64,000 nt of DNA from Candidatus Dadabacteria bacterium (lineage in GTDB: Bacteria; Desulfobacterota_D; UBA1144; Nemesobacterales; Nemesobacteraceae). Within the stretch, counting starts at the first letter, position 1; every line of letters starts with the position of its first letter. Of this stretch, positions 1 through 64,000 are shown in pieces. A program made the translations under genes and the position numbers. The DNA lies in contig JAJECI010000009.1 of the NCBI GenBank assembly GCA_022822065.1, forward strand, positions 1,340-65,339, read 5' to 3'. The notes below the pieces were generated by a model, which saw only the letters and a list, made by a program, of their open reading frames with translations, was not told the origin of the DNA and searched no databases.

Positions 1-318
1 GTCCTCTCTCGTTCTGTCCAAGTCCTTCTGCTTTTTTTCTATGGTCTCGGCGAGGTTTCTTCTTTTGGTCTCGCTCATAACCGCTCCGTTTTGTATCACG
101 TCCTGCCTCATGTCCTCAAGAGCCTTTCTTTTCTGATCTATCACGGCCCTTTTGGATTCAACCTCCTTCTGGAACGAAACATTGGCGGCCTTCCCGGCCT
201 TTGAATCCCTGATAACCTGCTTAATATCTATGTAAGCTATCTTCTGCTGAGCGTAAGCAGAGAAAGAAAACGCAAACAACATGAAAAATCCGGTAGCAAG
301 CAACAAACATCTTTTCAT
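1..318 (-). CDS. skp: OmpH/Skp-family periplasmic chaperone (N-terminal part; gene runs off the window start)
   Basis: My own minus-strand translation from the ATG at 318 gives MKRCLLLATGFFMLFAFSFSAYAQQKIAYIDIKQVIRDSKAGKAAN... This is a signal peptide followed by a Lys/Glu-rich coiled-coil region. The gene sits directly downstream of bamA, the canonical arrangement. It is absent from the ORF track because the window edge truncates it. Confidence 0.7.
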   Translation of the reverse strand, partial: MKRCLLLATGFFMLFAFSFSAYAQQKIAYIDIKQVIRDSKAGKAANVSFQKEVESKRAVIDQKRKALEDMRQDVIQNGAVMSETKRRNLAETIEKKQKDLDRTRED

Positions 319-355
319 TTAATCCAATGCCTCCTTAAAGAAATAGACTGCCTGA

Positions 356-2674
356 TCAGAACAAATTGCCAACTGTAAACTGTACTTCATATTTCTGCTC
401 ATCCGGAAGCCTATCACCTATCGGGAATCCGATATCAAGCTTCATCGGCCCCAGAGGAGATATCCACCTGAGACCGAAACCGGCATCCTTTCTGAGGTTC
501 GAAGGATTAAGGCTGAACTCATTCTCGTCAAAGGCATTACCTATATCAAAGAAAGCCACGGCCTTAAGACCGACAGTTTTGCTTAATGGGACAACAAAGT
601 CAAGTGACGCCAGAACCTGCTGAACGCCGCCAATTATAACGTAACCCCCCGTTTCCGTAGGCCTTCTGGGACCCACCCTCCTGTAGCGGAAACCTCTCAG
701 CGTGTTCGGACCGCCGAGAAAGAACCTCTCCTCAACGACAAGATCATCGCCAGCATCTATGAGATGCAGGAGCCCGTAATACGCCTTTGCGGCGAAATAT
801 GTATCTTTCCAGAACGGAATCCAGGATTTGGCCGTGGCGTTGTACTTTATAAACTCGGTGTTGCCCGCAAAAAGCCCGGCGTACTCAACCGACGTACTCA
901 GAAGAACCCCCTTCGTGGGATCGAGATAATTGTTTCTTTTATCCCAAGACATCCCTACCCCGGTCGAAACTACAGTTCTCTCCGTTTCGGACAGGACGAG
1001 CTGCGCATCCCCCCGGACATTGTGCACGTCCTGTTTTGAGAATTCCTGGAAAACCCGGACTTGGAAATATCTCTTTATCCTTCTTCCCACTCCCAAAGAA
1101 ATACCCCTGGATGCTCTCTCAAAATCCCTGTAATCTCTGTCATGGGCATACATGCTGACGTCCAGGAGCCAGTTGGTACCGAAAAAATACGGATCCCGGT
1201 AGTTAAGACTTAAGACCTTGGTTACGCCTCCGATCTGGGCATCCAGAGAAAGGGTTTTGCCGTATCCGAAAAGATTGGATTCCTGTATCTGGCCCGCAAA
1301 AAGAAAATTCTCCACGGAACTCACTCCTCCGCCGAAGCTGAAAAATCCGGTAGGACGTTCCTCGACCTTTATGTCGACGTCCAGAAGATCCTCCGTTCCC
1401 TCAACCCTGTGAGTCAGCACCTCAACGTTGTCCTCAAAGTAACCGAGGCGAGTAGCCTCGTAGCGGGCAGCTTTTAGCTTGGAGACGCTGTATAGGCTTT
1501 GCTCCTGAAGTGAAAGTTCCCTTCTTATAACATGATCTCTGGTCCTGGTGTTATCCAGAATATTTATGCTTCTTATGTATACTTCCTCGCCTTTTTCAAT
1601 CGAGTAATCGACGCTGACAAGGTTTTCCTGCTTATCAAGCCGCACATCAGGAGTTACGTTAGCAAAAGCATATCCCTTGTCCCCGTAGAAATCGGTTATT
1701 CTCCCGATATCGGCCTGAAGAACGAAACTGCTGAAGACAGAGTCCGGCAGGAGTTTGAGTTTCGGGCGGATTTCATCCTGATCTCCAGCCAAGTCCCCGG
1801 AGAAAGTTATCCTGGATACCTTGTACTGAACCCCTTCTTCTATCGAGAAGCTCACCACGTAGCCGTCTTTTTCCTCATCGTAGCGAATTCTAGGTTCAGA
1901 AACCCTTATGTCAAGATATCCGTTATCAATGTAGACTGCCTTTATTCTGTCGGAATCCCTGTTTATCTCTTCAATTTTGAAAAGCCCCCTCTTCGTTATA
2001 AAAGAGAGAAGATATTTGGGCTTTGAATACATGTTTTTTCTGATCTTCTTCGCTTCGATTTTGCTGTTTCCGAGAAGCTCGACCTCTTTTATGTATTTTC
2101 TGTCTCCCTCATCAATTCTGTAAACAACATCAATGACTCCGTCTCCCCTGGGTTCGATCTCGTATTCGACCTCAGTCCCAACCAAACCCTTCTCGGAAGC
2201 AAGGGCAAGTATTATCTCTCTGCCTTCCGTTATCTTCCTCAGGCTTACGATGCGTCCTTCCCTGAATGCCACAGCTTCCTTTATGTCATCTTCTTTCAGC
2301 TTGTCGTTTCCGGAAAGCTTAAGGTCTGCGAGTATCGGGTTCTCTTCAACGATAAATTCAACCCTTAGACCACCTTCAATTGGCTTAACGTCAAGAAGAA
2401 CCTGCTGGAAGAAATCAAGCTTGTATATTCTTTTCAGATCCTCTTTTACGACCCGCGGGGAATACTCATCGCCCTGCTTGGTCTCTATATTGAGATCTAT
2501 AAGGGAGGTTTCGGTTCTCCGGTTGCCTGAGATCACCACCTCGGCGACTTTACCCTCGAAGGACTGGGACTCCGCTGCAGCGGAGCGGTCCTGCGCCATG
2601 GACCCCACAGTCGGAAACATCACAGCAACAAGAAAAATGGCGAAGTAAAACACGAAACCCTTACGCATCAGCAA
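356..2674 (-). CDS. bamA: Outer membrane protein assembly factor BamA (Omp85 family)
   Basis: 772-aa ORF with a signal peptide, POTRA-like repeats and a C-terminal beta-barrel ending in the aromatic terminus ...FTVGNLF. It is flanked by lol genes and skp on the same strand. Confidence 0.9.
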   Translation of the reverse strand: MLMRKGFVFYFAIFLVAVMFPTVGSMAQDRSAAAESQSFEGKVAEVVISGNRRTETSLIDLNIETKQGDEYSPRVVKEDLKRIYKLDFFQQVLLDVKPIEGGLRVEFIVEENPILADLKLSGNDKLKEDDIKEAVAFREGRIVSLRKITEGREIILALASEKGLVGTEVEYEIEPRGDGVIDVVYRIDEGDRKYIKEVELLGNSKIEAKKIRKNMYSKPKYLLSFITKRGLFKIEEINRDSDRIKAVYIDNGYLDIRVSEPRIRYDEEKDGYVVSFSIEEGVQYKVSRITFSGDLAGDQDEIRPKLKLLPDSVFSSFVLQADIGRITDFYGDKGYAFANVTPDVRLDKQENLVSVDYSIEKGEEVYIRSINILDNTRTRDHVIRRELSLQEQSLYSVSKLKAARYEATRLGYFEDNVEVLTHRVEGTEDLLDVDIKVEERPTGFFSFGGGVSSVENFLFAGQIQESNLFGYGKTLSLDAQIGGVTKVLSLNYRDPYFFGTNWLLDVSMYAHDRDYRDFERASRGISLGVGRRIKRYFQVRVFQEFSKQDVHNVRGDAQLVLSETERTVVSTGVGMSWDKRNNYLDPTKGVLLSTSVEYAGLFAGNTEFIKYNATAKSWIPFWKDTYFAAKAYYGLLHLIDAGDDLVVEERFFLGGPNTLRGFRYRRVGPRRPTETGGYVIIGGVQQVLASLDFVVPLSKTVGLKAVAFFDIGNAFDENEFSLNPSNLRKDAGFGLRWISPLGPMKLDIGFPIGDRLPDEQKYEVQFTVGNLF

Positions 2675-3341
2675 CCATCCCGTCCGATATTCTAACAGTT
2701 TTTTTCATTCTCTCCGCAAACTCGCTGTTGTGCGTCACCATAACAACCGTAACTCCGTAATCCTCGTTCAGCCTGCAGAACAGATCAAGAACCGAGAATC
2801 CTGTTTTCTTATCGAGATTCCCGGTGGGTTCATCGGCGAGTATCACCTTAGGTTCCCTGATCATTGATCTGGCAACCGCCACTCGCTGCTGTTCTCCCCC
2901 GGAAAGCTCTCCTGGAAGATGGTCGAAACGCTCAGAAAGTCCCACCCTCTCAAGCACCTCACAAGCCTTTTGTCTCGCTACGGCGAGACTCTGTCTGTCT
3001 ATAAGACACGGCATCATAACGTTTTCAAGTGCCGTGAACTCCATAAGAAGGTAATGAAATTGAAAAATAAATCCAATTTCCGAGTTTCTGAAAACCGAGA
3101 GTTCTTCTTCATCTTGGCTGAAAATATCCTTCCCCCGGTAGAAAACAGAACCTTCCGTCGGGGGCTCAAGAGTGCCGAGTATGTGAAGGAGGGTGCTTTT
3201 CCCTGAACCAGATACCCCGACAACCCCGAGAGTCTCTCCGGCAGAAATATCCATATTCACTCCGCCGAGAGCGCGCACGCTGCTGCCCGACTTGCTGAAA
3301 ACCTTTCCAAGCCCCCTGACCTTGTAAAGCGGCTCACTCAT
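2661..3341 (-). CDS. lolD: Lipoprotein-releasing system ATP-binding protein (LolD/MacB-type ABC ATPase)
   Basis: Walker A GVSGSGKST, ABC signature LSGGEQQR and Walker B ILADEPT. It overlaps the upstream FtsX-type permease gene. Confidence 0.8.
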   Translation of the reverse strand: MSEPLYKVRGLGKVFSKSGSSVRALGGVNMDISAGETLGVVGVSGSGKSTLLHILGTLEPPTEGSVFYRGKDIFSQDEEELSVFRNSEIGFIFQFHYLLMEFTALENVMMPCLIDRQSLAVARQKACEVLERVGLSERFDHLPGELSGGEQQRVAVARSMIREPKVILADEPTGNLDKKTGFSVLDLFCRLNEDYGVTVVMVTHNSEFAERMKKTVRISDGMVADA

Positions 3342-4629
3342 ATCTCAATGACTCCACGGGGTTTTCTCTCGAAGCCCTGTAAGACGGGTAGAGAGTCGCA
3401 AGAAAGCATATAAGCAGGCTTGATACCGCCACAACGAGAAAATAAACCGGCTCTATCCTAACAGGAAATTCGGAAATAGGGTACACATTATCATCAAACG
3501 GAATCGCTTCCTTTATAAAATTGCTGGTCTCAAGAAAGCGACAGATAAGGTATCCGAAGAGCGTGCCGAGAAGTGTCCCGACGGTACCTATTATCATTCC
3601 GTCGTAAACGAATATTTTTCTGATGCCGCTTTTGCGAGCTCCCATGGATATGAGCACGGCTATGTCCCTTTTTTTCTCCATAACGAGCATTGTAAGCGTG
3701 CTGACTATATTCAAGGCGGCGACAAGAACTATAAACCCGAGGAATATTCCTATCGCCATTCTCTCAAGGCGAAGCGCCCTGAAAAGGCTTCTGTTCGAGT
3801 CCTCCCAGTTCTTCGCGTAGAAAGGATAGCCAAGAGTTTCTGTGATCCTCTTCCCCGTTTCGCGCGCCCGGTATATGTCATCCACCCTGACCTCTATGCC
3901 CGTTATCCTGCTTTGGGTTTCGAAGAAATTCATGGCATCCTCAAGCGACACGTAGGCGGTAGACGAATCGTATTCAATCATGCCGTAATCAAAAACTCCT
4001 ATCACGCCGAATTTCCTTATCTTGGCCGTCGGGCCGAAAGGACCGATCTTTCCGTAAGGAGAAACCAGATTGAGGGTATCCCCGATTCCTGCGCCGATCA
4101 GATTCGAGAGTTCCCTGCCTATGATGATCGGAGGGTGGCCGGAAGCAGTTTCGTGCAGAAGTCCCGAAATAATCCGGGCGCCTTCATCGGAGAGAGTGTC
4201 ACGGTTCTTGCCCGTCTCCGGCAAGCTGCCTTTTCCCACAGCTTCGGCCACGGCGGCAACCGAGGCTGAATTGTTCGGGTCTATCCCCCTTACGACGGAA
4301 CCTGAGACAGCATATTCCGTGACAAGCATTCCTTGGTTGTAAATAAATGGACTTGTCGAGGTTACGCCCGGAATCTGCGCAAGTTTCCCCTCCACCTCCG
4401 CGAAATCTCCGAAATCTCCTTCGTAGCTCATTATGACTACGTGGGAACTCGCGCCGATTATCTTGTCCCTGAGTTCATCCTCAAACCCCTTCATCACCGA
4501 GAGCACCACGTCAAGCGAAGCCACTCCCAGGAAAACGCCCAGAATGGAGATAAGGCCGATCAGGGAGAGAAAACCACGCCCAGTTCCCGATTTCAGGTAC
4601 CTAAGGGAGATTAACGATTCGTAGCTCAT
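3334..4629 (-). CDS. Lipoprotein-releasing system permease (LolC/LolE, FtsX/MacB-type)
   Basis: 431 aa with an N-terminal TM helix, a large periplasmic domain and a C-terminal three-TM FtsX module. It is coupled to lolD. Confidence 0.75.
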   Translation of the reverse strand: MSYESLISLRYLKSGTGRGFLSLIGLISILGVFLGVASLDVVLSVMKGFEDELRDKIIGASSHVVIMSYEGDFGDFAEVEGKLAQIPGVTSTSPFIYNQGMLVTEYAVSGSVVRGIDPNNSASVAAVAEAVGKGSLPETGKNRDTLSDEGARIISGLLHETASGHPPIIIGRELSNLIGAGIGDTLNLVSPYGKIGPFGPTAKIRKFGVIGVFDYGMIEYDSSTAYVSLEDAMNFFETQSRITGIEVRVDDIYRARETGKRITETLGYPFYAKNWEDSNRSLFRALRLERMAIGIFLGFIVLVAALNIVSTLTMLVMEKKRDIAVLISMGARKSGIRKIFVYDGMIIGTVGTLLGTLFGYLICRFLETSNFIKEAIPFDDNVYPISEFPVRIEPVYFLVVAVSSLLICFLATLYPSYRASRENPVESLRYE

Positions 4630-4630
4630 A

Positions 4631-6091
4631 CTAAGGTCTGAGGTGAGGGAAGAAAATAACTTCTCTTATGGAAGAGGAGTTGGTAAGCAGCATCACAAGA
4701 CGGTCGATCCCTATACCGGCTCCGGCCGTGGGGGGCATTCCGTACTCAAGGGCCGACACGTAGTCATTATCCATTTCATGATATTCTTCCTCGCCCTTTT
4801 TCTTCATCTCGACCTGGTCCGTGAACCGTTTTTTCTGATCAATCGGGTCGTTAAGCTCAGAAAAAGCGTTGGCTATCTCCCTTCCGTAGATGTAAAGCTC
4901 GAATCTGTCAACCACTTCGGGATCATCGTCGTTTTTTCTGGCAAGCGGGGAGACATCAAGCGGGAAACCGTAAACAAAAGTCGGGTTAATTAGACTGTCT
5001 TCGAAAAGCGCCTCGAAAATCTCCGTGAGAGCTTTCCCCTTGATTCCGTTATGGTTTATTCCCATGGAATCGGCCTTTGCGAAAAGAAACTGGTCATCTT
5101 CTGTTATTTCGGAACCGAATTTCTCCCGCAGGGCCTCGTATATGTTAATTCTCTTCCAAGGTCTCTTGAAGTCTATCTTCTTGTCTTCGTACTCAACCGA
5201 CATGTCTCCGGCCGTGTTTTCCACCACGTAGCAGACAAGCTCCTCTATGAGATTCATAAGGTCTTCGTAGGTCGCGTAGGCCTGGTAGAACTCAATCATG
5301 GTGAATTCCGGGTTGTGCTTAGTGGAAACCCCTTCGTTTCTGAAAGTCCTTCCAAGTTCATAAACTCTTTCAAGTCCTCCGACGACAAGTCGCTTCAGGT
5401 AAAGTTCGGGAGCTATCCTCAGGTAAAGGTCCATGTCAAGGGCGTTGTGATGAGTAACAAAAGGTTTCGCGGTCGCACCTCCGGCAATCGGGTGAAGCAC
5501 CGGGGTCTCCACCTCCAGGAAATCCCTTTCGTCAAGAAACCTCCTGATGAGGTTTATCACCTTTGACCTTGTCTTGAAAATCTCCTTGGTTCTCTGGTTA
5601 GCAATGAGATCCAGATAACGCTGGCGGTATCTTAGCTCAACATCCTGGAGACCGTGCCATTTTTCAGGAAGCGGCCTCAGGGCCTTTGCGAGGAAAAAAA
5701 GTTCCCGGATCCTCACCGTAAGCTCCCCGGTCTTGGTTTTAAAAAGTTCTCCGCGTACGCCGGCGAAATCCCCTACGTCAAGCAGTTTGCGAAACAGCGT
5801 AAAGGTTTTCTCGTCAATGGAGTTTTTCTGTATAAACGCCTGAATCCGCCCCGTGCGGTCAGACAGATGAAAAAAAGCGCTTTTTCCGAAATCCCTCTTT
5901 GAAACAACTCTTCCGGCCAAGCTGAAGAGCTCTTCCATCTGTTCAAGTTCTTCAGGAGACTTCGAAGCGTGCAGAGAGGCCAGTTCTCCGGCGGTATGCT
6001 CCGGGGTAAAATCGTTTGCGTAAGGGTCAATGCCCATTGCCCTCAGCTCTTCGAGCTTCGATTTTCTTAGTTCAAACTGCTTATCTTCCAT
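4631..6091 (-). CDS. lysS: Lysine--tRNA ligase (class II)
   Basis: 486 aa with an N-terminal OB anticodon-binding region and class II core motifs ([35 protein letters not shown]). Confidence 0.92.
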
Positions 6092-6136
6092 TGGGTTGGA
6101 ACCGCCTGCCTGTTGGTCTGCGCAAGAAAATAAAAC

Positions 6137-7417
6137 CTAGTTACTACTGAAAACAACCTTTCCCGAAACTATCGTATTGCTTACCACCCCTTTAAGCTCC
6201 CAGCCGGAAAACGGGGTGTTCCTACTTTTTGAGAAAAACTCCTCAGGGTTTATCGTACGACTCATGCCGGGATCGAAAACCACGAGATCGGCGATTGAAC
6301 CCGGGGCAAGTGTCCCTCTTTCTATCCCCACTATTTCGGAAGGAACGACGGTAAGTTTTTTTATCATCTCATCTAGGGTAATGATCCCTTTTTCCACAAG
6401 CTCAAGCGAAAGCGAGAGGGCGGTTTCAAGACCCACTATGCCGAAGGGAGCCAGGTCGAATTCAACGTTTTTCTCATCCTGACTGTGAGGGGCATGATCC
6501 GTTGCTATCACGTCAATTGTTCCATCGGCAATGCCTTCTAGTATAGCGTCCACGTCTTCCTGGGTCCTAAGCGGCGGATTCATCTTGGAATCGGTCTTGT
6601 AACCATATACTTCCTTGTCCGTGAGAGTGAAATGGTGAGGAGTCGCCTCCGCCGTAACCTTCGCGCCTCTTTTCTTCGCTGCCCGAACGAGCCTTACCGA
6701 ACCCTTGGTGGAAACATGGCAAATATGAAGAGGAGTGCCCGTGAGCTCGCAGAGAATTATGTCCCTGACCACCCCGACCTCCTCAGAAGCGGCGGGAATT
6801 CCCCGAAGGCCAAGTTCGGTTGAAACGAAACCCTCGTTCATAACGCCGCCAGCTGAAAGCCCTATGTCTTCTGCGTGCGTGATAACCGGAATCCCGAAAG
6901 GTCTTACGTATTCCATGGCCTTTCGCATAAGTCCCGAGTCAGTGACCGGCATCCCGTCGTCGGAAATCGCCACGCACCCGGCTTCGCACATCTCGCCTAT
7001 GTCGGCAAGTTCCTCTCCCTTCTCCCCCTTGGTTATCGCACCTATGGGAAACACGTTGACTACGCCTTCCGTTCTCGCTTTTAGGAGTATGTACTCGGTC
7101 ACCGACGCATTGTCGTTTATGGGGTTCGTGTTGGGCATGCACACTATGGAGGTAAAACCGCCCGCGGCGGCGGCAAGACAACCCGTCTTTATCGTCTCCT
7201 TGTGCTCATATCCCGGCTCTCTTAGATGTACGTGAATATCTACGAGCCCCGGGGCCACAACCTGCCCGCTTGCGTCTATTACGGTGTCTGACTTGCGCGG
7301 GGTGTCTATGCGTTTTGATATTTCCTTCACCCTGTCTCCCTGGACATATATGTCCGAGACCATGTCAAGTGACTGTGAAGGATCAATAACGCGCCCGTTT
7401 TTAATGAGCACTCCCAT
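6137..7417 (-). CDS. pyrC: Dihydroorotase
   Basis: 426 aa with the metal-binding motif DIHVHLREPG and the ATDHAPH motif. It abuts pyrB. Confidence 0.9.
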   Translation of the reverse strand: MGVLIKNGRVIDPSQSLDMVSDIYVQGDRVKEISKRIDTPRKSDTVIDASGQVVAPGLVDIHVHLREPGYEHKETIKTGCLAAAAGGFTSIVCMPNTNPINDNASVTEYILLKARTEGVVNVFPIGAITKGEKGEELADIGEMCEAGCVAISDDGMPVTDSGLMRKAMEYVRPFGIPVITHAEDIGLSAGGVMNEGFVSTELGLRGIPAASEEVGVVRDIILCELTGTPLHICHVSTKGSVRLVRAAKKRGAKVTAEATPHHFTLTDKEVYGYKTDSKMNPPLRTQEDVDAILEGIADGTIDVIATDHAPHSQDEKNVEFDLAPFGIVGLETALSLSLELVEKGIITLDEMIKKLTVVPSEIVGIERGTLAPGSIADLVVFDPGMSRTINPEEFFSKSRNTPFSGWELKGVVSNTIVSGKVVFSSN

Positions 7418-8344
7418 CTATAAGCTCTCTCCCAAGGCAACAAGATATATCATGGCCATTCTCACGGCAATTCCGTTTGCCACCTGCTCAAGTATAACGG
7501 CGTCCGGGTCATCGGCTATCTCCGAAGTAAGCTCAACTCCCCGGTTGATCGGACCCGGATGCATCACTATCACATCTTTTTTCGCAAGCCTGAGTTTCTC
7601 TCTGGTTAGTCCGTAAAGCCCCGAGTATTCCCTAAGCGACGGGAAGTACTCAAGGGTCTTTCTCTCGCTCTGAACCCGCAGCATTATCACCACGTCCACA
7701 TTTTCAATGGCGTGTTCAAGCGAATAAAAGATCTCCGCTCCCATCTCGCTGAAATATTCGGGAACTATGGTTGCCGGTCCGACTATCCTCACGTTCGCCC
7801 CCAGTTTGCGGAGGCCGAAGATGTTGGATCTGGCGACCCTGCTGTTGAGAATATCCCCGACAATAAGGACATTGAGACCCTCGATCCTCCCTTTTTTCTC
7901 CCTTATGGTGAAAATGTCTATAAGGGCCTGGCTCGGATGCTCGTGGGAACCGTCTCCGGCGTTTATTACCGAGGCGGTTATCTCGCGGGCAAGGACAAAA
8001 GGCGCGCCGGACATCCCGTGCCTTATGACCATTATGCTCGCGCCCATGGCCTCGAAGTTCCTGGCCGTGTCCACAAGGCTCTCGCCCTTTACCACGCTGC
8101 TTTGCGAAGCGGAAAAATTCAGAACATCGGCACTGAGCCTTTTCTCCGCGATTTCAAACGACGAGCGGGTTCTGGTGCTGGGTTCGAAAAAGAGGTTGAC
8201 CACTGTCCTTCCCTTAAGGGTCGGGACTTTCTTTACGTCCCGGGTGGAAATCTCCTTCATGGACTCCGCGGTGTCGAGAATGATTTTAATTTCCTCGGCC
8301 GAGAGTTCCCCAAGACCCAGAATGTGCTTTTTATCAAACGCCAT
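7418..8344 (-). CDS. pyrB: Aspartate carbamoyltransferase catalytic subunit
   Basis: 308 aa with FFEPSTRTR (carbamoyl-phosphate site), HEHPSQAL and MHPGPINRG motifs. Confidence 0.92.
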   Translation of the reverse strand: MAFDKKHILGLGELSAEEIKIILDTAESMKEISTRDVKKVPTLKGRTVVNLFFEPSTRTRSSFEIAEKRLSADVLNFSASQSSVVKGESLVDTARNFEAMGASIMVIRHGMSGAPFVLAREITASVINAGDGSHEHPSQALIDIFTIREKKGRIEGLNVLIVGDILNSRVARSNIFGLRKLGANVRIVGPATIVPEYFSEMGAEIFYSLEHAIENVDVVIMLRVQSERKTLEYFPSLREYSGLYGLTREKLRLAKKDVIVMHPGPINRGVELTSEIADDPDAVILEQVANGIAVRMAMIYLVALGESL

Positions 8345-8885
8345 TTTTTCGGGTTATCTCGATTTCCTCCCTTCCGTCCACTTCTTCCAGGTAAACGTTG
8401 ACCATCTCGTCGTCTAACGTTTCGATGCTGATTCCCGCGTAGTCGGGCTGCACGGGGAGTTCCCTTCCCCCCCTGTCCACGAGCACGGCCAGCTTGACCG
8501 AGGCCGGCCTTCCGTAGTCCATGATTGAATTTATGGCGGCCCGCACAGTGCGCCCCGTGTAGAGGACATCATCAACAAGTATTATGTTTTTCCCCTGCAC
8601 GTCGTTGGGGATGCTGGTTCTGCGCAGTCGCGGCCAGTTTTTCCTGTTCTCGAAATCATCCCTGTAGAGAGTGATATCGATCGTTCCAAAAGTAACGTCC
8701 TTTCCGGTCCGCTCGCTTATGCGCTCAACGAGCCTCTTGCCCAGATACTCCCCTCTTGTCTTTATTCCTATGACAATAAGGCTGCTTAGCCTCTCGGGCG
8801 GTATGTCGTCTATGATCCCGGAGAAAAAACTTTCGGCCCTGTCCTCAATCGGCTGTATTTTTTTCTTAGTCTCCATAATCCGCAA
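8334..8885 (-). CDS. pyrR: Bifunctional pyrimidine operon regulator / uracil phosphoribosyltransferase PyrR
   Basis: 183 aa with the PRTase motif IILVDDVLYTGRT and the PyrR-like segment TIDITLYRDD. It is the first gene of the pyrR-pyrB-pyrC array. Confidence 0.85.
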   Translation of the reverse strand: MRIMETKKKIQPIEDRAESFFSGIIDDIPPERLSSLIVIGIKTRGEYLGKRLVERISERTGKDVTFGTIDITLYRDDFENRKNWPRLRRTSIPNDVQGKNIILVDDVLYTGRTVRAAINSIMDYGRPASVKLAVLVDRGGRELPVQPDYAGISIETLDDEMVNVYLEEVDGREEIEITRKNGV

Positions 8886-9002
8886 AGAGGATACACCGTA
8901 GAGCGGTTATTGAAAGCAGATTTTCCGCGTAGCGGGAATTGCCCGTAACTGTGTCCGCTGAAAATGCCCTAACACCGTTTTTCCGAAAAACAATCGGCAA
9001 GC

Positions 9003-9953
9003 TCATTCGATTCCCGAAAAAATTCTATGCCACCTTACCTTATCCGCAAAACCCGGGTTAGAGAGATTCCACGACCAGTGAATCATAAACGCCTTGCCGT
9101 AAACATTTTCCACCGGCACGAATCCCCAGAACCTGCTGTCGTAACTGTTGTCCCTGTTGTCGCCCATGACGAAAACCCTGCCATTGGGAACAACAAGGGG
9201 AAAGCTCATTTTTCCGCTCGTCGTGGAACCGCTTCCCTTTTTATATATAACGCCGAAATTTTTTCCGGAAAGCGACTGCTCGTACCTGTCGGCAACAGAA
9301 AAGAATTTCTGGTCCGGATACTCGTAATTCCCGGTGTAGGTCTGCTCCACGGCTCTGCCGTTTATAAGGACGTCCCTGCCGCTTATGTCTATTTCATCCC
9401 CGGCAATGCCCACGGCTCTTTTTACGTAGAAAGCCCCTTTACCGGGCATGGGAAAATCCGTTGCATTATCTTCGCTGAGCTTGAAGACCACGATGTCGCC
9501 GCGGTCAATTTCGGAGAAGGGAAAAAATATCTCGTTGGTAAAAGGAATCCTTGTTCCGTAGACGAACTTGTTTATCAGTATATGATCACCCACAAGAAGG
9601 GTCGGAAGCATTGAACCCGAAGGAATCTTGAAGGGCTGAATCACGAAGGCCCTTATGGCCAGAGCGAGAGCTACCGCTATCACTATGGCTTCTGCGTTCT
9701 GCCGCAGAGCGGATTTGCCGTAGGACCTGAGATTGTCCTCAAAAAAAATCCGAAGGGCTTTCCTTGACGCCCTTATTTCGTGCAGGGACCCTCGTTCTAT
9801 GGCTTCTTCACAGGCAAGTATCCTTACCTCGGCGTGATCGGCTTCCCTGGGGGCCATGAATCCCCCTTTTTTCCTTATGATCCACTTTACGGTACGTATA
9901 AGCTTCCTCGAACTTCTTATGGCAAGCTTTTTTTTGATCCAGGTTACAATCAT
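9003..9953 (-). CDS. lepB: Signal peptidase I
   Basis: Catalytic Ser box IPSGSMLPTL, the Lys box (YVKRAVG) and GDNRDNSYDSRFWG. The start is uncertain because the N-terminal extension is long; M33 is an alternative. Confidence 0.85.
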   Translation of the reverse strand: MIVTWIKKKLAIRSSRKLIRTVKWIIRKKGGFMAPREADHAEVRILACEEAIERGSLHEIRASRKALRIFFEDNLRSYGKSALRQNAEAIVIAVALALAIRAFVIQPFKIPSGSMLPTLLVGDHILINKFVYGTRIPFTNEIFFPFSEIDRGDIVVFKLSEDNATDFPMPGKGAFYVKRAVGIAGDEIDISGRDVLINGRAVEQTYTGNYEYPDQKFFSVADRYEQSLSGKNFGVIYKKGSGSTTSGKMSFPLVVPNGRVFVMGDNRDNSYDSRFWGFVPVENVYGKAFMIHWSWNLSNPGFADKVRWHRIFSGIE

Positions 9954-9986
9954 GGCAAAAATGTCCGAACGCGCGCGAATGCCGTT

Positions 9987-12167
9987 TTAGCCCAAGTCAT
10001 TCGGCTGGGGGTGTGAGATTTCCGTTAACCTCTCGACCGAGATCACTCCCCCAAGATTCTTAAGCGATTCAATGACTTTTTCAAGTTGCTTGATGTCTTC
10101 CACAGCCACCTCAAACCTCGCGTCTCCCTGTCCAGTCTCATCTTCGCTCACATCGGCACTGACAATGTCCACATTGAGTTCCGAAACCGTACTTGTCAGT
10201 TCGGAGAGTATGCCTTTTCTGTTCTCACACTTCACCGAAAGGCCGATCGGTATCCGTCCCGAATACTCGTCATTCCAGGCAACCTCTATTCTCCTTTCAG
10301 GATCGACTTCGAGCAATTTGGGGCAATTGTAGACATGCACGGTTATCCCCCTGCCTCTGGTTATGAAACCTATGATCTGTTCCCCGGGAACCGGGTTGCA
10401 GCACTTGCCGAACTTTATGAGTATGTTGTCATACCTTCTGACGAGCACGGCGTCTTTGTACTCGTCTTTGGATATCCTGTTCACTATGCTTTTTATTCTT
10501 TCGCTTTTCTCGGCGCCTTCGGCGAATTTCCTGGGATGCATCGCCTTGAGAAGGTCGTTTACCGCGGCATTGCCGAATCCGACCGCCCTGTAAAAATCCT
10601 TTATCCCCGAAAACTGAAGCTTTGCCAGAGGATTGTCGAGCTTCTTCTTCTCAAGCAGGTTGCTCAGTTTGAGCCCTTTCGCCGCAAACTTCCTCTGGGC
10701 TATTGCCTTTCCAATCTGCTCGGCCTTTCGGTTTTCCTCCTGTCTCAGCCAGCTCCTTATCCTGTTTTTGGCCTTTGAGGTGACAACAAAATCAAGCCAC
10801 TGCCTGTTAGGAACCTTGTTCTTGGAAGTCACCACTTCCACCATGTCTCCGGTTTCAAGCTTGTAGTTAAGGGGAACAAGCTTATGGTTGACAAAAGCCT
10901 GGGAGCAGTGGTTGCCTATGTCGGTGTGAATTGAATACGCGAAGTCAACCGGAGTCGCGCCCACGGGAAACTCAAGGAGATCCGCGTTGGGAGTGTAGAC
11001 GTACACGACATCCAGTATGAGCTCCCCTTTTATGGCTTCTATGTACTCAGTTGAGTCTTTTATGTCCTTTAGCTCGACGAGATGACGGAGGTTTGAGTAG
11101 ATCTTGTCGTTCCCGTTCTCAAGCGCATTTCCCTCCTTGTACCTCCAGTGAGCGGCAACCCCGTATTCTGCAATTCGGTGCATCCGCTCAGTTCGTATCT
11201 GGATCTCCATCTGTTCTCCGAAGGGACCTATTACGGCCGTATGAATGGACTGGTAATTGTTGGCCTTCGGAAGGGCTATGTAGTCTTTTATTCTCCCCGG
11301 AATCGGTTTCCACAGGGAATGCACCGCTCCCAGAACCTGATAGCATTCGTTTTCACTCGCGGTAACGATCCGGAAACCCAGTATGTCGTAAATATTGCGC
11401 AGGCTTATATTGCCCTTTTTCATCTTGCTGTAGATGCCGTACAAATGCTTGAATCTCCAGGAGACGTCCCCCTGAATTCCGAATTCCTTCATCTTGGCGT
11501 TAATAAGCGAGACGATTTCAGTCGTGTACTTTTCCCAATCTTTTTTCTTTGTAGACACGGTTTGGCTGATACGCTCGTATTCACCCGGCTCAGAGAACTT
11601 AAACGCCAGGTCCTCAAGCTCAACCGACATCCAGTTCATCCCGAGGCGGTGGGCAAGCGGCGCGTAAATTTCCATCGTTTCAACGGCGATTCTTTTCCGT
11701 TTGTCCTCAGGCAGATACTGAAGAGTCCTCATGTTGTGGAGCCTGTCGGCGAGTTTTATCAGTACAACCCTTATGTCTTCAGCCGTGGCAAGTATCAGCT
11801 TGCGGAAGCTTTCGGCCTGTTTTTCCACATCGGAAACATGTGGAAGGCGGCTTATTTTCGTGGTGGCATCGACGAGAAAAGCTATCTCGCTTCCGAAATT
11901 CCGTTCGATTTCCTCGCGAGTCGCAAGGGTGTCCTCTATCGTGTCGTGAAGAAGTCCGGTAACTATGGAGGGAACGTCAAGCTTCAAGCTCGCGAGTATG
12001 GAAGAAACCTCCAGGGGATGACTCAGGTACGGTTCCCCGGAAACTCTTTTCTGGCCGGAGTGAACCTTGGCCGAATACACGTAGGCCTTTTTTATGGAGT
12101 CAAGATCCTCGTTCCCGACATCCGAGTAGGAAGCAACCTTGTCAATGATGTCATTTAGCCTGATCAC
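9987..12167 (-). CDS. relA: Bifunctional (p)ppGpp synthetase/hydrolase (RelA/SpoT homolog)
   Basis: 726 aa with a GTG start. It has an HD hydrolase domain (HDTIEDT), a RelA/SpoT synthetase core, and TGS and C-terminal ACT-like regions. Confidence 0.9.
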   Translation of the reverse strand: MIRLNDIIDKVASYSDVGNEDLDSIKKAYVYSAKVHSGQKRVSGEPYLSHPLEVSSILASLKLDVPSIVTGLLHDTIEDTLATREEIERNFGSEIAFLVDATTKISRLPHVSDVEKQAESFRKLILATAEDIRVVLIKLADRLHNMRTLQYLPEDKRKRIAVETMEIYAPLAHRLGMNWMSVELEDLAFKFSEPGEYERISQTVSTKKKDWEKYTTEIVSLINAKMKEFGIQGDVSWRFKHLYGIYSKMKKGNISLRNIYDILGFRIVTASENECYQVLGAVHSLWKPIPGRIKDYIALPKANNYQSIHTAVIGPFGEQMEIQIRTERMHRIAEYGVAAHWRYKEGNALENGNDKIYSNLRHLVELKDIKDSTEYIEAIKGELILDVVYVYTPNADLLEFPVGATPVDFAYSIHTDIGNHCSQAFVNHKLVPLNYKLETGDMVEVVTSKNKVPNRQWLDFVVTSKAKNRIRSWLRQEENRKAEQIGKAIAQRKFAAKGLKLSNLLEKKKLDNPLAKLQFSGIKDFYRAVGFGNAAVNDLLKAMHPRKFAEGAEKSERIKSIVNRISKDEYKDAVLVRRYDNILIKFGKCCNPVPGEQIIGFITRGRGITVHVYNCPKLLEVDPERRIEVAWNDEYSGRIPIGLSVKCENRKGILSELTSTVSELNVDIVSADVSEDETGQGDARFEVAVEDIKQLEKVIESLKNLGGVISVERLTEISHPQPNDLG

Positions 12168-12182
12168 AGCAGCGCGAACACC

Positions 12183-12842
12183 TCATTTAAGACCGAATCT
12201 CCTGAGAAAAACGGGGCCGTACACATTTTCCGTCCTCGCGTCCCGAGTAGCGGCAAGCATCCGCCGGCGGGAATCTTCACTATCTCCTTGTCTCTGCGAG
12301 AGGATAACGGCCTCTATTCTCCCAGCCGCAATATCCGCCTCATCATTAATTATAATATAATCATAGCACTTAGAGCAGGCCACCTCCTCCTTGACGATCC
12401 CGAGACGAATGGAGATGTCGCCCTCTTCTTCCGATTTTCTGTCCCTAAGCCTTTGCTCGAGAACCTCGAGAGACGGCGGGACAACAAAGATGAAGACCGC
12501 TTCGTCAAACACACCCCTCAACCTTCTTGCTCCCTGAACATCTATGTCCAGAATGACGTCAACGCCCGCTTCGATCCATTCTTCTATTTCAGCCCTCGGC
12601 GTGCCGTAAAAGTTCCCGTGCACCTCCGCCCACTCGGCAAAGAAACCCCGCTCGATCATGCCCCGGAATTCTTCTCTGGAAACAAACTCGTAGTGTTCTC
12701 CGCGGACCTCTCCCGCGCGCACTGATCTTGTTGTGTAGGAAATGGAGAAACGGAGGTTCCCCACGTTCGACAGAACACGGGTGACAAGTGTTGTTTTCCC
12801 GCTTCCCGACGGACCGGATATCACGAACAACTTCCCGCTCAT
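12183..12842 (-). CDS. gmk: Guanylate kinase
   Basis: P-loop GPSGSGKTT, the SYTTR motif and a typical Gmk core. It carries roughly 30 extra C-terminal residues. Confidence 0.88.
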   Translation of the reverse strand: MSGKLFVISGPSGSGKTTLVTRVLSNVGNLRFSISYTTRSVRAGEVRGEHYEFVSREEFRGMIERGFFAEWAEVHGNFYGTPRAEIEEWIEAGVDVILDIDVQGARRLRGVFDEAVFIFVVPPSLEVLEQRLRDRKSEEEGDISIRLGIVKEEVACSKCYDYIIINDEADIAAGRIEAVILSQRQGDSEDSRRRMLAATRDARTENVYGPVFLRRFGLK

Positions 12843-12926
12843 AATATCAGATTATAAACGCAAAAACCTCGATATTAAAACGGCGTTTGTTGCCTTGCAA
12901 CTTGTGGTTTTCCCGCTGACTCGGAA

Positions 12927-15146
<2,220 letters not shown>

Positions 15147-15286
15147 TTAACACGTCGGGATGTATATTAGCGCATGGAGACGCAGTGAACTCGATACAGG
15201 GCGTGTCCCACGCACTCAGGCAGAAAATATACCACTACCGCTATACAGGCTCAAGTTGATGTATAGATATTAAAACAGGCTTATGT

Positions 15287-15967
15287 CTAGAACATATTTA
15301 ACGCTTCGGGAAAATCGTCGATGATCTCAGAAAAGCTTTCCGTAACCCGGTCGGCAAGCGCAAGTTCGTCGCCGGAACACGAGTTGGTAATCCCGACGCA
15401 TATCATCCCGGCCCTTTTGGCCGCCAGAACGCCGTGGGGAGAATCCTCAAACACAACACACTGCGCGGCCGTTATGGTGCTGTCGTACTCTCTTCTAAGC
15501 CTCTCAAGGCATTTTAGGTAAACCTCGGGGGATGGCTTCGGGTTCTCCGTATCATCGGCTCCTATTACAAAGCCGAAGAACCCGGAAAGCCCCTTGCGCC
15601 TCAGTATGAGGTTAATCTCTTCGGTTAACGCGCCGGAACCTATCGCCACATGAAATTTGCCCCGGATGGCCTCAAGGAACTCGACGACCCCCGGGAAAAT
15701 TCTTATGTCCTCCCCTATCATTTCTTCAAAACGGATGCCTTTTTCCCTTATAAGCCGGGCAATCTCCGGTTCCGTGCACTGCTGTCCGTTATCCTCAAGA
15801 AACCTCCTGAAAAAGCTTTTGTCGTCGCAGGCAAGGTACCGCAGGTAATAGTCGGTGGTCGAGAGCTTTAATCCCAGGGTTTCCACGGTCCTCTGAAAGG
15901 CCCTCAGGTGCAGGGGCTCGCTGTCGACTATAACCCCGTCAAAATCGAATATGACCGCTTTTATCAT
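15287..15967 (-). CDS. HAD-IA family hydrolase (beta-phosphoglucomutase-like)
   Basis: DxD nucleophile motif FDFDGVIVDS, the motif II Ser (IGSGA), and a KP...FEDS motif III/IV region. Confidence 0.75.
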   Translation of the reverse strand: MIKAVIFDFDGVIVDSEPLHLRAFQRTVETLGLKLSTTDYYLRYLACDDKSFFRRFLEDNGQQCTEPEIARLIREKGIRFEEMIGEDIRIFPGVVEFLEAIRGKFHVAIGSGALTEEINLILRRKGLSGFFGFVIGADDTENPKPSPEVYLKCLERLRREYDSTITAAQCVVFEDSPHGVLAAKRAGMICVGITNSCSGDELALADRVTESFSEIIDDFPEALNMF

Positions 15968-16063
15968 TCCGTTTCCCCGATTCGTGAGATATGGTATTTT
16001 ACTGCCGGGAGAGACCTATACAAAGGACCTGTACATAAACACAGGAACGGGAGAAAAAGAAAG

Positions 16064-16399
16064 ATGGATTACTACAACCCCGAGGATCTTAAGAGATTTT
16101 CCGAGGTCGGGGAGTTTAGAGAAGATCTCATGGACAAGTTTTTCGAGTACTATAACTCCGCTACGGGGGAGGAAGGAGCGCTTACAAAAAGGGAAAAAGC
16201 GCTTATAGCCCTGGCCGTGGCTCATACTGAAAAATGTCCTTACTGCATAGACGCGTACACTACGCAGTGCCTTGAGACGGGAGCGGATCCGGAGCAGATG
16301 ACTGAAGCCGTACATGTCGCCGCCTCAATGTCGGCCGGCATAAAGCTCATCCATGCGATCCAGATGCGAAACACGCTGAAAAAGAACCGCGCCCTCTAG
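16064..16399 (+). CDS. AhpD/carboxymuconolactone-decarboxylase-like, peroxidase-like protein (rSAM/ArsS-associated type)
   Basis: I chose the internal ATG at 16064, which is preceded by GGGAG. The product MDYYNPEDLKRF... carries the AhpD-type CxxC (EKCPYC). The longer track ORF (from 15908) overlaps the divergent HAD gene. Confidence 0.7.
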   Translation: MDYYNPEDLKRFSEVGEFREDLMDKFFEYYNSATGEEGALTKREKALIALAVAHTEKCPYCIDAYTTQCLETGADPEQMTEAVHVAASMSAGIKLIHAIQMRNTLKKNRAL

Positions 16400-16462
16400 A
16401 AACACAAACGGGAAGAAAAGCCGCCACGAAACAAGGTAACGGAAGCTCCCGAAGGATACGTC

Positions 16463-17464
16463 ATGGCCCAAGAAAAGACGAAGACAAACAATCATAATTT
16501 TTCCCGCAAACTGATCGACCAGGGTCTCGATATCGATCCTATTACGGTTGAAACCCTGCAGGTAAACATAACAAAGCTTTGCAACCAGACCTGCACTCAC
16601 TGTCACGTGGACGCCTCGCCCTGGAGAAGTGAGCAGATGAGCCTTGAGTCTGTTGAGAGATGTCTTGAGATACTGAGCGAAAACGACTGCATAAAAAATC
16701 TTGACCTCACGGGAGGAGCTCCGGAATTAAACCCCCATTTTGACTACTTCGTAAGAGAAGCCAGAAGTCTCGGCAAACACGTGATGGTAAGACACAACCT
16801 GACCGTTACTCTCGACGGGAACCCCCGGACGGGAGAGGAAAAAACATACATACCGGGGTTTTTCGCCGAAAACCGCGTCGAGGTCATATCCTCGCTTCCA
16901 TATTACAGCAGCTACTTCACGGACAAGCAGAGGGGAAAAGGAGTTTTTGAAAAAAGCATAGAATCCCTGAGAATGCTTAACAGCGAAGGCTACGGGGGCG
17001 GGGAACTAAAACTCAACCTGGTATACAACCCCGTCGGAACCTTTCTTCCCCCGGACCAGGGAAGCCTTGAAGCGGACTTTAAGGCAAAGCTCAAAAAAAA
17101 CTACGGTATAAGGTTCGATAACCTGTACACACTGACCAATATGCCGATTAACAGATTTGAGAAGGAACTGAAAAAACAGAACGCCTACGAGGAATACATC
17201 GAAAAGCTTGTATACGCCTTCAATCCCGAAGCCGTGGACGGCATAATGTGCCGGAATCTCATAAGCGTAAGCCACGACGGAAAAATCTACGACTGCGACT
17301 TTAACCAGATGCTTGATATGCAGTGCCGAAACGGGAACGGGGGGCTGACCATATTCAATTTCGACCTTAATCAAGCGATCAAGAGAAAGATAAGATTCGG
17401 TGTTCACTGTTTCGGATGCACCGCAGGGGCCGGAAGCAGCTGCGGCGGCCAGACGGCATCCTGA
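16463..17464 (+). CDS. Radical SAM / Cys-rich domain protein (ArsS-like)
   Basis: CxxxCxxC cluster CNQTCTHC near the N-terminus and a C-terminal Cys-rich tail HCFGCTAGAGSSCGG. This matches my recollection of the rSAM/selenodomain (ArsS) family, in which the last Cys can be Sec. Confidence 0.75.
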   Translation: MAQEKTKTNNHNFSRKLIDQGLDIDPITVETLQVNITKLCNQTCTHCHVDASPWRSEQMSLESVERCLEILSENDCIKNLDLTGGAPELNPHFDYFVREARSLGKHVMVRHNLTVTLDGNPRTGEEKTYIPGFFAENRVEVISSLPYYSSYFTDKQRGKGVFEKSIESLRMLNSEGYGGGELKLNLVYNPVGTFLPPDQGSLEADFKAKLKKNYGIRFDNLYTLTNMPINRFEKELKKQNAYEEYIEKLVYAFNPEAVDGIMCRNLISVSHDGKIYDCDFNQMLDMQCRNGNGGLTIFNFDLNQAIKRKIRFGVHCFGCTAGAGSSCGGQTAS

Positions 17465-17481
17465 TTCCGAGGCTTTGCGGA

Positions 17482-18195
17482 ATGTCGCAAAAAAACGATA
17501 ACGCCCTGATCGTTTTTCTTAGGTATCCGGAAACGAAAAAAGTAAAGACGCGTCTGGGAAAAGACATAGGGGAGCGGAGGGCCATGGAACTCTACCGTGA
17601 AACGGCAAGTTTCGTCGCCGACTCCTTCTCGGGTCAGGAGAACTGGACGACTTTTCTCTTCTACACTCCCAAGGAAAGAAAAAAAGAGGTTCTTGAGTGG
17701 CTGGGAGATAAAGAAGCCCTTTTCCTCGCGCAGGAGACAGGTTCTCTGGGACAGAGAATGTCCCGCGCGTTTGAAAAATGTTTTTCCCTGGGATTCAGAA
17801 ATGTAGTCATCATAGGCACAGACTGCGTGATGATAACCGAAGAAGATGTGGAAACCGCGTTTTCCCTGCTCTCGGGAGGGGAATTTGAAGCGGTCCTGGG
17901 CCCTGCAACCGACGGAGGATATTATCTCCTCGGGCTATGCAGGGAGACGGACGCGGTCTTTAAGGAAATGCAGTGGAGCAGCGCCCGAGTATTTAAGGAA
18001 ACCGAAAAACGCATGAGGGAAAACGGTCTGCGCCACGCCGTCATGAGAGAGCTTTCGGATATTGACGAGGAAAAAGACATAAGCATAAAGGATATAATGA
18101 CAAGGGACACGGAACTCGCGCGCAGACTGGAGCAAATTCTTTTGAAAGACCAAAAAACCCGTGCTGAGAAGAACGAGGAGAGGAAACCGGCATGA
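17482..18195 (+). CDS. DUF2064 / TIGR04282-like glycosyltransferase-like protein
   Basis: Start trimmed to the ATG at 17482 (MSQKNDNALIVFLRYPETKKVKTRLG...), a typical DUF2064 N-terminus. It follows the rSAM gene by 17 nt. Confidence 0.65.
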   Translation: MSQKNDNALIVFLRYPETKKVKTRLGKDIGERRAMELYRETASFVADSFSGQENWTTFLFYTPKERKKEVLEWLGDKEALFLAQETGSLGQRMSRAFEKCFSLGFRNVVIIGTDCVMITEEDVETAFSLLSGGEFEAVLGPATDGGYYLLGLCRETDAVFKEMQWSSARVFKETEKRMRENGLRHAVMRELSDIDEEKDISIKDIMTRDTELARRLEQILLKDQKTRAEKNEERKPA

Positions 18196-18947
18196 ATTCC
18201 GAAATTCTGGATGTGGGGATAGTTGCTTCTTTTTTCGCCGGAGTGATCGCGTTTCTTTCTCCTTGCATTCTTCCGCTTATGCCGGGCTACCTCTCAGTAG
18301 TCACACGTCTCTCATACGAGGACCTTTCGGACGCCCGGAATCTGCCTAAATTCTCAAGGGTTGTTGTACCGAGCCTCGTCTTCATACTGGGATTCTCAAC
18401 CGTCTTTATCTCTCTCGGCGTATTCTCCTCCCAGCTTGGGGGGATGATCTCAGGCAACAAAACTTTTTTGCTCAGAATAGCCGGAATTTTCATAATCCTT
18501 TTCGGAATATTCGTAATGGAGATCGTGAAGATCCCATTTCTCGAGAGAGAACACAAAATCTCCCTTCCGCGGGAAAAAGGAAATCTCCTCGGAACCTATA
18601 TTCTCGGCCTGGCTTTCGGCTTGGGATGGACTCCATGCGTAGGACCTATTCTCGGGTCCATACTCCTTTACGCAAGCACGGTTGAAGGAACATTAAACGC
18701 AGTGGGACTGCTCGCGGTTTACTCACTCGGAATCGGCATACCGTTCATACTGATCGGTCTCGCGTTTAACAGCGCCATGAGATCTTTTGGAAGCATCAGG
18801 AGATATTACCCTTACTACAAGTACGCGATAGGCTCGGGACTTGTAATAATAGGAATCTTGATGTTTTCAAACGAAATCCACTACCTGAATATCTACGGTC
18901 AGAAAATATTTGACGCAATGGGAATAGATTTCTGGAAAAGGTTTTAG
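18192..18947 (+). CDS. ccdA: Cytochrome c biogenesis / thiol-disulfide transfer membrane protein CcdA (DsbD-core family)
   Basis: Six-TM protein with the two conserved Cys motifs LSPCILPLMPGYL and WTPCVGPILG. Its ATG overlaps the stop of the previous gene (ATGA at 18192-18195). Confidence 0.85.
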   Translation: MNSEILDVGIVASFFAGVIAFLSPCILPLMPGYLSVVTRLSYEDLSDARNLPKFSRVVVPSLVFILGFSTVFISLGVFSSQLGGMISGNKTFLLRIAGIFIILFGIFVMEIVKIPFLEREHKISLPREKGNLLGTYILGLAFGLGWTPCVGPILGSILLYASTVEGTLNAVGLLAVYSLGIGIPFILIGLAFNSAMRSFGSIRRYYPYYKYAIGSGLVIIGILMFSNEIHYLNIYGQKIFDAMGIDFWKRF

Positions 18948-18998
18948 AGCGTAATAATCTCTGAAGGAGCAACTCTGCGGAGTCGCCTGCATTTCGGA

Positions 18999-19829
18999 TT
19001 ACGCATCTCCATAGCTCAGGATTCCGTAGCTGTACACGCCGGCAAGAGCGGCGACGGAATCTACGGCTTCCGGAGCGACCCGTTTTCCGACTTCAAGCAG
19101 TTCCTTCGATTCCTCTACCTTCATGCCATGGCGCTTTTCGAAAACGCTTAGGTCATCAAACCCGGTTACCCAGGTCACGTTGAAAGTTTTCTGAAACATA
19201 TCAGTTGCCCTGACAACCTCAGGGTTTTCGTAGGTCCTGTTAATGATGCTCAACGGATAGTAGTCAAAAGCGATTTTGAACGAGGGAATTCTGGCGCGCA
19301 GACTGTCAAAAAAACTGTGGATCAGCTCAATGGGAAGATACATGCTGTTTCCTTCCCAAAGAAAAAGTATCGGAGAGTTGATGTCAAAGCCCGCCTTGGT
19401 GAGTTCTTCCGGCAGGTCAACTTCAAGATAGTTGCACGGTATGCTTGCGCATGGCGTAACGCCGTGGCTCTCAAGAACCTTGTGCTTGAATTCCAGAATG
19501 GCCGGCTGATCAACATCGCAGAAACGCACTCCCTCGGCCTGAAAAACCAGAGAACGCATGTCAAACCCGCAGCCGAGTATGACAACCTGTTTCATGCCGG
19601 CTTGAATCTCGCGGCTTGTGATTTCATCCAGTATGCAGAAGCGGTAACGGAGAATTTCAACCGATTCCGGAAGAATCTTCGTCACCCGGTCGACCTTTTC
19701 CCTTATCTCGTCCGTAACAAACCAGTGGGCGTACGGGTCGTTGAACACGCGGTGTTCACGGTTCTTTTCCATTTCCCTGTAACAGGCTACGGCAAACGCG
19801 GTTGTTCCAACTTCATTTATGTCCGACAT
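18999..19829 (-). CDS. Class I SAM-dependent methyltransferase (leucine carboxyl / TIGR00027-like O-methyltransferase family)
   Basis: 276 aa with an FNDPYA N-terminal motif and the SAM-binding segment VVILGCGFDMRS, typical of the LCMT/Mycobacterium O-MTase family. Confidence 0.65.
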   Translation of the reverse strand: MSDINEVGTTAFAVACYREMEKNREHRVFNDPYAHWFVTDEIREKVDRVTKILPESVEILRYRFCILDEITSREIQAGMKQVVILGCGFDMRSLVFQAEGVRFCDVDQPAILEFKHKVLESHGVTPCASIPCNYLEVDLPEELTKAGFDINSPILFLWEGNSMYLPIELIHSFFDSLRARIPSFKIAFDYYPLSIINRTYENPEVVRATDMFQKTFNVTWVTGFDDLSVFEKRHGMKVEESKELLEVGKRVAPEAVDSVAALAGVYSYGILSYGDA

Positions 19830-19967
19830 GGCAGTTCCATATAAGATTATGCGGGCTGCGCATTCTACAAAAACGACCTGCAGGATGCGGCGTCCCTGTT
19901 ATCAAGATATGCTCTATTACGGCGTTGACAAGTAAAAGATATTTTCTGGACTTCGCATAAAAACAGC

Positions 19968-20010
19968 AATTATATACTTGATTACCCTCCGTACAATCAA
20001 GTATATAATT
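19968..20010. promoter_or_regulatory. Perfect 16-bp inverted repeat (AATTATATACTTGATT, 11-nt spacer, AATCAAGTATATAATT); candidate operator overlapping a TATAAT-like box
   Basis: Read directly: 19968-19983 is the exact reverse complement of 19995-20010. It lies about 32 nt upstream of the zinc-ribbon gene start, in a divergent intergenic region. Confidence 0.5.
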
Positions 20011-20041
20011 CCATACTTGTTACGGTTAATTGGAGGTAAAA

Positions 20042-20257
20042 ATGCCCGTATACGAATATGAATGCTCTGATTGCGGCGAGGAATTCGAAGTTCTGGTGCT
20101 TGACCCAGACGAAACCATAAAATGTGCGACTTGCGACTCGGAGAACATCGGAAAGCAGTTTTCGACTTTCGGCCTTGGCAGCAGCGATGGGAATCTCGAA
20201 AGTTCCGAGAGCGGGGATTCGGGAAGCTGCCCGCAATCGTCCTGCTCTTGCTGCTGA
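20042..20257 (+). CDS. FmdB-family putative zinc-ribbon regulatory protein
   Basis: MPVYEYECSDCGEEFEV...CATC is the CxxC-N-CxxC zinc ribbon typical of the FmdB/CxxC_CxxC_SSSS family. The start is set at the ATG at 20042, directly after GGAGG. Confidence 0.75.
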   Translation: MPVYEYECSDCGEEFEVLVLDPDETIKCATCDSENIGKQFSTFGLGSSDGNLESSESGDSGSCPQSSCSCC

Positions 20258-20362
20258 TTTCCCAGTGCAATTGCACAAAACTTTTCTCTGTATATAATTA
20301 ACTCTTCATTTTAAAACACCCGATGGAGGATCGGTCAAGAAATGTGCGAAGGCGATAAAAAC

Positions 20363-21631
20363 ATGAAGGAAGCCGCCCTTGAATATCATAGAAGCGGCAG
20401 AAAAGGAAAACTTGAAGTCGTACCGACAAAACCCTGTGACACGGCCTGGGAACTTTCCCTGGCGTACTCTCCCGGAGTCGCTGAGCCCTGCAGGGAAATA
20501 GACAAGGACGAAGATCTCTCTTATGAATACACCAACAGGGGGAATCTGGTCGCGGTAGCTTCAAACGGCACCGCAATCCTGGGACTCGGAAACCTGGGGG
20601 CCCTAGCGGGAAAACCCGTAATGGAAGGAAAGGGGGTGCTTTTCAAGAAGTTCGCGGATGTTGACGCCTACGACATTGAGATAGCCACCGAAGACCCAGA
20701 CGAATTCATAAAGACCGTAAAATACCTCGAGCCCACTTTCGGCGGCATAAACCTCGAAGACATAAAAGCCCCTGAATGCTTCTACATAGAAGACAAGCTT
20801 AAAGAAGAGATGGACATACCCGTCTTTCACGACGACCAGCACGGAACCGCCATAATATCGGGAGCTGGACTCCTTAACGCCTGCGAGATTACGGGGAAGA
20901 AAATGAGCGAGCTCAAAATGGCGTTTAACGGCGCCGGGGCGTCCGCAATTGCCTGCGCAGAGTTTTTCATATCTCTCGGCGCAAAAAGAGAAAACATAAT
21001 AATGTGCGACAGCAGGGGCGTAATTTACGAGGGAAGAAACGCGGGGCTTAATCCCCAGAAAGAAAGGTTCCTTGTCGACACGGACAAAAGAACCATAGGG
21101 GACGCGCTTGTAGGAGCCGATGTTTTCGTCGGACTCTCAAACGGCGGAGCCATCAATCAGCAGGATGTAAAGAACATGGCGAAAAATCCTATAATATTCG
21201 CCATGGCGAATCCCGATCCGGAAATACTCCCCGCCGAAGCGAAGGAAGCCAGAGACGACGTAATAACCGCCACGGGCCGCTCCGACTTCGCAAACCAGGT
21301 GAATAACGTCCTGGGATTCCCCTTTATCTTCAGGGGAGCGCTTGACGTAAGGGCGACAAAAATAAACGACGAGATGAAAGTCGCGGCGGCATACTCCCTC
21401 GCGGCGCTCGCAAAGGAACCCGTGCCGGATAAAGTGGCCAGGGCCTACGGAGACCAGAAATTTGAGTTCGGTCCGGACTACATAGTCCCCAAGCCGTTTG
21501 ATCCCAGGGTTCTGGTATGGGAATCGGCCGCTGTCGCTCAAGCCGCGATGGAAACCGGCGTTTCCAGAATCAATATCGATCTTGATGATTACAAGAAGTC
21601 TCTCGAAGACAAGATAAAAGATCTGCTCTAG
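20363..21631 (+). CDS. NAD(P)-dependent malic enzyme (short form, no PTA domain)
   Basis: N-terminus [24 protein letters not shown]...[13 protein letters not shown] and the GTAI...GAGASA Rossmann region. An alternative upstream ATG is at 20342. Confidence 0.88.
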
Positions 21632-21722
21632 GAAAAAACCGGCGTTTCGAAGGTTGCCTCAGTCTTCCGGTCATTTGCCTTCCGCCCTGCGGACGGCAAC
21701 ACTCTAGCCTCTATCTGGTCCA

Positions 21723-22388
21723 TTGATAAAAGCAGTCATATTTGACATGGATGGAGTCATAATAGACAGCGAACCCCTGTGGGAGAAAAGCGAGTCTATC
21801 ATGCTCAAGCAAAAGGGGTTCGGGGGCAATGAAAGCTACAGAAAGGAATACAGAAAGAAGATCATGGGGCTTAGCCAGAAAGACTCCGTAAAACTTCTCA
21901 AGGAAACTTTCGGCCTTGATGAGTCCCCGGAGGAAATTCTCCGCACCCGTCTTGAAATCCTTCTAGAACTTTATGAAAAGGAGCTCGAGCTTGCTGACGG
22001 GATCCCCGAACTCCTTAAAACCTTAGGCGGGGAAAAACAGATGAAAACGGCTCTCGCCTCGGGTTCCCCGATGAAAGTGATAGAGTTCGTTCTCGAAAAA
22101 TTCTCTCTTTCGGATGTTTTCAGAATAAAAGTTTCCGGAGACTGCGTCGAAGAAGGAAAACCCCGGCCCGATATATATCTTGAGACCGCTAGGCGTCTTG
22201 AGGTTACCCCCGAAGAATGCGTCGCGATTGAAGATTCCATAAACGGTATAGTGTCGGCCAAAGAGGCCGGTATGCGTTGCATTGCGGTGCCCGACCCGAG
22301 AATAGCCCCGGAAGATTACCCCCAGGCCGATATTTTCAGAAAAAGCGTTTCGGAAATCCGCCTTGAGGACATAAAGAGTTTCTCCTAG
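21723..22388 (+). CDS. HAD-IA family hydrolase
   Basis: TTG start, FDMDGVIIDSEP nucleophile motif, and a GKPRPDIY...IEDS motif III/IV region. Confidence 0.75.
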   Translation: MIKAVIFDMDGVIIDSEPLWEKSESIMLKQKGFGGNESYRKEYRKKIMGLSQKDSVKLLKETFGLDESPEEILRTRLEILLELYEKELELADGIPELLKTLGGEKQMKTALASGSPMKVIEFVLEKFSLSDVFRIKVSGDCVEEGKPRPDIYLETARRLEVTPEECVAIEDSINGIVSAKEAGMRCIAVPDPRIAPEDYPQADIFRKSVSEIRLEDIKSFS

Positions 22389-23377
22389 AAAGGCCTCGGA
22401 CCGGGAGCCATGAATTCGGGGCCTATTGGATTCGGAACAAAAGTGTTGAGTATTGCGTCTATCTCGTTCATTGAATCGTCGTTTATCGTCCACCCGAGAG
22501 TTCCCGCAAGATCATCGAGCTGCCCCGGATGCCTCGCCCCCCAGAGAGTGATATCGTTTTCGCATTTATCAAGAACCCATCTCACGGAAAGTTCAAGCAC
22601 GTTTTTCCCGAAACGCTCGGAGGCAAGTTCCCCCAGCTTTTCGACCGCACCGAGATAATTACCATAGACGGGCCTTTGAAACTTGGGATCAAAATTTCTT
22701 ATGTGATCTCCTGGAAATTCCGAGTCCACTTTTAGCTTCCCGCTCAGAAGTCCCCTGCACAAAGCCCCGTAGAGAAGCATGGTGACCCCCTGCTCTTCAC
22801 ACCAGGGAAGCACGTCATCCTCAATTTCCCTCTCGAAAAGATTGTAAGGAGGCTGACTCGAGTTAAGCGGGCACACGGAACGAAAAACATCCATCTGCTC
22901 AACCGAATAGTTGCTTACTCCAACGGCTCTTACCTTTCCGCTCTCAAGAAGTTCCGCCATGGCTCCCGCCGTTTCCTCAACAGGGACAAGCGGGTCGGGC
23001 CAGTGAATCTGATAAAGGTCTATACGATCGGTGCGAAGTCTCCTGAGAGAATCGTCAACCTCCTTGCGTATTCTCTCAGGAAGAGAATTTCTGAATATTC
23101 CTCCCCTCTCCCACTCAAGCCCCACTTTGGTCGCGATTATCAGTTCATCCCTCATCCCGCTCTGGGAAACCGCCTCCCCCACGACTTCTTCGGAAAGACC
23201 GAAGCCGTAAATAGGAGCGGTGTCAATGAGATTCACCCCATTATCAAACGCCTTGTATATCGTCCTCACGCATTCTTTTCTGTCACTTCCTCCCCAGAGC
23301 CATCCTCCCATCGCCCAGGTTCCAAGACCTATCCTCGACGAATCGATTTCCGTACCGGCAATCTTTACAAATTCCAT
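22385..23377 (-). CDS. Aldo/keto reductase
   Basis: 330 aa with the AKR fold signature (GLGTWAMGG, DTAPIYG, IDLYQIHWPD). Confidence 0.85.
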   Translation of the reverse strand: MEFVKIAGTEIDSSRIGLGTWAMGGWLWGGSDRKECVRTIYKAFDNGVNLIDTAPIYGFGLSEEVVGEAVSQSGMRDELIIATKVGLEWERGGIFRNSLPERIRKEVDDSLRRLRTDRIDLYQIHWPDPLVPVEETAGAMAELLESGKVRAVGVSNYSVEQMDVFRSVCPLNSSQPPYNLFEREIEDDVLPWCEEQGVTMLLYGALCRGLLSGKLKVDSEFPGDHIRNFDPKFQRPVYGNYLGAVEKLGELASERFGKNVLELSVRWVLDKCENDITLWGARHPGQLDDLAGTLGWTINDDSMNEIDAILNTFVPNPIGPEFMAPGPRPF

Positions 23378-25611
23378 TATCTCTTCCTCCCCTTCTTCGT
23401 GGCTCCAGAAGATGAATCTTTTATCTCGCGGGTTACATCCGCCAGCGAAAAAAGAAGGCCCCTTGCCTCGGTGGTCGAGCGGACCCTGTACTTGGCTTTT
23501 GACGGTCCGAAACCAACCTTTATGGAATAAGCGTCTTCGGGGAGTTCCTCAAAAATGTCCTCATCCGTCCAGTCGTCTCCTATTGATATGATAAGGTCCC
23601 ATTTTTTTGCCCTGAGCCACTGGGCAGCCGCCTTGCCCTTGTTTATGAAAGATCCCTTGATTTCCACAACCTTGTTTCCCTCAAGCACGCCGATCTCAAG
23701 ATTCGCCGTTATGTGCGAGAGCATATCCTTAAGTTCCCCCACTCTCACGATTGAGAGCGCCGGATCAACTTTTCTGTAGTGCCACGCCAGGGAAAAATCC
23801 TTCTCCTCGATAAGCGACCCGGGGGTCCTGTCGACGAAAACTTCCAGTATGGGTCTTATTTCTTCCTTCCATCCCTCCGGAGCCATATCGGACATCTTCC
23901 ACTTTCCGCGTCTTATCCAAAGACCGTGTTCGGCCGCAAGGCCATTCGTCACACCCCCAAGCCAGTTGGCAAGAGTCTTTCTGTCTCTGCCGCTTATGAT
24001 GACAAGCTCGTTTTTTCTCCTCGAAGAAAGCACCTCAAGCGCTGAATAAAGTTCCCGATCAGGTTTCGCATCCTGCGGATTATGCCTGAAAGAGACAAGA
24101 GAACCGTCGTAATCAAGCAGAAAAAGACAGTTTTTGCTCGCCCTGTATTTTTCAATCAGTTCGCCTGTCATCTCGGGGCTCAGTCTTCGGGCAAACATCT
24201 TAAGCTGTCTTTCCTTCGTTTCATCAAGCCTCTCCATGAAGTCCGCTGTCCATCTCCTGATATCGTATCTTCTGAGACGGTTCTGCATGGTTTTCATCCG
24301 TCTTTTCTGCTCCGCCTTACCCATGGCAAGAGCGGTCTCAAGCGCCTTGGAAGTAGACTCAAGATCATTGGGGTTTATGATTATGGCCTCGCTCAACTCT
24401 TGGGCGGTTCCCGCCATCTCGCCGAGTATGAGCACGCCTGCCTTGTTCTGTCTCGCGGCTACATACTCCTTGGCAATCAGGTTCATGCCGTCGCGAAGGG
24501 GAGTAATGAAAAGGATGTCCGCGGCTAGGTAAAGGGAAATCAGATCCTCGAAACCGAAAGATCTGTACATGTAGTGAATGGGATTCCAGCCGATCGTTCC
24601 GTAACGGCCGTTTATCGCGCCCACCATGTTGTCGACTTCGTTTTTCAGTATCTTGTAGTGAACCACTTCCGTTCTCGAAGGCACAGCGACAAGCAAAAGG
24701 GCTACCTTATCCCTCATCTTGGGGTTTTTCTCAAGAAAAAGATCAAAGGCCCTGAGTCTCTCCGGTATTCCCTTTGAGTAATCGAGACGGTCTATGGAAA
24801 GAATAATCTTCCGGTCAGTTCCTAAAAGATCTCTGAACTCGTCTTTTTTTCTTTGAATGCCTCGATTCTTTGCCGCGGAGGAAAATCTTTGGTAATCGAT
24901 TCCCATGGGAAAAGTGTCGGTTCTTATCTCTCTCTCCCCGATTATAAACCGCCCCAGGGAATGCTCGTGTCCTAGTATCCTTCTTACGCTTTCTGCAAAA
25001 TGCCTTACGTAGTCAAAAGTGTGAAAACCTATAAGATCAGCCCCGGTAAGCCCCTGTATTATTTCCCGGCACCAGGGGATAAGCCTGAAAATTTCAGAAG
25101 ACGGAAAAGGTATGTGCAGAAAGAAACCTATGCTTGATTTGGGCAGCTGTTTTTTTACAAGCTCTGGGACAAGCATCAGATGATAATCATGAACCCAGAT
25201 GTAATCCCCTTCGCTGGCCACGTCCAGTATGGCACTGGCAAACTTGCTGTTCACGCTGATGTATGATTCCCAGAATTCTTTTTTATAGGTTCCGTACTGG
25301 ACAAAATAATGGAAGATGGGCCATATCACCTCGTTGCAGAAACCCTGGTAATAGTCTTTTACCTCTTCGGCGCTTAGACCCACGGGATAGAAATTTTCCT
25401 CTGCGAGCCGCCGTTCCATTTCCGAAACCTGCTTCCCGGACAGATTTCCGTAATCTATCCCAGGCCATCCTATCCAGCATTTTTCATAATCGGTATCAAG
25501 GGAACTGAGCCCCGTAGCCACACCTCCGACGCTCGGCTCAAAAGAAAGCTTTCCGTTTTCCTCCCGCACTGTCGTCGGCAATCTGTTGGATACGATTATG
25601 AGTTTTTTCAT
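23377..25611 (-). CDS. otsA: Bifunctional trehalose-6-phosphate synthase / phosphatase (OtsA-OtsB fusion)
   Basis: 744 aa. The N-terminal GT20 domain is recognised from SNRLP..., the HDYHL motif and the GMNLIAKEY motif. The C-terminal HAD phosphatase domain has LFLLDYDGSL and GDDWTDEDIF. Confidence 0.88.
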   Translation of the reverse strand: MKKLIIVSNRLPTTVREENGKLSFEPSVGGVATGLSSLDTDYEKCWIGWPGIDYGNLSGKQVSEMERRLAEENFYPVGLSAEEVKDYYQGFCNEVIWPIFHYFVQYGTYKKEFWESYISVNSKFASAILDVASEGDYIWVHDYHLMLVPELVKKQLPKSSIGFFLHIPFPSSEIFRLIPWCREIIQGLTGADLIGFHTFDYVRHFAESVRRILGHEHSLGRFIIGEREIRTDTFPMGIDYQRFSSAAKNRGIQRKKDEFRDLLGTDRKIILSIDRLDYSKGIPERLRAFDLFLEKNPKMRDKVALLLVAVPSRTEVVHYKILKNEVDNMVGAINGRYGTIGWNPIHYMYRSFGFEDLISLYLAADILFITPLRDGMNLIAKEYVAARQNKAGVLILGEMAGTAQELSEAIIINPNDLESTSKALETALAMGKAEQKRRMKTMQNRLRRYDIRRWTADFMERLDETKERQLKMFARRLSPEMTGELIEKYRASKNCLFLLDYDGSLVSFRHNPQDAKPDRELYSALEVLSSRRKNELVIISGRDRKTLANWLGGVTNGLAAEHGLWIRRGKWKMSDMAPEGWKEEIRPILEVFVDRTPGSLIEEKDFSLAWHYRKVDPALSIVRVGELKDMLSHITANLEIGVLEGNKVVEIKGSFINKGKAAAQWLRAKKWDLIISIGDDWTDEDIFEELPEDAYSIKVGFGPSKAKYRVRSTTEARGLLFSLADVTREIKDSSSGATKKGRKR

Positions 25612-25693
25612 GAAAACCTATTATAATAAACGGGGCAGTTGCAGGAATAATAACCAAAAGAAAACTTAAGGCTAGAAAGAACGGGAGCTCCGT

Positions 25694-26257
25694 ATGAAAA
25701 TATCAAACGCCGCCTCGAAAATCCTTATCGTCCTCATCATAGCCCTGCTTGCATACACACTCTGGAGCGGGCTTTCGGGGAAGGGAGGAGTTGAAACCCC
25801 CTCGCAGCTTGTGGGAAGACCCGCACCCGAGTTCGCGCTGAAATCATTTGACGGCGACGAGGTAAAACTTTCTGATTTTCGGGGAAAGACACTGCTTGTG
25901 AATTTCTGGGCATCCTGGTGCCATCCCTGCAGAGAGGAGGCCCCTGCGCTTGAGAAAACCTACATGTCTCTTTCAGGCAGACAGGTCGAATTCATAGGAA
26001 TAAACATAATGGATGACCGAAAAAGCGCCGAGGAATACATAAAATCGTTCGGGGGAACCTTCGTCAACATTTATGATCCCGAAAACAGGGTACACCTGGA
26101 TTACGGAGTGGGAGGAGTCCCAGAGACCTTCTTCGTAAATCCCGAGGGAATCATAACCGGCAAGCACAGAGGTCCGCTTACCGAAAAAATGATCATGAGC
26201 TATATAGAGAAAGCTACTCTTTACAACGGGCAGAGCCCGGGGATTGAAAACCAATGA
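25694..26257 (+). CDS. ccmG: Thiol:disulfide interchange protein CcmG/DsbE (membrane-anchored thioredoxin-like)
   Basis: N-terminal TM anchor, active site WASWCHPC, and the CcmG-type GVGGVPETFFV motif. It overlaps ccmH by 4 nt. Confidence 0.75.
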   Translation: MKISNAASKILIVLIIALLAYTLWSGLSGKGGVETPSQLVGRPAPEFALKSFDGDEVKLSDFRGKTLLVNFWASWCHPCREEAPALEKTYMSLSGRQVEFIGINIMDDRKSAEEYIKSFGGTFVNIYDPENRVHLDYGVGGVPETFFVNPEGIITGKHRGPLTEKMIMSYIEKATLYNGQSPGIENQ

Positions 26258-26652
26258 ACCGTTTTTTTCATAAGATCCTGAGTGGGGGGCTTGTTTTATC
26301 CCTAGCCCTTCTTATCGCCTTTCAAGTGAACGCGGACACACTTGAAGACCAGATTGCCGACATCTCGGGAGAACTCATGTGTCCCGTGTGCGAGGGACAG
26401 AGTGTCGCGGAGTCAAACGCACAACTTGCCCGGGATATGAGGGCCATCGTAAAAACAAAACTGCTTGAAGGGCATTCAAAGGAAGAGATAATAGATTACT
26501 TTGTCTCAAGTTACGGAGAAACTATTCTCGCATCCCCCCCGCCCAGAGGATTCAGCGCCATACTATGGCTTCTACCCGTACTTTCCGTACTAATCGGTGC
26601 GGCGATAATCCTGAGAACCATTCGCTCATACAGGGTTGAGGAAAAAAAATAG
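26254..26652 (+). CDS. ccmH: Cytochrome c-type biogenesis protein CcmH
   Basis: Signal peptide, the LMCPVCEGQSVAESNAQLARDMR motif (CcmH LRCxxCxxQS...S signature) and a C-terminal TM helix. Confidence 0.8.
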   Translation: MNRFFHKILSGGLVLSLALLIAFQVNADTLEDQIADISGELMCPVCEGQSVAESNAQLARDMRAIVKTKLLEGHSKEEIIDYFVSSYGETILASPPPRGFSAILWLLPVLSVLIGAAIILRTIRSYRVEEKK

Positions 26653-26664
26653 CCGGAAGGCCAA

Positions 26665-27597
26665 TCAGCCGAGAAACCCGCTACACTCCTCAAGTATCGG
26701 CTCATCTCCGTCTACGGGATCAAACCATCTTATGCCGTCATCCGCGCGAAGCCAGGTGGACTGTCTTTTGGAAAACCTTTTCGTGTCCGTCTTTATTTTT
26801 TCAACCGCCGTCTCAAAATCAAGCCGACCCTCCAGGAATTCGTTTATCCGCTTGTAGCCTATGGACTTCATGGGTTTTAAGTGCGGTCCGTATCCCTTGG
26901 CCCTTATAGCTTTTACTTCTTCGACCCAGCCGCGATCAATCATCGCGTCAACCCTTTCGTCTATAGCGCGGCGAAGGTGCTCCCGTTCCCCGTGGAGGCC
27001 TATCTTAAGGGCGTTAAACCTCTGTTCCGCAAAACCGTGGCGCCGGTGATGATCCGACATGCGCTCGCCCGTAGTGTGATATACCTCAAGCGCCCGCTCA
27101 ATTCTTACGTAATCGTTCGGATTTATCCGTCCTGCGGATACCGGGTCTATAGATTCAAGCCTTTTGTGAAGCGACGCCGCTCCCTCCGCGTCCCTCTCTC
27201 TAGCGAGGCTATCTCTGAACTCCCGATCAACCTCGACACCTTCGAGAAGTCCGTAAAGAAGAGCCTTTACGTAAAGGAAAGTTCCCCCGACTACAACTAT
27301 TTTCCTGCCGTCCCCGACAAGTCTGCTGATCTGGTCAAGGGCAAGCCTCATGTACGTGCCGGCGTTAAAATCCTCATCGGGATCCGCGACGTCTATTAAG
27401 AAATGTGGGATTTCCTGTCTTTGCTCCCGGGTGGGCTTGGCGCTTCCTATATCGAAATGCCTGTAGACCTGAACGGAATCGGCGCTTATTATGCAAGCGC
27501 CGGTTCTACGGGCTATTTCAAGCGCCATTTGGGTCTTGCCCGAAGCCGTCGGCCCCAAAACAACGACCAGCTTCGGTTTTTCCCGGGAAAGACTCAA
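26665..27597 (-). CDS. miaA: tRNA dimethylallyltransferase
   Basis: P-loop GPTASGKT, the DSVQVYR motif and the HHLID-like FLIDV segment. Confidence 0.9.
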   Translation of the reverse strand: MSLSREKPKLVVVLGPTASGKTQMALEIARRTGACIISADSVQVYRHFDIGSAKPTREQRQEIPHFLIDVADPDEDFNAGTYMRLALDQISRLVGDGRKIVVVGGTFLYVKALLYGLLEGVEVDREFRDSLARERDAEGAASLHKRLESIDPVSAGRINPNDYVRIERALEVYHTTGERMSDHHRRHGFAEQRFNALKIGLHGEREHLRRAIDERVDAMIDRGWVEEVKAIRAKGYGPHLKPMKSIGYKRINEFLEGRLDFETAVEKIKTDTKRFSKRQSTWLRADDGIRWFDPVDGDEPILEECSGFLG

Positions 27598-27606
27598 CTG
27601 TGCGGG

Positions 27607-29715
27607 TTAGTCGGAAATTCTGTAATCTTCTATATTTTGGTCAAGCACGGCTTTTCTGCTGAGCCTCACCCTGCCGTCACGCGCAACTTCGAGACACTTT
27701 ACGAGGACCTCGTCCTTTTCGTTCAGGATATCGGTTACCTTTTCAACCCTGCGGTTTTCAAGTTCCGAGATGTGCAGAAGCCCGTCTTTTCCCGGACCAA
27801 GCTCGACTATCGCTCCGAAATCGAGAATGCGCTTAACCACGCCGACATACAGCTTGCCGGCGACTATATCCTCAACAATTCTTTTTATGATGCTCTCGGC
27901 CTTCTTGCAGGCTTCGTAGTCGGGGGAGAAAATCTTCACCAGACCGTCATCCTGTATGTCTATCTGCGCTCCCGTATCCTCGACTATCTTCTTTATCGTC
28001 TTGCCGCCGGAACCTATAACAACCTTGACCTTATCGGGCTTTACCTGGATCGTAAGGATTCTCGGAGCGTATTCGGAAAGCTCTTCCTTGGGTCCGCTTA
28101 TTGTCTCTTCCATCTTCCCGAGAATATGCATTCTCCCATCTTTTGCCTGGGCAAGAGCGGTTGTAAGAATAGATTCATTTATGCCGGTTATCTTGATATC
28201 CATCTGCAGGGCAGTGATGCCGCTTTGGGTGCCGGCCACCTTGAAATCCATGTCCCCGAGATGGTCTTCATCACCAAGAATATCAGAGAGAACGACGAAA
28301 TTGTCCCCTTCTTTTATAAGTCCCATGGCTATGCCGGCCACGGAAGCGCTTATAGGCACGCCCGCGTCCATAAGAGACATGGAGGAACCGCACACAGTCG
28401 CCATTGAAGAAGAACCGTTTGACTCAAGGATCTCGGAAACGATCCTTATAGTGTAGGGAAAGTCCTCTTTATCCGGCAATACGGGCTTTATCGCCCGGGC
28501 GGCAAGCGCGCCGTGCCCTATTTCCCTTCTGCCGGGACCCAGACGGAAGCTGGTTTCTCCGACGGAGTAAGGAGGGAAATTGTAATGGAGCATAAAACTT
28601 CTTGTCTCGTCGCCTTCAAGCGCGTCTATCCTCTGCTCGTCGTATGAGCTTCCCAGAGTCGAAACGACTATGGCCTGGGTTTCCCCGCGGGTAAAGAGCG
28701 CCGAACCGTGGGTTCTCTCCAGAAGTCCTACTTCGCCCGTTATGGGCCTTACAGTCGTATAGTCCCTCCCATCGGGTCTTGTGCCCTCGACTATCTTGCT
28801 TCTTACAGAATCTTTGATTGCCTCATCAAACGCCTTGTCAATCTTGGATTTATCTTCCGGGCGTTGCTCAACCAGTTCTTTTACCGTTTCTTCATAAGCC
28901 TGTTTTATGAGTTCCTTTCGGCCACCTTTTGAGTCAGCCACTATCCCCTGCTCAAGAGAAGGAAGCACAGATGAACGGACTTCGTCCTCAAGCGCATCAT
29001 CCGTTTCCGTAGCGGGAACCTCTCTTTTTTCTTTCCCGATTCCTTCAACAAAACGGTTCTCGAAAGAAACGATCTCCTTGATTCCTTCATGGGCAAACAT
29101 AAGGGCTTCAACCACCTCGGCCTCGCTTACTTCCTTCGCCCCGCCCTCAACCATTACGATAGCCTCTTCGGTGCCCGCGACAGTTATCTCCATGGTGCTG
29201 GTTTCAAGCTGCTCCGGGGTGGGATTTGCAACAAGCTCGCCGTCGACTTTTCCGACGGTAAGAGCCGCTATGGGTCCGGCAAACGGAATATCCGAGACCA
29301 TAAGCGCCGCTGAAGACGCTATTACCGACAGAACGTCCGTGGCATTTTCGCCGTCAGCGGAAATAACCGTGATTATTACCTGGGTGGGGTAAGAAAAGTC
29401 CTTGGGTATAAGTGGCCTTACGGGTCTGTCAATAAGCCTTGACGTGAGAATTTCCTTTTCGCTGGGTCGCCCTTCCCTCTTGAAATAGCCTCCGGGGATT
29501 TTCCCGGCCGCGTAAGATTTCTCCTGATAGTTAACCGTAAGCGGCAAAAAATCATCTTCTATCTTTTCTTCCGAGGCAACGACCGTGGCAAGCACGGTAG
29601 TTCCTCCGCAGGAAGCGAGCACCGCCCCGTTTGCCTGTTTGGCAAGCCTTCCTGTCTCAAGGCGCAGCTTGTTTCCAAACAGCTCCGCTTCCATTTCTCT
29701 TGTTTGTTCAGTCAA
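27607..29715 (-). CDS. pnp: Polyribonucleotide nucleotidyltransferase (PNPase)
   Basis: 702 aa with two RNase PH domains followed by KH and S1 (GKLYVGVVKRILDFGAIVEL) domains. It lies downstream of rpsO as in most bacteria. Confidence 0.95.
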   Translation of the reverse strand: MTEQTREMEAELFGNKLRLETGRLAKQANGAVLASCGGTTVLATVVASEEKIEDDFLPLTVNYQEKSYAAGKIPGGYFKREGRPSEKEILTSRLIDRPVRPLIPKDFSYPTQVIITVISADGENATDVLSVIASSAALMVSDIPFAGPIAALTVGKVDGELVANPTPEQLETSTMEITVAGTEEAIVMVEGGAKEVSEAEVVEALMFAHEGIKEIVSFENRFVEGIGKEKREVPATETDDALEDEVRSSVLPSLEQGIVADSKGGRKELIKQAYEETVKELVEQRPEDKSKIDKAFDEAIKDSVRSKIVEGTRPDGRDYTTVRPITGEVGLLERTHGSALFTRGETQAIVVSTLGSSYDEQRIDALEGDETRSFMLHYNFPPYSVGETSFRLGPGRREIGHGALAARAIKPVLPDKEDFPYTIRIVSEILESNGSSSMATVCGSSMSLMDAGVPISASVAGIAMGLIKEGDNFVVLSDILGDEDHLGDMDFKVAGTQSGITALQMDIKITGINESILTTALAQAKDGRMHILGKMEETISGPKEELSEYAPRILTIQVKPDKVKVVIGSGGKTIKKIVEDTGAQIDIQDDGLVKIFSPDYEACKKAESIIKRIVEDIVAGKLYVGVVKRILDFGAIVELGPGKDGLLHISELENRRVEKVTDILNEKDEVLVKCLEVARDGRVRLSRKAVLDQNIEDYRISD

Positions 29716-29741
29716 TTCATTTCCTCCAAAACATCACTTCT

Positions 29742-30011
29742 TTATCTTCTTAGCCCAAGGGTCTCAATCAGCTTACCGTACTCATCCGGTCTTACCCTCT
29801 TTACGTAATTGAGCAGTTTTCTTCTCTTGGCGACCATTGAAACCAGTCCTTTCCTTGAGTGGTTGTCCTTGGGAGCTCTTTCCACATGCTCGGACAGTTC
29901 CTTTATCTTTCCGTTCAGAATCCCTATCTGAACCTCGGCCGAACCCACGTCGTTCTCATGTTTCTGAAACTCGCTTATGATTCGCGCCTTATCTTCCTTT
30001 TGCAAAGACAT
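29742..30011 (-). CDS. rpsO: 30S ribosomal protein S15
   Basis: 89 aa, MSLQKEDKARIISEFQKHENDVGSAEVQIGILN... Confidence 0.95.
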   Translation of the reverse strand: MSLQKEDKARIISEFQKHENDVGSAEVQIGILNGKIKELSEHVERAPKDNHSRKGLVSMVAKRRKLLNYVKRVRPDEYGKLIETLGLRR

Positions 30012-30040
30012 AAATTACTTCCTCCTAGACCCTTGCCTGA

Positions 30041-30952
30041 TCAGTTAAACACTCTTAAATGCCGAAACACTATATCCTTATCTCCCATATACTCAAATTC
30101 ATCGGAATCGGTTTTCGCTTCACAGATGGAAAGAATCGTCTTTCGGCAAAACACGGTGATTATATCCCTATTTTTGAATTCGGGCAATTCCACGCCCGAA
30201 AGGGCCTCTCGGGAAATAGGGATTCCGTTGCGCACGCTCTCGCACAGATCCTCTTCCAGATGAACCCTGGGATAGCCCCCGAGAACGTCCTCCAGGGGAA
30301 GAACATTGTAATTTCCGGACTCCACATCTTCAATGCTGCTGGCCTCGCTCAGCGTGAAGGGGCCGCTCCTCAGTCTCCTCAACTCGGAAAGATGGGCTCC
30401 GCAGCCGAGCTTCCTTCCTGCATCCGAGGCAATCACTCTTACGTAGGTTCCCCGAGAGCACTTCACGTAAAAAGTCGCCTTGGGGTAGGAGAAATGAAGA
30501 AGTCTTATTTCCTCTATGGTGACTCTCTTCGGTTTCCTTTCAACTTCCTTCCCGGCTCTTGCGAGAGTATAGAGCTTCGTACCCGAAACCTTGGCGGCGG
30601 AATACATCGGGGGAACCTGCATTATCTCACCCGCAAACCCTTCAATGACCTCCCGAACCTCGTCCCTGCCCAGATTTTCCGCATCCACCCGGCCGGTGAC
30701 AGTGCCGGTGCCGTCCATCGTATCGGTTGACACGCCCAAGGTCATCTCGGCCTCGTATTCCTTCACGTCGTCTCCGAGGTAAGGAATGGCTTTCGTCGCC
30801 TGGTTAAAGCACACGGGCAGCACCCCCGTCGCGAACGGATCCAGGGTGCCCGTATGACCCGCCTTTTTCGCCCCCAAGACTTTTTTCACCCTGTTAAGCG
30901 CCTGAGCGGAGGTATACCCCTTGGGCTTATCGAGAATCATGACTCCGTCCAT
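30041..30952 (-). CDS. truB: tRNA pseudouridine(55) synthase
   Basis: LDKPKGYTS and the catalytic-Asp motif GHTGTLDPFATGVL. The start is trimmed to the ATG at 30952, which shares one nucleotide with the nrnA stop (TGATG). Confidence 0.88.
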   Translation of the reverse strand: MDGVMILDKPKGYTSAQALNRVKKVLGAKKAGHTGTLDPFATGVLPVCFNQATKAIPYLGDDVKEYEAEMTLGVSTDTMDGTGTVTGRVDAENLGRDEVREVIEGFAGEIMQVPPMYSAAKVSGTKLYTLARAGKEVERKPKRVTIEEIRLLHFSYPKATFYVKCSRGTYVRVIASDAGRKLGCGAHLSELRRLRSGPFTLSEASSIEDVESGNYNVLPLEDVLGGYPRVHLEEDLCESVRNGIPISREALSGVELPEFKNRDIITVFCRKTILSICEAKTDSDEFEYMGDKDIVFRHLRVFN

Positions 30953-31914
30953 CAAATCACTTCCTGAATCGAACTGCGAAGTATGCGCTTGGCGGTGGCA
31001 AGCGGCGCGGAGATCACACATCCGGCCGCCTTGCGGTGTCCTCCCCCGCCGTACCGCCTGGCGATCTGCGCCACGTCCACGTACTCCTTGGATCTGAGAC
31101 TCACTTTCCAGCCGATGGCGGATTCCTGCCTCAGAAAGACCGCGACCTCAATCCCTTCAATCGACCTCGCCATGCTCACAAGGCCCTCGGTATGCTCCTT
31201 CTCGGTGCCGGTCTGCTGGAACATCTCGCTCGATACGTGAAGAAAGGCGATTTTCCCGGTTACCTCAAGGGTGTTCATCGCCAGGGTTCTGAGCATAACC
31301 TTTCTGAGAGGTTCGTTATCATAAATGAATCTTGAGATCCTCTCGGGGTCGGCTCCGCAGTCGACCAGATCAGCGGCGATCGTGAACGTCTCAGAACAGG
31401 TGTTTGAATACCGGAACGAACCCGTATCCCCGACTATGGTGGCAAAAAGGCACTCCGCAACGTCCGGGCTTATGGGAATCCCGAGCCGTTTTATCATCCT
31501 GTAGAGAATAACTCCGGTAGAAGACGCGTTTTCATCCACAAGGCAGTACTCCGAACCCGCGCTGTTAGTCGCGTGGTGGTCAACAAACGCGAACGTGAAA
31601 CCGTTTTTTGAGATAAAACTCTCAAATTCTCTCCCGGGTCGCAAGACGTCGGCACAGTCAAGGAGCATAACCACGTCCACATCGTTCGTGACGCCATCAA
31701 GAGAATCGGCAATCCCGGAGGATTCGGGAAGAAATCGCAGGTGCTCGGGAACCCCGTCCGCGTTGTACATGATCACATCCTTTCCAAGCTCGCGAAGAAC
31801 AAGCGCCATAACTATGGTCGAACCCAGGGCGTCGCAATCCGGATTCTCGTGGGAGACGACAAGAAAGCTCTGGTTTGCCTTTATGAGGTCAAGGATATTA
31901 TCAAGCTTATCCAT
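30952..31914 (-). CDS. nrnA: DHH-family phosphoesterase (NrnA-like oligoribonuclease / pAp phosphatase)
   Basis: DHH motifs (HENPDCDALGS, FVDHH) and the DHHA1 GGGGHRKAAG motif. Confidence 0.8.
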   Translation of the reverse strand: MDKLDNILDLIKANQSFLVVSHENPDCDALGSTIVMALVLRELGKDVIMYNADGVPEHLRFLPESSGIADSLDGVTNDVDVVMLLDCADVLRPGREFESFISKNGFTFAFVDHHATNSAGSEYCLVDENASSTGVILYRMIKRLGIPISPDVAECLFATIVGDTGSFRYSNTCSETFTIAADLVDCGADPERISRFIYDNEPLRKVMLRTLAMNTLEVTGKIAFLHVSSEMFQQTGTEKEHTEGLVSMARSIEGIEVAVFLRQESAIGWKVSLRSKEYVDVAQIARRYGGGGHRKAAGCVISAPLATAKRILRSSIQEVI

Positions 31915-32260
31915 CAGACAGGTCCTTTATCAGTTCGTCAATTCTCGCCCGCTTTTCCACCAGACCGTCGTACTCGAATTCTATGTTGGGAATCTTCTTT
32001 ATTCTTAATCTCTTTGAAAGAGTGGTTCTTATGTAGCCCGTGGCATTCCTTAATCCCTCAAGCATCTCCTGGGTGTCTGAGTGTTCATCAAAAGAGGTGA
32101 AAAAGACCTTCGCGTAGCCCATGTCGTCCGTAACGCGCACGGCCGTTATGCTTACCGACGACACCCTGGGGTCCTTGATCTTGCCGCGCACCAGCATCTC
32201 GGATATCTCCTTTATAAGAAGATCGGATATCCTCGCGGATCTTTTGTAGCTGTGAGACAT
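31907..32260 (-). CDS. rbfA: Ribosome-binding factor A
   Basis: 117 aa with an RbfA-like KH fold sequence (DPRV..VSITAVRVTDDMGYAKVFF). It sits in the infB-rbfA-truB context. Confidence 0.88.
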   Translation of the reverse strand: MSHSYKRSARISDLLIKEISEMLVRGKIKDPRVSSVSITAVRVTDDMGYAKVFFTSFDEHSDTQEMLEGLRNATGYIRTTLSKRLRIKKIPNIEFEYDGLVEKRARIDELIKDLSDG

Positions 32261-32270
32261 CTTCGGTCGC

Positions 32271-32561
32271 TTAGAAATGGATGATTTCCATTTCCTTCTC
32301 CCCCATGCGGAAATTCCCCGTGCTCTCTATATAGGAAGTCACCTTGTCCAGAACGGAATTCACCAGGGAGGCATCGTTTGAAACATACCCAAGCCCTATG
32401 GTGGCTTTGTCCTTCAGGTCCAGGGAATCAACTTCGCTCAGCGAGAGGCTCGGGAATTTCGACCTCGCCTTTTCCACGAGGCTTTTTACCAGGCGTCTTT
32501 TGTCTTTCAAAGACCTGTTGCCCGACATGTAGAGTTCAAATCTGGCTATGCCCACTACCAT
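32271..32561 (-). CDS. DUF503 family protein (YlxP-like)
   Basis: 96 aa. Its position between infB and rbfA is typical of YlxP/DUF503, and it has the SLKDKRR motif. Confidence 0.7.
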   Translation of the reverse strand: MVVGIARFELYMSGNRSLKDKRRLVKSLVEKARSKFPSLSLSEVDSLDLKDKATIGLGYVSNDASLVNSVLDKVTSYIESTGNFRMGEKEMEIIHF

Positions 32562-32575
32562 TTAAAATCCGGATA

Positions 32576-35143
32576 TCAAAGCTCCTGCTTTATCTCCTCG
32601 AGCTTGTAGAGTTCGAAGACATCTCCCTGCTTCACGTCGTTGAAATTCTCTATCGTTATACCGCATTCGTAGCCCGAGGGAACCTCCTTCACGTCGTCCT
32701 TAAAACGCCTGAGAGAACTTACCTTGCCGTCAAATACAACCGCGCCGTCCCGAACCACCCTGATGCTGTTGTCCCTGCTTACCTTGCCGTCAGAAACCAT
32801 GCATCCCGCGATAGTCCCCACTCTTGACACGTGGAAAAGCTCCCTTACGTCCATGTGGGCCACCACGACTTCCTTGCGAATGGGCTCGAGAAGTCCCTCC
32901 ATCGCGCTCTTTACGCGGCTCACCACGTCGTAAATTATTGAATGAAGTTCAAGGGAGACCCCTTCCTTCTCGGAAATCTTGAGCGCGTTCGCATCCGGGC
33001 GGACGTTAAATCCTACCACCACCGCGTTTGAAGCGCTCGCAAGAACCACGTCCGTCTCGTTTATGCCTCCGGCTCCGGAGTGAACGATCTTTACCCTGCA
33101 CTTCTCGGTAGAGAGTTTTTCCAGAGACTCCCTGAGAGCCTCGACCGACCCCTGGGTATCCGCCTTTATAATGAGCGAAAGTTCCTTGGCTTCCTCGTTT
33201 TCAATAGAGCTGAAAAGGTCCTCGAGCGAAAGTTTCGGAGTGGTGATCACCTTGCGGGACCTGATCTTGTCCAGACGGTGAGAAGTTACCTCCTTGGCTG
33301 TCTTCTCATCCTTAACCACGTGGAATTTCTCCCCGGCTTGGGCAACTCCCGAGAGACCCATGATCTTAACGGGCATTGAGGGACCGACGCTTTTCACCGT
33401 TTTGCCCTTGTCATCGGTAAGGGCCCTTATTTTTCCGCTGTGAACCCCCGATACGACGCAATCTCCGACCTGGAGGGTTCCCTCCTTGACTATAACGGTG
33501 GAGACCGCTCCTTTGCCCTTGTCAAGCTCCGCTTCCACCACCACGCCGTTTGCTTTCTTATCGGGCGACGCCCTGAGCTCAAGTATATCGGCCTGGAGCA
33601 GGACAAGTTCAAGGAGTTCGCTTATACCTTTTTTCTTTTTCGCTGAAACCTCGGCAAAAAGAGTGTCTCCTCCCCACTGTTCCGATACGAGGTCCACCTC
33701 GGAGAGCTCCCTCCTGATTTTCTCGACATCGGCACCTTCCTTGTCGACTTTGTTTATAGCCACTATGATAGGAACTCCGGCCGCTTTCGCGTGGTTAACC
33801 GCCTCGACAGTCTGGGGCATTACCCCGTCATCCGCCGCCACCACCAGAATCACTATATCCGTTATGCTCGCCCCGCGGGCCCTCATCGAAGTAAACGCCT
33901 CGTGCCCGGGCGTGTCCACGAAAACTATGGTCGAATCCTTTATGTTCACCGCGTAGGCGCCTATGTGCTGCGTTATTCCGCCGGCCTCTCCCGCGACAAC
34001 GTTGGTCTCCCTTATAGAGTCAAGGAGCGTGGTCTTGCCGTGATCAACATGCCCCATGACCGTAACGACCGGCGGACGCGGCATTTTCTCCTCGTCCTGC
34101 GACTCGTCCTGGTCAAAAAGCAGGTCATCCTCGACAAACCTCTCGACGGTTACGTTAAAGCCGAACTCGTCGGCGACAAGCTCGGCGGTATCGCTGTCGA
34201 TTGACTGGTTGATCGTCGCGCCCGTACCCATGGTCATGAGTTTCTTAACGACTTCCGCCGCTTTCACGCTCATCATCTTCGCAAGATCGGAAACCACCAC
34301 CGTTTCGCCGACCTTGATGTTTCTTTTCGCAGCATGGGCCGGAGAAGCGGGAAGAACCTGCGCGTCATGGCCGTCGGCCGGATAAGCCCCCCTGTTTCTT
34401 CCAGGTCCGTCAAAGTTCTGCCTCAGCTTGGGCTTTTTGTTCTGTATTACGTATTCCTTTCTGCTGGGAACCTTGGTCCGGAACGCTCTTTTTAACTGCT
34501 CCAGGGTCTCTTCGTCATGTATTTCCTCTTTGAGGGGCTTGCTCTTTTTTGCTTTCTTCTTCTGCTTTGGTTTTTCCTCAGCATCCACTGGCTCAACGAC
34601 CTTTTCGGGTTCCGGGTACGGTTCGGTCTTGAGTTCTATATCATCTGCCCCAGGTGCCTCGGCTTCGGGGGGCTGCTCAACTTCAAGCGCCTCCTCGGGG
34701 ACCGCTTCGCTCTCGGCGCTCGGAATCTGGGCGGGTTCGGCTTCCGCAGGTTCTGACGGAACGGGAATCTCTGGCTCCGGCTTTACTTCCGCGGGTTCCC
34801 CGGCAGCCGGAACGGCTTCTGCTTCCACGGGCTCTGGCTCCGGCTTTACGACCTTCTTCCTTCTTCTTACAACCCTGGAGCCGGTTCTTCTTTCGACAAA
34901 ATCGCCCGTTTCGGATTTGAAAACCTTTACGGTTTCCTTCTGTTCTTCCGCCGTCTGTAAAGAGTTCTCCTCTGGAACCTTAACGAACACCTTTTTTATT
35001 CTCTCGGCGTCCGCCTTGGAGACCACGTTCTGGTGACTTGTAACTTTCATGCCAAGCTTTACGCTCTGCTCCACTACCTCTTTGCTGCTTATTCCCAGCT
35101 CTTTGGCTATCTGATGTATTCTGATTTTAGGCATATTCCCCAA
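32576..35143 (-). CDS. infB: Translation initiation factor IF-2
   Basis: 855 aa with a Pro/Glu/Ala-rich linker, GTPase motifs GHVDHGKTTLLD, DTPGH and NKVD, and C-terminal beta-barrel domains. Confidence 0.95.
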   Translation of the reverse strand: MGNMPKIRIHQIAKELGISSKEVVEQSVKLGMKVTSHQNVVSKADAERIKKVFVKVPEENSLQTAEEQKETVKVFKSETGDFVERRTGSRVVRRRKKVVKPEPEPVEAEAVPAAGEPAEVKPEPEIPVPSEPAEAEPAQIPSAESEAVPEEALEVEQPPEAEAPGADDIELKTEPYPEPEKVVEPVDAEEKPKQKKKAKKSKPLKEEIHDEETLEQLKRAFRTKVPSRKEYVIQNKKPKLRQNFDGPGRNRGAYPADGHDAQVLPASPAHAAKRNIKVGETVVVSDLAKMMSVKAAEVVKKLMTMGTGATINQSIDSDTAELVADEFGFNVTVERFVEDDLLFDQDESQDEEKMPRPPVVTVMGHVDHGKTTLLDSIRETNVVAGEAGGITQHIGAYAVNIKDSTIVFVDTPGHEAFTSMRARGASITDIVILVVAADDGVMPQTVEAVNHAKAAGVPIIVAINKVDKEGADVEKIRRELSEVDLVSEQWGGDTLFAEVSAKKKKGISELLELVLLQADILELRASPDKKANGVVVEAELDKGKGAVSTVIVKEGTLQVGDCVVSGVHSGKIRALTDDKGKTVKSVGPSMPVKIMGLSGVAQAGEKFHVVKDEKTAKEVTSHRLDKIRSRKVITTPKLSLEDLFSSIENEEAKELSLIIKADTQGSVEALRESLEKLSTEKCRVKIVHSGAGGINETDVVLASASNAVVVGFNVRPDANALKISEKEGVSLELHSIIYDVVSRVKSAMEGLLEPIRKEVVVAHMDVRELFHVSRVGTIAGCMVSDGKVSRDNSIRVVRDGAVVFDGKVSSLRRFKDDVKEVPSGYECGITIENFNDVKQGDVFELYKLEEIKQEL

Positions 35144-35185
35144 AAAAACCCGCTTCCCTAAAAGAGGGGGGCCGGTTGGTTTTTT

Positions 35186-36541
35186 CTACTCGTCTTTTTG
35201 CGAATCCTGTACCTCTTCGCCGGCAGGCGATGATATCTTGACCCCTTCTGCGTCCGAAACCTCTTCGGTCTCGCTTTCAACAGGCATCTCCTCAAGTTTT
35301 TCCATAAGCGCCACGCGGGCCGCTTTCTGGAGCGTTGAGACCTCGTCTTCGTCGAGACTTCCAACCTTCATGAGCACATCCGGCTCGCAGAAAGCTATGT
35401 GTTCAAGAGAGTAAAATCCGTCGTTGTAAAGCAGGCTTGCCGTAACCTCGCTCACGGACGGCAGGCTCGTGAGAAGGGAGAGCACTTCCTGCTGTTCCTG
35501 CTTGACTCTTGACTCGGTTTTTATGTCTATCTTCCACTCGGTAAGCTGCGACGCCAGCCTTACGTTCTGCCCCTTTCTCCCGATAGCGAGGGAAAGCTGG
35601 TCGTCATCGACTATAACCTCCATAGAGCGGCTGTTCTCGTCAATCACCACCTTGTTGACGACAGCCGGAGAGAGGGCGTTGCAGACGTAGCGGGCGGGGT
35701 CTTCCGACCAGGGGACTATATCCACCTTCTCGCCCCTGAGCTCCTGGATGATGCTCTGAACCCTTGAGCCCCTCATTCCCACGCAGGCGCCAACCGCATC
35801 CACGTCGGAATCGTTTGACGCCACGGCTATTTTCGTTCTTCCGCCGGGGTCTCTCGAGATAGCTTTTATCTCAACTATATTCTCTGCGATCTCTGGAACT
35901 TCCGATTCAAAAAGCCTCATTACGAAACTCACGTGAGCCCTTGAAAGGATAAGCCTCGGCTCCCCCCTGGGCGACTCCTTTATGTCGAGAAGCACCGCCC
36001 GTATCCTCTCCTTCATCTTGTAGTACTCCCTCGGCACCTGCTGTTCCGGGGGCAAGACGGCCTCAACCCTTCCGAGATCGACTATTATGTGTCGTCTGTC
36101 GACCCTTCTCACTATGCCGCCGATTATGGTTCCCTTTCTGCCGATAAACTCCTCGTATATGACCTTGCCCTCGGCTTCCTTCAGTTTCTGAAGAACCTTC
36201 TGCTTGGCGTTGTGAATGGCGATTCTCGTGTATTCGGGGCTTATCTTGACGCCTATCATGTCGCCAAGCTCGGTTTCGGGATCAAGTTCGGTCGCTTCCG
36301 CAAGCGAAATCTCAACTTCCGAGTCGGTTACGGTCTCAACAACCTCCTTGTACTCGAAAAGCTCCACCTCCCCCTCTTCGGGGTTATAGTAGACATCGAA
36401 TTCCTTGTCCTGGTTCTTTGACTTCAGAAGCTTCTCGGCGGCGGACAGAACCGCCTCCTCGACCGCGCTTATTATGCGTTCCCTGTCAATGCCCTTGTCC
36501 TTCCCTACGGAATCTATAACTCTCGTCAGTTCCGTAATCAT
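35186..36541 (-). CDS. nusA: Transcription termination/antitermination factor NusA
   Basis: 451 aa with N-terminal, S1 and two KH domains and an acidic C-terminal repeat region. It sits in the rimP-nusA-infB order. Confidence 0.93.
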   Translation of the reverse strand: MITELTRVIDSVGKDKGIDRERIISAVEEAVLSAAEKLLKSKNQDKEFDVYYNPEEGEVELFEYKEVVETVTDSEVEISLAEATELDPETELGDMIGVKISPEYTRIAIHNAKQKVLQKLKEAEGKVIYEEFIGRKGTIIGGIVRRVDRRHIIVDLGRVEAVLPPEQQVPREYYKMKERIRAVLLDIKESPRGEPRLILSRAHVSFVMRLFESEVPEIAENIVEIKAISRDPGGRTKIAVASNDSDVDAVGACVGMRGSRVQSIIQELRGEKVDIVPWSEDPARYVCNALSPAVVNKVVIDENSRSMEVIVDDDQLSLAIGRKGQNVRLASQLTEWKIDIKTESRVKQEQQEVLSLLTSLPSVSEVTASLLYNDGFYSLEHIAFCEPDVLMKVGSLDEDEVSTLQKAARVALMEKLEEMPVESETEEVSDAEGVKISSPAGEEVQDSQKDE

Positions 36542-37026
36542 TTTCTCGCTCCTTTCCCAAAATCAATTTCCAAGTTCGCCCTGCTGACAGAGCCGAAAGG
36601 CACGCTGTAGGAACGGCCGTCGACTTCCACCAGAATCATTTCCCCTTCCATTCCGAGAAGCGTTCCGGAAAAAACCTTTCTGTCCTCGACCGGATCCATG
36701 GTCTTTATCTTCACTTTTCTTCCCTTGAACCTCTCATAGTCGCTCTGCCTGTTAAGGGGCCTCCTGAGACCGGGAGAAGACACCTCAAGCGTGTAGGAAC
36801 GCTGCGGCATTATGTCATAGGCATCGAGAACCACGCTGAGCTCCCTGCTCACGTTGGCGCAGTCATCGACCGTGACCCCGCCCTCCTTGTCAAGAAATAT
36901 CCTCAAGACCCTGCCGCCTCTTTCCCTCAGGTACTTTATGTCCACGAGTTCGCAGGAATTCTCCTCCACAATAGGGTGAAGAACTTCCAGAACCGCTTTT
37001 TCAAGCTTGCCGTCAGCCTTTTCCAC
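36538..37026 (-). CDS. rimP: Ribosome maturation factor RimP
   Basis: 162 aa with a GTG start preceded by GGAG. It has RimP-like sequence (LEVSSPGLRRPL) and overlaps the nusA start. Confidence 0.88.
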   Translation of the reverse strand: MEKADGKLEKAVLEVLHPIVEENSCELVDIKYLRERGGRVLRIFLDKEGGVTVDDCANVSRELSVVLDAYDIMPQRSYTLEVSSPGLRRPLNRQSDYERFKGRKVKIKTMDPVEDRKVFSGTLLGMEGEMILVEVDGRSYSVPFGSVSRANLEIDFGKGARK

Positions 37027-37055
37027 AAAAATTCTCCGTATCTTTTATGCCCTTC

Positions 37056-37086
37056 AACAAAAAAGAGCGGGTAAAGACCCACTCTT
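37056..37086 (-). terminator. Intrinsic terminator/attenuator about 30 nt upstream of the rimP start
   Basis: The minus strand reads AAGAGTGGGT-CTTT-ACCCGCTCTT followed by TTTTGTTG. This is a 10-bp stem (one G.U pair), a 4-nt loop and a T-run. Confidence 0.6.
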
Positions 37087-37115
37087 TCCAAAGCGGTTTA
37101 AATTCTACATAAAAC

Positions 37116-37152
37116 AAAAAAATCGGCAAGCAACATAGCCGTCCCATTGCCG
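37116..37152 (-). terminator. Second, weaker intrinsic terminator candidate in the rimP leader
   Basis: The minus strand reads CGGCAA, a 17-nt loop, TTGCCG, then A and TTTTTTT. Confidence 0.4.
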
Positions 37153-37381
37153 GAATACGGGCTTGTACCGCGCTGGCACTGCTCTTATTACGGAAATCTG
37201 AACACTAAGAATCGCTAGAAAGCAAATTGGACCGGTCAGTTGCACCTGTACCGCTTCTGTGTTAGCTTCTCTCCATCTGCCGTAAAAGGAAGAGTCTCAA
37301 GAACGAAGATGAAGCGTATGATAAGACTGAAAGACTGTCCGGAGAGGTTCTCTTCCCTACGGCTCGCTCCGCTTTCCGCCC

Positions 37382-37391
37382 GGGGGGGGGG
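37382..37391. repeat. G10 homopolymer tract about 45 nt upstream of the sodC start codon
   Basis: Read directly as ccgccc-GGGGGGGGGG-tagg. It is the longest G/C run I noticed in the window. Confidence 0.9.
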
Positions 37392-37435
37392 TAGGAACGG
37401 ATCCATAAAGCGCATTGCGAAGGAGGTAAGCGACT

Positions 37436-38011
37436 ATGAATGTATCTCATCTAATCTTTAGGATATGCTCAGCCACCCTTGGCAGAAAAATCTCATGCTT
37501 TGTTCTTCTGACCGGCCTTTTTCTTGTTTTGACGGGTTGCGAGAGCAATAGTGACAGCATGCAACAGGAGGCTGTTGCGAAAATTGAAGGAACGAGTGAA
37601 AATGAAGTGCAAGGAGAGGCGAGTTTCTCGCAAGACGGTGACAAGGTCACGCTCAAGATTGATATCATGGACGCAGCTCCGGGTATCCATGGCGTCCATA
37701 TTCACGAAACCGGCGATTGCGGTGATGACGGGAAATCTGCGGGTGGACATTGGAATCCCACCGATGTAGAACACGGAAAATGGGGAGAAGGCGAATTCCA
37801 TCTTGGGGATCTCGGGAACATGGCTGTCATCAAGGATGGCAGAGGCTATATCGAGCGGACAACAGACCTTTGGGAGGTAGGCACCGACTCTGACCGGGAC
37901 ATCATTGGCAAAGCCATCATTGTCCATGGGGAGCAAGACGATTTCGAGACACAGCCTACAGGTGCCGCGGGTCCGCGTATCGGTTGTGGGGTTATTGAGT
38001 TGCGGCAGTAG
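37436..38011 (+). CDS. sodC: Cu/Zn superoxide dismutase, lipoprotein
   Basis: AGGAGG RBS, lipobox LTGC, and copper/zinc ligand motifs HGVHIHETGDCG and GGHWNP...GDLGN. Confidence 0.9.
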   Translation: MNVSHLIFRICSATLGRKISCFVLLTGLFLVLTGCESNSDSMQQEAVAKIEGTSENEVQGEASFSQDGDKVTLKIDIMDAAPGIHGVHIHETGDCGDDGKSAGGHWNPTDVEHGKWGEGEFHLGDLGNMAVIKDGRGYIERTTDLWEVGTDSDRDIIGKAIIVHGEQDDFETQPTGAAGPRIGCGVIELRQ

Positions 38012-38062
38012 GTTCCCGAGAGGAAATGCCGATGGCCGAGGGTTCGAGAAAATACCCGGTCG

Positions 38063-40081
38063 TCACGTGACCCCTTCTGCGTATTTAAGCTCCAGTTCCT
38101 GCAGTTTTTTTATCCTGTTTCTGAATTCGGCCGCCTTCTCGAATTCAAGCTTCTTGGCGGCGGATTTCATCTCCCTTGAGAGCTTGGCTACGGCCTCGGG
38201 AATCTTGTTCGGGGGGATATCGAGGAGATCCTCTTCCTCGGCACTTGAAATCTTGAGATAGTCGGATTCGTATATGGAACCCAGCACGTCTTTTATGTTC
38301 TTCTCGATACTCCTCGGGATTATGTTGTTTTTCGCGTTGTACTCCGTCTGGATATCTCTTCTCCTTCGGGTCTCCGCCATGGCGGCGCGCATAGACCCCG
38401 TCATGGTGTCCGCGTAGAGAATCACCCTGCCCGAAACGTTTCTCGCCGCCCGCCCGAAAACCTGGACAAGCGACGTTTCCGAGCGAAGATACCCTTCCTT
38501 GTCGGCGTCAAGCACCGCGACAAGGGAAACCTCGGGTATGTCGAGCCCCTCCCGAAGAAGATTTATTCCGATCAGAACGTCAAACCTGGCAGCCCGAAGG
38601 TCCCTCACGATCTTTATTCTCTCGAGGGTGTCAATCTCGGAATGCAGGTACTCGACCCGCAGGCCGAGCTCCCTGTAGTAGTCCGTAAGGTCTTCGGCCA
38701 TCTTCTTCGTAAGCGTCGTAACGAGGGCCCTCTGCCCCGACGCGGCGACTTTCTTCAGTTCATCGAACAGATCGTCCACCTGATTCTGGGCGGTCCGGGT
38801 TTCAATCAATGGGTCGGCAAGCCCCGTCGGCCGTATGATCTGCTCGACGACATTGCCGCGGGCCCGTTCGAGTTCATAAGACCCCGGGGTAGCCGAAACG
38901 TATATCACCTGCCCGACTTTGGCCTCGAACTCCTCGAAATTAAGGGGGCGGTTATCAAACGCTGAAGGAAGCCTGAACCCGTTCTCAACCAGAGAACGCT
39001 TCCTGCTTCTGTCGCCGAGGTACATGCCCCGAAGCTGCGGAACCATCTGGTGGCTCTCGTCGATAACGCAGAGGAAATCCTCGGGGAAATAATCAAGAAG
39101 CGTGTAAGGAGGCTCTCCGGGGCGCCGCCCCGAGATGTACCTTGAGTAATTCTCGATGCCGGGGCAAAAGCCCATAGTCTCGAGTAGCTCAAGATCAAAC
39201 CTCGCCCTTTCCTCAAGCCGGTCGGCCTCAAGTTCCATTCCCCGGCCCCTTAGCTCAGCGAGCCTGGCTTCAAGCTCCCAGCCTATACTCTCCACCGCCT
39301 CCTCAAGGACGCTTTTTGGAGCCACGTAATGCGAGCCAGGGAAAATGGAAACCTCCCGCACGTCCCCGACAGTCCGTCCGCTCAGGGGATCTATAGCGCG
39401 TATCGTCTCGATTGAGTCTCCGAAGAACTCGACCCTGAGCGCGAGCGATTCCTCGTGTGAGGGAAATACGTCAACCACATCCCCTCTCACCCTGTAGGTA
39501 CCTCTTTCAAGCTCGTCGATCTTTCTTTCGTAACGCACCTCCTCAAGCCTCAGGGCGAAATCGTTTCTTGAGAGTTCCATTCCCGTTTCGATCTCGGTAA
39601 GCATGCCGTAATAGACCTTGGGCGCCCCGATTCCGTAGATGGCCGAAACGCTTGAGACGATTATCACGTCCCTTCGCCTGAAAAGGGCCTTGGTGGCCGC
39701 GTGGCGCATGCGGTCTATGTATTCGTTTATCGAGGCATCTTTCTCTATGTACGTGTCAGTCTCGGGTATATAGGCCTCGGGCTGGTAGTAGTCGTAGTAG
39801 CTCACGAAATAGTGGACTTCGTTCTCGGGGAAAAAATCGCGCAGTTCCGCGTATATCTGGGCGGCCAGGGTCTTGTTGTGAACAAGTATCAGCGTTGGAC
39901 GCCCGACGTCACGGATAACGTGGGCTATGGTAAAGGTCTTGCCGCTTCCCGTAACTCCAAGGAGCACCTGATCCTTGCGCCCGCGCTTGAGCCCCTTGCC
40001 CAAAGCGGAGATGGCCCGGGGCTGGTCTCCCTTGGGTTCAAAGGGGCTTTTGAGATTAAACAGAGATTTCCCGGAATCCAT
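38063..40081 (-). CDS. uvrB: Excinuclease ABC subunit B
   Basis: Walker A GVTGSGKTF, helicase motifs and a C-terminal UVR domain (EFEKAAEFRNRIKKLQ). The start is trimmed to MDSGKSLFNLKSPFEPKGDQP (ATG at 40081), matching typical UvrB N-termini. Confidence 0.92.
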   Translation of the reverse strand: MDSGKSLFNLKSPFEPKGDQPRAISALGKGLKRGRKDQVLLGVTGSGKTFTIAHVIRDVGRPTLILVHNKTLAAQIYAELRDFFPENEVHYFVSYYDYYQPEAYIPETDTYIEKDASINEYIDRMRHAATKALFRRRDVIIVSSVSAIYGIGAPKVYYGMLTEIETGMELSRNDFALRLEEVRYERKIDELERGTYRVRGDVVDVFPSHEESLALRVEFFGDSIETIRAIDPLSGRTVGDVREVSIFPGSHYVAPKSVLEEAVESIGWELEARLAELRGRGMELEADRLEERARFDLELLETMGFCPGIENYSRYISGRRPGEPPYTLLDYFPEDFLCVIDESHQMVPQLRGMYLGDRSRKRSLVENGFRLPSAFDNRPLNFEEFEAKVGQVIYVSATPGSYELERARGNVVEQIIRPTGLADPLIETRTAQNQVDDLFDELKKVAASGQRALVTTLTKKMAEDLTDYYRELGLRVEYLHSEIDTLERIKIVRDLRAARFDVLIGINLLREGLDIPEVSLVAVLDADKEGYLRSETSLVQVFGRAARNVSGRVILYADTMTGSMRAAMAETRRRRDIQTEYNAKNNIIPRSIEKNIKDVLGSIYESDYLKISSAEEEDLLDIPPNKIPEAVAKLSREMKSAAKKLEFEKAAEFRNRIKKLQELELKYAEGVT

Positions 40082-40298
40082 ATCATGGACTATTCTAACC
40101 ACCCCCAGAGCCATCATAAATAAACAAAGACCCGACCAACAGTCTTTCGGTAATTTTACAGGAGCCAACCCATGAGAAATAATATATTTGATAGGCGGAA
40201 AACAGCGTCGCGGCACTGTTTTCCGCTTCGGGGTTTAATATATAAAGAAACAGACAGGTGAATTTCTCCGGGGTCTCTCCCCAGCAATCCACGGTTCC

Positions 40299-41810
40299 AT
40301 GAGCGAAAAAAAAGGCAGGGTTTATCTGATCGGGGCAGGGCCTGGAGATCCGGGGCTTCTTACCCTCAGGGGAAAGGAGCTGCTCGGGAAAGCAGAGGTG
40401 GTAATCTACGATTCGCTTGTAAACCCGCAGATTCTTAAGTTCTGCCGCCCAGACACAGAACTTGTATTTGCCGGCAAGACAATCGGGCAGGCGCATATAT
40501 CCCAGGAAGAGATAAACGAACTTCTCGTAAGCAGGGCGAAAGAAGGGAAGACGGTTGCGAGGCTCAAGGGAGGCGATCCTTTTGTCTTCGGGAGGGGCGG
40601 AGAGGAAGCCGAAACGGTAGTTCAAAACGGCATTGATTTAGAGATCATCCCGGGAGTAAGCTCCGTTACCGCGGTGCCGGCTTACGGGGGAATTCCCATT
40701 ACTCACAGGCGTTACAATTCGTCTTTCGCGATCTTTACCGGACACCACAAAGGGGAGGATTCTGACTACGATCCGGCCGAGATCGAGACGATGGTGTTCC
40801 TCATGGGACTGAGCAACCTCGAGAGCATAATGAAAAAACTGCTTGAGTCTGGGAGAAAACCGTCTACCCCCGTCGCAGTTATATCATCCGGCACGCTGCC
40901 CGAACAGAGATCTGTTGTGGGGACCATTTCCGACATAGCGGAAAAAACCAGAGTCCTTGACGTTCAGACCCCAGCCACAATAGTGGTCGGAGAGGTAGCC
41001 TCGCTCTCAGAAGCGATAGGATGGTACGAGAAAAAGCCTCTTTTCGGGAAAACCATAATGGTAACAAGAGAAAGGGAAGCTTCATCGGAGTTCTCGGAAC
41101 TCCTTGCCTCCTGCGGGGCAAAAACCATCGAATTTCCCACAATCGCAATAAAGCCCGTAAGGGATACCGAGGAACAGAAACTCTCGGTACGGAATCTCGG
41201 AGACTATGATTTTGTGGTATTCACAAGCGTAAACGGAGTCAGCAACTATTTTGACGTGCTGGCATCCCACGGAAAGGATTCGCGCGACCTAAGAGGGAAA
41301 AAGATAATAGCCATAGGGGAAAAAACTTCTGAGGAGATCCTGAAGTACGGCCTCTTGGCGGATTACATGCCCGCCGTCTACACGGCTGAAGGGGTAATCT
41401 CGCTTGCCGAAAAACTCAACCTCGACGGCAAGAAAATACTTATCCCGAGAGCGCTTGTGGCAAGAGAAATTCTTCCTGAAACGCTGCGGGCAATGGGGGC
41501 TACGGTAGAAGTGCTCTGCGTTTATGAAACACTTGTTCCTGATTACTCAAAGGAAGAACTCGATATGATAAAAGAAAAGCTCTCCGACGCAGAAATAGAT
41601 CTCGTAACGTTCACAAGCTCCTCGACCGCAACGAATTTCTTTTCGCTTCTCGGGAAAGACCCGGAGCTTTTCGGTAAAACCGGGTTTGCCTGCATAGGCC
41701 CCGTAACGGCCGCAACGCTGCTCAGCCACGGTTTCACCCCGGCGGTAACTGCCGACATTCATACGACCCGGGGGCTCAAAGAAAAAATCCTGGATTTTTA
41801 CGTCTCATAA
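40299..41810 (+). CDS. cobA: Bifunctional uroporphyrinogen-III C-methyltransferase / uroporphyrinogen-III synthase
   Basis: 503 aa. The N-terminal SUMT domain has the VYLIGAGPGDPGLLTLRG motif. The C-terminal roughly 250 aa form a HemD-like domain. Confidence 0.85.
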   Translation: MSEKKGRVYLIGAGPGDPGLLTLRGKELLGKAEVVIYDSLVNPQILKFCRPDTELVFAGKTIGQAHISQEEINELLVSRAKEGKTVARLKGGDPFVFGRGGEEAETVVQNGIDLEIIPGVSSVTAVPAYGGIPITHRRYNSSFAIFTGHHKGEDSDYDPAEIETMVFLMGLSNLESIMKKLLESGRKPSTPVAVISSGTLPEQRSVVGTISDIAEKTRVLDVQTPATIVVGEVASLSEAIGWYEKKPLFGKTIMVTREREASSEFSELLASCGAKTIEFPTIAIKPVRDTEEQKLSVRNLGDYDFVVFTSVNGVSNYFDVLASHGKDSRDLRGKKIIAIGEKTSEEILKYGLLADYMPAVYTAEGVISLAEKLNLDGKKILIPRALVAREILPETLRAMGATVEVLCVYETLVPDYSKEELDMIKEKLSDAEIDLVTFTSSSTATNFFSLLGKDPELFGKTGFACIGPVTAATLLSHGFTPAVTADIHTTRGLKEKILDFYVS

Positions 41811-41823
41811 AAGGCGGCTTGAA

Positions 41824-42558
41824 ATGCCCAGATTTCCGATCAAAAAAGAACCCTCCTCAGAAGACGACGGGATGCTTCGCGGAACAATATCCGAGAGCGA
41901 CTACGCTCATATAACGAAAGTGCTGAGGCTCGGGGCCGGGGATCGCATAACCGTTTTTGACACTGAATCCACCGAGTATGAGGGCATCTTGACGGATATC
42001 TCTTCTGGAGCCATCGCCCTCCGGGTTAACAGCATCCGCCGTCTGCAAACCGAACCGGAGCTGGAACTGAATCTCTTCCAGGCGATTCTCAAGGGAAACA
42101 GGATGGACGGGGTAATAAGCCAGGCAACGCAGCTCGGCGTATCGGAGATCTTTCCGGTAATTTCCGAGAGAACCCAGGTAAGGTCAACCGCCAAGGTAGA
42201 CAGATGGAACAAGATAGCTCTGGAATCAACAAAGCAGTGCGGAAGGGCAACCCCGCCTGTGGTTTCGGAACCGGTTGATTTCCGGGGTTCCTTTGGAGTG
42301 AGAAAGCAAAGCGAGATGAAAATAATACTTTATGAGAACCAGAGCGAACTGCTCGAGGACTACATGGATTCCCTAACAAAACCCGTAAACAGCATAAACG
42401 TCTATATAGGTCCCGAAGGGGGTTTTTCGAAAGAAGAAATCGCCCTGGCAAAGGAAAACCGCTACATAGCCCTTGGGCTTGGAAAAAGAATACTGAGAGC
42501 GGAAACGGCTTCAGTGGTAGGCTTAGCGCTTCTTCAGTCCCACTTCGGAGATATTTAA
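41824..42558 (+). CDS. rsmE: 16S rRNA (uracil1498-N3)-methyltransferase
   Basis: 244 aa with a PUA-like N-terminus and a SPOUT C-terminus (IGPEGGFSKEE, LGKRILRAETA). Confidence 0.85.
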   Translation: MPRFPIKKEPSSEDDGMLRGTISESDYAHITKVLRLGAGDRITVFDTESTEYEGILTDISSGAIALRVNSIRRLQTEPELELNLFQAILKGNRMDGVISQATQLGVSEIFPVISERTQVRSTAKVDRWNKIALESTKQCGRATPPVVSEPVDFRGSFGVRKQSEMKIILYENQSELLEDYMDSLTKPVNSINVYIGPEGGFSKEEIALAKENRYIALGLGKRILRAETASVVGLALLQSHFGDI

Positions 42559-42577
42559 CTAAAATCGGAACTATCCC

Positions 42578-42589
42578 AATAACTAGATA
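42578..42589. repeat. Left terminal inverted repeat AATAACTAGATA
   Basis: Exact inverted match to 44088-44099, preceded by TATCCC. Confidence 0.6.
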
Positions 42590-42900
42590 AACTCAAGACT
42601 GTGATTTCTTACATGGTGGGCGAAAGCCTATCTGTACTTTCGGTTCCGAGAACGCTTCCTTCTCTTTAATGTTGGAGCACCGCATCTCTCTTTTACCATA
42701 GTGTGAGTATAACTTAACATATGGCTCAGGGGAGAGATTAAATCCCTTTGCTGGTTTAAAATCTCCATCTTCCATTTTAGAAGTGGTCTATTGATCATTT
42801 CCGGGTTTCCTATTAGGTTAGAATGTGAGGATGAGGCAAGAAATGGTAGCTTCTTGCCTTCCCCTTAGCCTTTCATCATTACATCACATTGTCGTAGAAG

Positions 42901-43614
42901 TTAAGCTCCTCGTTTTGCCTTCTTCTTTATTAACTCAAGCCAGTCTGCAAAATCTTCATAACTGTTTTTACTCATTTTTTCGGGAAATTGTATTACAGCT
43001 TGTCCCTCATCCAAAGAACACAAATCTTGTCTTATCTCAGTCTTTCGTGTTTCAGTTGTATCAAACAGTGTCCTGTCGATAATTTCGTGCCCCGTGGTTT
43101 CGTTGCTTTCCTCTTCTTCGCCTTCGTTTTCGCCTTCAATGAGGTTTGCGAAAGAAATTGTTTCTTTGAATTTCTTGATAATGTCCTGTGCACTTGTTTT
43201 GCTTACCTCTTTTTCCGATGTCAGAAAATAGGTGATATTGGCGTCGGAAGGTAGACCGGCTTCACCCCACTTCTCCCACATCTCATCGAATATCCTAGGT
43301 TTGGTTGCGGCAGTTTTAATAAGTTCCTCACGTTCAGCGGAATCTTCTCTTTCATCTAGAATTATATTCCGTCCCAGCTTGGATATTTTAATGCTCCTGT
43401 CGTCTCCTTTACCCTCCACCTCCACTAACCCAAACGCACTTAATGCGGCTACAGTCCTGAAACCGCCACTGCTTTTTTCCTTATATCCCCAATGCTGTGC
43501 GGCTAATTTCGTATTGACAGTATTTGTACCTTCTTTGTTGTACAGTTGCCCCACCCTGCCTATGGCAACCTCTAATGATATAAAAGGATATTTAACAGCT
43601 TTTGCTCGAGCCAT
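42901..43614 (-). CDS. Hypothetical protein: putative winged-helix-like N-terminal domain, acidic linker and small C-terminal domain
   Basis: 237-aa ORF with a strong AGGAGG RBS 7 nt upstream of the ATG and a sigma70-like promoter. I recognised no catalytic motifs. It has an acidic low-complexity linker (EGENEGEEEESNE). Confidence 0.7.
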   Translation of the reverse strand: MARAKAVKYPFISLEVAIGRVGQLYNKEGTNTVNTKLAAQHWGYKEKSSGGFRTVAALSAFGLVEVEGKGDDRSIKISKLGRNIILDEREDSAEREELIKTAATKPRIFDEMWEKWGEAGLPSDANITYFLTSEKEVSKTSAQDIIKKFKETISFANLIEGENEGEEEESNETTGHEIIDRTLFDTTETRKTEIRQDLCSLDEGQAVIQFPEKMSKNSYEDFADWLELIKKKAKRGA

Positions 43615-43645
43615 TTTAAAACCTCCTGGCTTTTAAGATACTAGT

Positions 43646-43673
43646 AATATAATTATGGAATCCGGCGTGTCAA
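43646..43673 (-). promoter_or_regulatory. Sigma70-like promoter of the orphan ORF (TTGACA, 16-17 nt spacer, TATATT)
   Basis: The minus strand reads TTGACA (43673-43668), CGCCGGATTCCATAA(T), then TATATT (43651-46). AGGAGG and the ATG follow at 43614. Confidence 0.5.
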
Positions 43674-43676
43674 GGT

Positions 43677-43706
43677 AAATTGATAAAAATTGATAAAAAT
43701 TGATAA
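43677..43706. repeat. Three perfect tandem 10-bp repeats (AAATTGATAA x3) bracketed by direct GTCAAGGT copies
   Basis: Read directly: the repeats are at 43677-43686, 43687-43696 and 43697-43706. GTCAAGGT occurs at 43669-43676 and again at 43707-43714. The downstream copy overlaps the -35 box. Confidence 0.9.
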
Positions 43707-44009
43707 GTCAAGGTGACTAAAGAGATGCAAGGTGGCATCACCAAACCTCTCTTAATACATTGCCGTAGCGCATGCACGGAGTAAACCTGCGGCCTCCCGA
43801 GCCGGGCGACCAGCCTGCACATCTCCGGCCGGCAACGGGTATAACTGGTTTGTGGAAGGAGAGGGTCGTCTCTGGTTCTCATACGAAGAACAGCCTGGTT
43901 TTTATGGATGTACGGATTGCTGCGAGCTGGTTCACAGGAATACGACAACTGGCCGACCATACCACATCTCGTCCTCTCCAGACCTCTTGATTTCTACACC
44001 GACGCGGGG

Positions 44010-44087
44010 GATTGGTTTCTTCCGAGGAGCGTTATACGAGAGAGACTGTTTTCAACCATATAGCGGTCCTCGTCCCTGAAACCAATC
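44010..44087. other. Long imperfect hairpin (10 + 6 + 7 bp stacked helices, about 22-nt loop) abutting the right TIR
   Basis: GATTGGTTTC (44010-19) pairs with GAAACCAATC (44078-87). CGAGGA (44023-28) pairs with TCCTCG (44067-72). CGTTATA (44030-36) pairs with TATAGCG (44059-65, one G.U pair). Confidence 0.6.
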
Positions 44088-44099
44088 TATCTAGTTATT
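44088..44099. repeat. Right terminal inverted repeat TATCTAGTTATT
   Basis: Exact reverse complement of 42578-42589. It is followed by A and then TATCCC. Confidence 0.6.
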
Positions 44100-44114
44100 A
44101 TATCCCGACTGAAA

Positions 44115-44507
44115 TCAATCAACTAAAGTGTAAATGGCACTGGCCTTAGCAACGCAGACACCCGAATTCCAAACCTCACTCTCAACGGGCATTATTCTTC
44201 CCTGTCTGAGCACTTTGGCGCGACAAACCGTAACACCTTCTGTGATGGGCTCGAGGTAATTTATATTCATCCCAGACGTGAGAAACTTTTTCCCTTCTCT
44301 TGCGACACTGGCAACCGCAACCCCGCAGGCCGCGTCCGCCAGGGTGAAAATGGCGCCGCCGTGGAGCATTCCGTAGTGCTGCGTATACTCTTCAAGAAAC
44401 GGCATGGAAAGCTCCGACTCCCCGTTCTCCATGCGCAGGATCTCTATTTTCATCGTGTCGAAAATCTCCGGGTGACCGGAAGGAAGTCTGATGGGTTCTT
44501 TGCTCAT
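44115..44507 (-). CDS. PaaI-family hotdog-fold thioesterase
   Basis: 130 aa with the MLHGGAIFTLADAACG motif typical of PaaI/YbgC-like thioesterases. Confidence 0.8.
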   Translation of the reverse strand: MSKEPIRLPSGHPEIFDTMKIEILRMENGESELSMPFLEEYTQHYGMLHGGAIFTLADAACGVAVASVAREGKKFLTSGMNINYLEPITEGVTVCRAKVLRQGRIMPVESEVWNSGVCVAKASAIYTLVD

Positions 44508-45679
44508 ACTCCTCGCTCCTTTAGGACTGAACTTCTGGCGAAAAACAGAAAACCTAGGAAGACCATAAGCGCTATTGAAACAAACATCGTCCTGAATCCG
44601 AAAAGCTCGGCTACCACTCCGAAAACAAAAGACCCCAGCATTCCGCCGCCCGTGAACGAAACGCTGCTTATGGCAAAAGCCTTCGCCCTAGCCTCCTTCG
44701 GATTCGATTCTATTATGATTGAATATATTGAAGGATACACAAATCCGTGCGCGCAGCCGAACATGATTCCGCAGAGAACAAGAAGCTTGATCTCGTGCAC
44801 GAAACTGAGCATGAAAACGCTCACTCCCAGAAAGAAAACGAACGGGGAAGCGACTCTCCACTTTCCGTATCTGTCGGGAACCCAGCCGAGAAACAACCTG
44901 ATCGCAAGCACAGAAAGGGTGTAGGAAAGAAAATAAACGTGAAAGTTCTCTATATTTATGGAGAGCGAAAAAATGGAGATGAAGTTAAGCGTGGTTATAA
45001 ACGCCGCCCCGCATATAAAGAGCGTGGCGGAGGACACAGATGTAGCCCCGTTCCGAAGACAGTCCAAATAGCCCGGTCCCGTGTCTTCCGGCGCGGCCGT
45101 TTTTTTTCCTTCTCCGATCATAAAAGAGACTCCAAGACCCAGAAGCGCCGTGGCGGTGAGAAAGAAAATAAAGAAATCAAAACCGAAATTCTTCATGAGA
45201 ATGGAGCCTACGTAAGGGGCAATCGCATAGTTTATTATCGTGAAAACACCGTATATGCCGAGCGCCTGCGCCCTTCTTTCCTCGCTTGAAACATCAACCG
45301 TAAGCGCCCCGGCCGCGACAAAGAAAAGGGAAAAAGAGCAACCGTGAACTATCCTTATAACGTAGTAGAGGTAATCAACCCTGTCCAAGAAGGCCAGCGG
45401 AAACGTCGAGGCGGCAAGTAGTGCGAACCCGAGCAGCACAAACAGCTTTTTTCCGTACCTGTCGGTTATGTGGCCCGCGTAAGGAGTAAGAAAAAGGGTG
45501 CTCAGCCCCGCGATTCCCATCACGAATCCCACGATCTTCTCGGTTTCTCCCAGCTCAAAAATTCTAATGGGCAGAAGGAGAAACGAATGAAAGTTAAAGA
45601 AGTAAAGACACCCGAGGAAGGTTACAAGCACAAAGCTTCTGTTAAGTAAGGGTGGCGGGGTTTTCTGTGCGTCGCTCAT
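44504..45679 (-). CDS. MFS transporter
   Basis: 391 aa with about 12 predicted TM helices and an MFS motif A-like segment (GHITDRYGKK). Confidence 0.8.
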   Translation of the reverse strand: MSDAQKTPPPLLNRSFVLVTFLGCLYFFNFHSFLLLPIRIFELGETEKIVGFVMGIAGLSTLFLTPYAGHITDRYGKKLFVLLGFALLAASTFPLAFLDRVDYLYYVIRIVHGCSFSLFFVAAGALTVDVSSEERRAQALGIYGVFTIINYAIAPYVGSILMKNFGFDFFIFFLTATALLGLGVSFMIGEGKKTAAPEDTGPGYLDCLRNGATSVSSATLFICGAAFITTLNFISIFSLSINIENFHVYFLSYTLSVLAIRLFLGWVPDRYGKWRVASPFVFFLGVSVFMLSFVHEIKLLVLCGIMFGCAHGFVYPSIYSIIIESNPKEARAKAFAISSVSFTGGGMLGSFVFGVVAELFGFRTMFVSIALMVFLGFLFFARSSVLKERGV

Positions 45680-45716
45680 TTTTTAAAAGAAAGAAATCCT
45701 CTATCCAAAACCGTTC

Positions 45717-46991
45717 TTATTTTTCTGAATTCATACTTGAAAACCTGTTTTTCCCGTAGAAAAAATACACGACTCCCGCTACGGCAAAGAGAAAAAAGAG
45801 TATCACGGGCAGGTATTTGTCGAGGTTGCCTTTAAGAAAGGAGATATTGGAAACACCTACTGTAACGCTTCCGGGTTTTAAGTCGGATAGCACGTATTTC
45901 AAGAACGCTTCGTCGTGAATCATGATATCTTCCGCAACCGCTTTAGGCTGTTTGACCCGGATTCCGAGTTCTGTCTTTCTTACAAACACCGCAAGATCGC
46001 CGACTTCATAGTCAAAACCTATCGAGAACTTCTCCCCGATTTGCGAAAGAAGGAGGGAATAACCAAGAGCAACCCTTTTCATCCCCGGAAGAAAAGGAAG
46101 CTTGCTGTAAAGCTTCTCTCCCTTTCTCTCCGCCGCCTCCGGATTGACGCTATCTGAAAAAGTAACATCCTCAGCCTCCTCGGGAATCGAAAAGACAAGG
46201 CTCGTCGTATCCGGGCCCGTCTGCTCTCCGGTAAAAACGGTGTCTCCCGAATTCTCAAAAACATAAAGTGAGGTCACATTCACGCTCCCACCCCGGTTAT
46301 CCGGGTAGACAATCAGGTTCAGCGACCGCAAAGAGATGTTTTCATCCGAACTCGTGGTATCGTAGACCGGGAGATCAAGGGTGATTTCATCCTTTCCGGG
46401 AAGAAAAACCATCTTTCCCGAAACATACTGGACTCCCCGGTGAAAAAGCATGATCTCATAGCTTCTGTCCCACCGCAGGGAGGAAAAAGAGAACGCGCCC
46501 AGCGAATCCGATTTGGCGAAGTGCCGCTCTTCCTTCCTGTCTCCCATGTACGAGACCAAAACGACGTCCTGGCCCTCTTGCGGCTTCTGCGTCGTGATGT
46601 TCCTTACCTGACCCGTTATCGTCCCGCTTTCAGAAAGACCAGGGGGAGGCGTGTACCCAAGCAGGTAGTCGGCAACTCTCTGGGCGTCGCTTTCTGAAAG
46701 ATTCATGGGAGGCATAGGCGGATAGCCTTCGTTTATCGGTTTTTTCTTTCTTTCGACATAGAGGCTTTCCGGATCCTTGGCCCATCTGACCAGATCATCT
46801 CTTGAGTATCTCTCCCCTACGCCCAGAAGGTCGGGGCCTACGAACCTCCCCTTTCCAATCGTATGGCATCTTACGCATTTGCCCTCGATAAAAACCGACT
46901 CCCCCGATACCTGTGCCGGGGCCGGGGAAACCGCGACCGAAGAGAAAAAGAGAAAAGAAATTAAAAAAGCATGTAATGCTGTTTTTTTCAT
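45717..46991 (-). CDS. Membrane-anchored monoheme c-type cytochrome domain protein
   Basis: Signal peptide and a single CxxCH (CVRCH) in a class I cytochrome c-like domain. This is followed by a beta-rich region (TITGQVRN..., carboxypeptidase-regulatory-like) and a C-terminal TM helix. Confidence 0.7.
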   Translation of the reverse strand: MKKTALHAFLISFLFFSSVAVSPAPAQVSGESVFIEGKCVRCHTIGKGRFVGPDLLGVGERYSRDDLVRWAKDPESLYVERKKKPINEGYPPMPPMNLSESDAQRVADYLLGYTPPPGLSESGTITGQVRNITTQKPQEGQDVVLVSYMGDRKEERHFAKSDSLGAFSFSSLRWDRSYEIMLFHRGVQYVSGKMVFLPGKDEITLDLPVYDTTSSDENISLRSLNLIVYPDNRGGSVNVTSLYVFENSGDTVFTGEQTGPDTTSLVFSIPEEAEDVTFSDSVNPEAAERKGEKLYSKLPFLPGMKRVALGYSLLLSQIGEKFSIGFDYEVGDLAVFVRKTELGIRVKQPKAVAEDIMIHDEAFLKYVLSDLKPGSVTVGVSNISFLKGNLDKYLPVILFFLFAVAGVVYFFYGKNRFSSMNSEK

Positions 46992-47003
46992 GGTTCCAAC
47001 AAG

Positions 47004-47351
47004 CTACGAAACGGGAGTCTCGAAAGGAGATGGCTTCGTTTCCCCTTCGGTTTTTTCGCTTTTCTCCGTCGATTGGAGTTCCGAGATCTGTTTTGTAACG
47101 GCCACCGCTTTTTCCTTGTACCTTGATATAAGCTCGGCGTAGTCCTGCTCGTTGAGCTTCCCCATGTCACGGTCAAGCTCTATATCCTTTATGGAGGAGT
47201 AATAAAGGTCTCTTCTCTCGTAAAGCTGCTCAAGCCGGTTAACCTCGGGACTGTCCGCTACGCCCTGCTTCCTGCGACCCAGAAAAAGAGGGTAAATGGT
47301 AAAAACCGATACCAGCGCCACAAGCAGAAGAGAAATTACGTATTCACTCAT
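47004..47351 (-). CDS. CcmI-like protein (N-terminal membrane/coiled-coil module only)
   Basis: Start trimmed to MSEYVISLLLVALV... (ATG at 47351, ATGA overlap with the ccmF stop). It has one TM helix and then RRDLYYSSIKDIELDRDMGKLNEQDY, which resembles the CcmI/CycH N-terminal region. Confidence 0.5.
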   Translation of the reverse strand: MSEYVISLLLVALVSVFTIYPLFLGRRKQGVADSPEVNRLEQLYERRDLYYSSIKDIELDRDMGKLNEQDYAELISRYKEKAVAVTKQISELQSTEKSEKTEGETKPSPFETPVS

Positions 47352-49306
47352 GCGCCCGACTCCTTTTTTCTTCGCCCCTCGGGCCACATTGTAACAATCG
47401 CTCCAAGGACGATAACAAACCCTCCTGCCCATATCCAGTTAACCATAGGGTTAAGAAGAGCCCTTACGTTTACCTTTCCGCTTCTGTCAACCTCGGAGAG
47501 TATAAGATAAAGATCGTCTCTGAAAGTTGAGCGAAGCGCGACCTCGGTTTCCTGGTTTATCTCCCTGTTTCCCTCGTATTTGTAGATGTTTTTTTCGGGG
47601 TACATGGTCGCGACGCTTCTACCATTGTTCTCAATCGAAAGTTCCGCCGAAAATCCGTCCTTGGCGTCGTTTGAAATAAAGCGCACCCCATGGAAAACCA
47701 GATCGTATCTCCCGAGAGAAAAGGAATCTCCCTTTTCCAAAATAACCTCCTTCTGAGTAACGAAAAGAGAAGAGGCCGTGATTCCTATTACCAACAGCAC
47801 CACTCCGAGATGAACGATATATCCGCCGTAGCGTCTGCGGTTCCTTGAGATGAGGTTAAAAAAGGCCGAAACCGGATTCTCTCCCCTGCCGCTGCGCACC
47901 CTTATACCCCTGAAATACTCAAGAAACACCGTCGCGGCGACAAACCCGCAGAGCGCGAAACTTAGAAGCGCCACGGGTTCCCTGAGGCCGAAGACAAGAA
48001 GCGCCAGGAGCACCACCGTGAAAACCACCCCCGGAAAAACGAAATTTCTCTTGAGGTTCGCCGTCGAAGCCTTTTTCCACGATATAAGCGGACCTATTCC
48101 CATCAGCAGGATGAGGACAAGCCCTATGGGCACCCCTACGGCGTTGAAATAAGGGGGACCGACAAGGATATTCTTCCCAGTGAAAGCCTCAGAGAGCACG
48201 GGGAAAATCGTCCCCAGGAACACGGAGAACGCCGCCGCGAGAAAAAGGAGGTTGTTAAACAGAAAGGCGCTTTCTCTTGAGAGCACGGAATCGAACCTCT
48301 CTTCACTCTCGAGCTCTTTTGACCTGTAGACGAGAAGGGCGAAGGAAAAAAGCAGTATGAAGACCATGAAGCCGAGAAAAAGCGGACCTATGTCCGAGCG
48401 GGCAAACGAGTGAACCGAGGACACTATGCCGCTTCTGGTTATGAAGGTGCCAAATATTGAGAGAAAGAAGGTGATTATAAGAAGAATCATGTTCCATTTC
48501 TTAAGCATCGCCTTTCTCTCCTGAATCATGACGGAGTGAAGAAACGCGGTTCCCGCAAGCCAGGGCATAAACGCGGCGTTCTCAACCGGGTCCCAGGCCC
48601 AGTACCCTCCCCAGCCGAGTTCAAGGTAAGCCCATCTGGCCCCGAGAAGAAGCCCGGCGGAGAGAAACATCCAGGAAAAAAGGGCGTATTTCCTGCAGTT
48701 CCTTATCCATTCATCCCCGAGGCGCCCGCTAAGCAGGGCTGCTATGCCGAAGGCAAAAGGCACCGTGATACCCACATATCCCACATAAAGAGTGACCGGG
48801 TGGATGGCCATGTATCCGTTTTGAAGAATAGGATTAAGCCCCCTACCTTCCCCGACCGCCACGCCAAGCTTCTCGAAAGGGTCTTCCACGTAGGCGACGA
48901 GAAAAAGGAAGAAAACGGAAACGGCGCACAAAACGATGTTCACGTAAGGGTCCCCGCCCTTTTTTCTGCTCCTTAGGACCACGAAAGCCATATACAGGGA
49001 GAGAATAAGACTCCAGAGAAGCAGGGATCCAGCCTGCCCGGCCCAAAGGGCCGTCACCCTGTATATCACCGGAAGGTCGGTGCTCGTGTTAAGGGCCACG
49101 TACCTGAGCGAAAAATCAAGCGTTACAAGCTCATAGACAAGGCAGCACACCGCTACCAGAAGAAGAAAGGCAACCGAGACAATACCGTTTCCGCCGCTTT
49201 GAGCGAACGCGCGGCTCCCCGTTCTCGCGGCAACAGCGCAGGCAGCAAGACTGTAGATAGTGATAAAGAAGGAAAGAAGTATGGCTATACTTCCGAGATC
49301 AGACAT
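47348..49306 (-). CDS. ccmF: Cytochrome c heme lyase subunit CcmF
   Basis: 652 aa, polytopic, with the WWD motif WGGYWAWDPVEN. Confidence 0.92.
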   Translation of the reverse strand: MSDLGSIAILLSFFITIYSLAACAVAARTGSRAFAQSGGNGIVSVAFLLLVAVCCLVYELVTLDFSLRYVALNTSTDLPVIYRVTALWAGQAGSLLLWSLILSLYMAFVVLRSRKKGGDPYVNIVLCAVSVFFLFLVAYVEDPFEKLGVAVGEGRGLNPILQNGYMAIHPVTLYVGYVGITVPFAFGIAALLSGRLGDEWIRNCRKYALFSWMFLSAGLLLGARWAYLELGWGGYWAWDPVENAAFMPWLAGTAFLHSVMIQERKAMLKKWNMILLIITFFLSIFGTFITRSGIVSSVHSFARSDIGPLFLGFMVFILLFSFALLVYRSKELESEERFDSVLSRESAFLFNNLLFLAAAFSVFLGTIFPVLSEAFTGKNILVGPPYFNAVGVPIGLVLILLMGIGPLISWKKASTANLKRNFVFPGVVFTVVLLALLVFGLREPVALLSFALCGFVAATVFLEYFRGIRVRSGRGENPVSAFFNLISRNRRRYGGYIVHLGVVLLVIGITASSLFVTQKEVILEKGDSFSLGRYDLVFHGVRFISNDAKDGFSAELSIENNGRSVATMYPEKNIYKYEGNREINQETEVALRSTFRDDLYLILSEVDRSGKVNVRALLNPMVNWIWAGGFVIVLGAIVTMWPEGRRKKESGA

Positions 49307-49308
49307 TT

Positions 49309-49719
49309 TTAACCTTCTTTTCTCTGGTAGGGGCCTTCTTCAGATTCATACTTGGTGGGGCACTTCGCAAGAAGCAGGTCCGCCTCAAAAACGTTATCGG
49401 CTGAGAACTTGCCCTCAACGACCGCCTCAACCCCGTCTGTGAATATATCGGGAATTATGCCGTCGTACTCGACGTCGATTTCACCCTTGCCGTCCGCTAT
49501 GGTAAACCGAAGCGAATCATCTAGCTCGTTCTTTATTGAACCGTGAACCACGGTTCCGGAAACCCTTACCTTCTGCCCGTAGATGTCCGGGACGTCCTCA
49601 AGCAGTTCGTCAACCGTTATGTAGTAGACCATGGAATCCTTGACTCCCGCGAAGACAAGCCAGGAAATCAAAGACACTATCACCAAAAGAGGCAGAATGA
49701 ATTTGAGCTTACCCTTCAA
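49309..49719 (-). CDS. ccmE: Heme chaperone CcmE, CxxxY variant
   Basis: TTG start, N-terminal TM anchor and OB fold. The C-terminal LLAKCPTKY replaces the canonical LAKHDENY (Cys codon at 49360-49362, Tyr codon at 49348-49350). Confidence 0.88.
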   Translation of the reverse strand: MKGKLKFILPLLVIVSLISWLVFAGVKDSMVYYITVDELLEDVPDIYGQKVRVSGTVVHGSIKNELDDSLRFTIADGKGEIDVEYDGIIPDIFTDGVEAVVEGKFSADNVFEADLLLAKCPTKYESEEGPYQRKEG

Positions 49720-49856
49720 CTTTCACCTCCGCTTCCGGGGCCGTCCCCGCCCGAGAGCAGTTTTTTCCTTATCGAAGCCGACTTCGCGCGCAGGTAGAGC
49801 ACGTAAGCGATAAGAGAGCCCCAGACAAATACGCTTGACCAGAGGAAGTATTCCAT
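49716..49856 (-). CDS. ccmD: Heme exporter protein CcmD (46 aa; below the ORF-track cutoff)
   Basis: My own translation gives MEYFLWSSVFVWGSLIAYVLYLRAKSASIRKKLLSGGDGPGSGGES. It has a single TM helix, lies between ccmC and ccmE, and its stop overlaps the ccmE TTG start. Confidence 0.7.
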   Translation of the reverse strand: MEYFLWSSVFVWGSLIAYVLYLRAKSASIRKKLLSGGDGPGSGGES

Positions 49857-49862
49857 CGCAGA

Positions 49863-50522
49863 CTACCCCCCTCGCCCGCCCCGGGCGTAAAGAGCATTTT
49901 CCATGTTCATTATCCTCCTCCTCTCACCAAGGAGCAAAACGAAAAGAAGCGTAAATCCCAGCAGCGTGACCAGAAGAGTGTGCATCATGGCGGGATCTAT
50001 GCCACCTCCCCCCGGTCCGAAGACCACGGGCGATATGCCCCTTTTTATACGGGCCGAGACATAGACCACGGGAAGATCCACGTAGGCTATTATGGCGAAT
50101 ATGGCCGAGTATCTGGCCTTTTTCCCGCGCCCCCCGGCTCCTGAGCGCAAAACCAGATAGACAGCGTAGAGAACCCAGAGAATAAACGTGGTCGTCAGCT
50201 GCGGGTCCCATGTCCACCAAGTTCCCCAGACCGGCTTTGCCCAGATGCTCCCGGTGATAATCGTAAGGGTAAGAAGCAGCATGCCTATCTCGGCCGAGCA
50301 ATAGGCAAGCGTATCCCATTTCGCCGTTTCCTTCACCAGATAGTAGATACTAGCCACGAAAACCACGGTAAACGCCACTGTGGCTGCCCAGACCGTACCC
50401 ATGTGGAAATAGAAAATTCTCTGCACATGGCCCATGACTATCTCGGTAGGCGCGTAGAAAAGCGTCATCCAGGTTGCAAGAACCATCAGCGCAAACGTCA
50501 GGAAAAACAGTATTTTTCGCAT
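49863..50522 (-). CDS. ccmC: Heme exporter protein CcmC
   Basis: 219 aa with the WWD motif WGTWWTWDPQLT. Confidence 0.9.
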   Translation of the reverse strand: MRKILFFLTFALMVLATWMTLFYAPTEIVMGHVQRIFYFHMGTVWAATVAFTVVFVASIYYLVKETAKWDTLAYCSAEIGMLLLTLTIITGSIWAKPVWGTWWTWDPQLTTTFILWVLYAVYLVLRSGAGGRGKKARYSAIFAIIAYVDLPVVYVSARIKRGISPVVFGPGGGGIDPAMMHTLLVTLLGFTLLFVLLLGERRRIMNMENALYARGGRGG

Positions 50523-50542
50523 TTTTTTTAAAAGGAAAGGGG

Positions 50543-51241
50543 TCAGTCCCCGCTATCCTCAATAAGATACTCAAACAGAATAGAGCATAAAAGGATGAAG
50601 ATTATATCGAAGGAAACCAGCACCTGCAAAGAAAAAGCGTAATAACCAAAGGGCTTTCCTTCCAGGATTGAAGAGCATATCCCGACCGAGGTTATCACGA
50701 CGGGTATGATGAGCGGAAAAACCAGCAGGGGAAGCATCATGTCGCGAAGCTTGGTATTAAGAGCCATCGAAGAAAAAAAAGTGCCGAGCGACACAAAACC
50801 TATCGTTCCAAGAACCACAACCCCGAGAAAAGGAAGTATCTCTCCCGTGAGGGAAAGAGAGATCCCCTTTGCGTTGAGGAGAAAAAACAGAAGGAAAAGC
50901 GGAAGTATGAAAAGCTCTGAAAGCAGAACCATAACCACGTTCGAAAGCAGCTTCCCGAGATAGATGCAGCTTCTGCTCACTGGGGTCAGAAGAAGAAACG
51001 CGAAGGCGTTATTTTCCTTTTCAAGCGAAAAAGATCTTCCAAGAGCCAGCAGACCCGAAAAAATAAAGGTTATCCATATAACAGCCGAGACCGCCCGGAA
51101 ATTAATATCCGAGCGGAATTCAAAGGCGACATTGAAGATAAGAAGAAGCAGAAGCGAGAATACGAACATCGTTGGAAATATCTGCTTTGAACGCCACTCG
51201 ACAAGGAAATCCTTTCTGAATATGAGAAAAATTTTTCTCAC
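50543..51241 (-). CDS. ccmB: Heme exporter permease CcmB
   Basis: 232 aa with six TM helices, located between ccmA and ccmC. Confidence 0.85.
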   Translation of the reverse strand: MRKIFLIFRKDFLVEWRSKQIFPTMFVFSLLLLLIFNVAFEFRSDINFRAVSAVIWITFIFSGLLALGRSFSLEKENNAFAFLLLTPVSRSCIYLGKLLSNVVMVLLSELFILPLFLLFFLLNAKGISLSLTGEILPFLGVVVLGTIGFVSLGTFFSSMALNTKLRDMMLPLLVFPLIIPVVITSVGICSSILEGKPFGYYAFSLQVLVSFDIIFILLCSILFEYLIEDSGD

Positions 51242-51984
51242 CGCCCGTCACCGCTTCTGACGCAAGACATGTAGGTGTCCTGAAACTCGTCGCGACCGGG
51301 CTTCTGCTCGGAGACATAGACCACCTCTCCGTGATCAAGGATTGCGACTTTATCGCACAGCGAAAGTCCCTCGAAGACATTATGGGTTGTCATAACCACG
51401 GTTTTGTCAGTTTTCATTGAACCGAGGATTGAGGTGAGAATGGCGGCTCCGCCGTAATCAAGCCCGCTGTACGGTTCATCAAGAAAAAGTATCCCGGGGT
51501 CATGAAGAAGCGTCCTGGCGATAGCCAGGCGCTGGCGCGTTCCGAAAGAAAGCGTGCTCACAAGCGCGTCTTTCCCGGCATAGAGATCAACCTTCTTGAG
51601 AACATCAGAGCATCTGTTCCTAAGATTAGGCACGTCGTAGAACGCGCCTATGAATTCGAGGTTTTCCCAGGCGGTAAGGTTTTCGTAAAGCATCGTGTTA
51701 TGGGAAATGAATCCTATCAGTTTTCTTATTCGCTGTTTTTCTCTTGAAACGTCAAAGCCCGCCACAAAGGCCTCCCCGTCGCCGGGCTTTATGAACGTTG
51801 CGAGGATGGAAAGCAGGGTTGACTTGCCGGCGCCGTTGGGACCGAAGATCGTGAGAAATTCCCCCTGGCCAACCGCAAGATCGATTCCTTTTAGAACGGG
51901 AAAAAACCCGAACTGCTTTTCAAGTCCCTTGGTTTCTATCGCAAGTACGCCGGGCTGCATATCATTTTCCGAGGATTTTTTCAT
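51238..51984 (-). CDS. ccmA: Heme exporter ATP-binding protein CcmA
   Basis: Walker A GPNGAGKST, signature LSFGTRQR and Walker B LFLDEP. The start is uncertain; candidates are the ATGs at 51984 and 51960, and the track ORF extends to 52059. Confidence 0.85.
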   Translation of the reverse strand: MKKSSENDMQPGVLAIETKGLEKQFGFFPVLKGIDLAVGQGEFLTIFGPNGAGKSTLLSILATFIKPGDGEAFVAGFDVSREKQRIRKLIGFISHNTMLYENLTAWENLEFIGAFYDVPNLRNRCSDVLKKVDLYAGKDALVSTLSFGTRQRLAIARTLLHDPGILFLDEPYSGLDYGGAAILTSILGSMKTDKTVVMTTHNVFEGLSLCDKVAILDHGEVVYVSEQKPGRDEFQDTYMSCVRSGDGR

Positions 51985-53011
51985 AACCGCCGATCTCTGA
52001 AACCCACTGTGAAAGCCCCTCCATTCCCGCCTCGTAACCGCACACAGGTTCATATCCAAGATCCCTTCTGGCTCTTTCTATGCTGTAGGTTCTGCTTTTC
52101 GAGAGTGCGCATACCCCGAAACGGGTAAGGACGGGAGGAGTTTCAGACTGCCTGAGTTCAAAGATTTTCTCAAGAAGAAAAGCGACGCAGTAACCAAGGG
52201 CATAGGGTATGGTAATCGGTTTTTTCCACTCAATTCCTATTGACCTAAGCTGATCAGAGACAAAACTGCCGGTATCAAGCTGCAGCCCGTCATTTACAAA
52301 GTAGGTGTTGCCGGGCGCGGATGGCGCGGAAGCCGCAAGCACCGTGGCGTGAGCAAGGTTAAGCACATGGCATGGAGAGACAATTTTTTTGTTGAAACCC
52401 ATGTTGACCAGAATTCCCTTCAGGCAGGCGTCAGCTATTCTCGGAAGTATGACCGTGTCACCGGCTCCCCAGACGTTTGACGGTCTTAATATGACCGTTT
52501 CCAGGCCTCCAAGTCCGTTATATTCTCTCACAAGTTCTTCAGATAAGGCCTTGGTTTCAGTATAAAAATTGCTATAGCTTTGCGGGCATGGGTAGCTCTC
52601 ATCCACATCATCAAGGTTCATTGTTCCGAAAAGAGAAGCGTTCCAGAGAACTCCGGAGGAACTCATGTAGATAAACCTTTTTACCCCGGCCTCGATACAG
52701 GACTGAAGAAGGGTTTTCGTCGCCTCCACGTTCTGCCTGAAAAAATCATCCCTCGGTCCCCAGTCAGAGACCTTGGAAGCAAGGTGAAAAACGTAATCGC
52801 ACCCTTCGGGAAAAGATTCAAGAGAGCTTGAGTCGCAAAGATCCCCGTGGACAAGCTCCGCACCCAGGGGACGCAGTTTTTCTGTATCGCTTGTTTCTCT
52901 TACCAGACATTTTATCGAAAAATCTTCGTCTGCAAGTTTTTCAGCAAGCTTGCCACCGATAAAACCCGTCGCCCCGGTTATTCCCGCTTTCAGATTCTTT
53001 GAGGTTCCCAT
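51962..53011 (-). CDS. NAD-dependent epimerase/dehydratase (extended SDR)
   Basis: Rossmann motif GATGFIGG and a YxxxK-type core. 349 aa. Confidence 0.8.
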   Translation of the reverse strand: MGTSKNLKAGITGATGFIGGKLAEKLADEDFSIKCLVRETSDTEKLRPLGAELVHGDLCDSSSLESFPEGCDYVFHLASKVSDWGPRDDFFRQNVEATKTLLQSCIEAGVKRFIYMSSSGVLWNASLFGTMNLDDVDESYPCPQSYSNFYTETKALSEELVREYNGLGGLETVILRPSNVWGAGDTVILPRIADACLKGILVNMGFNKKIVSPCHVLNLAHATVLAASAPSAPGNTYFVNDGLQLDTGSFVSDQLRSIGIEWKKPITIPYALGYCVAFLLEKIFELRQSETPPVLTRFGVCALSKSRTYSIERARRDLGYEPVCGYEAGMEGLSQWVSEIGGYEKILGK

Positions 53012-53207
53012 AAGTTTAGGGGCCTATGATTAAGAGAGTTCCAAACTGGTAAACGAGAGGAATTTTAGCCATATACCGATGACTCTTTAAACTTAGGAAA
53101 GCAATGTTCCTTCGTCTCTTTGCTGTTGCTTTTACCGAATGCCCCGCAATTCTTATTTTGCTTTGATTTCTCTATATCTTTTGAGGTCATAATCCAGAAT
53201 TATGAAT

Positions 53208-53242
53208 CAAAAAAAAGGCAGAGCAGTGATCGTCTTTCTGCT
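53208..53242 (-). terminator. Intrinsic terminator downstream of the nuclease-helicase gene
   Basis: The minus strand reads GAGCAG, an 11-nt loop, CTGCTC, TGCC, then TTTTTTTT. It lies about 55 nt after the stop at 53297. Confidence 0.6.
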
Positions 53243-53296
53243 CATGTCTAATCGTAATCAGCATCAATTATAAATCACCCATTTACCTTATTCCTA

Positions 53297-55228
53297 TCAT
53301 AGTTTTTGCCATTCTATGCAGTCGTGGCTCTCGTGTATTTTCAACAAATCATTCTTAATAGTGCTGTCTTCACAGGACAAATTGATTACAAGTGTATCAA
53401 TCGCTCTTGACATAGGAATCATCATCCATCGTCCGGCATCTCTTCGAGCAAAATCTTCGGGGAACATCTCCCCTTGTTTTCTCCCTTGATCAATGCCATT
53501 TTGATATTTTAGGTCCCAAAACTTGTCAAAGCAGAATAAAAGAACTGTCCAGCCTTCCAGTCCTCTGCTAGACTCATATTGTACAATTCGAAATTCGTCT
53601 TTACTCGGCAGAATTTTCTTCCGTATATCTGCTGAACATCCATTCCAAGACTTTATACCATCACCTTGGTACTTTATACCTACTATTGATTCTTCTTTGT
53701 TAACCATAGTCGGAGGTACACAAGCAAGTATATCTATTGGAAAATTTCCTTCCTCCTGGGCTTGTTCACAAAGTTTCTTATATACATCCGGTCGAGAGGC
53801 GAGATCACCTTCTAGAATAAGTACACGTCCACCAAAAGCATCGTCGTTCGGATCCACATCCCATGTATCAAGTTTAAAAACATGCTGAGCCACATCAAAC
53901 ATAAACAATGCCAAGTTGTTTTTCATACGCACGCCTTTACGTAAAGGATGCCGTACATAAGCATCTGGTTCTACCCCTCGATCCCAACCACTACTGGCAG
54001 CAGTGCTTCGGCGAGTCCGCACAAATTGATCGACTCCATCTGCCACAACAATATTTTCAATACCGAACAACCACCTGAATATCTCTATTTCGTTGTCCGG
54101 CCAATCTTGGCCTTCGTCAACAAAAACAATATCAAAATCAAAATCCTCTGGTGAAAGCTTTCTATACTTTTCCACATCTTCTTGCGTCAACGCCCCTTCC
54201 CTGATGTAATTCAGCATCTGGTTTTTTATGTCTTCAAAGCGTTCAAAAAAATCGTCGCAATCTATGCCTATTTTCCGGGCTAATTTCCCTATCAAAGAAT
54301 GAATTGTCGAAATTGAAATACCACCATCCGCAAGATCATCTGGGATGCCCATTAGTCCCTTCAGTCGTTTTAAGTCTGCTACGAGAGCTCTATTGTATGT
54401 AATTAGCAATGAACGTTTGTTGTGTCTGCGAAAAGCATGGTCAGCAAGCTGCATGAGTGCAACTGTTTTCCCTGTTCCGGCCCGCCCTCTGATTATAATT
54501 TGTTTTTTGCCTATATCATCCAGCCACCTTCTTCTCCAATGACCACTTGCTATCAGATCCATTTTACGTCTATCCATAGGGGTTGGACGTATTTCTTCCA
54601 TGATTTTGCACAGACCGTCGAAGCAACTTGAATTTCGTGAGTAATCCATGGTAACTTCGTCGGGTTGCTTGTCCCTGTACCCAGCAAATTGAAATTGAGC
54701 ATTGTATAGAATTTTTTCGATTGGCGTAGTTGATGCAATAAAGTTTCCACTATCAGGTAAATCGGAATGTTCAAGCTGAGTAAAAAATATTAAATTGCTG
54801 ATAAACGAATAATTTATTCCTTCAGACTTCAAATGATCTTTAAAAGAATGTAGCTGTTTCTTGCTCTGTTCCGTAACAGATTTCCAATTTTCGCGGTTAC
54901 GATATTTGACAAAAGCAACTCCTCCTTTAAATCGGACATTCCGCGGGTCATGCTCCTTAACTTCTATTAACATCACAAAGTCTTTCACCGAAAAACTACT
55001 GAAAGATTCCTTATATGGGAATTGAACGGTTCGACAATCGGTAAAATTACCTGCAATTATCAAGTCGATATCTTCTACCTTGCCTCCATGTACCATGTAG
55101 CCAACAAAAATTACAAGCTTATCATTAGCGTCTTTCCCGAGGTCTGGCCAAATACTCAGAAAACGTTTTTTTAGCTTTTCTGCTGCTTTGTATTCACTCC
55201 CTTCAGTGTTACCTAAAATTTCAATCAT
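53297..55228 (-). CDS. NERD/PD-(D/E)xK nuclease domain fused to a UvrD/DUF2075-like SF1 helicase (Nhi-like single-protein defence candidate)
   Basis: 643 aa. The N-terminus has EDIDLIIAG...FVMLIEVKEH (D..D...E.K nuclease signature, nt 54950-55075). Walker A is GRAGTGKT (nt 54464-54487) and Walker B is IVFVDEGQD. C-terminal SF1-like motifs are YESSRGLEGWTVLL and MSRAIDTLVI. The gene is markedly A+T-rich compared with its flanks. Confidence 0.7.
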   Translation of the reverse strand: MIEILGNTEGSEYKAAEKLKKRFLSIWPDLGKDANDKLVIFVGYMVHGGKVEDIDLIIAGNFTDCRTVQFPYKESFSSFSVKDFVMLIEVKEHDPRNVRFKGGVAFVKYRNRENWKSVTEQSKKQLHSFKDHLKSEGINYSFISNLIFFTQLEHSDLPDSGNFIASTTPIEKILYNAQFQFAGYRDKQPDEVTMDYSRNSSCFDGLCKIMEEIRPTPMDRRKMDLIASGHWRRRWLDDIGKKQIIIRGRAGTGKTVALMQLADHAFRRHNKRSLLITYNRALVADLKRLKGLMGIPDDLADGGISISTIHSLIGKLARKIGIDCDDFFERFEDIKNQMLNYIREGALTQEDVEKYRKLSPEDFDFDIVFVDEGQDWPDNEIEIFRWLFGIENIVVADGVDQFVRTRRSTAASSGWDRGVEPDAYVRHPLRKGVRMKNNLALFMFDVAQHVFKLDTWDVDPNDDAFGGRVLILEGDLASRPDVYKKLCEQAQEEGNFPIDILACVPPTMVNKEESIVGIKYQGDGIKSWNGCSADIRKKILPSKDEFRIVQYESSRGLEGWTVLLFCFDKFWDLKYQNGIDQGRKQGEMFPEDFARRDAGRWMMIPMSRAIDTLVINLSCEDSTIKNDLLKIHESHDCIEWQKL

Positions 55229-55528
55229 ATTAAGATTCCCTTATACATAGAAAAATAGGTAATAATACCAAGGCTTAACTCTAATCGAATCCACATTTGT
55301 ATTGTAACCATGTTTCTCATTTCTCGATTTCCTTCCCCCAGTCCGGTTTCCGGAATCTTTTCTTCCCCTCAACGTCTTTTTTCGAGGGTATGACCTTGCC
55401 GGGTTTTTTGGCCACTGGCTTTCTGGTTTTCGGCTTTTCGAGTTTCTTTTGAGTCATCTTTACCGCTCAGGAAATCACAGAGTATAATAATTGATAAGCC
55501 AGATTGGACAAACTGCCCGGATAGTCAT

Positions 55529-55912
55529 ATGCGATATCTCCACACAATGATAAGGGTCGGCGACCTTGAGAAATCAATCGCTTTCTACACCGATGTCATC
55601 GGTCTTAAGTTTCACAGGAAAACGGATTACCCCGAAGGCCGTTTCACGTTAGCTTTTCTGGGTTACGGAGGTGATACGGAACCTTTTCTTGAACTTACGC
55701 ACAACTGGGACACGTCCCGATACGAACATGGAGAAGGTTACGGACACATGGCATTCGGGGTAGAGGACATATACGCGACTTGCGAGAAGATAGAACAGGC
55801 AGGAGGACGGGTAACAAGGGCTCCCGGGCCCATGAAACACGGAACCACAGTGATAGCTTTCGTCGAGGATCCCGATTCCTACAAGATTGAGCTTATACAG
55901 AGAAAAAGCTGA
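55529..55912 (+). CDS. gloA: Lactoylglutathione lyase (glyoxalase I)
   Basis: 127 aa: MRYLHTMIRVGDLEKSIAFY...LELTHNW...GYGHMAF...YKIELIQ. Confidence 0.9.
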   Translation: MRYLHTMIRVGDLEKSIAFYTDVIGLKFHRKTDYPEGRFTLAFLGYGGDTEPFLELTHNWDTSRYEHGEGYGHMAFGVEDIYATCEKIEQAGGRVTRAPGPMKHGTTVIAFVEDPDSYKIELIQRKS

Positions 55913-55921
55913 TTCCCTCAG

Positions 55922-57232
55922 TCACCTTTTTCTCTTTTTCCACCTTGCGTCCAGATACTTTTTGAGATTAGCCTCCCTTCCCTTCTCAGTGGGTTCGTAG
56001 TAGACGCTGTCCTTTATTTCCTCGGGAAGAAAGTCGTCCTCGACGAAGTGATCTTCGTAGTCGTGGGCGTACTTGTAGCCTTTTTTGTAGCCGAGATCCT
56101 TCATGAGCTTAGTAGGGGCGTTTCTCAGGTGAAGCGGAACCTGGAGTCCGGGATTTTCTCTTACGTCTTTTTCCGCCCTCCGAATAGCCCTGTAGGCGGC
56201 GTTGCTCTTGGGACAGCTTGCAAGATAGGTAGTTACCTGGGAGAGGATTATGCTGCTCTCAGGCATCCCCACGTAATTAACCGCCGTGAAGCAGTCGGTC
56301 GCCAGGGTAAGGGCATAGGGTTCTGCGTTTCCGATGTCCTCTGAAGCAAGTATCACAAGACGCCTGGCAATGAACTTTGGATCCTCTCCCGCCTCAAGCA
56401 TTCTGGCCAAGTAATAGACCGCCGCGTCGGGATCGCTTCCCCTGACGCTTTTTATGAAAGCGGAAATCGTATTGTAGTGCTCCTCTCCCGCCCTGTCGTA
56501 GAGAAGTCCCGTCTTCTGGAAAACTTCTTTTACCAGATCAGAGTCGATCTCAGTAAGTTTCTTTGAACGAAGAAGAGAAGAACCGATTTCGAGGGCGTTT
56601 AGCATAACCCTGGCGTCTCCGCCACAGAGCGCTATGAGTTCGGCTCGAGCCTCGGCCGAAATACCGACGCCCGTAAGAAGCTTGTCCCCGGAGAAGACTT
56701 TTTCCAGTATGTGATCAAGCTCCTGAGCTGAGAGAGGGTTAAGAACATAGACCTGGCAGCGGGAAAGAAGAGGACTTATGACCTCAAACGAGGGGTTCTC
56801 GGTCGTGGCCCCTATGAGAATCAGAACCCCTTCCTCGACGCTTTTTAGAAGCGCCGCCTGCTGCGCCTTGTTGAATCTGTGTATTTCATCAATGAAAAGT
56901 ACGGTCTTTCGCCCGGAGTAAAGAGCGTCTTTCGCGGCTGCGACAATATCTCTCAGTTCCTTCACTCCAGAGGAGATCGCGTTTATCTGTACGAACCTGG
57001 CACCCGCCCTGCCCGCAATAAGCCTTGAAAGCGTCGTCTTGCCCGTTCCCGGGGGACCCCAGAATATCATGGAATGCGCTCCCCCGGCCTCAAGAGTTTT
57101 CGTCACGAGCCCGTCCGGCCCTATCAGATGCTCCTGGCCTACCATCTGTTCTATGCTCTCGGGTCTCATTCTCTCGGGAAGAGGAAGAGATTCTTTCTGA
57201 GGTCTGAAAAGACCCGGGTCGTCAGGGTTCAA
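55922..57232 (-). CDS. rarA: Replication-associated recombination protein A (AAA+ ATPase)
   Basis: Walker A GPPGTGKTT, Walker B LFIDEIHRF and a MgsA C-terminal domain (YYLARMLEAGEDP). Confidence 0.9.
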   Translation of the reverse strand: MNPDDPGLFRPQKESLPLPERMRPESIEQMVGQEHLIGPDGLVTKTLEAGGAHSMIFWGPPGTGKTTLSRLIAGRAGARFVQINAISSGVKELRDIVAAAKDALYSGRKTVLFIDEIHRFNKAQQAALLKSVEEGVLILIGATTENPSFEVISPLLSRCQVYVLNPLSAQELDHILEKVFSGDKLLTGVGISAEARAELIALCGGDARVMLNALEIGSSLLRSKKLTEIDSDLVKEVFQKTGLLYDRAGEEHYNTISAFIKSVRGSDPDAAVYYLARMLEAGEDPKFIARRLVILASEDIGNAEPYALTLATDCFTAVNYVGMPESSIILSQVTTYLASCPKSNAAYRAIRRAEKDVRENPGLQVPLHLRNAPTKLMKDLGYKKGYKYAHDYEDHFVEDDFLPEEIKDSVYYEPTEKGREANLKKYLDARWKKRKR

Positions 57233-57372
57233 GTCTGTCTCCTGCTTTTAATGCGTGTTTCGTATAACGCCGATGAAAAAGACGATACCGAGCTATTTTC
57301 AGGATTGCAAAACGCTTTTCGTCTTCAATCTGACATCCACAGCCGTGCAGCTTTTTCTATTCAATTCCCGAT

Positions 57373-57750
57373 TCAAAAAGCGATGCGTTTTACGCCGTCA
57401 ACAAAATCGAAATGGGTATCGTTGCTTAACACCGGGAGAGAATGTTCACGGGCCAATGCCGCAATCCATGCGTCATTTGTCGGGATAGGCTTTCCCAGCC
57501 GTTTCAACTCCAAGCAGATATTCGCGTATTCATGCGCAGTTGCTGAGGTAACGGCAGCGATTTCGGTCAACGGCAAGTACCGGCGAAGCCATTCTTCGTA
57601 ACGGTTCCGATAACGCGATTGACGAATACCGGAGTAATACTCGCCGAAAACGACACTCGGAACAACAAGCCGGTCAGCGGCCCGAAAAGAGGCCTCAACT
57701 GTCACAAGCCCTTCTGACCATGCGGATAAGGCGTTGGTATCGAGTATCAC
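57373..57750 (-). CDS. vapC: Type II toxin VapC (PIN-domain ribonuclease)
   Basis: 125 aa with PIN acidic residues in MILDTN, GEY, TNDAWIAA and SNDTHF. It overlaps the upstream antitoxin gene by 4 nt. Confidence 0.85.
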   Translation of the reverse strand: MILDTNALSAWSEGLVTVEASFRAADRLVVPSVVFGEYYSGIRQSRYRNRYEEWLRRYLPLTEIAAVTSATAHEYANICLELKRLGKPIPTNDAWIAALAREHSLPVLSNDTHFDFVDGVKRIAF

Positions 57751-57998
57751 GCAATATCCTCAGGGGAAATCGTTTCAAATTCCTCCTCGATTATCCCAAG
57801 GATGCGGCGGTTCTCGTCCGAGAGGTCCGACAGCGCACCGAATCCGGCCATCCATGGAGGGTCCGTTTTGCTTGTGCGACGACGAATATGCTCCTGCAGA
57901 GCTTCTGTGAAAAACCGCTTCAAAGAGATACCGCGGCTAGCCGCAAGAGCCTTGGCCTGTCTGAAAACGGTGTCTGGAAGTTCAATGGTGGTTTTCAT
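57747..57998 (-). CDS. vapB: Type II antitoxin (VapB-like)
   Basis: 83 aa beginning MKTTIELPDTVFRQAKALAA... It is translationally coupled to vapC. Confidence 0.75.
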   Translation of the reverse strand: MKTTIELPDTVFRQAKALAASRGISLKRFFTEALQEHIRRRTSKTDPPWMAGFGALSDLSDENRRILGIIEEEFETISPEDIA

Positions 57999-58201
57999 AC
58001 TGCCATATTACCATAATTACGGGAGTCTTGTCAAAACACCTGATTGCAGTTGGCACAAAGCCACCGAAGTTAACAGCAAAAACTTGAAAACTGAGTTCGT
58101 GCAGAACTGTATGCGGTTCCACACAGGACTACTATTTGAAAAACTCTCCTTCCTTTCCGCGGTTTTGGAAAAAAAGGCCATTTGGTTATAATCAGCCCAT
58201 C

Positions 58202-59260
58202 ATGGATATAGAACTTCTGAAGAAGCTTTGCGACACTCCCGGAATGCCCGGTGATGAGGGCAAGGTGAAGGCGATCCTGCTTGAGGAAATAAAGGAATTC
58301 TCAGAAGACGTCACCGAAGACGTTATGGGAAACGTAATCGCCCGTATCCCGGGAGACGGCCCCACTTTTGTTCTTGACGCTCACATGGACGAGGTGGGAT
58401 TCATGGTCCACCATATCGACAGCAGGGGATTTCTGAGGGTAACCCCGCTTGGGGGAATGGACGCCAGGGTCTTTTACGGACAGCGCCTCGTGGTATGGGG
58501 AAAAACTCCCTTAAAAGGAGTGGTGGCGGCGGTTCCTCCCCACGTGACCAGGGCAAGCGGAAGCAACAAGGAAGTTCCGGAGATCGAGGACTGCGCGGTT
58601 GATCTCGGGCTCAGCGCGGAAAAAGTCGCCGATCTCGTAGAAATAGGGGACATGGTGTCGTTTGACACTTCCCTTGATGAAACGGAGGATTCCGTGATCT
58701 CAAAGGCCCTTGACGACAGGATGGGTCTTTTCGTGATAATCGAGGCTCTTAGAAAGACCCCTAATCCAGGCTGCGACCTCATAGTCACTTTCACCGTTCA
58801 GGAAGAAGTCGGGCTTCGCGGGGCGCGGGTTATAACGCCGGTCTATGAACCGGACTTCGCCGTCGCTCTTGAAGGCACCGTGGCAATGGACATACCGGGA
58901 GTTCCGGAGAGCAAATCATTCGCCAACATCGGCAAGGGGCCCGAGATAAGACTTTCCGACAGGTTTTTGGTGGCGCACAGGCCGTTTAGCTTTTTCATAA
59001 AGGAACTTGCGGAGAAAAACGAAATCCCTTATCAGGTAACGGTAAAAAAAGCGGGCAGCACAAACGCGACCGCCATGCAGGTCACGGGAAAGGGGACCAG
59101 AGCGGCCGTCCTGTCAGTTCCGACAAGATACCTTCACAGTCCGAGTTCCCTTGCCTATAAAAGCGATATCGCTCACACAATAGATCTGGTGTCATGCCTG
59201 CTCAGTGACATAGGGAAATTCAACCCCTCAAACCAGGGCCAGAGCGCCCAGCAGCAATGA
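58202..59260 (+). CDS. M42 family metallopeptidase (glutamyl aminopeptidase/FrvX-like)
   Basis: Start trimmed to MDIELLKKLCDTPGMPGDEG. It has the M42 motifs DAHMDEVGF and SKALDDRMG. Confidence 0.82.
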   Translation: MDIELLKKLCDTPGMPGDEGKVKAILLEEIKEFSEDVTEDVMGNVIARIPGDGPTFVLDAHMDEVGFMVHHIDSRGFLRVTPLGGMDARVFYGQRLVVWGKTPLKGVVAAVPPHVTRASGSNKEVPEIEDCAVDLGLSAEKVADLVEIGDMVSFDTSLDETEDSVISKALDDRMGLFVIIEALRKTPNPGCDLIVTFTVQEEVGLRGARVITPVYEPDFAVALEGTVAMDIPGVPESKSFANIGKGPEIRLSDRFLVAHRPFSFFIKELAEKNEIPYQVTVKKAGSTNATAMQVTGKGTRAAVLSVPTRYLHSPSSLAYKSDIAHTIDLVSCLLSDIGKFNPSNQGQSAQQQ

Positions 59261-59604
59261 TGGAAGAACTGTTCCGCGTATTTGAAGAGATTGCCAGGGA
59301 GAACTTTCCCGAACTTGATCTCGAGAAATTCTCAATAGCGCTCCGTGAGGAGATAAAAAAGAAAAAATACGATCTTCAGGACGAAGCCCTGCTTGAGACA
59401 GCGCTTCGGGACGACAGAAAAACCTTCAAAGATTCCTTCTTGGATATGCTTGAGGAAAGGGCGGCACGGGAAGACGGCGGGAAAGCCTTCTTTCTCTCGG
59501 ATAAAGGCCGCGACGAGGCCGTTTCAATCCTCATTACCAATGCAGAGCACACAATCGACTACTATTACAACACGATAATAGGAAAGCACTTCTCGGCAAG
59601 CTAA
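59257..59604 (+). CDS. Hypothetical protein (115 aa)
   Basis: ATGA overlap with the M42 peptidase stop. The protein is charged and helical, and I recognised no motif. Confidence 0.45.
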   Translation: MMEELFRVFEEIARENFPELDLEKFSIALREEIKKKKYDLQDEALLETALRDDRKTFKDSFLDMLEERAAREDGGKAFFLSDKGRDEAVSILITNAEHTIDYYYNTIIGKHFSAS

Positions 59605-59664
59605 GCTTGGCTACCTTTTATCCCCTCCCCTTTCTTCCTCAACCATGGTCTCGCGTCGGCAGAA

Positions 59665-60960
59665 TTACTTCTTGCGCCTTCTGCTCATCGCCACGTATTT
59701 TCTATTATCTTCCCCCAGATAAACCTGCCTCGGCCTCGCGATTCTGGTTTCGGGGTCGTTCAGCATCTCAAGCCACTGGGCAAGCCACCCGGCCATTCTC
59801 GCTATCCCGAAAAGAACGGTAAACATGCTCGTGGGGAGACCTATGCTCTGGTATATGAGTCCCGAGTAGAAATCAACGTTCGGATAAAGCCTTCTTCTTA
59901 CGAAATAGTCGTCTTCAAGGGCTATTCTCTCAAGCTCAAGAGCTATGTCGAGCAGAGGATTTTTCCCGGTGACTTCAAACACGTCGTGGGCTATATCCTT
60001 TATTATCGCCGCTCTCGGATCATAAGCCTTGTATACCCTGTGTCCGAAGCCCATGAGCCTGAATTCTCCTTTCTTGGCCCTTTCTATGTACTGCGGAATC
60101 TTGTCAATCGAGCCTATGTCGGCGAGCATTTCAAGAACCGCCTCGTTCGCTCCGCCGTGAAGAGGACCGTACAGGGCGGCAATCGCCGCGGCGGCCGCGG
60201 AGTAAGGATCCGGATGGGAGCTTGCGACGTTCCTCATCGCGCTTGCGCTGCAGTTCTGCTCGTGGTCGGCATGGAGTATGAAAAGAACGTCTATAGCCTT
60301 TTCTATCGCCGGATTCGGTTCATACTTGGCCTCGGTCATCTTGAACATCATTGAAAGGAAATTCCCGGCGTAGCTGAGTTCGTTGTCGGGGTATACATAT
60401 GGAAGACCCATTATATGCCTGTAGGAAAATCCTGCTATGGTCGGCGTCTTCGCTATAAGCCTTCTTATCTCAAGTTTCTGCACGTCGGTATCGAATATGT
60501 CCTTTGCATCCGGATAGAAGGTAGAAAGGGCTCCGACGGTCGCAAGAAGCATGCCCATCGGATGCGCGTCGTAGCGGAATCCGTCCATGAGCTTCCTTAT
60601 GTTTTCATGCACGTAGGTGTGATGGGTTATGTCATGAACCCAGCTGTCGTATTCTGATTTGTTAGGCAGCTCACCGTGAATAAGGAGATAGGCGACTTCG
60701 AGGAAATTGCTTTTTTTCGCCAGCTCTTCTATCGGGTATCCCCTGTATCTCAGGATTCCCTTTTCTCCGTCAATGAAGGTAACCCTGCTTTTGCACGAAG
60801 CGGTATTCCCGAAAGCGGGGTCATAGCTCATCATGCCAAAGTCTTCGTCCTTAACCCTTATCTGGCGAAGGTCAGTGGCTTTTATGGTATCGTTGTCTAT
60901 AGCAAGTTCGTATGTTTTACCTGTCCTGTTATCTGTTACAGACAAAGTGTTCTTAGGCAT
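59665..60960 (-). CDS. gltA: Citrate synthase
   Basis: 431 aa with catalytic-region motifs LHADHEQN and GFGHRVYK. Confidence 0.93.
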   Translation of the reverse strand: MPKNTLSVTDNRTGKTYELAIDNDTIKATDLRQIRVKDEDFGMMSYDPAFGNTASCKSRVTFIDGEKGILRYRGYPIEELAKKSNFLEVAYLLIHGELPNKSEYDSWVHDITHHTYVHENIRKLMDGFRYDAHPMGMLLATVGALSTFYPDAKDIFDTDVQKLEIRRLIAKTPTIAGFSYRHIMGLPYVYPDNELSYAGNFLSMMFKMTEAKYEPNPAIEKAIDVLFILHADHEQNCSASAMRNVASSHPDPYSAAAAAIAALYGPLHGGANEAVLEMLADIGSIDKIPQYIERAKKGEFRLMGFGHRVYKAYDPRAAIIKDIAHDVFEVTGKNPLLDIALELERIALEDDYFVRRRLYPNVDFYSGLIYQSIGLPTSMFTVLFGIARMAGWLAQWLEMLNDPETRIARPRQVYLGEDNRKYVAMSRRRKK

Positions 60961-61120
60961 TTGTCAATCTCCTCGCAGTAGTGAAGTTGTTTAAATCAAG
61001 TTGCCGGTCGAATCGGATTTCTGTAAGCGAACCACCCTCTTTTTCACTCCAACACTCTTCAGAGTCAATCCAACCGATTAAGGTGATTGTAACAGATTTT
61101 TTAACTAAACGCAAAACGGC

Positions 61121-62047
61121 CTAACCGAACTGCACGATACTGATGGGCACGGGGGTAAAACAGGAAATAAAAATAAGCAGTGAGAGAAAGGCAAGCGCCT
61201 TTCTCCCGGCGCTGATCTCGGTATCGCTTGAGACGGTCGGCGGATGTGACGTGCCGATCACCAAAAGCAGTATCGCCCAGAAAAGCCAGCCGACCCAGCC
61301 CTCAAACATAAGCCACTCAGGAAGGCTACCTAGCACCCATAAGCCCAGATAATCAGCAAAGTCCACCATAGGTGCCGTTCCCACTCCCATTATTACAAGA
61401 AAAATAACCGTGGCGGCAGATATGGTTCTATGCCACTCGGCCGGGAAGACGCAATATACAATATGCCCTCCGTCGAGCTGTCCCGCGGGCATGAGGTTCA
61501 AGACCGTCACAAAAAGACCTATCCATCCCGCGAACGCCACGGGGTGCAGCAAGATTTCGTATCCTTGAGCGACTTCCCCGATGGCCATTTTCGAAAAAAG
61601 GGCGAATACGAGAGAATTGCCGAGGGACATCGCCGTCTGCATCTCAGAGAGCCTCTCGGAATCCAAAGCGACCACGTCTGAGAAAAGCAGCCCGACAAAC
61701 AGGACCGGAAGGGCTACCACCACTCCGGCTATGGGACCGGCGACCCCTATGTCGAAAAGCTCCCTTCGGCCGCGTATCCGGGACTTTATCCTTATAAACG
61801 CCCCGAACGTCCCTATCGGGGAGAGGAACGGAGGAGCGGGAATAAACCAGGGAAGAGTTATGGAAACGCCGTATTTCCTGCCGTAAAAGTAATGACCCAT
61901 TTCGTGGGCCCCGAGAATGGCGACCAGAGAAATCGAGAAAAGAACCCCGCCGGTATAGGTTCCGCTTATCATGTAGCCGGAAAGAAAAGTCGTGGCCGCC
62001 GTGAGGATAAAAAGCACCAGCGGGATAAGGGTAGATCTTTTGATCAT
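61121..62047 (-). CDS. Site-2 protease family (M50) membrane metalloprotease
   Basis: Polytopic 308-aa protein with HEMGH in a TM helix and a downstream LDGG motif (PAGQLDGGH). Confidence 0.8.
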   Translation of the reverse strand: MIKRSTLIPLVLFILTAATTFLSGYMISGTYTGGVLFSISLVAILGAHEMGHYFYGRKYGVSITLPWFIPAPPFLSPIGTFGAFIRIKSRIRGRRELFDIGVAGPIAGVVVALPVLFVGLLFSDVVALDSERLSEMQTAMSLGNSLVFALFSKMAIGEVAQGYEILLHPVAFAGWIGLFVTVLNLMPAGQLDGGHIVYCVFPAEWHRTISAATVIFLVIMGVGTAPMVDFADYLGLWVLGSLPEWLMFEGWVGWLFWAILLLVIGTSHPPTVSSDTEISAGRKALAFLSLLIFISCFTPVPISIVQFG

Positions 62048-62049
62048 GG

Positions 62050-64000
62050 CTACTCTACTTCGAGCAACATCGGGTTTATGGAGTTAAGGACATCCTTTAG
62101 GTATCTCTCTATGTCAGACTCCTTTGAGAGCAGCAGTACTTCGGACCTGATTTCCTCGAGCATCCGCTCGGAAAGCCTGTCCGAGAGGAATTTCACGTAA
62201 GGAAACCGAAGCGGGGAAACGCTCAGGTGACGGTAACCAAGAGCCAATATCAGGAGCGTACCGGAGGGAACTCCCGCTATCTCTCCACAGATGTTAAGTT
62301 CCTTTCCGCTTGAGATAATCTGCTCCCTTGTAAAATCGAGCATTCTCACCACGGAGGGATGAAAAGCCGAGTAAAGATGTCCGACCGCGTTTGAATTTCT
62401 GTCCACCGCGAGCAGATACTGTATAAGGTCGTTTGTCCCGATGGAAACAAAATCTATTAAGTCCGCGTAATCTCCGAACTGGTACGCAAGCGCCGGAACC
62501 TCCATCATTATTCCAAGCTTCGGTATGTCAAGCCGGTGAAGGCTCACTTCGGCGGACAGTTCCTCAATTATCTGCGCCGCAGTCTCAACCTCCCAGACGT
62601 TTGAAACCATGGGCAGAAGAATCCTGAAGTTCCCCCCTTTTTTTACCGCCAGCAAAATGGATTTCACCTGATCCCTGAAAAGATCAAGATACTCCATTGA
62701 AAAGCGGATTGAGCGAAGGCCAAGAAGGGGGTTTTCTTCCTTGGGCATTTTGAGATAGGAAAGTATCTTGTCAGAACCCACGTCCAAGGTCCTAATGGTT
62801 ACTCCGCTCTCAAAATTAGCTGAGATCTCCTTGTATATCTTTAGCTGGGACCTTACACTAGGCCATTTCTTAAACCTTGCAAAGGCAAACTCCGTCCTGA
62901 AAAGTCCCGCACTCTTGATGCCGTAACGCTTGGCCATCTCAGCATCAGCCGGAATTCCAACATTCGCCGTTATTTCGACGTCAAGACCGGTGCCGGTACT
63001 TTTTTCCGCTTCAGTCTCTATGAAGCCGCGGAGCTCAACGGCTTTTTGGTGCATGGACAGATACTCATCCTTAAGCACCTGATCGGGGTTTGTGAAAATG
63101 AAACCGCTTCTCCCGTCAACTATCATATCCTCCCCGGGATGTACCAGATTCACTATGTTGTCTATGCCGACAACTACCGGAATCCCAAGCGATTTCGCTA
63201 TTATGACCGCGTGCGAAGTCTCCCCGCCTTTTTCAAGGACTATTCCCCCCACCTCCCCCTCAACGGCCGTGACAAAAGAAACGCCTATCTCTCTTGCCAC
63301 AAGTATTAAAGGCTCTCCGTCGGCGGAAGCAGGAATATTCTCGTTCTTTGAACGGGTAAGATCCCGGAGCATCCTCTCACCTATATCTCTGAAATCGTAG
63401 GCCCTCTCCCTCATATAAGAATCCGGCAAGGATTCAAAACGTGATGCCTGGGATTCAAGATACTCAACCACCGCGGCCTCGGCTGAAACCCTCTTTTCAT
63501 CTATGAGTTCGCCAGTTCCCCTCTCCATGTCGCGGCTATCCACTATCATCAGGTGTGAACGGAAAATATCCACTTCGTTCTTGGAGAGCTTCCCCTCAGA
63601 ATCCATTTTTTGAATAGTGTTCTTAAGGTCTTGCGATATGTTCTTTATGGAATTTCTAACTCTTCTTTTCTCGATTCCCGGAGTGCGGCCCATCTCCATA
63701 GTGGACATCCGGCGGAAAAGACCGCGGAATGTAACCGCCTTGCCTACAGCCACTCCTTCGGAGACTCCTTTCCCCTGATAGGTTCTCGTCTCGTGTTTTA
63801 CCATGGACGGGGGTTTCAGCCGGTCCAAGGTGTTCGCGACTTCAAGAACCCCGGCAAGTCGTAGCGCTATGATCTGAAAAAGAGTCTGCTCGGCTGGGGT
63901 TATCTGCATGGGAGTTTTGTTCTGTCCCACCAGCACCCCGACACATACATCGTGAAGCATTATGGGAACGCCTATGTAGCTTTCGTATTCCTTTTCGCCT
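62050..64000 (-). CDS. ptsP: Phosphoenolpyruvate--protein phosphotransferase PtsP (EI-Ntr type; N-terminal GAF region truncated by the window end)
   Basis: PEP-utilising enzyme domains with the active-site His region GGETSHAVIIAKSLGIP and a TIM-barrel C-terminus (GTNDLIQY). The frame remains open to the window end, with GAF-like sequence upstream. Confidence 0.85.
   Translation of the reverse strand, partial: GEKEYESYIGVPIMLHDVCVGVLVGQNKTPMQITPAEQTLFQIIALRLAGVLEVANTLDRLKPPSMVKHETRTYQGKGVSEGVAVGKAVTFRGLFRRMSTMEMGRTPGIEKRRVRNSIKNISQDLKNTIQKMDSEGKLSKNEVDIFRSHLMIVDSRDMERGTGELIDEKRVSAEAAVVEYLESQASRFESLPDSYMRERAYDFRDIGERMLRDLTRSKNENIPASADGEPLILVAREIGVSFVTAVEGEVGGIVLEKGGETSHAVIIAKSLGIPVVVGIDNIVNLVHPGEDMIVDGRSGFIFTNPDQVLKDEYLSMHQKAVELRGFIETEAEKSTGTGLDVEITANVGIPADAEMAKRYGIKSAGLFRTEFAFARFKKWPSVRSQLKIYKEISANFESGVTIRTLDVGSDKILSYLKMPKEENPLLGLRSIRFSMEYLDLFRDQVKSILLAVKKGGNFRILLPMVSNVWEVETAAQIIEELSAEVSLHRLDIPKLGIMMEVPALAYQFGDYADLIDFVSIGTNDLIQYLLAVDRNSNAVGHLYSAFHPSVVRMLDFTREQIISSGKELNICGEIAGVPSGTLLILALGYRHLSVSPLRFPYVKFLSDRLSERMLEEIRSEVLLLSKESDIERYLKDVLNSINPMLLEVE

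Follow-up and report, generated by a model that had tools for sequence, protein, structure and literature searches.

A putative transposase-less cassette carrying an IS accessory gene in the rsmE/thioesterase junction of a Candidatus Dadabacteria bacterium

A 1.55-kb insert fills the junction of the convergent rsmE and thioesterase genes in a 64-kb stretch of Candidatus Dadabacteria DNA, which was analysed at full length and is called the window here. The best explanation, which we consider probable with modest confidence, is that the insert is a single-copy cassette without a transposase, of the mobile insertion cassette type, whose cargo is an accessory gene of insertion sequences (IS) and which was moved in trans. 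The cassette would have inserted once into the rsmE/thioesterase spacer and duplicated the sequence TATCCC. Most likely a DDE-type transposase provided in trans carried out the move, and the cassette is now probably immobile. An earlier note on this DNA offered two options, and a non-autonomous cargo element mobilised in trans is the one that fits best; the insert holds no transposase, and we infer the mobilisation.

The insert and its boundaries

The features of the insert, in window coordinates, are as follows.

42572..42577, no strand: TATCCC, left copy of a 6-bp direct repeat and putative target-site duplication, read from the sequence.
42578..42589, plus strand: left terminal inverted repeat AATAACTAGATA, with an imperfect extension to 42593.
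42590..42900, minus strand: non-coding flank after gene A, 311 nt, with 41.5% GC like the gene (sequence and composition).
42901..43614, minus strand: gene A, whose 237-aa product is a predicted winged-helix DNA binder; it belongs to an accessory-gene family of IS1-family elements and stands here as a solo copy (open reading frame, family membership, AlphaFold2 model, fold matches, and linkage in relatives).
43622..43673, minus strand: expression signals of gene A from a promoter scan, with ribosome-binding site AGGAGG at 43622-43627, -10 element TATATT at 43646-43651, and -35 element TTGACA at 43668-43673.
43677..43706, no strand: three tandem 10-bp repeats AAATTGATAA, a putative operator directly upstream of the -35 element.
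43720..44087, no strand: GC-rich stretch (53.5% GC), occupying the transposase position of IS-borne relatives.
44088..44099, minus strand: right terminal inverted repeat, reading TATCTAGTTATT on the plus strand, the exact reverse complement of AATAACTAGATA.
44101..44106, no strand: TATCCC, right copy, aligning to ancestral spacer sequence in relatives.

The insert is enclosed by the stop codons of rsmE (42558) and the thioesterase gene (44115), as given in the earlier note. That note described exact 12-bp inverted repeats with TATCCC outside them, and all of the coordinates were confirmed on reading the sequence. The element bounded by the repeats measures 1.52 kb (42578-44099/44100). The inverted repeat matches at 12/12 positions, or at 14/16 with the imperfect extension AATAACTAGATARAYT, and the AATAACTAGATA 12-mer occurs only twice in the 64-kb window, both times at the insert ends. 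The flank duplication is only 6 bp long and is irregular by 1 nt on the right, where a single A at 44100 separates the inverted repeat from TATCCC. A second, imperfect direct repeat lies further out (ACTAAAATC at 42558-66 and ACTGAAATC at 44108-16, matching at 8/9 positions). Because of this outer 9-mer, either boundary of the insert can be placed only to within ~11 nt.

That the 1.55 kb was truly inserted follows from the rsmE/thioesterase junction being empty in 15 related Dadabacteria genomes; the insertion signature proposed at the outset (terminal inverted repeats plus a target duplication) is supported as well. The spacing between the two stop codons is 6 nt in L006-L009 and ~50 nt in L010, L012-L018, L020, L030, and L031. 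Once the insert and one TATCCC are taken out, the window aligns with the ~50-nt spacers over their right half. A junction with a single TATCCC had been named as the empty state to look for in relatives. The empty junction was found, but an exact single TATCCC is absent from all 15 relatives, in which the homologous position reads TTCCCG or TTCCGA. Under the main parsing of the ends, the precise empty allele would read GGAACTATCCCGACTG.

In further relatives (L021, L023, L027, L032, L011, and L025) this junction is filled by unrelated cargo, including a protease, a three-gene module, a DRT-like NERD-helicase, and Cas1. Since the cargo there is unrelated from relative to relative, the junction, as judged from sequence comparison, is a variable hotspot for accessory and defense genes in this lineage. 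In holding different cargo in different species, it resembles known accessory- and defense-gene hotspots between conserved core genes. Among the junction cargoes, terminal inverted repeats and a target duplication mark that of the window alone.

Gene A and its family

Gene A is the single gene of the insert and is intact. The AlphaFold2 model of its 237-aa product (pLDDT 88) shows a winged helix, a helical domain, and a beta-hairpin/helix. Foldseek matched the protein to winged-helix regulators only (MarR, ArsR, and TubR; best E-value 0.01), and a PDB profile search gave only weak matches, to the winged helix of Csa3. As modelled, the protein is a winged-helix DNA binder without a catalytic fold. 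A role as a recombinase or a defense protein was rejected because Pfam, PHROGs, NCBIfam, and PADLOC were empty and Foldseek returned only the regulators; no recombinase signature appeared in the PDB profile search either. These profile and fold searches, the former of which the earlier note had proposed, yielded no recombinase and bear out its description of one gene without recombinase motifs.

The family of gene A is large (~8,000 clusters at 50% identity), unannotated, and without a Pfam model. The closest homologs of gene A are only 72-74% identical to it. Gene A has 42% GC compared with 51% in the host, and a GC3 of 39% compared with ~57%, which is evidence for a foreign origin. All solo homologs show a GC deficit relative to their hosts likewise. 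The family is also widespread as solo, compositionally foreign (AT-rich) genes; one distant solo protein match lies on a Tistrella megaplasmid. No convincing ends comparable to those of the window element were found around the solo copies L001, L003, L005, L074, L120, L070, L075, and L122, and solo copies can therefore arise without an inverted-repeat signature.

IS1-family elements that carry gene A homologs

A divergently oriented IS1-family DDE transposase lies beside a gene A homolog in 17 of 39 informative loci. Loci L072 and L073 have a 2,193-bp segment in common (99.95% identity) in different contexts, and this segment holds an IS1 transposase (Pfam score 32.3 bits against a cut-off of 24.1) together with a homolog of the window gene. 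The clade comprises L072/73, L078, L080, L084, L088, L092, L094, L095, L110, and L121. Its elements range in size from 2.2 to 4.6 kb and follow the layout IRL, transposase, gene A, sometimes gene B, IRR, where gene B is a third conserved small gene of about 95 aa. The ends are a conserved 17 bp (GGTAGTGTCCTAATTTG, GGnnnTG type), and 9 of the 10 complete elements are flanked by perfect 8-bp target duplications. Because the family adjoins an IS1 transposase inside elements that have their own ends and 8-bp duplications, the gene A protein is an IS accessory or passenger and not the mobility enzyme. No description of an IS1 subgroup with these accessory genes was found in the literature searched.

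What remains of such an element in the window? A profile of 12 clade transposases detected no IS1-type transposase anywhere in the 64 kb, the insert included, tblastn found no transposase in the insert, and the insert contains neither gene B nor a remnant of it. Ends of the GGTAGTGTCCTAATTTG type are absent from the window within 4 mismatches. The best match of the window ends to the clade repeat is 10/17, which is equalled by five random internal sites. Compared with the 8 bp of the clade, the main parsing gives a duplication of 6 bp and the alternative one an imperfect 9-mer. Further copies of the ends, which the earlier note had suggested looking for, did not emerge: neither the 64-kb window nor 1.1 Mb of related loci holds the 12/16-mer ends a second time, another copy of the cassette, or a cognate autonomous IS that shares its ends. 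The insert DNA had no match in plasmids, phages, or viral contigs.

Non-coding parts of the insert

The GC-rich stretch has 53.5% GC against 42% for gene A, and ends in an 80-nt imperfect hairpin (44009-44088; -35.7 kcal/mol, z = -3.8) that abuts the right repeat. The whole stretch folds no better than shuffled sequence on both strands (z = -1.3). A known RNA gene was rejected on the basis of this fold score and because Rfam gave no match, either at the gathering threshold or with E relaxed to 10, and a search for a tRNA or tmRNA was negative. The stretch contains a 107-codon open frame (43756-44076) that ends 9 nt before the right repeat; a search of 5.8 billion proteins found no homolog of this frame, and neither Pfam nor NCBIfam matched it. 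Likewise, a pseudogene was rejected because tblastx against all loci, the IS1-transposase profile, Pfam, NCBIfam, and the protein search were all negative. The stretch did not recur in any sequence searched. The idea that an RNA from this stretch provides a mobility function finds no support in the Rfam search, the shuffled-like overall fold, or the lack of recurrence. The cassette explanation does not account for the GC-rich 370 nt or for the 80-nt terminal hairpin.

The flank on the other side of gene A (42590-42900) shows no homology to the tRNA-like module of the closest relatives, and searches for a decayed gene B in it were negative. A hairpin with an 8-bp stem (42835-42858) lies ~40 nt after the stop codon of gene A and is possibly its terminator.

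Alternative origins of the insert

One possibility is that the insert is the relic of a once-autonomous IS that held a transposase and gene A, and possibly gene B. Deletion or overwriting would then have removed the transposase and left the ends together with gene A and GC-rich filler. The layout resembles that of IS-borne relatives, with the GC-rich stretch divergently upstream of gene A at the transposase position, the 311-nt flank after gene A having the position and length of gene B, and the 107-codon frame ending 9 nt before the right repeat like the L072 transposase. However, profile and translated searches gave no trace of a transposase or gene B, the 107-codon frame lacks any homolog, the ends resemble the clade repeat no better than random internal sites do, and the duplication is 6 bp where the clade has 8 bp. 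We consider this origin unlikely. An origin without any transposition appears slightly less likely still. The gene would then have arrived in the hotspot by illegitimate or flank-mediated recombination, and both repeats would be coincidental. The unrelated cargo of the junction in other species has no terminal repeats and probably arrived by such recombination, other solo copies of gene A lack such ends, and no second copy of the ends is known from the DNA searched. Furthermore, the window holds 31 exact 12-mer inverted pairs 0.3-5 kb apart, compared with ~18 in shuffles, and 5 of 100 shuffled windows give some inverted pair with an adjacent direct repeat of at least 5 nt. Such pairs had been expected by chance from the start, but not with this placement and an external 6-mer, and in the window a direct repeat of at least 5 nt indeed adjoins no pair other than the one at the insert ends. 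Against coincidence, an exact inverted repeat of at least 12 nt arises between two random 45-nt ends in ~5e-5 of trials, and the adjacent 6-mer contributes a further ~1e-3 by simple calculation. The repeat arms also coincide with insertion boundaries that were set independently from the empty sites of relatives, ~20 nt from each flanking stop codon.

The outer direct repeat allows another parsing, in which the insert would be an IS1-family derivative with diverged ends, namely GGAACTATCCCAATAACTAGATA (42567-42589) and a degenerate partner ending at 44106/7, flanked by a 9-bp duplication, ACTRAAATC. Duplications of 9 bp are typical of IS1. The empty allele would then read TAACTGAAATCA, as opposed to CTAAAATCGGAACTATCCCGACTGAAA. 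The outer repeat matches at 8/9 positions, removing the insert at these boundaries gives a 6-nt spacer, just as in the nearest relatives (L006-L009), the left end begins with GG, and the cargo gene comes from an IS1-linked family. However, the outer parts of the two ends do not agree in an ungapped comparison, the 10/17 match to the clade repeat is no better than that of the five random sites, and in the long-spacer relatives the two 9-mers align with two different ancestral motifs, TCAAAATC and GGAATCA. A tree of the flanking genes is too shallow to favor either parsing. This parsing is improbable. Most improbable of all is that proteins of the gene A family drive mobility themselves, for instance by binding the ends or selecting the target and recruiting a nuclease, whether the host's or an unrelated one, perhaps together with the GC-rich stretch and its hairpin; if so, the window element would represent an undescribed type of minimal autonomous unit. 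The second option of the earlier note, an undescribed mobility function, is disfavored by the winged-helix nature of the protein and by the partnership of its family with a conventional IS1 DDE transposase.

Relationship to known systems

The cassette explanation places the window element next to known mobile insertion cassettes, e.g. MIC231, which is derived from IS231 in Bacillus cereus; the transporter IS concept and the relationship between IS1 and IS1595 have been described as well (PMC3129680). Like these cassettes, the window element has terminal inverted repeats, a short target duplication, and passenger gene content without a transposase, and is presumed to have moved in trans. It differs from them in that a cognate IS with the same ends was not found in the DNA searched, only one copy is known, and the passenger family normally resides in IS1-type elements. 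With the IS1-family clade it shares a gene A homolog that has its own promoter and the same orientation relative to the ends, but it has no IS1 transposase, no gene B, no GGTAGTGTCCTAATTTG ends and, under the main parsing, a 6-bp instead of an 8-bp duplication.

Several other element types were rejected. The 1.52-kb size and the intact, promoter-equipped 237-aa gene rule out a miniature inverted-repeat transposable element, which would be non-coding and only a few hundred bp long. An IS110 bridge RNA, an IS200/IS605 omega RNA, a retron, and a group II intron were dismissed for want of a cognate recombinase, nuclease, or reverse transcriptase. Likewise, an RNA-guided or hairpin-dependent element was rejected on the lack of an Rfam match and of a significant overall fold, only the terminal hairpin being significant.

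IS1-family elements encode InsA-type regulators, which are small DNA-binding proteins of the helix-turn-helix type, beside the transposase. By analogy, it is plausible that the gene A protein acts like InsA in end binding or repression. We know of no sequence or fold relationship between the two, and gene A differs from InsA in being a separate, divergently transcribed gene of 240-330 aa that often stands alone in chromosomes.

The window element offers a clean, datable example of a transposase-less cassette in a hotspot for accessory genes, within a genome of the reduced symbiont type (Dadabacteria chromosomes measure 1.5-2.4 Mb), which is a modest result. A by-product may be more useful: a large unannotated family supplies the second, conserved gene in a well-defined clade of the IS1 family. 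Gene A and the clade features give genome annotators a handle for recognising such elements, and they lead to a question that can be tested, namely what an IS1-type transposase gains from a winged-helix partner, be it end binding, repression, or target choice. A further question is why the gene A family is so often retained alone.

Expression signals of gene A

The promoter scan of gene A gave a near-consensus result (11/12 matches), and the expression signals are conserved in L001 and L003. The earlier description of a repeat-decorated promoter and a GC-rich end with a hairpin holds, given the three AAATTGATAA repeats, the 53.5% GC, and the hairpin z of -3.8. The three repeats are probably an operator for autoregulation, through which the gene A protein would repress its own promoter. 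One TATCAAT copy is kept at the same place in L001 and L003.

The rsmE/thioesterase junction

The insert between the convergent rsmE and thioesterase genes was placed precisely; its ends are inverted repeats, and a short duplication flanks them. The earlier note had placed the TATCCC copies and inverted 12-mers where they are read in the window sequence, and its single convincing gene of 237 aa is borne out. The features are:

42572-42577, left copy of TATCCC
42578-42589, left inverted repeat AATAACTAGATA
42901-43614, minus strand, gene A, encoding the 237-aa protein; sole convincing gene of the interior
43677-43706, three tandem AAATTGATAA repeats
44088-44099, right inverted repeat TATCTAGTTATT
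44100, a single A, spacer
44101-44106, right copy of TATCCC

An RsmE protein scan of species-representative genomes gave 27 syntenic loci, all in Candidatus Dadabacteria or Thermodesulfobacteriota MAGs, many being complete 1.5-2.4 Mb chromosomes. Between the stop codons of rsmE and the thioesterase gene lie 6 nt in L006-L009 and ~50 nt in eleven more relatives. Because of this spacing, the window's gap of 1,556 nt is recognized as an insertion. Once the insert and one TATCCC are taken out, the window can be aligned with the right half of the relatives' 50-nt spacers (for example, TATCCCGACTGAAATCA with CTTCCGAC-GGAATCA), so that the right-hand TATCCC falls within host sequence. Empty junctions, which the note had proposed to look for, exist in relatives, but the exact single TATCCC is found at the junction in none of them.

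In the Dadabacteria lineage, accessory and defence genes collect at this junction, which makes it a hotspot. Other cargoes found there, none of them surrounded by terminal repeats, are:

L021, 6957-9152, a 731-aa protein, secreted-protease-like by sequence alone
L023 (6774-8671), L027 and L025, a recurrent three-gene module (156, 240 and 231 aa); L032 has a degraded version
L011, 6773-9678, a NERD-helicase that matches DRT-type defence models
L025, 6747-12695, Cas1 too, at the same junction as the three-gene module

Interior of the insert and the 237-aa protein

Gene A has a near-consensus promoter, TTGACA-16-TATATT, that matches at 11/12 positions. The stretch at 43720-44087 has a GC content of 53.5% vs 42% for gene A. 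It has no RNA-family match, its overall fold is not significant, and it shows no protein similarity by tblastx, Pfam or NCBIfam. Its 107-codon open frame had no match in a search of 5.8 billion proteins, and no match to the stretch was found among plasmids, phages or viral contigs. A single-copy, imperfect hairpin of ~80 nt (44009-44088; -35.7 kcal/mol, z = -3.8) closes the stretch, and its 3' arm stops exactly at the start of the right terminal repeat.

Pfam, PHROGs, NCBIfam and PADLOC have no family that the 237-aa protein matches. Its relatives number 55 in a word-indexed search, and an exhaustive profile search yielded 7,981 clusters (50% identity; 3,032 with E <= 1e-30), nearly all of 250-330 aa and with no fusion to a catalytic domain among the top matches. 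From the family alignment, AlphaFold2 gave a confident model (pLDDT 88), which consists of:

residues 14-86, N-terminal winged helix
residues 93-155, helical domain
residues 164-189, disordered acidic linker
residues 194-236, C-terminal beta-hairpin and helix

Foldseek matched the model, with modest E-values, to winged-helix DNA binders only (ScoC/MarR, ArsR, TubR). No DDE, HUH, serine or tyrosine recombinase fold or motif was found; the family and Foldseek searches agree in this with the note's reading of the motifs.

The gene A family as a partner of IS1-family elements

P0012, a homolog 38% identical to the window protein, is present on two contigs with different flanks that share a 2,193-bp segment at 99.95% identity. 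This segment carries a divergent 271-aa gene scoring above the Pfam DDE_Tnp_IS1 threshold (32.3 bits vs 24.1) and ends in ~17-bp terminal repeats with 8-bp target duplications. A metagenome scan yielded 43 further loci of the family. Of the 39 non-redundant fetched loci with an upstream region of 1.1 kb or more, 17 contain a homolog of the transposase found with P0012 (34-68% identical), which in all cases adjoins gene A on its upstream side and is divergent. The same arrangement is seen for P0006, a homolog 51% identical to the window protein.

The 17-bp ends of this clade are strongly conserved (GGTAGTGTCCTAATTTG), and perfect 8-bp target duplications flank nine of ten complete elements (L073, L078, L080, L084, L088, L092, L094, L095, L110, L121). 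The elements range from 2.2 to 4.6 kb, which implies variable extra cargo; in L121, for instance, this is an ORF of 74 aa with an HNH motif and another of 106 aa. In one sub-clade, a third conserved gene, gene B (~95 aa), comes right after gene A in the IS-borne copies:

L121, 3493-3774, gene B
L077, 1128-1445, gene B
L072, 5816-6094, gene B

It was further seen in L078, L084, L089, L110 and L116, and was left out of the gene calls in L072 and L073. Gene B belongs to no Pfam or NCBIfam family and was never seen beside solo copies of gene A. Because the gene A family adjoins an IS1-type transposase in elements with conserved ends and 8-bp duplications, its product is an accessory or passenger of DDE elements of the conventional sort. 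This large unannotated family, as the conserved partner in an IS1-family clade with sharp limits and a third conserved gene, may be new to annotation resources.

Origin of the insert

The insert has a foreign composition and an intact, promoter-equipped winged-helix gene, lacks a recombinase, and lies at a hotspot site. Its cargo gene family normally resides in IS1-type elements. How did it reach the junction? On balance, it is probably a transposase-less cassette moved in trans by a transposase encoded elsewhere, a behaviour described for mobile insertion cassettes (PMC3129680). The cassette would have been moved once by some DDE transposase making 6-bp duplications and would now be immobile; the 237-aa protein would repress its own promoter via the three AAATTGATAA repeats. 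Cassettes that lack a transposase and carry a passenger gene are a kind of element already known, and the window feature belongs with them. Unlike usual mobile insertion cassettes, it has no known cognate insertion sequence, and it is unusual in that its passenger gene is itself IS-associated.

The layout of the insert resembles that of the IS1-family clade, but the clade's defining parts are absent from the window. A profile from twelve clade transposases had no match in the insert or the entire 64 kb, and a gene B profile found nothing at the window copy. The insert ends agree with the clade repeat at 10/17 positions, equalled by five random internal sites, and the target duplication is 6 bp vs 8 bp in the clade. 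Compared with its closest homologs (72-74% protein identity), the insert is similar as DNA over the coding sequence and ~75 nt of promoter and no further. That the insert is the relic of a once-autonomous element that has since lost its transposase is unlikely. IS1-type ends that have diverged, with a duplication of 9 bp, are improbable. An outer imperfect direct repeat (ACTAAAATC and ACTGAAATC) offers a second parsing of the ends, for which the flanking-gene phylogeny, a shallow bush at 83-91% identity, leaves room; these 9-mers match two separate ancestral motifs in relatives with long spacers.

Slightly less credible than the relic is DNA gained by recombination in the hotspot, with coincidental repeats around it. 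As the note had expected, 12-mer inverted matches do arise by chance in 64 kb (31 exact pairs 0.3-5 kb apart across the window vs ~18 expected). An exact inverted match of at least 12 nt between two random 45-nt window segments occurred in ~5e-5 of trials. Among the window's 12-mer pairs, only the insert ends have an adjoining direct repeat; 5/100 shuffled windows gave any inverted pair with a direct repeat of at least 5 nt. The terminal repeat is imperfect beyond 12 nt (14/16 positions), and the 12-mer has two sites only in the window. The note's other proposal, self-mobility through a protein or RNA function of undescribed type, is very improbable, the gene A family being a partner of DDE elements; what small probability it keeps comes largely out of the uncertainty left in movement in trans and in coincidental repeats.

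Solo copies of gene A

In about half of the gene A family loci, the copy is solo and lies in an ordinary chromosomal setting. Examples are:

L001 and L003, between scpA and scpB
L005, between pyrD and argJ
L074, between sucB and recG
L122, on a Tistrella megaplasmid

Gene A looks foreign wherever it is alone, because its GC content is 5-21 points under that of its surroundings in all solo cases examined (L001, L003, L005, L070, L074, L120). Terminal repeats or duplications like the window's were found at none of the other solo copies.

A tRNA-like gene directly follows the terminator hairpin of the closest gene A homologs (72% identity; L001 6847-6925, L003 1257-1335) and is present too in L002 and L004; the window has no counterpart. 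It scores 48-50 bits vs an Rfam tRNA threshold of 29 and has a cloverleaf fold with a 12-nt anticodon loop. ARAGORN assigned it a four-base anticodon, tgct or tact, and its two versions differ G/A in the anticodon loop. A normal-scoring tRNA gene (L120 4590-4675; Rfam 61.5 bits) lies ~330 nt upstream of solo P0005, a homolog with 57% identity. Taken together with the tRNA-like genes of L001 and L003, it hints that some solo copies sit beside tRNA-type sequences.
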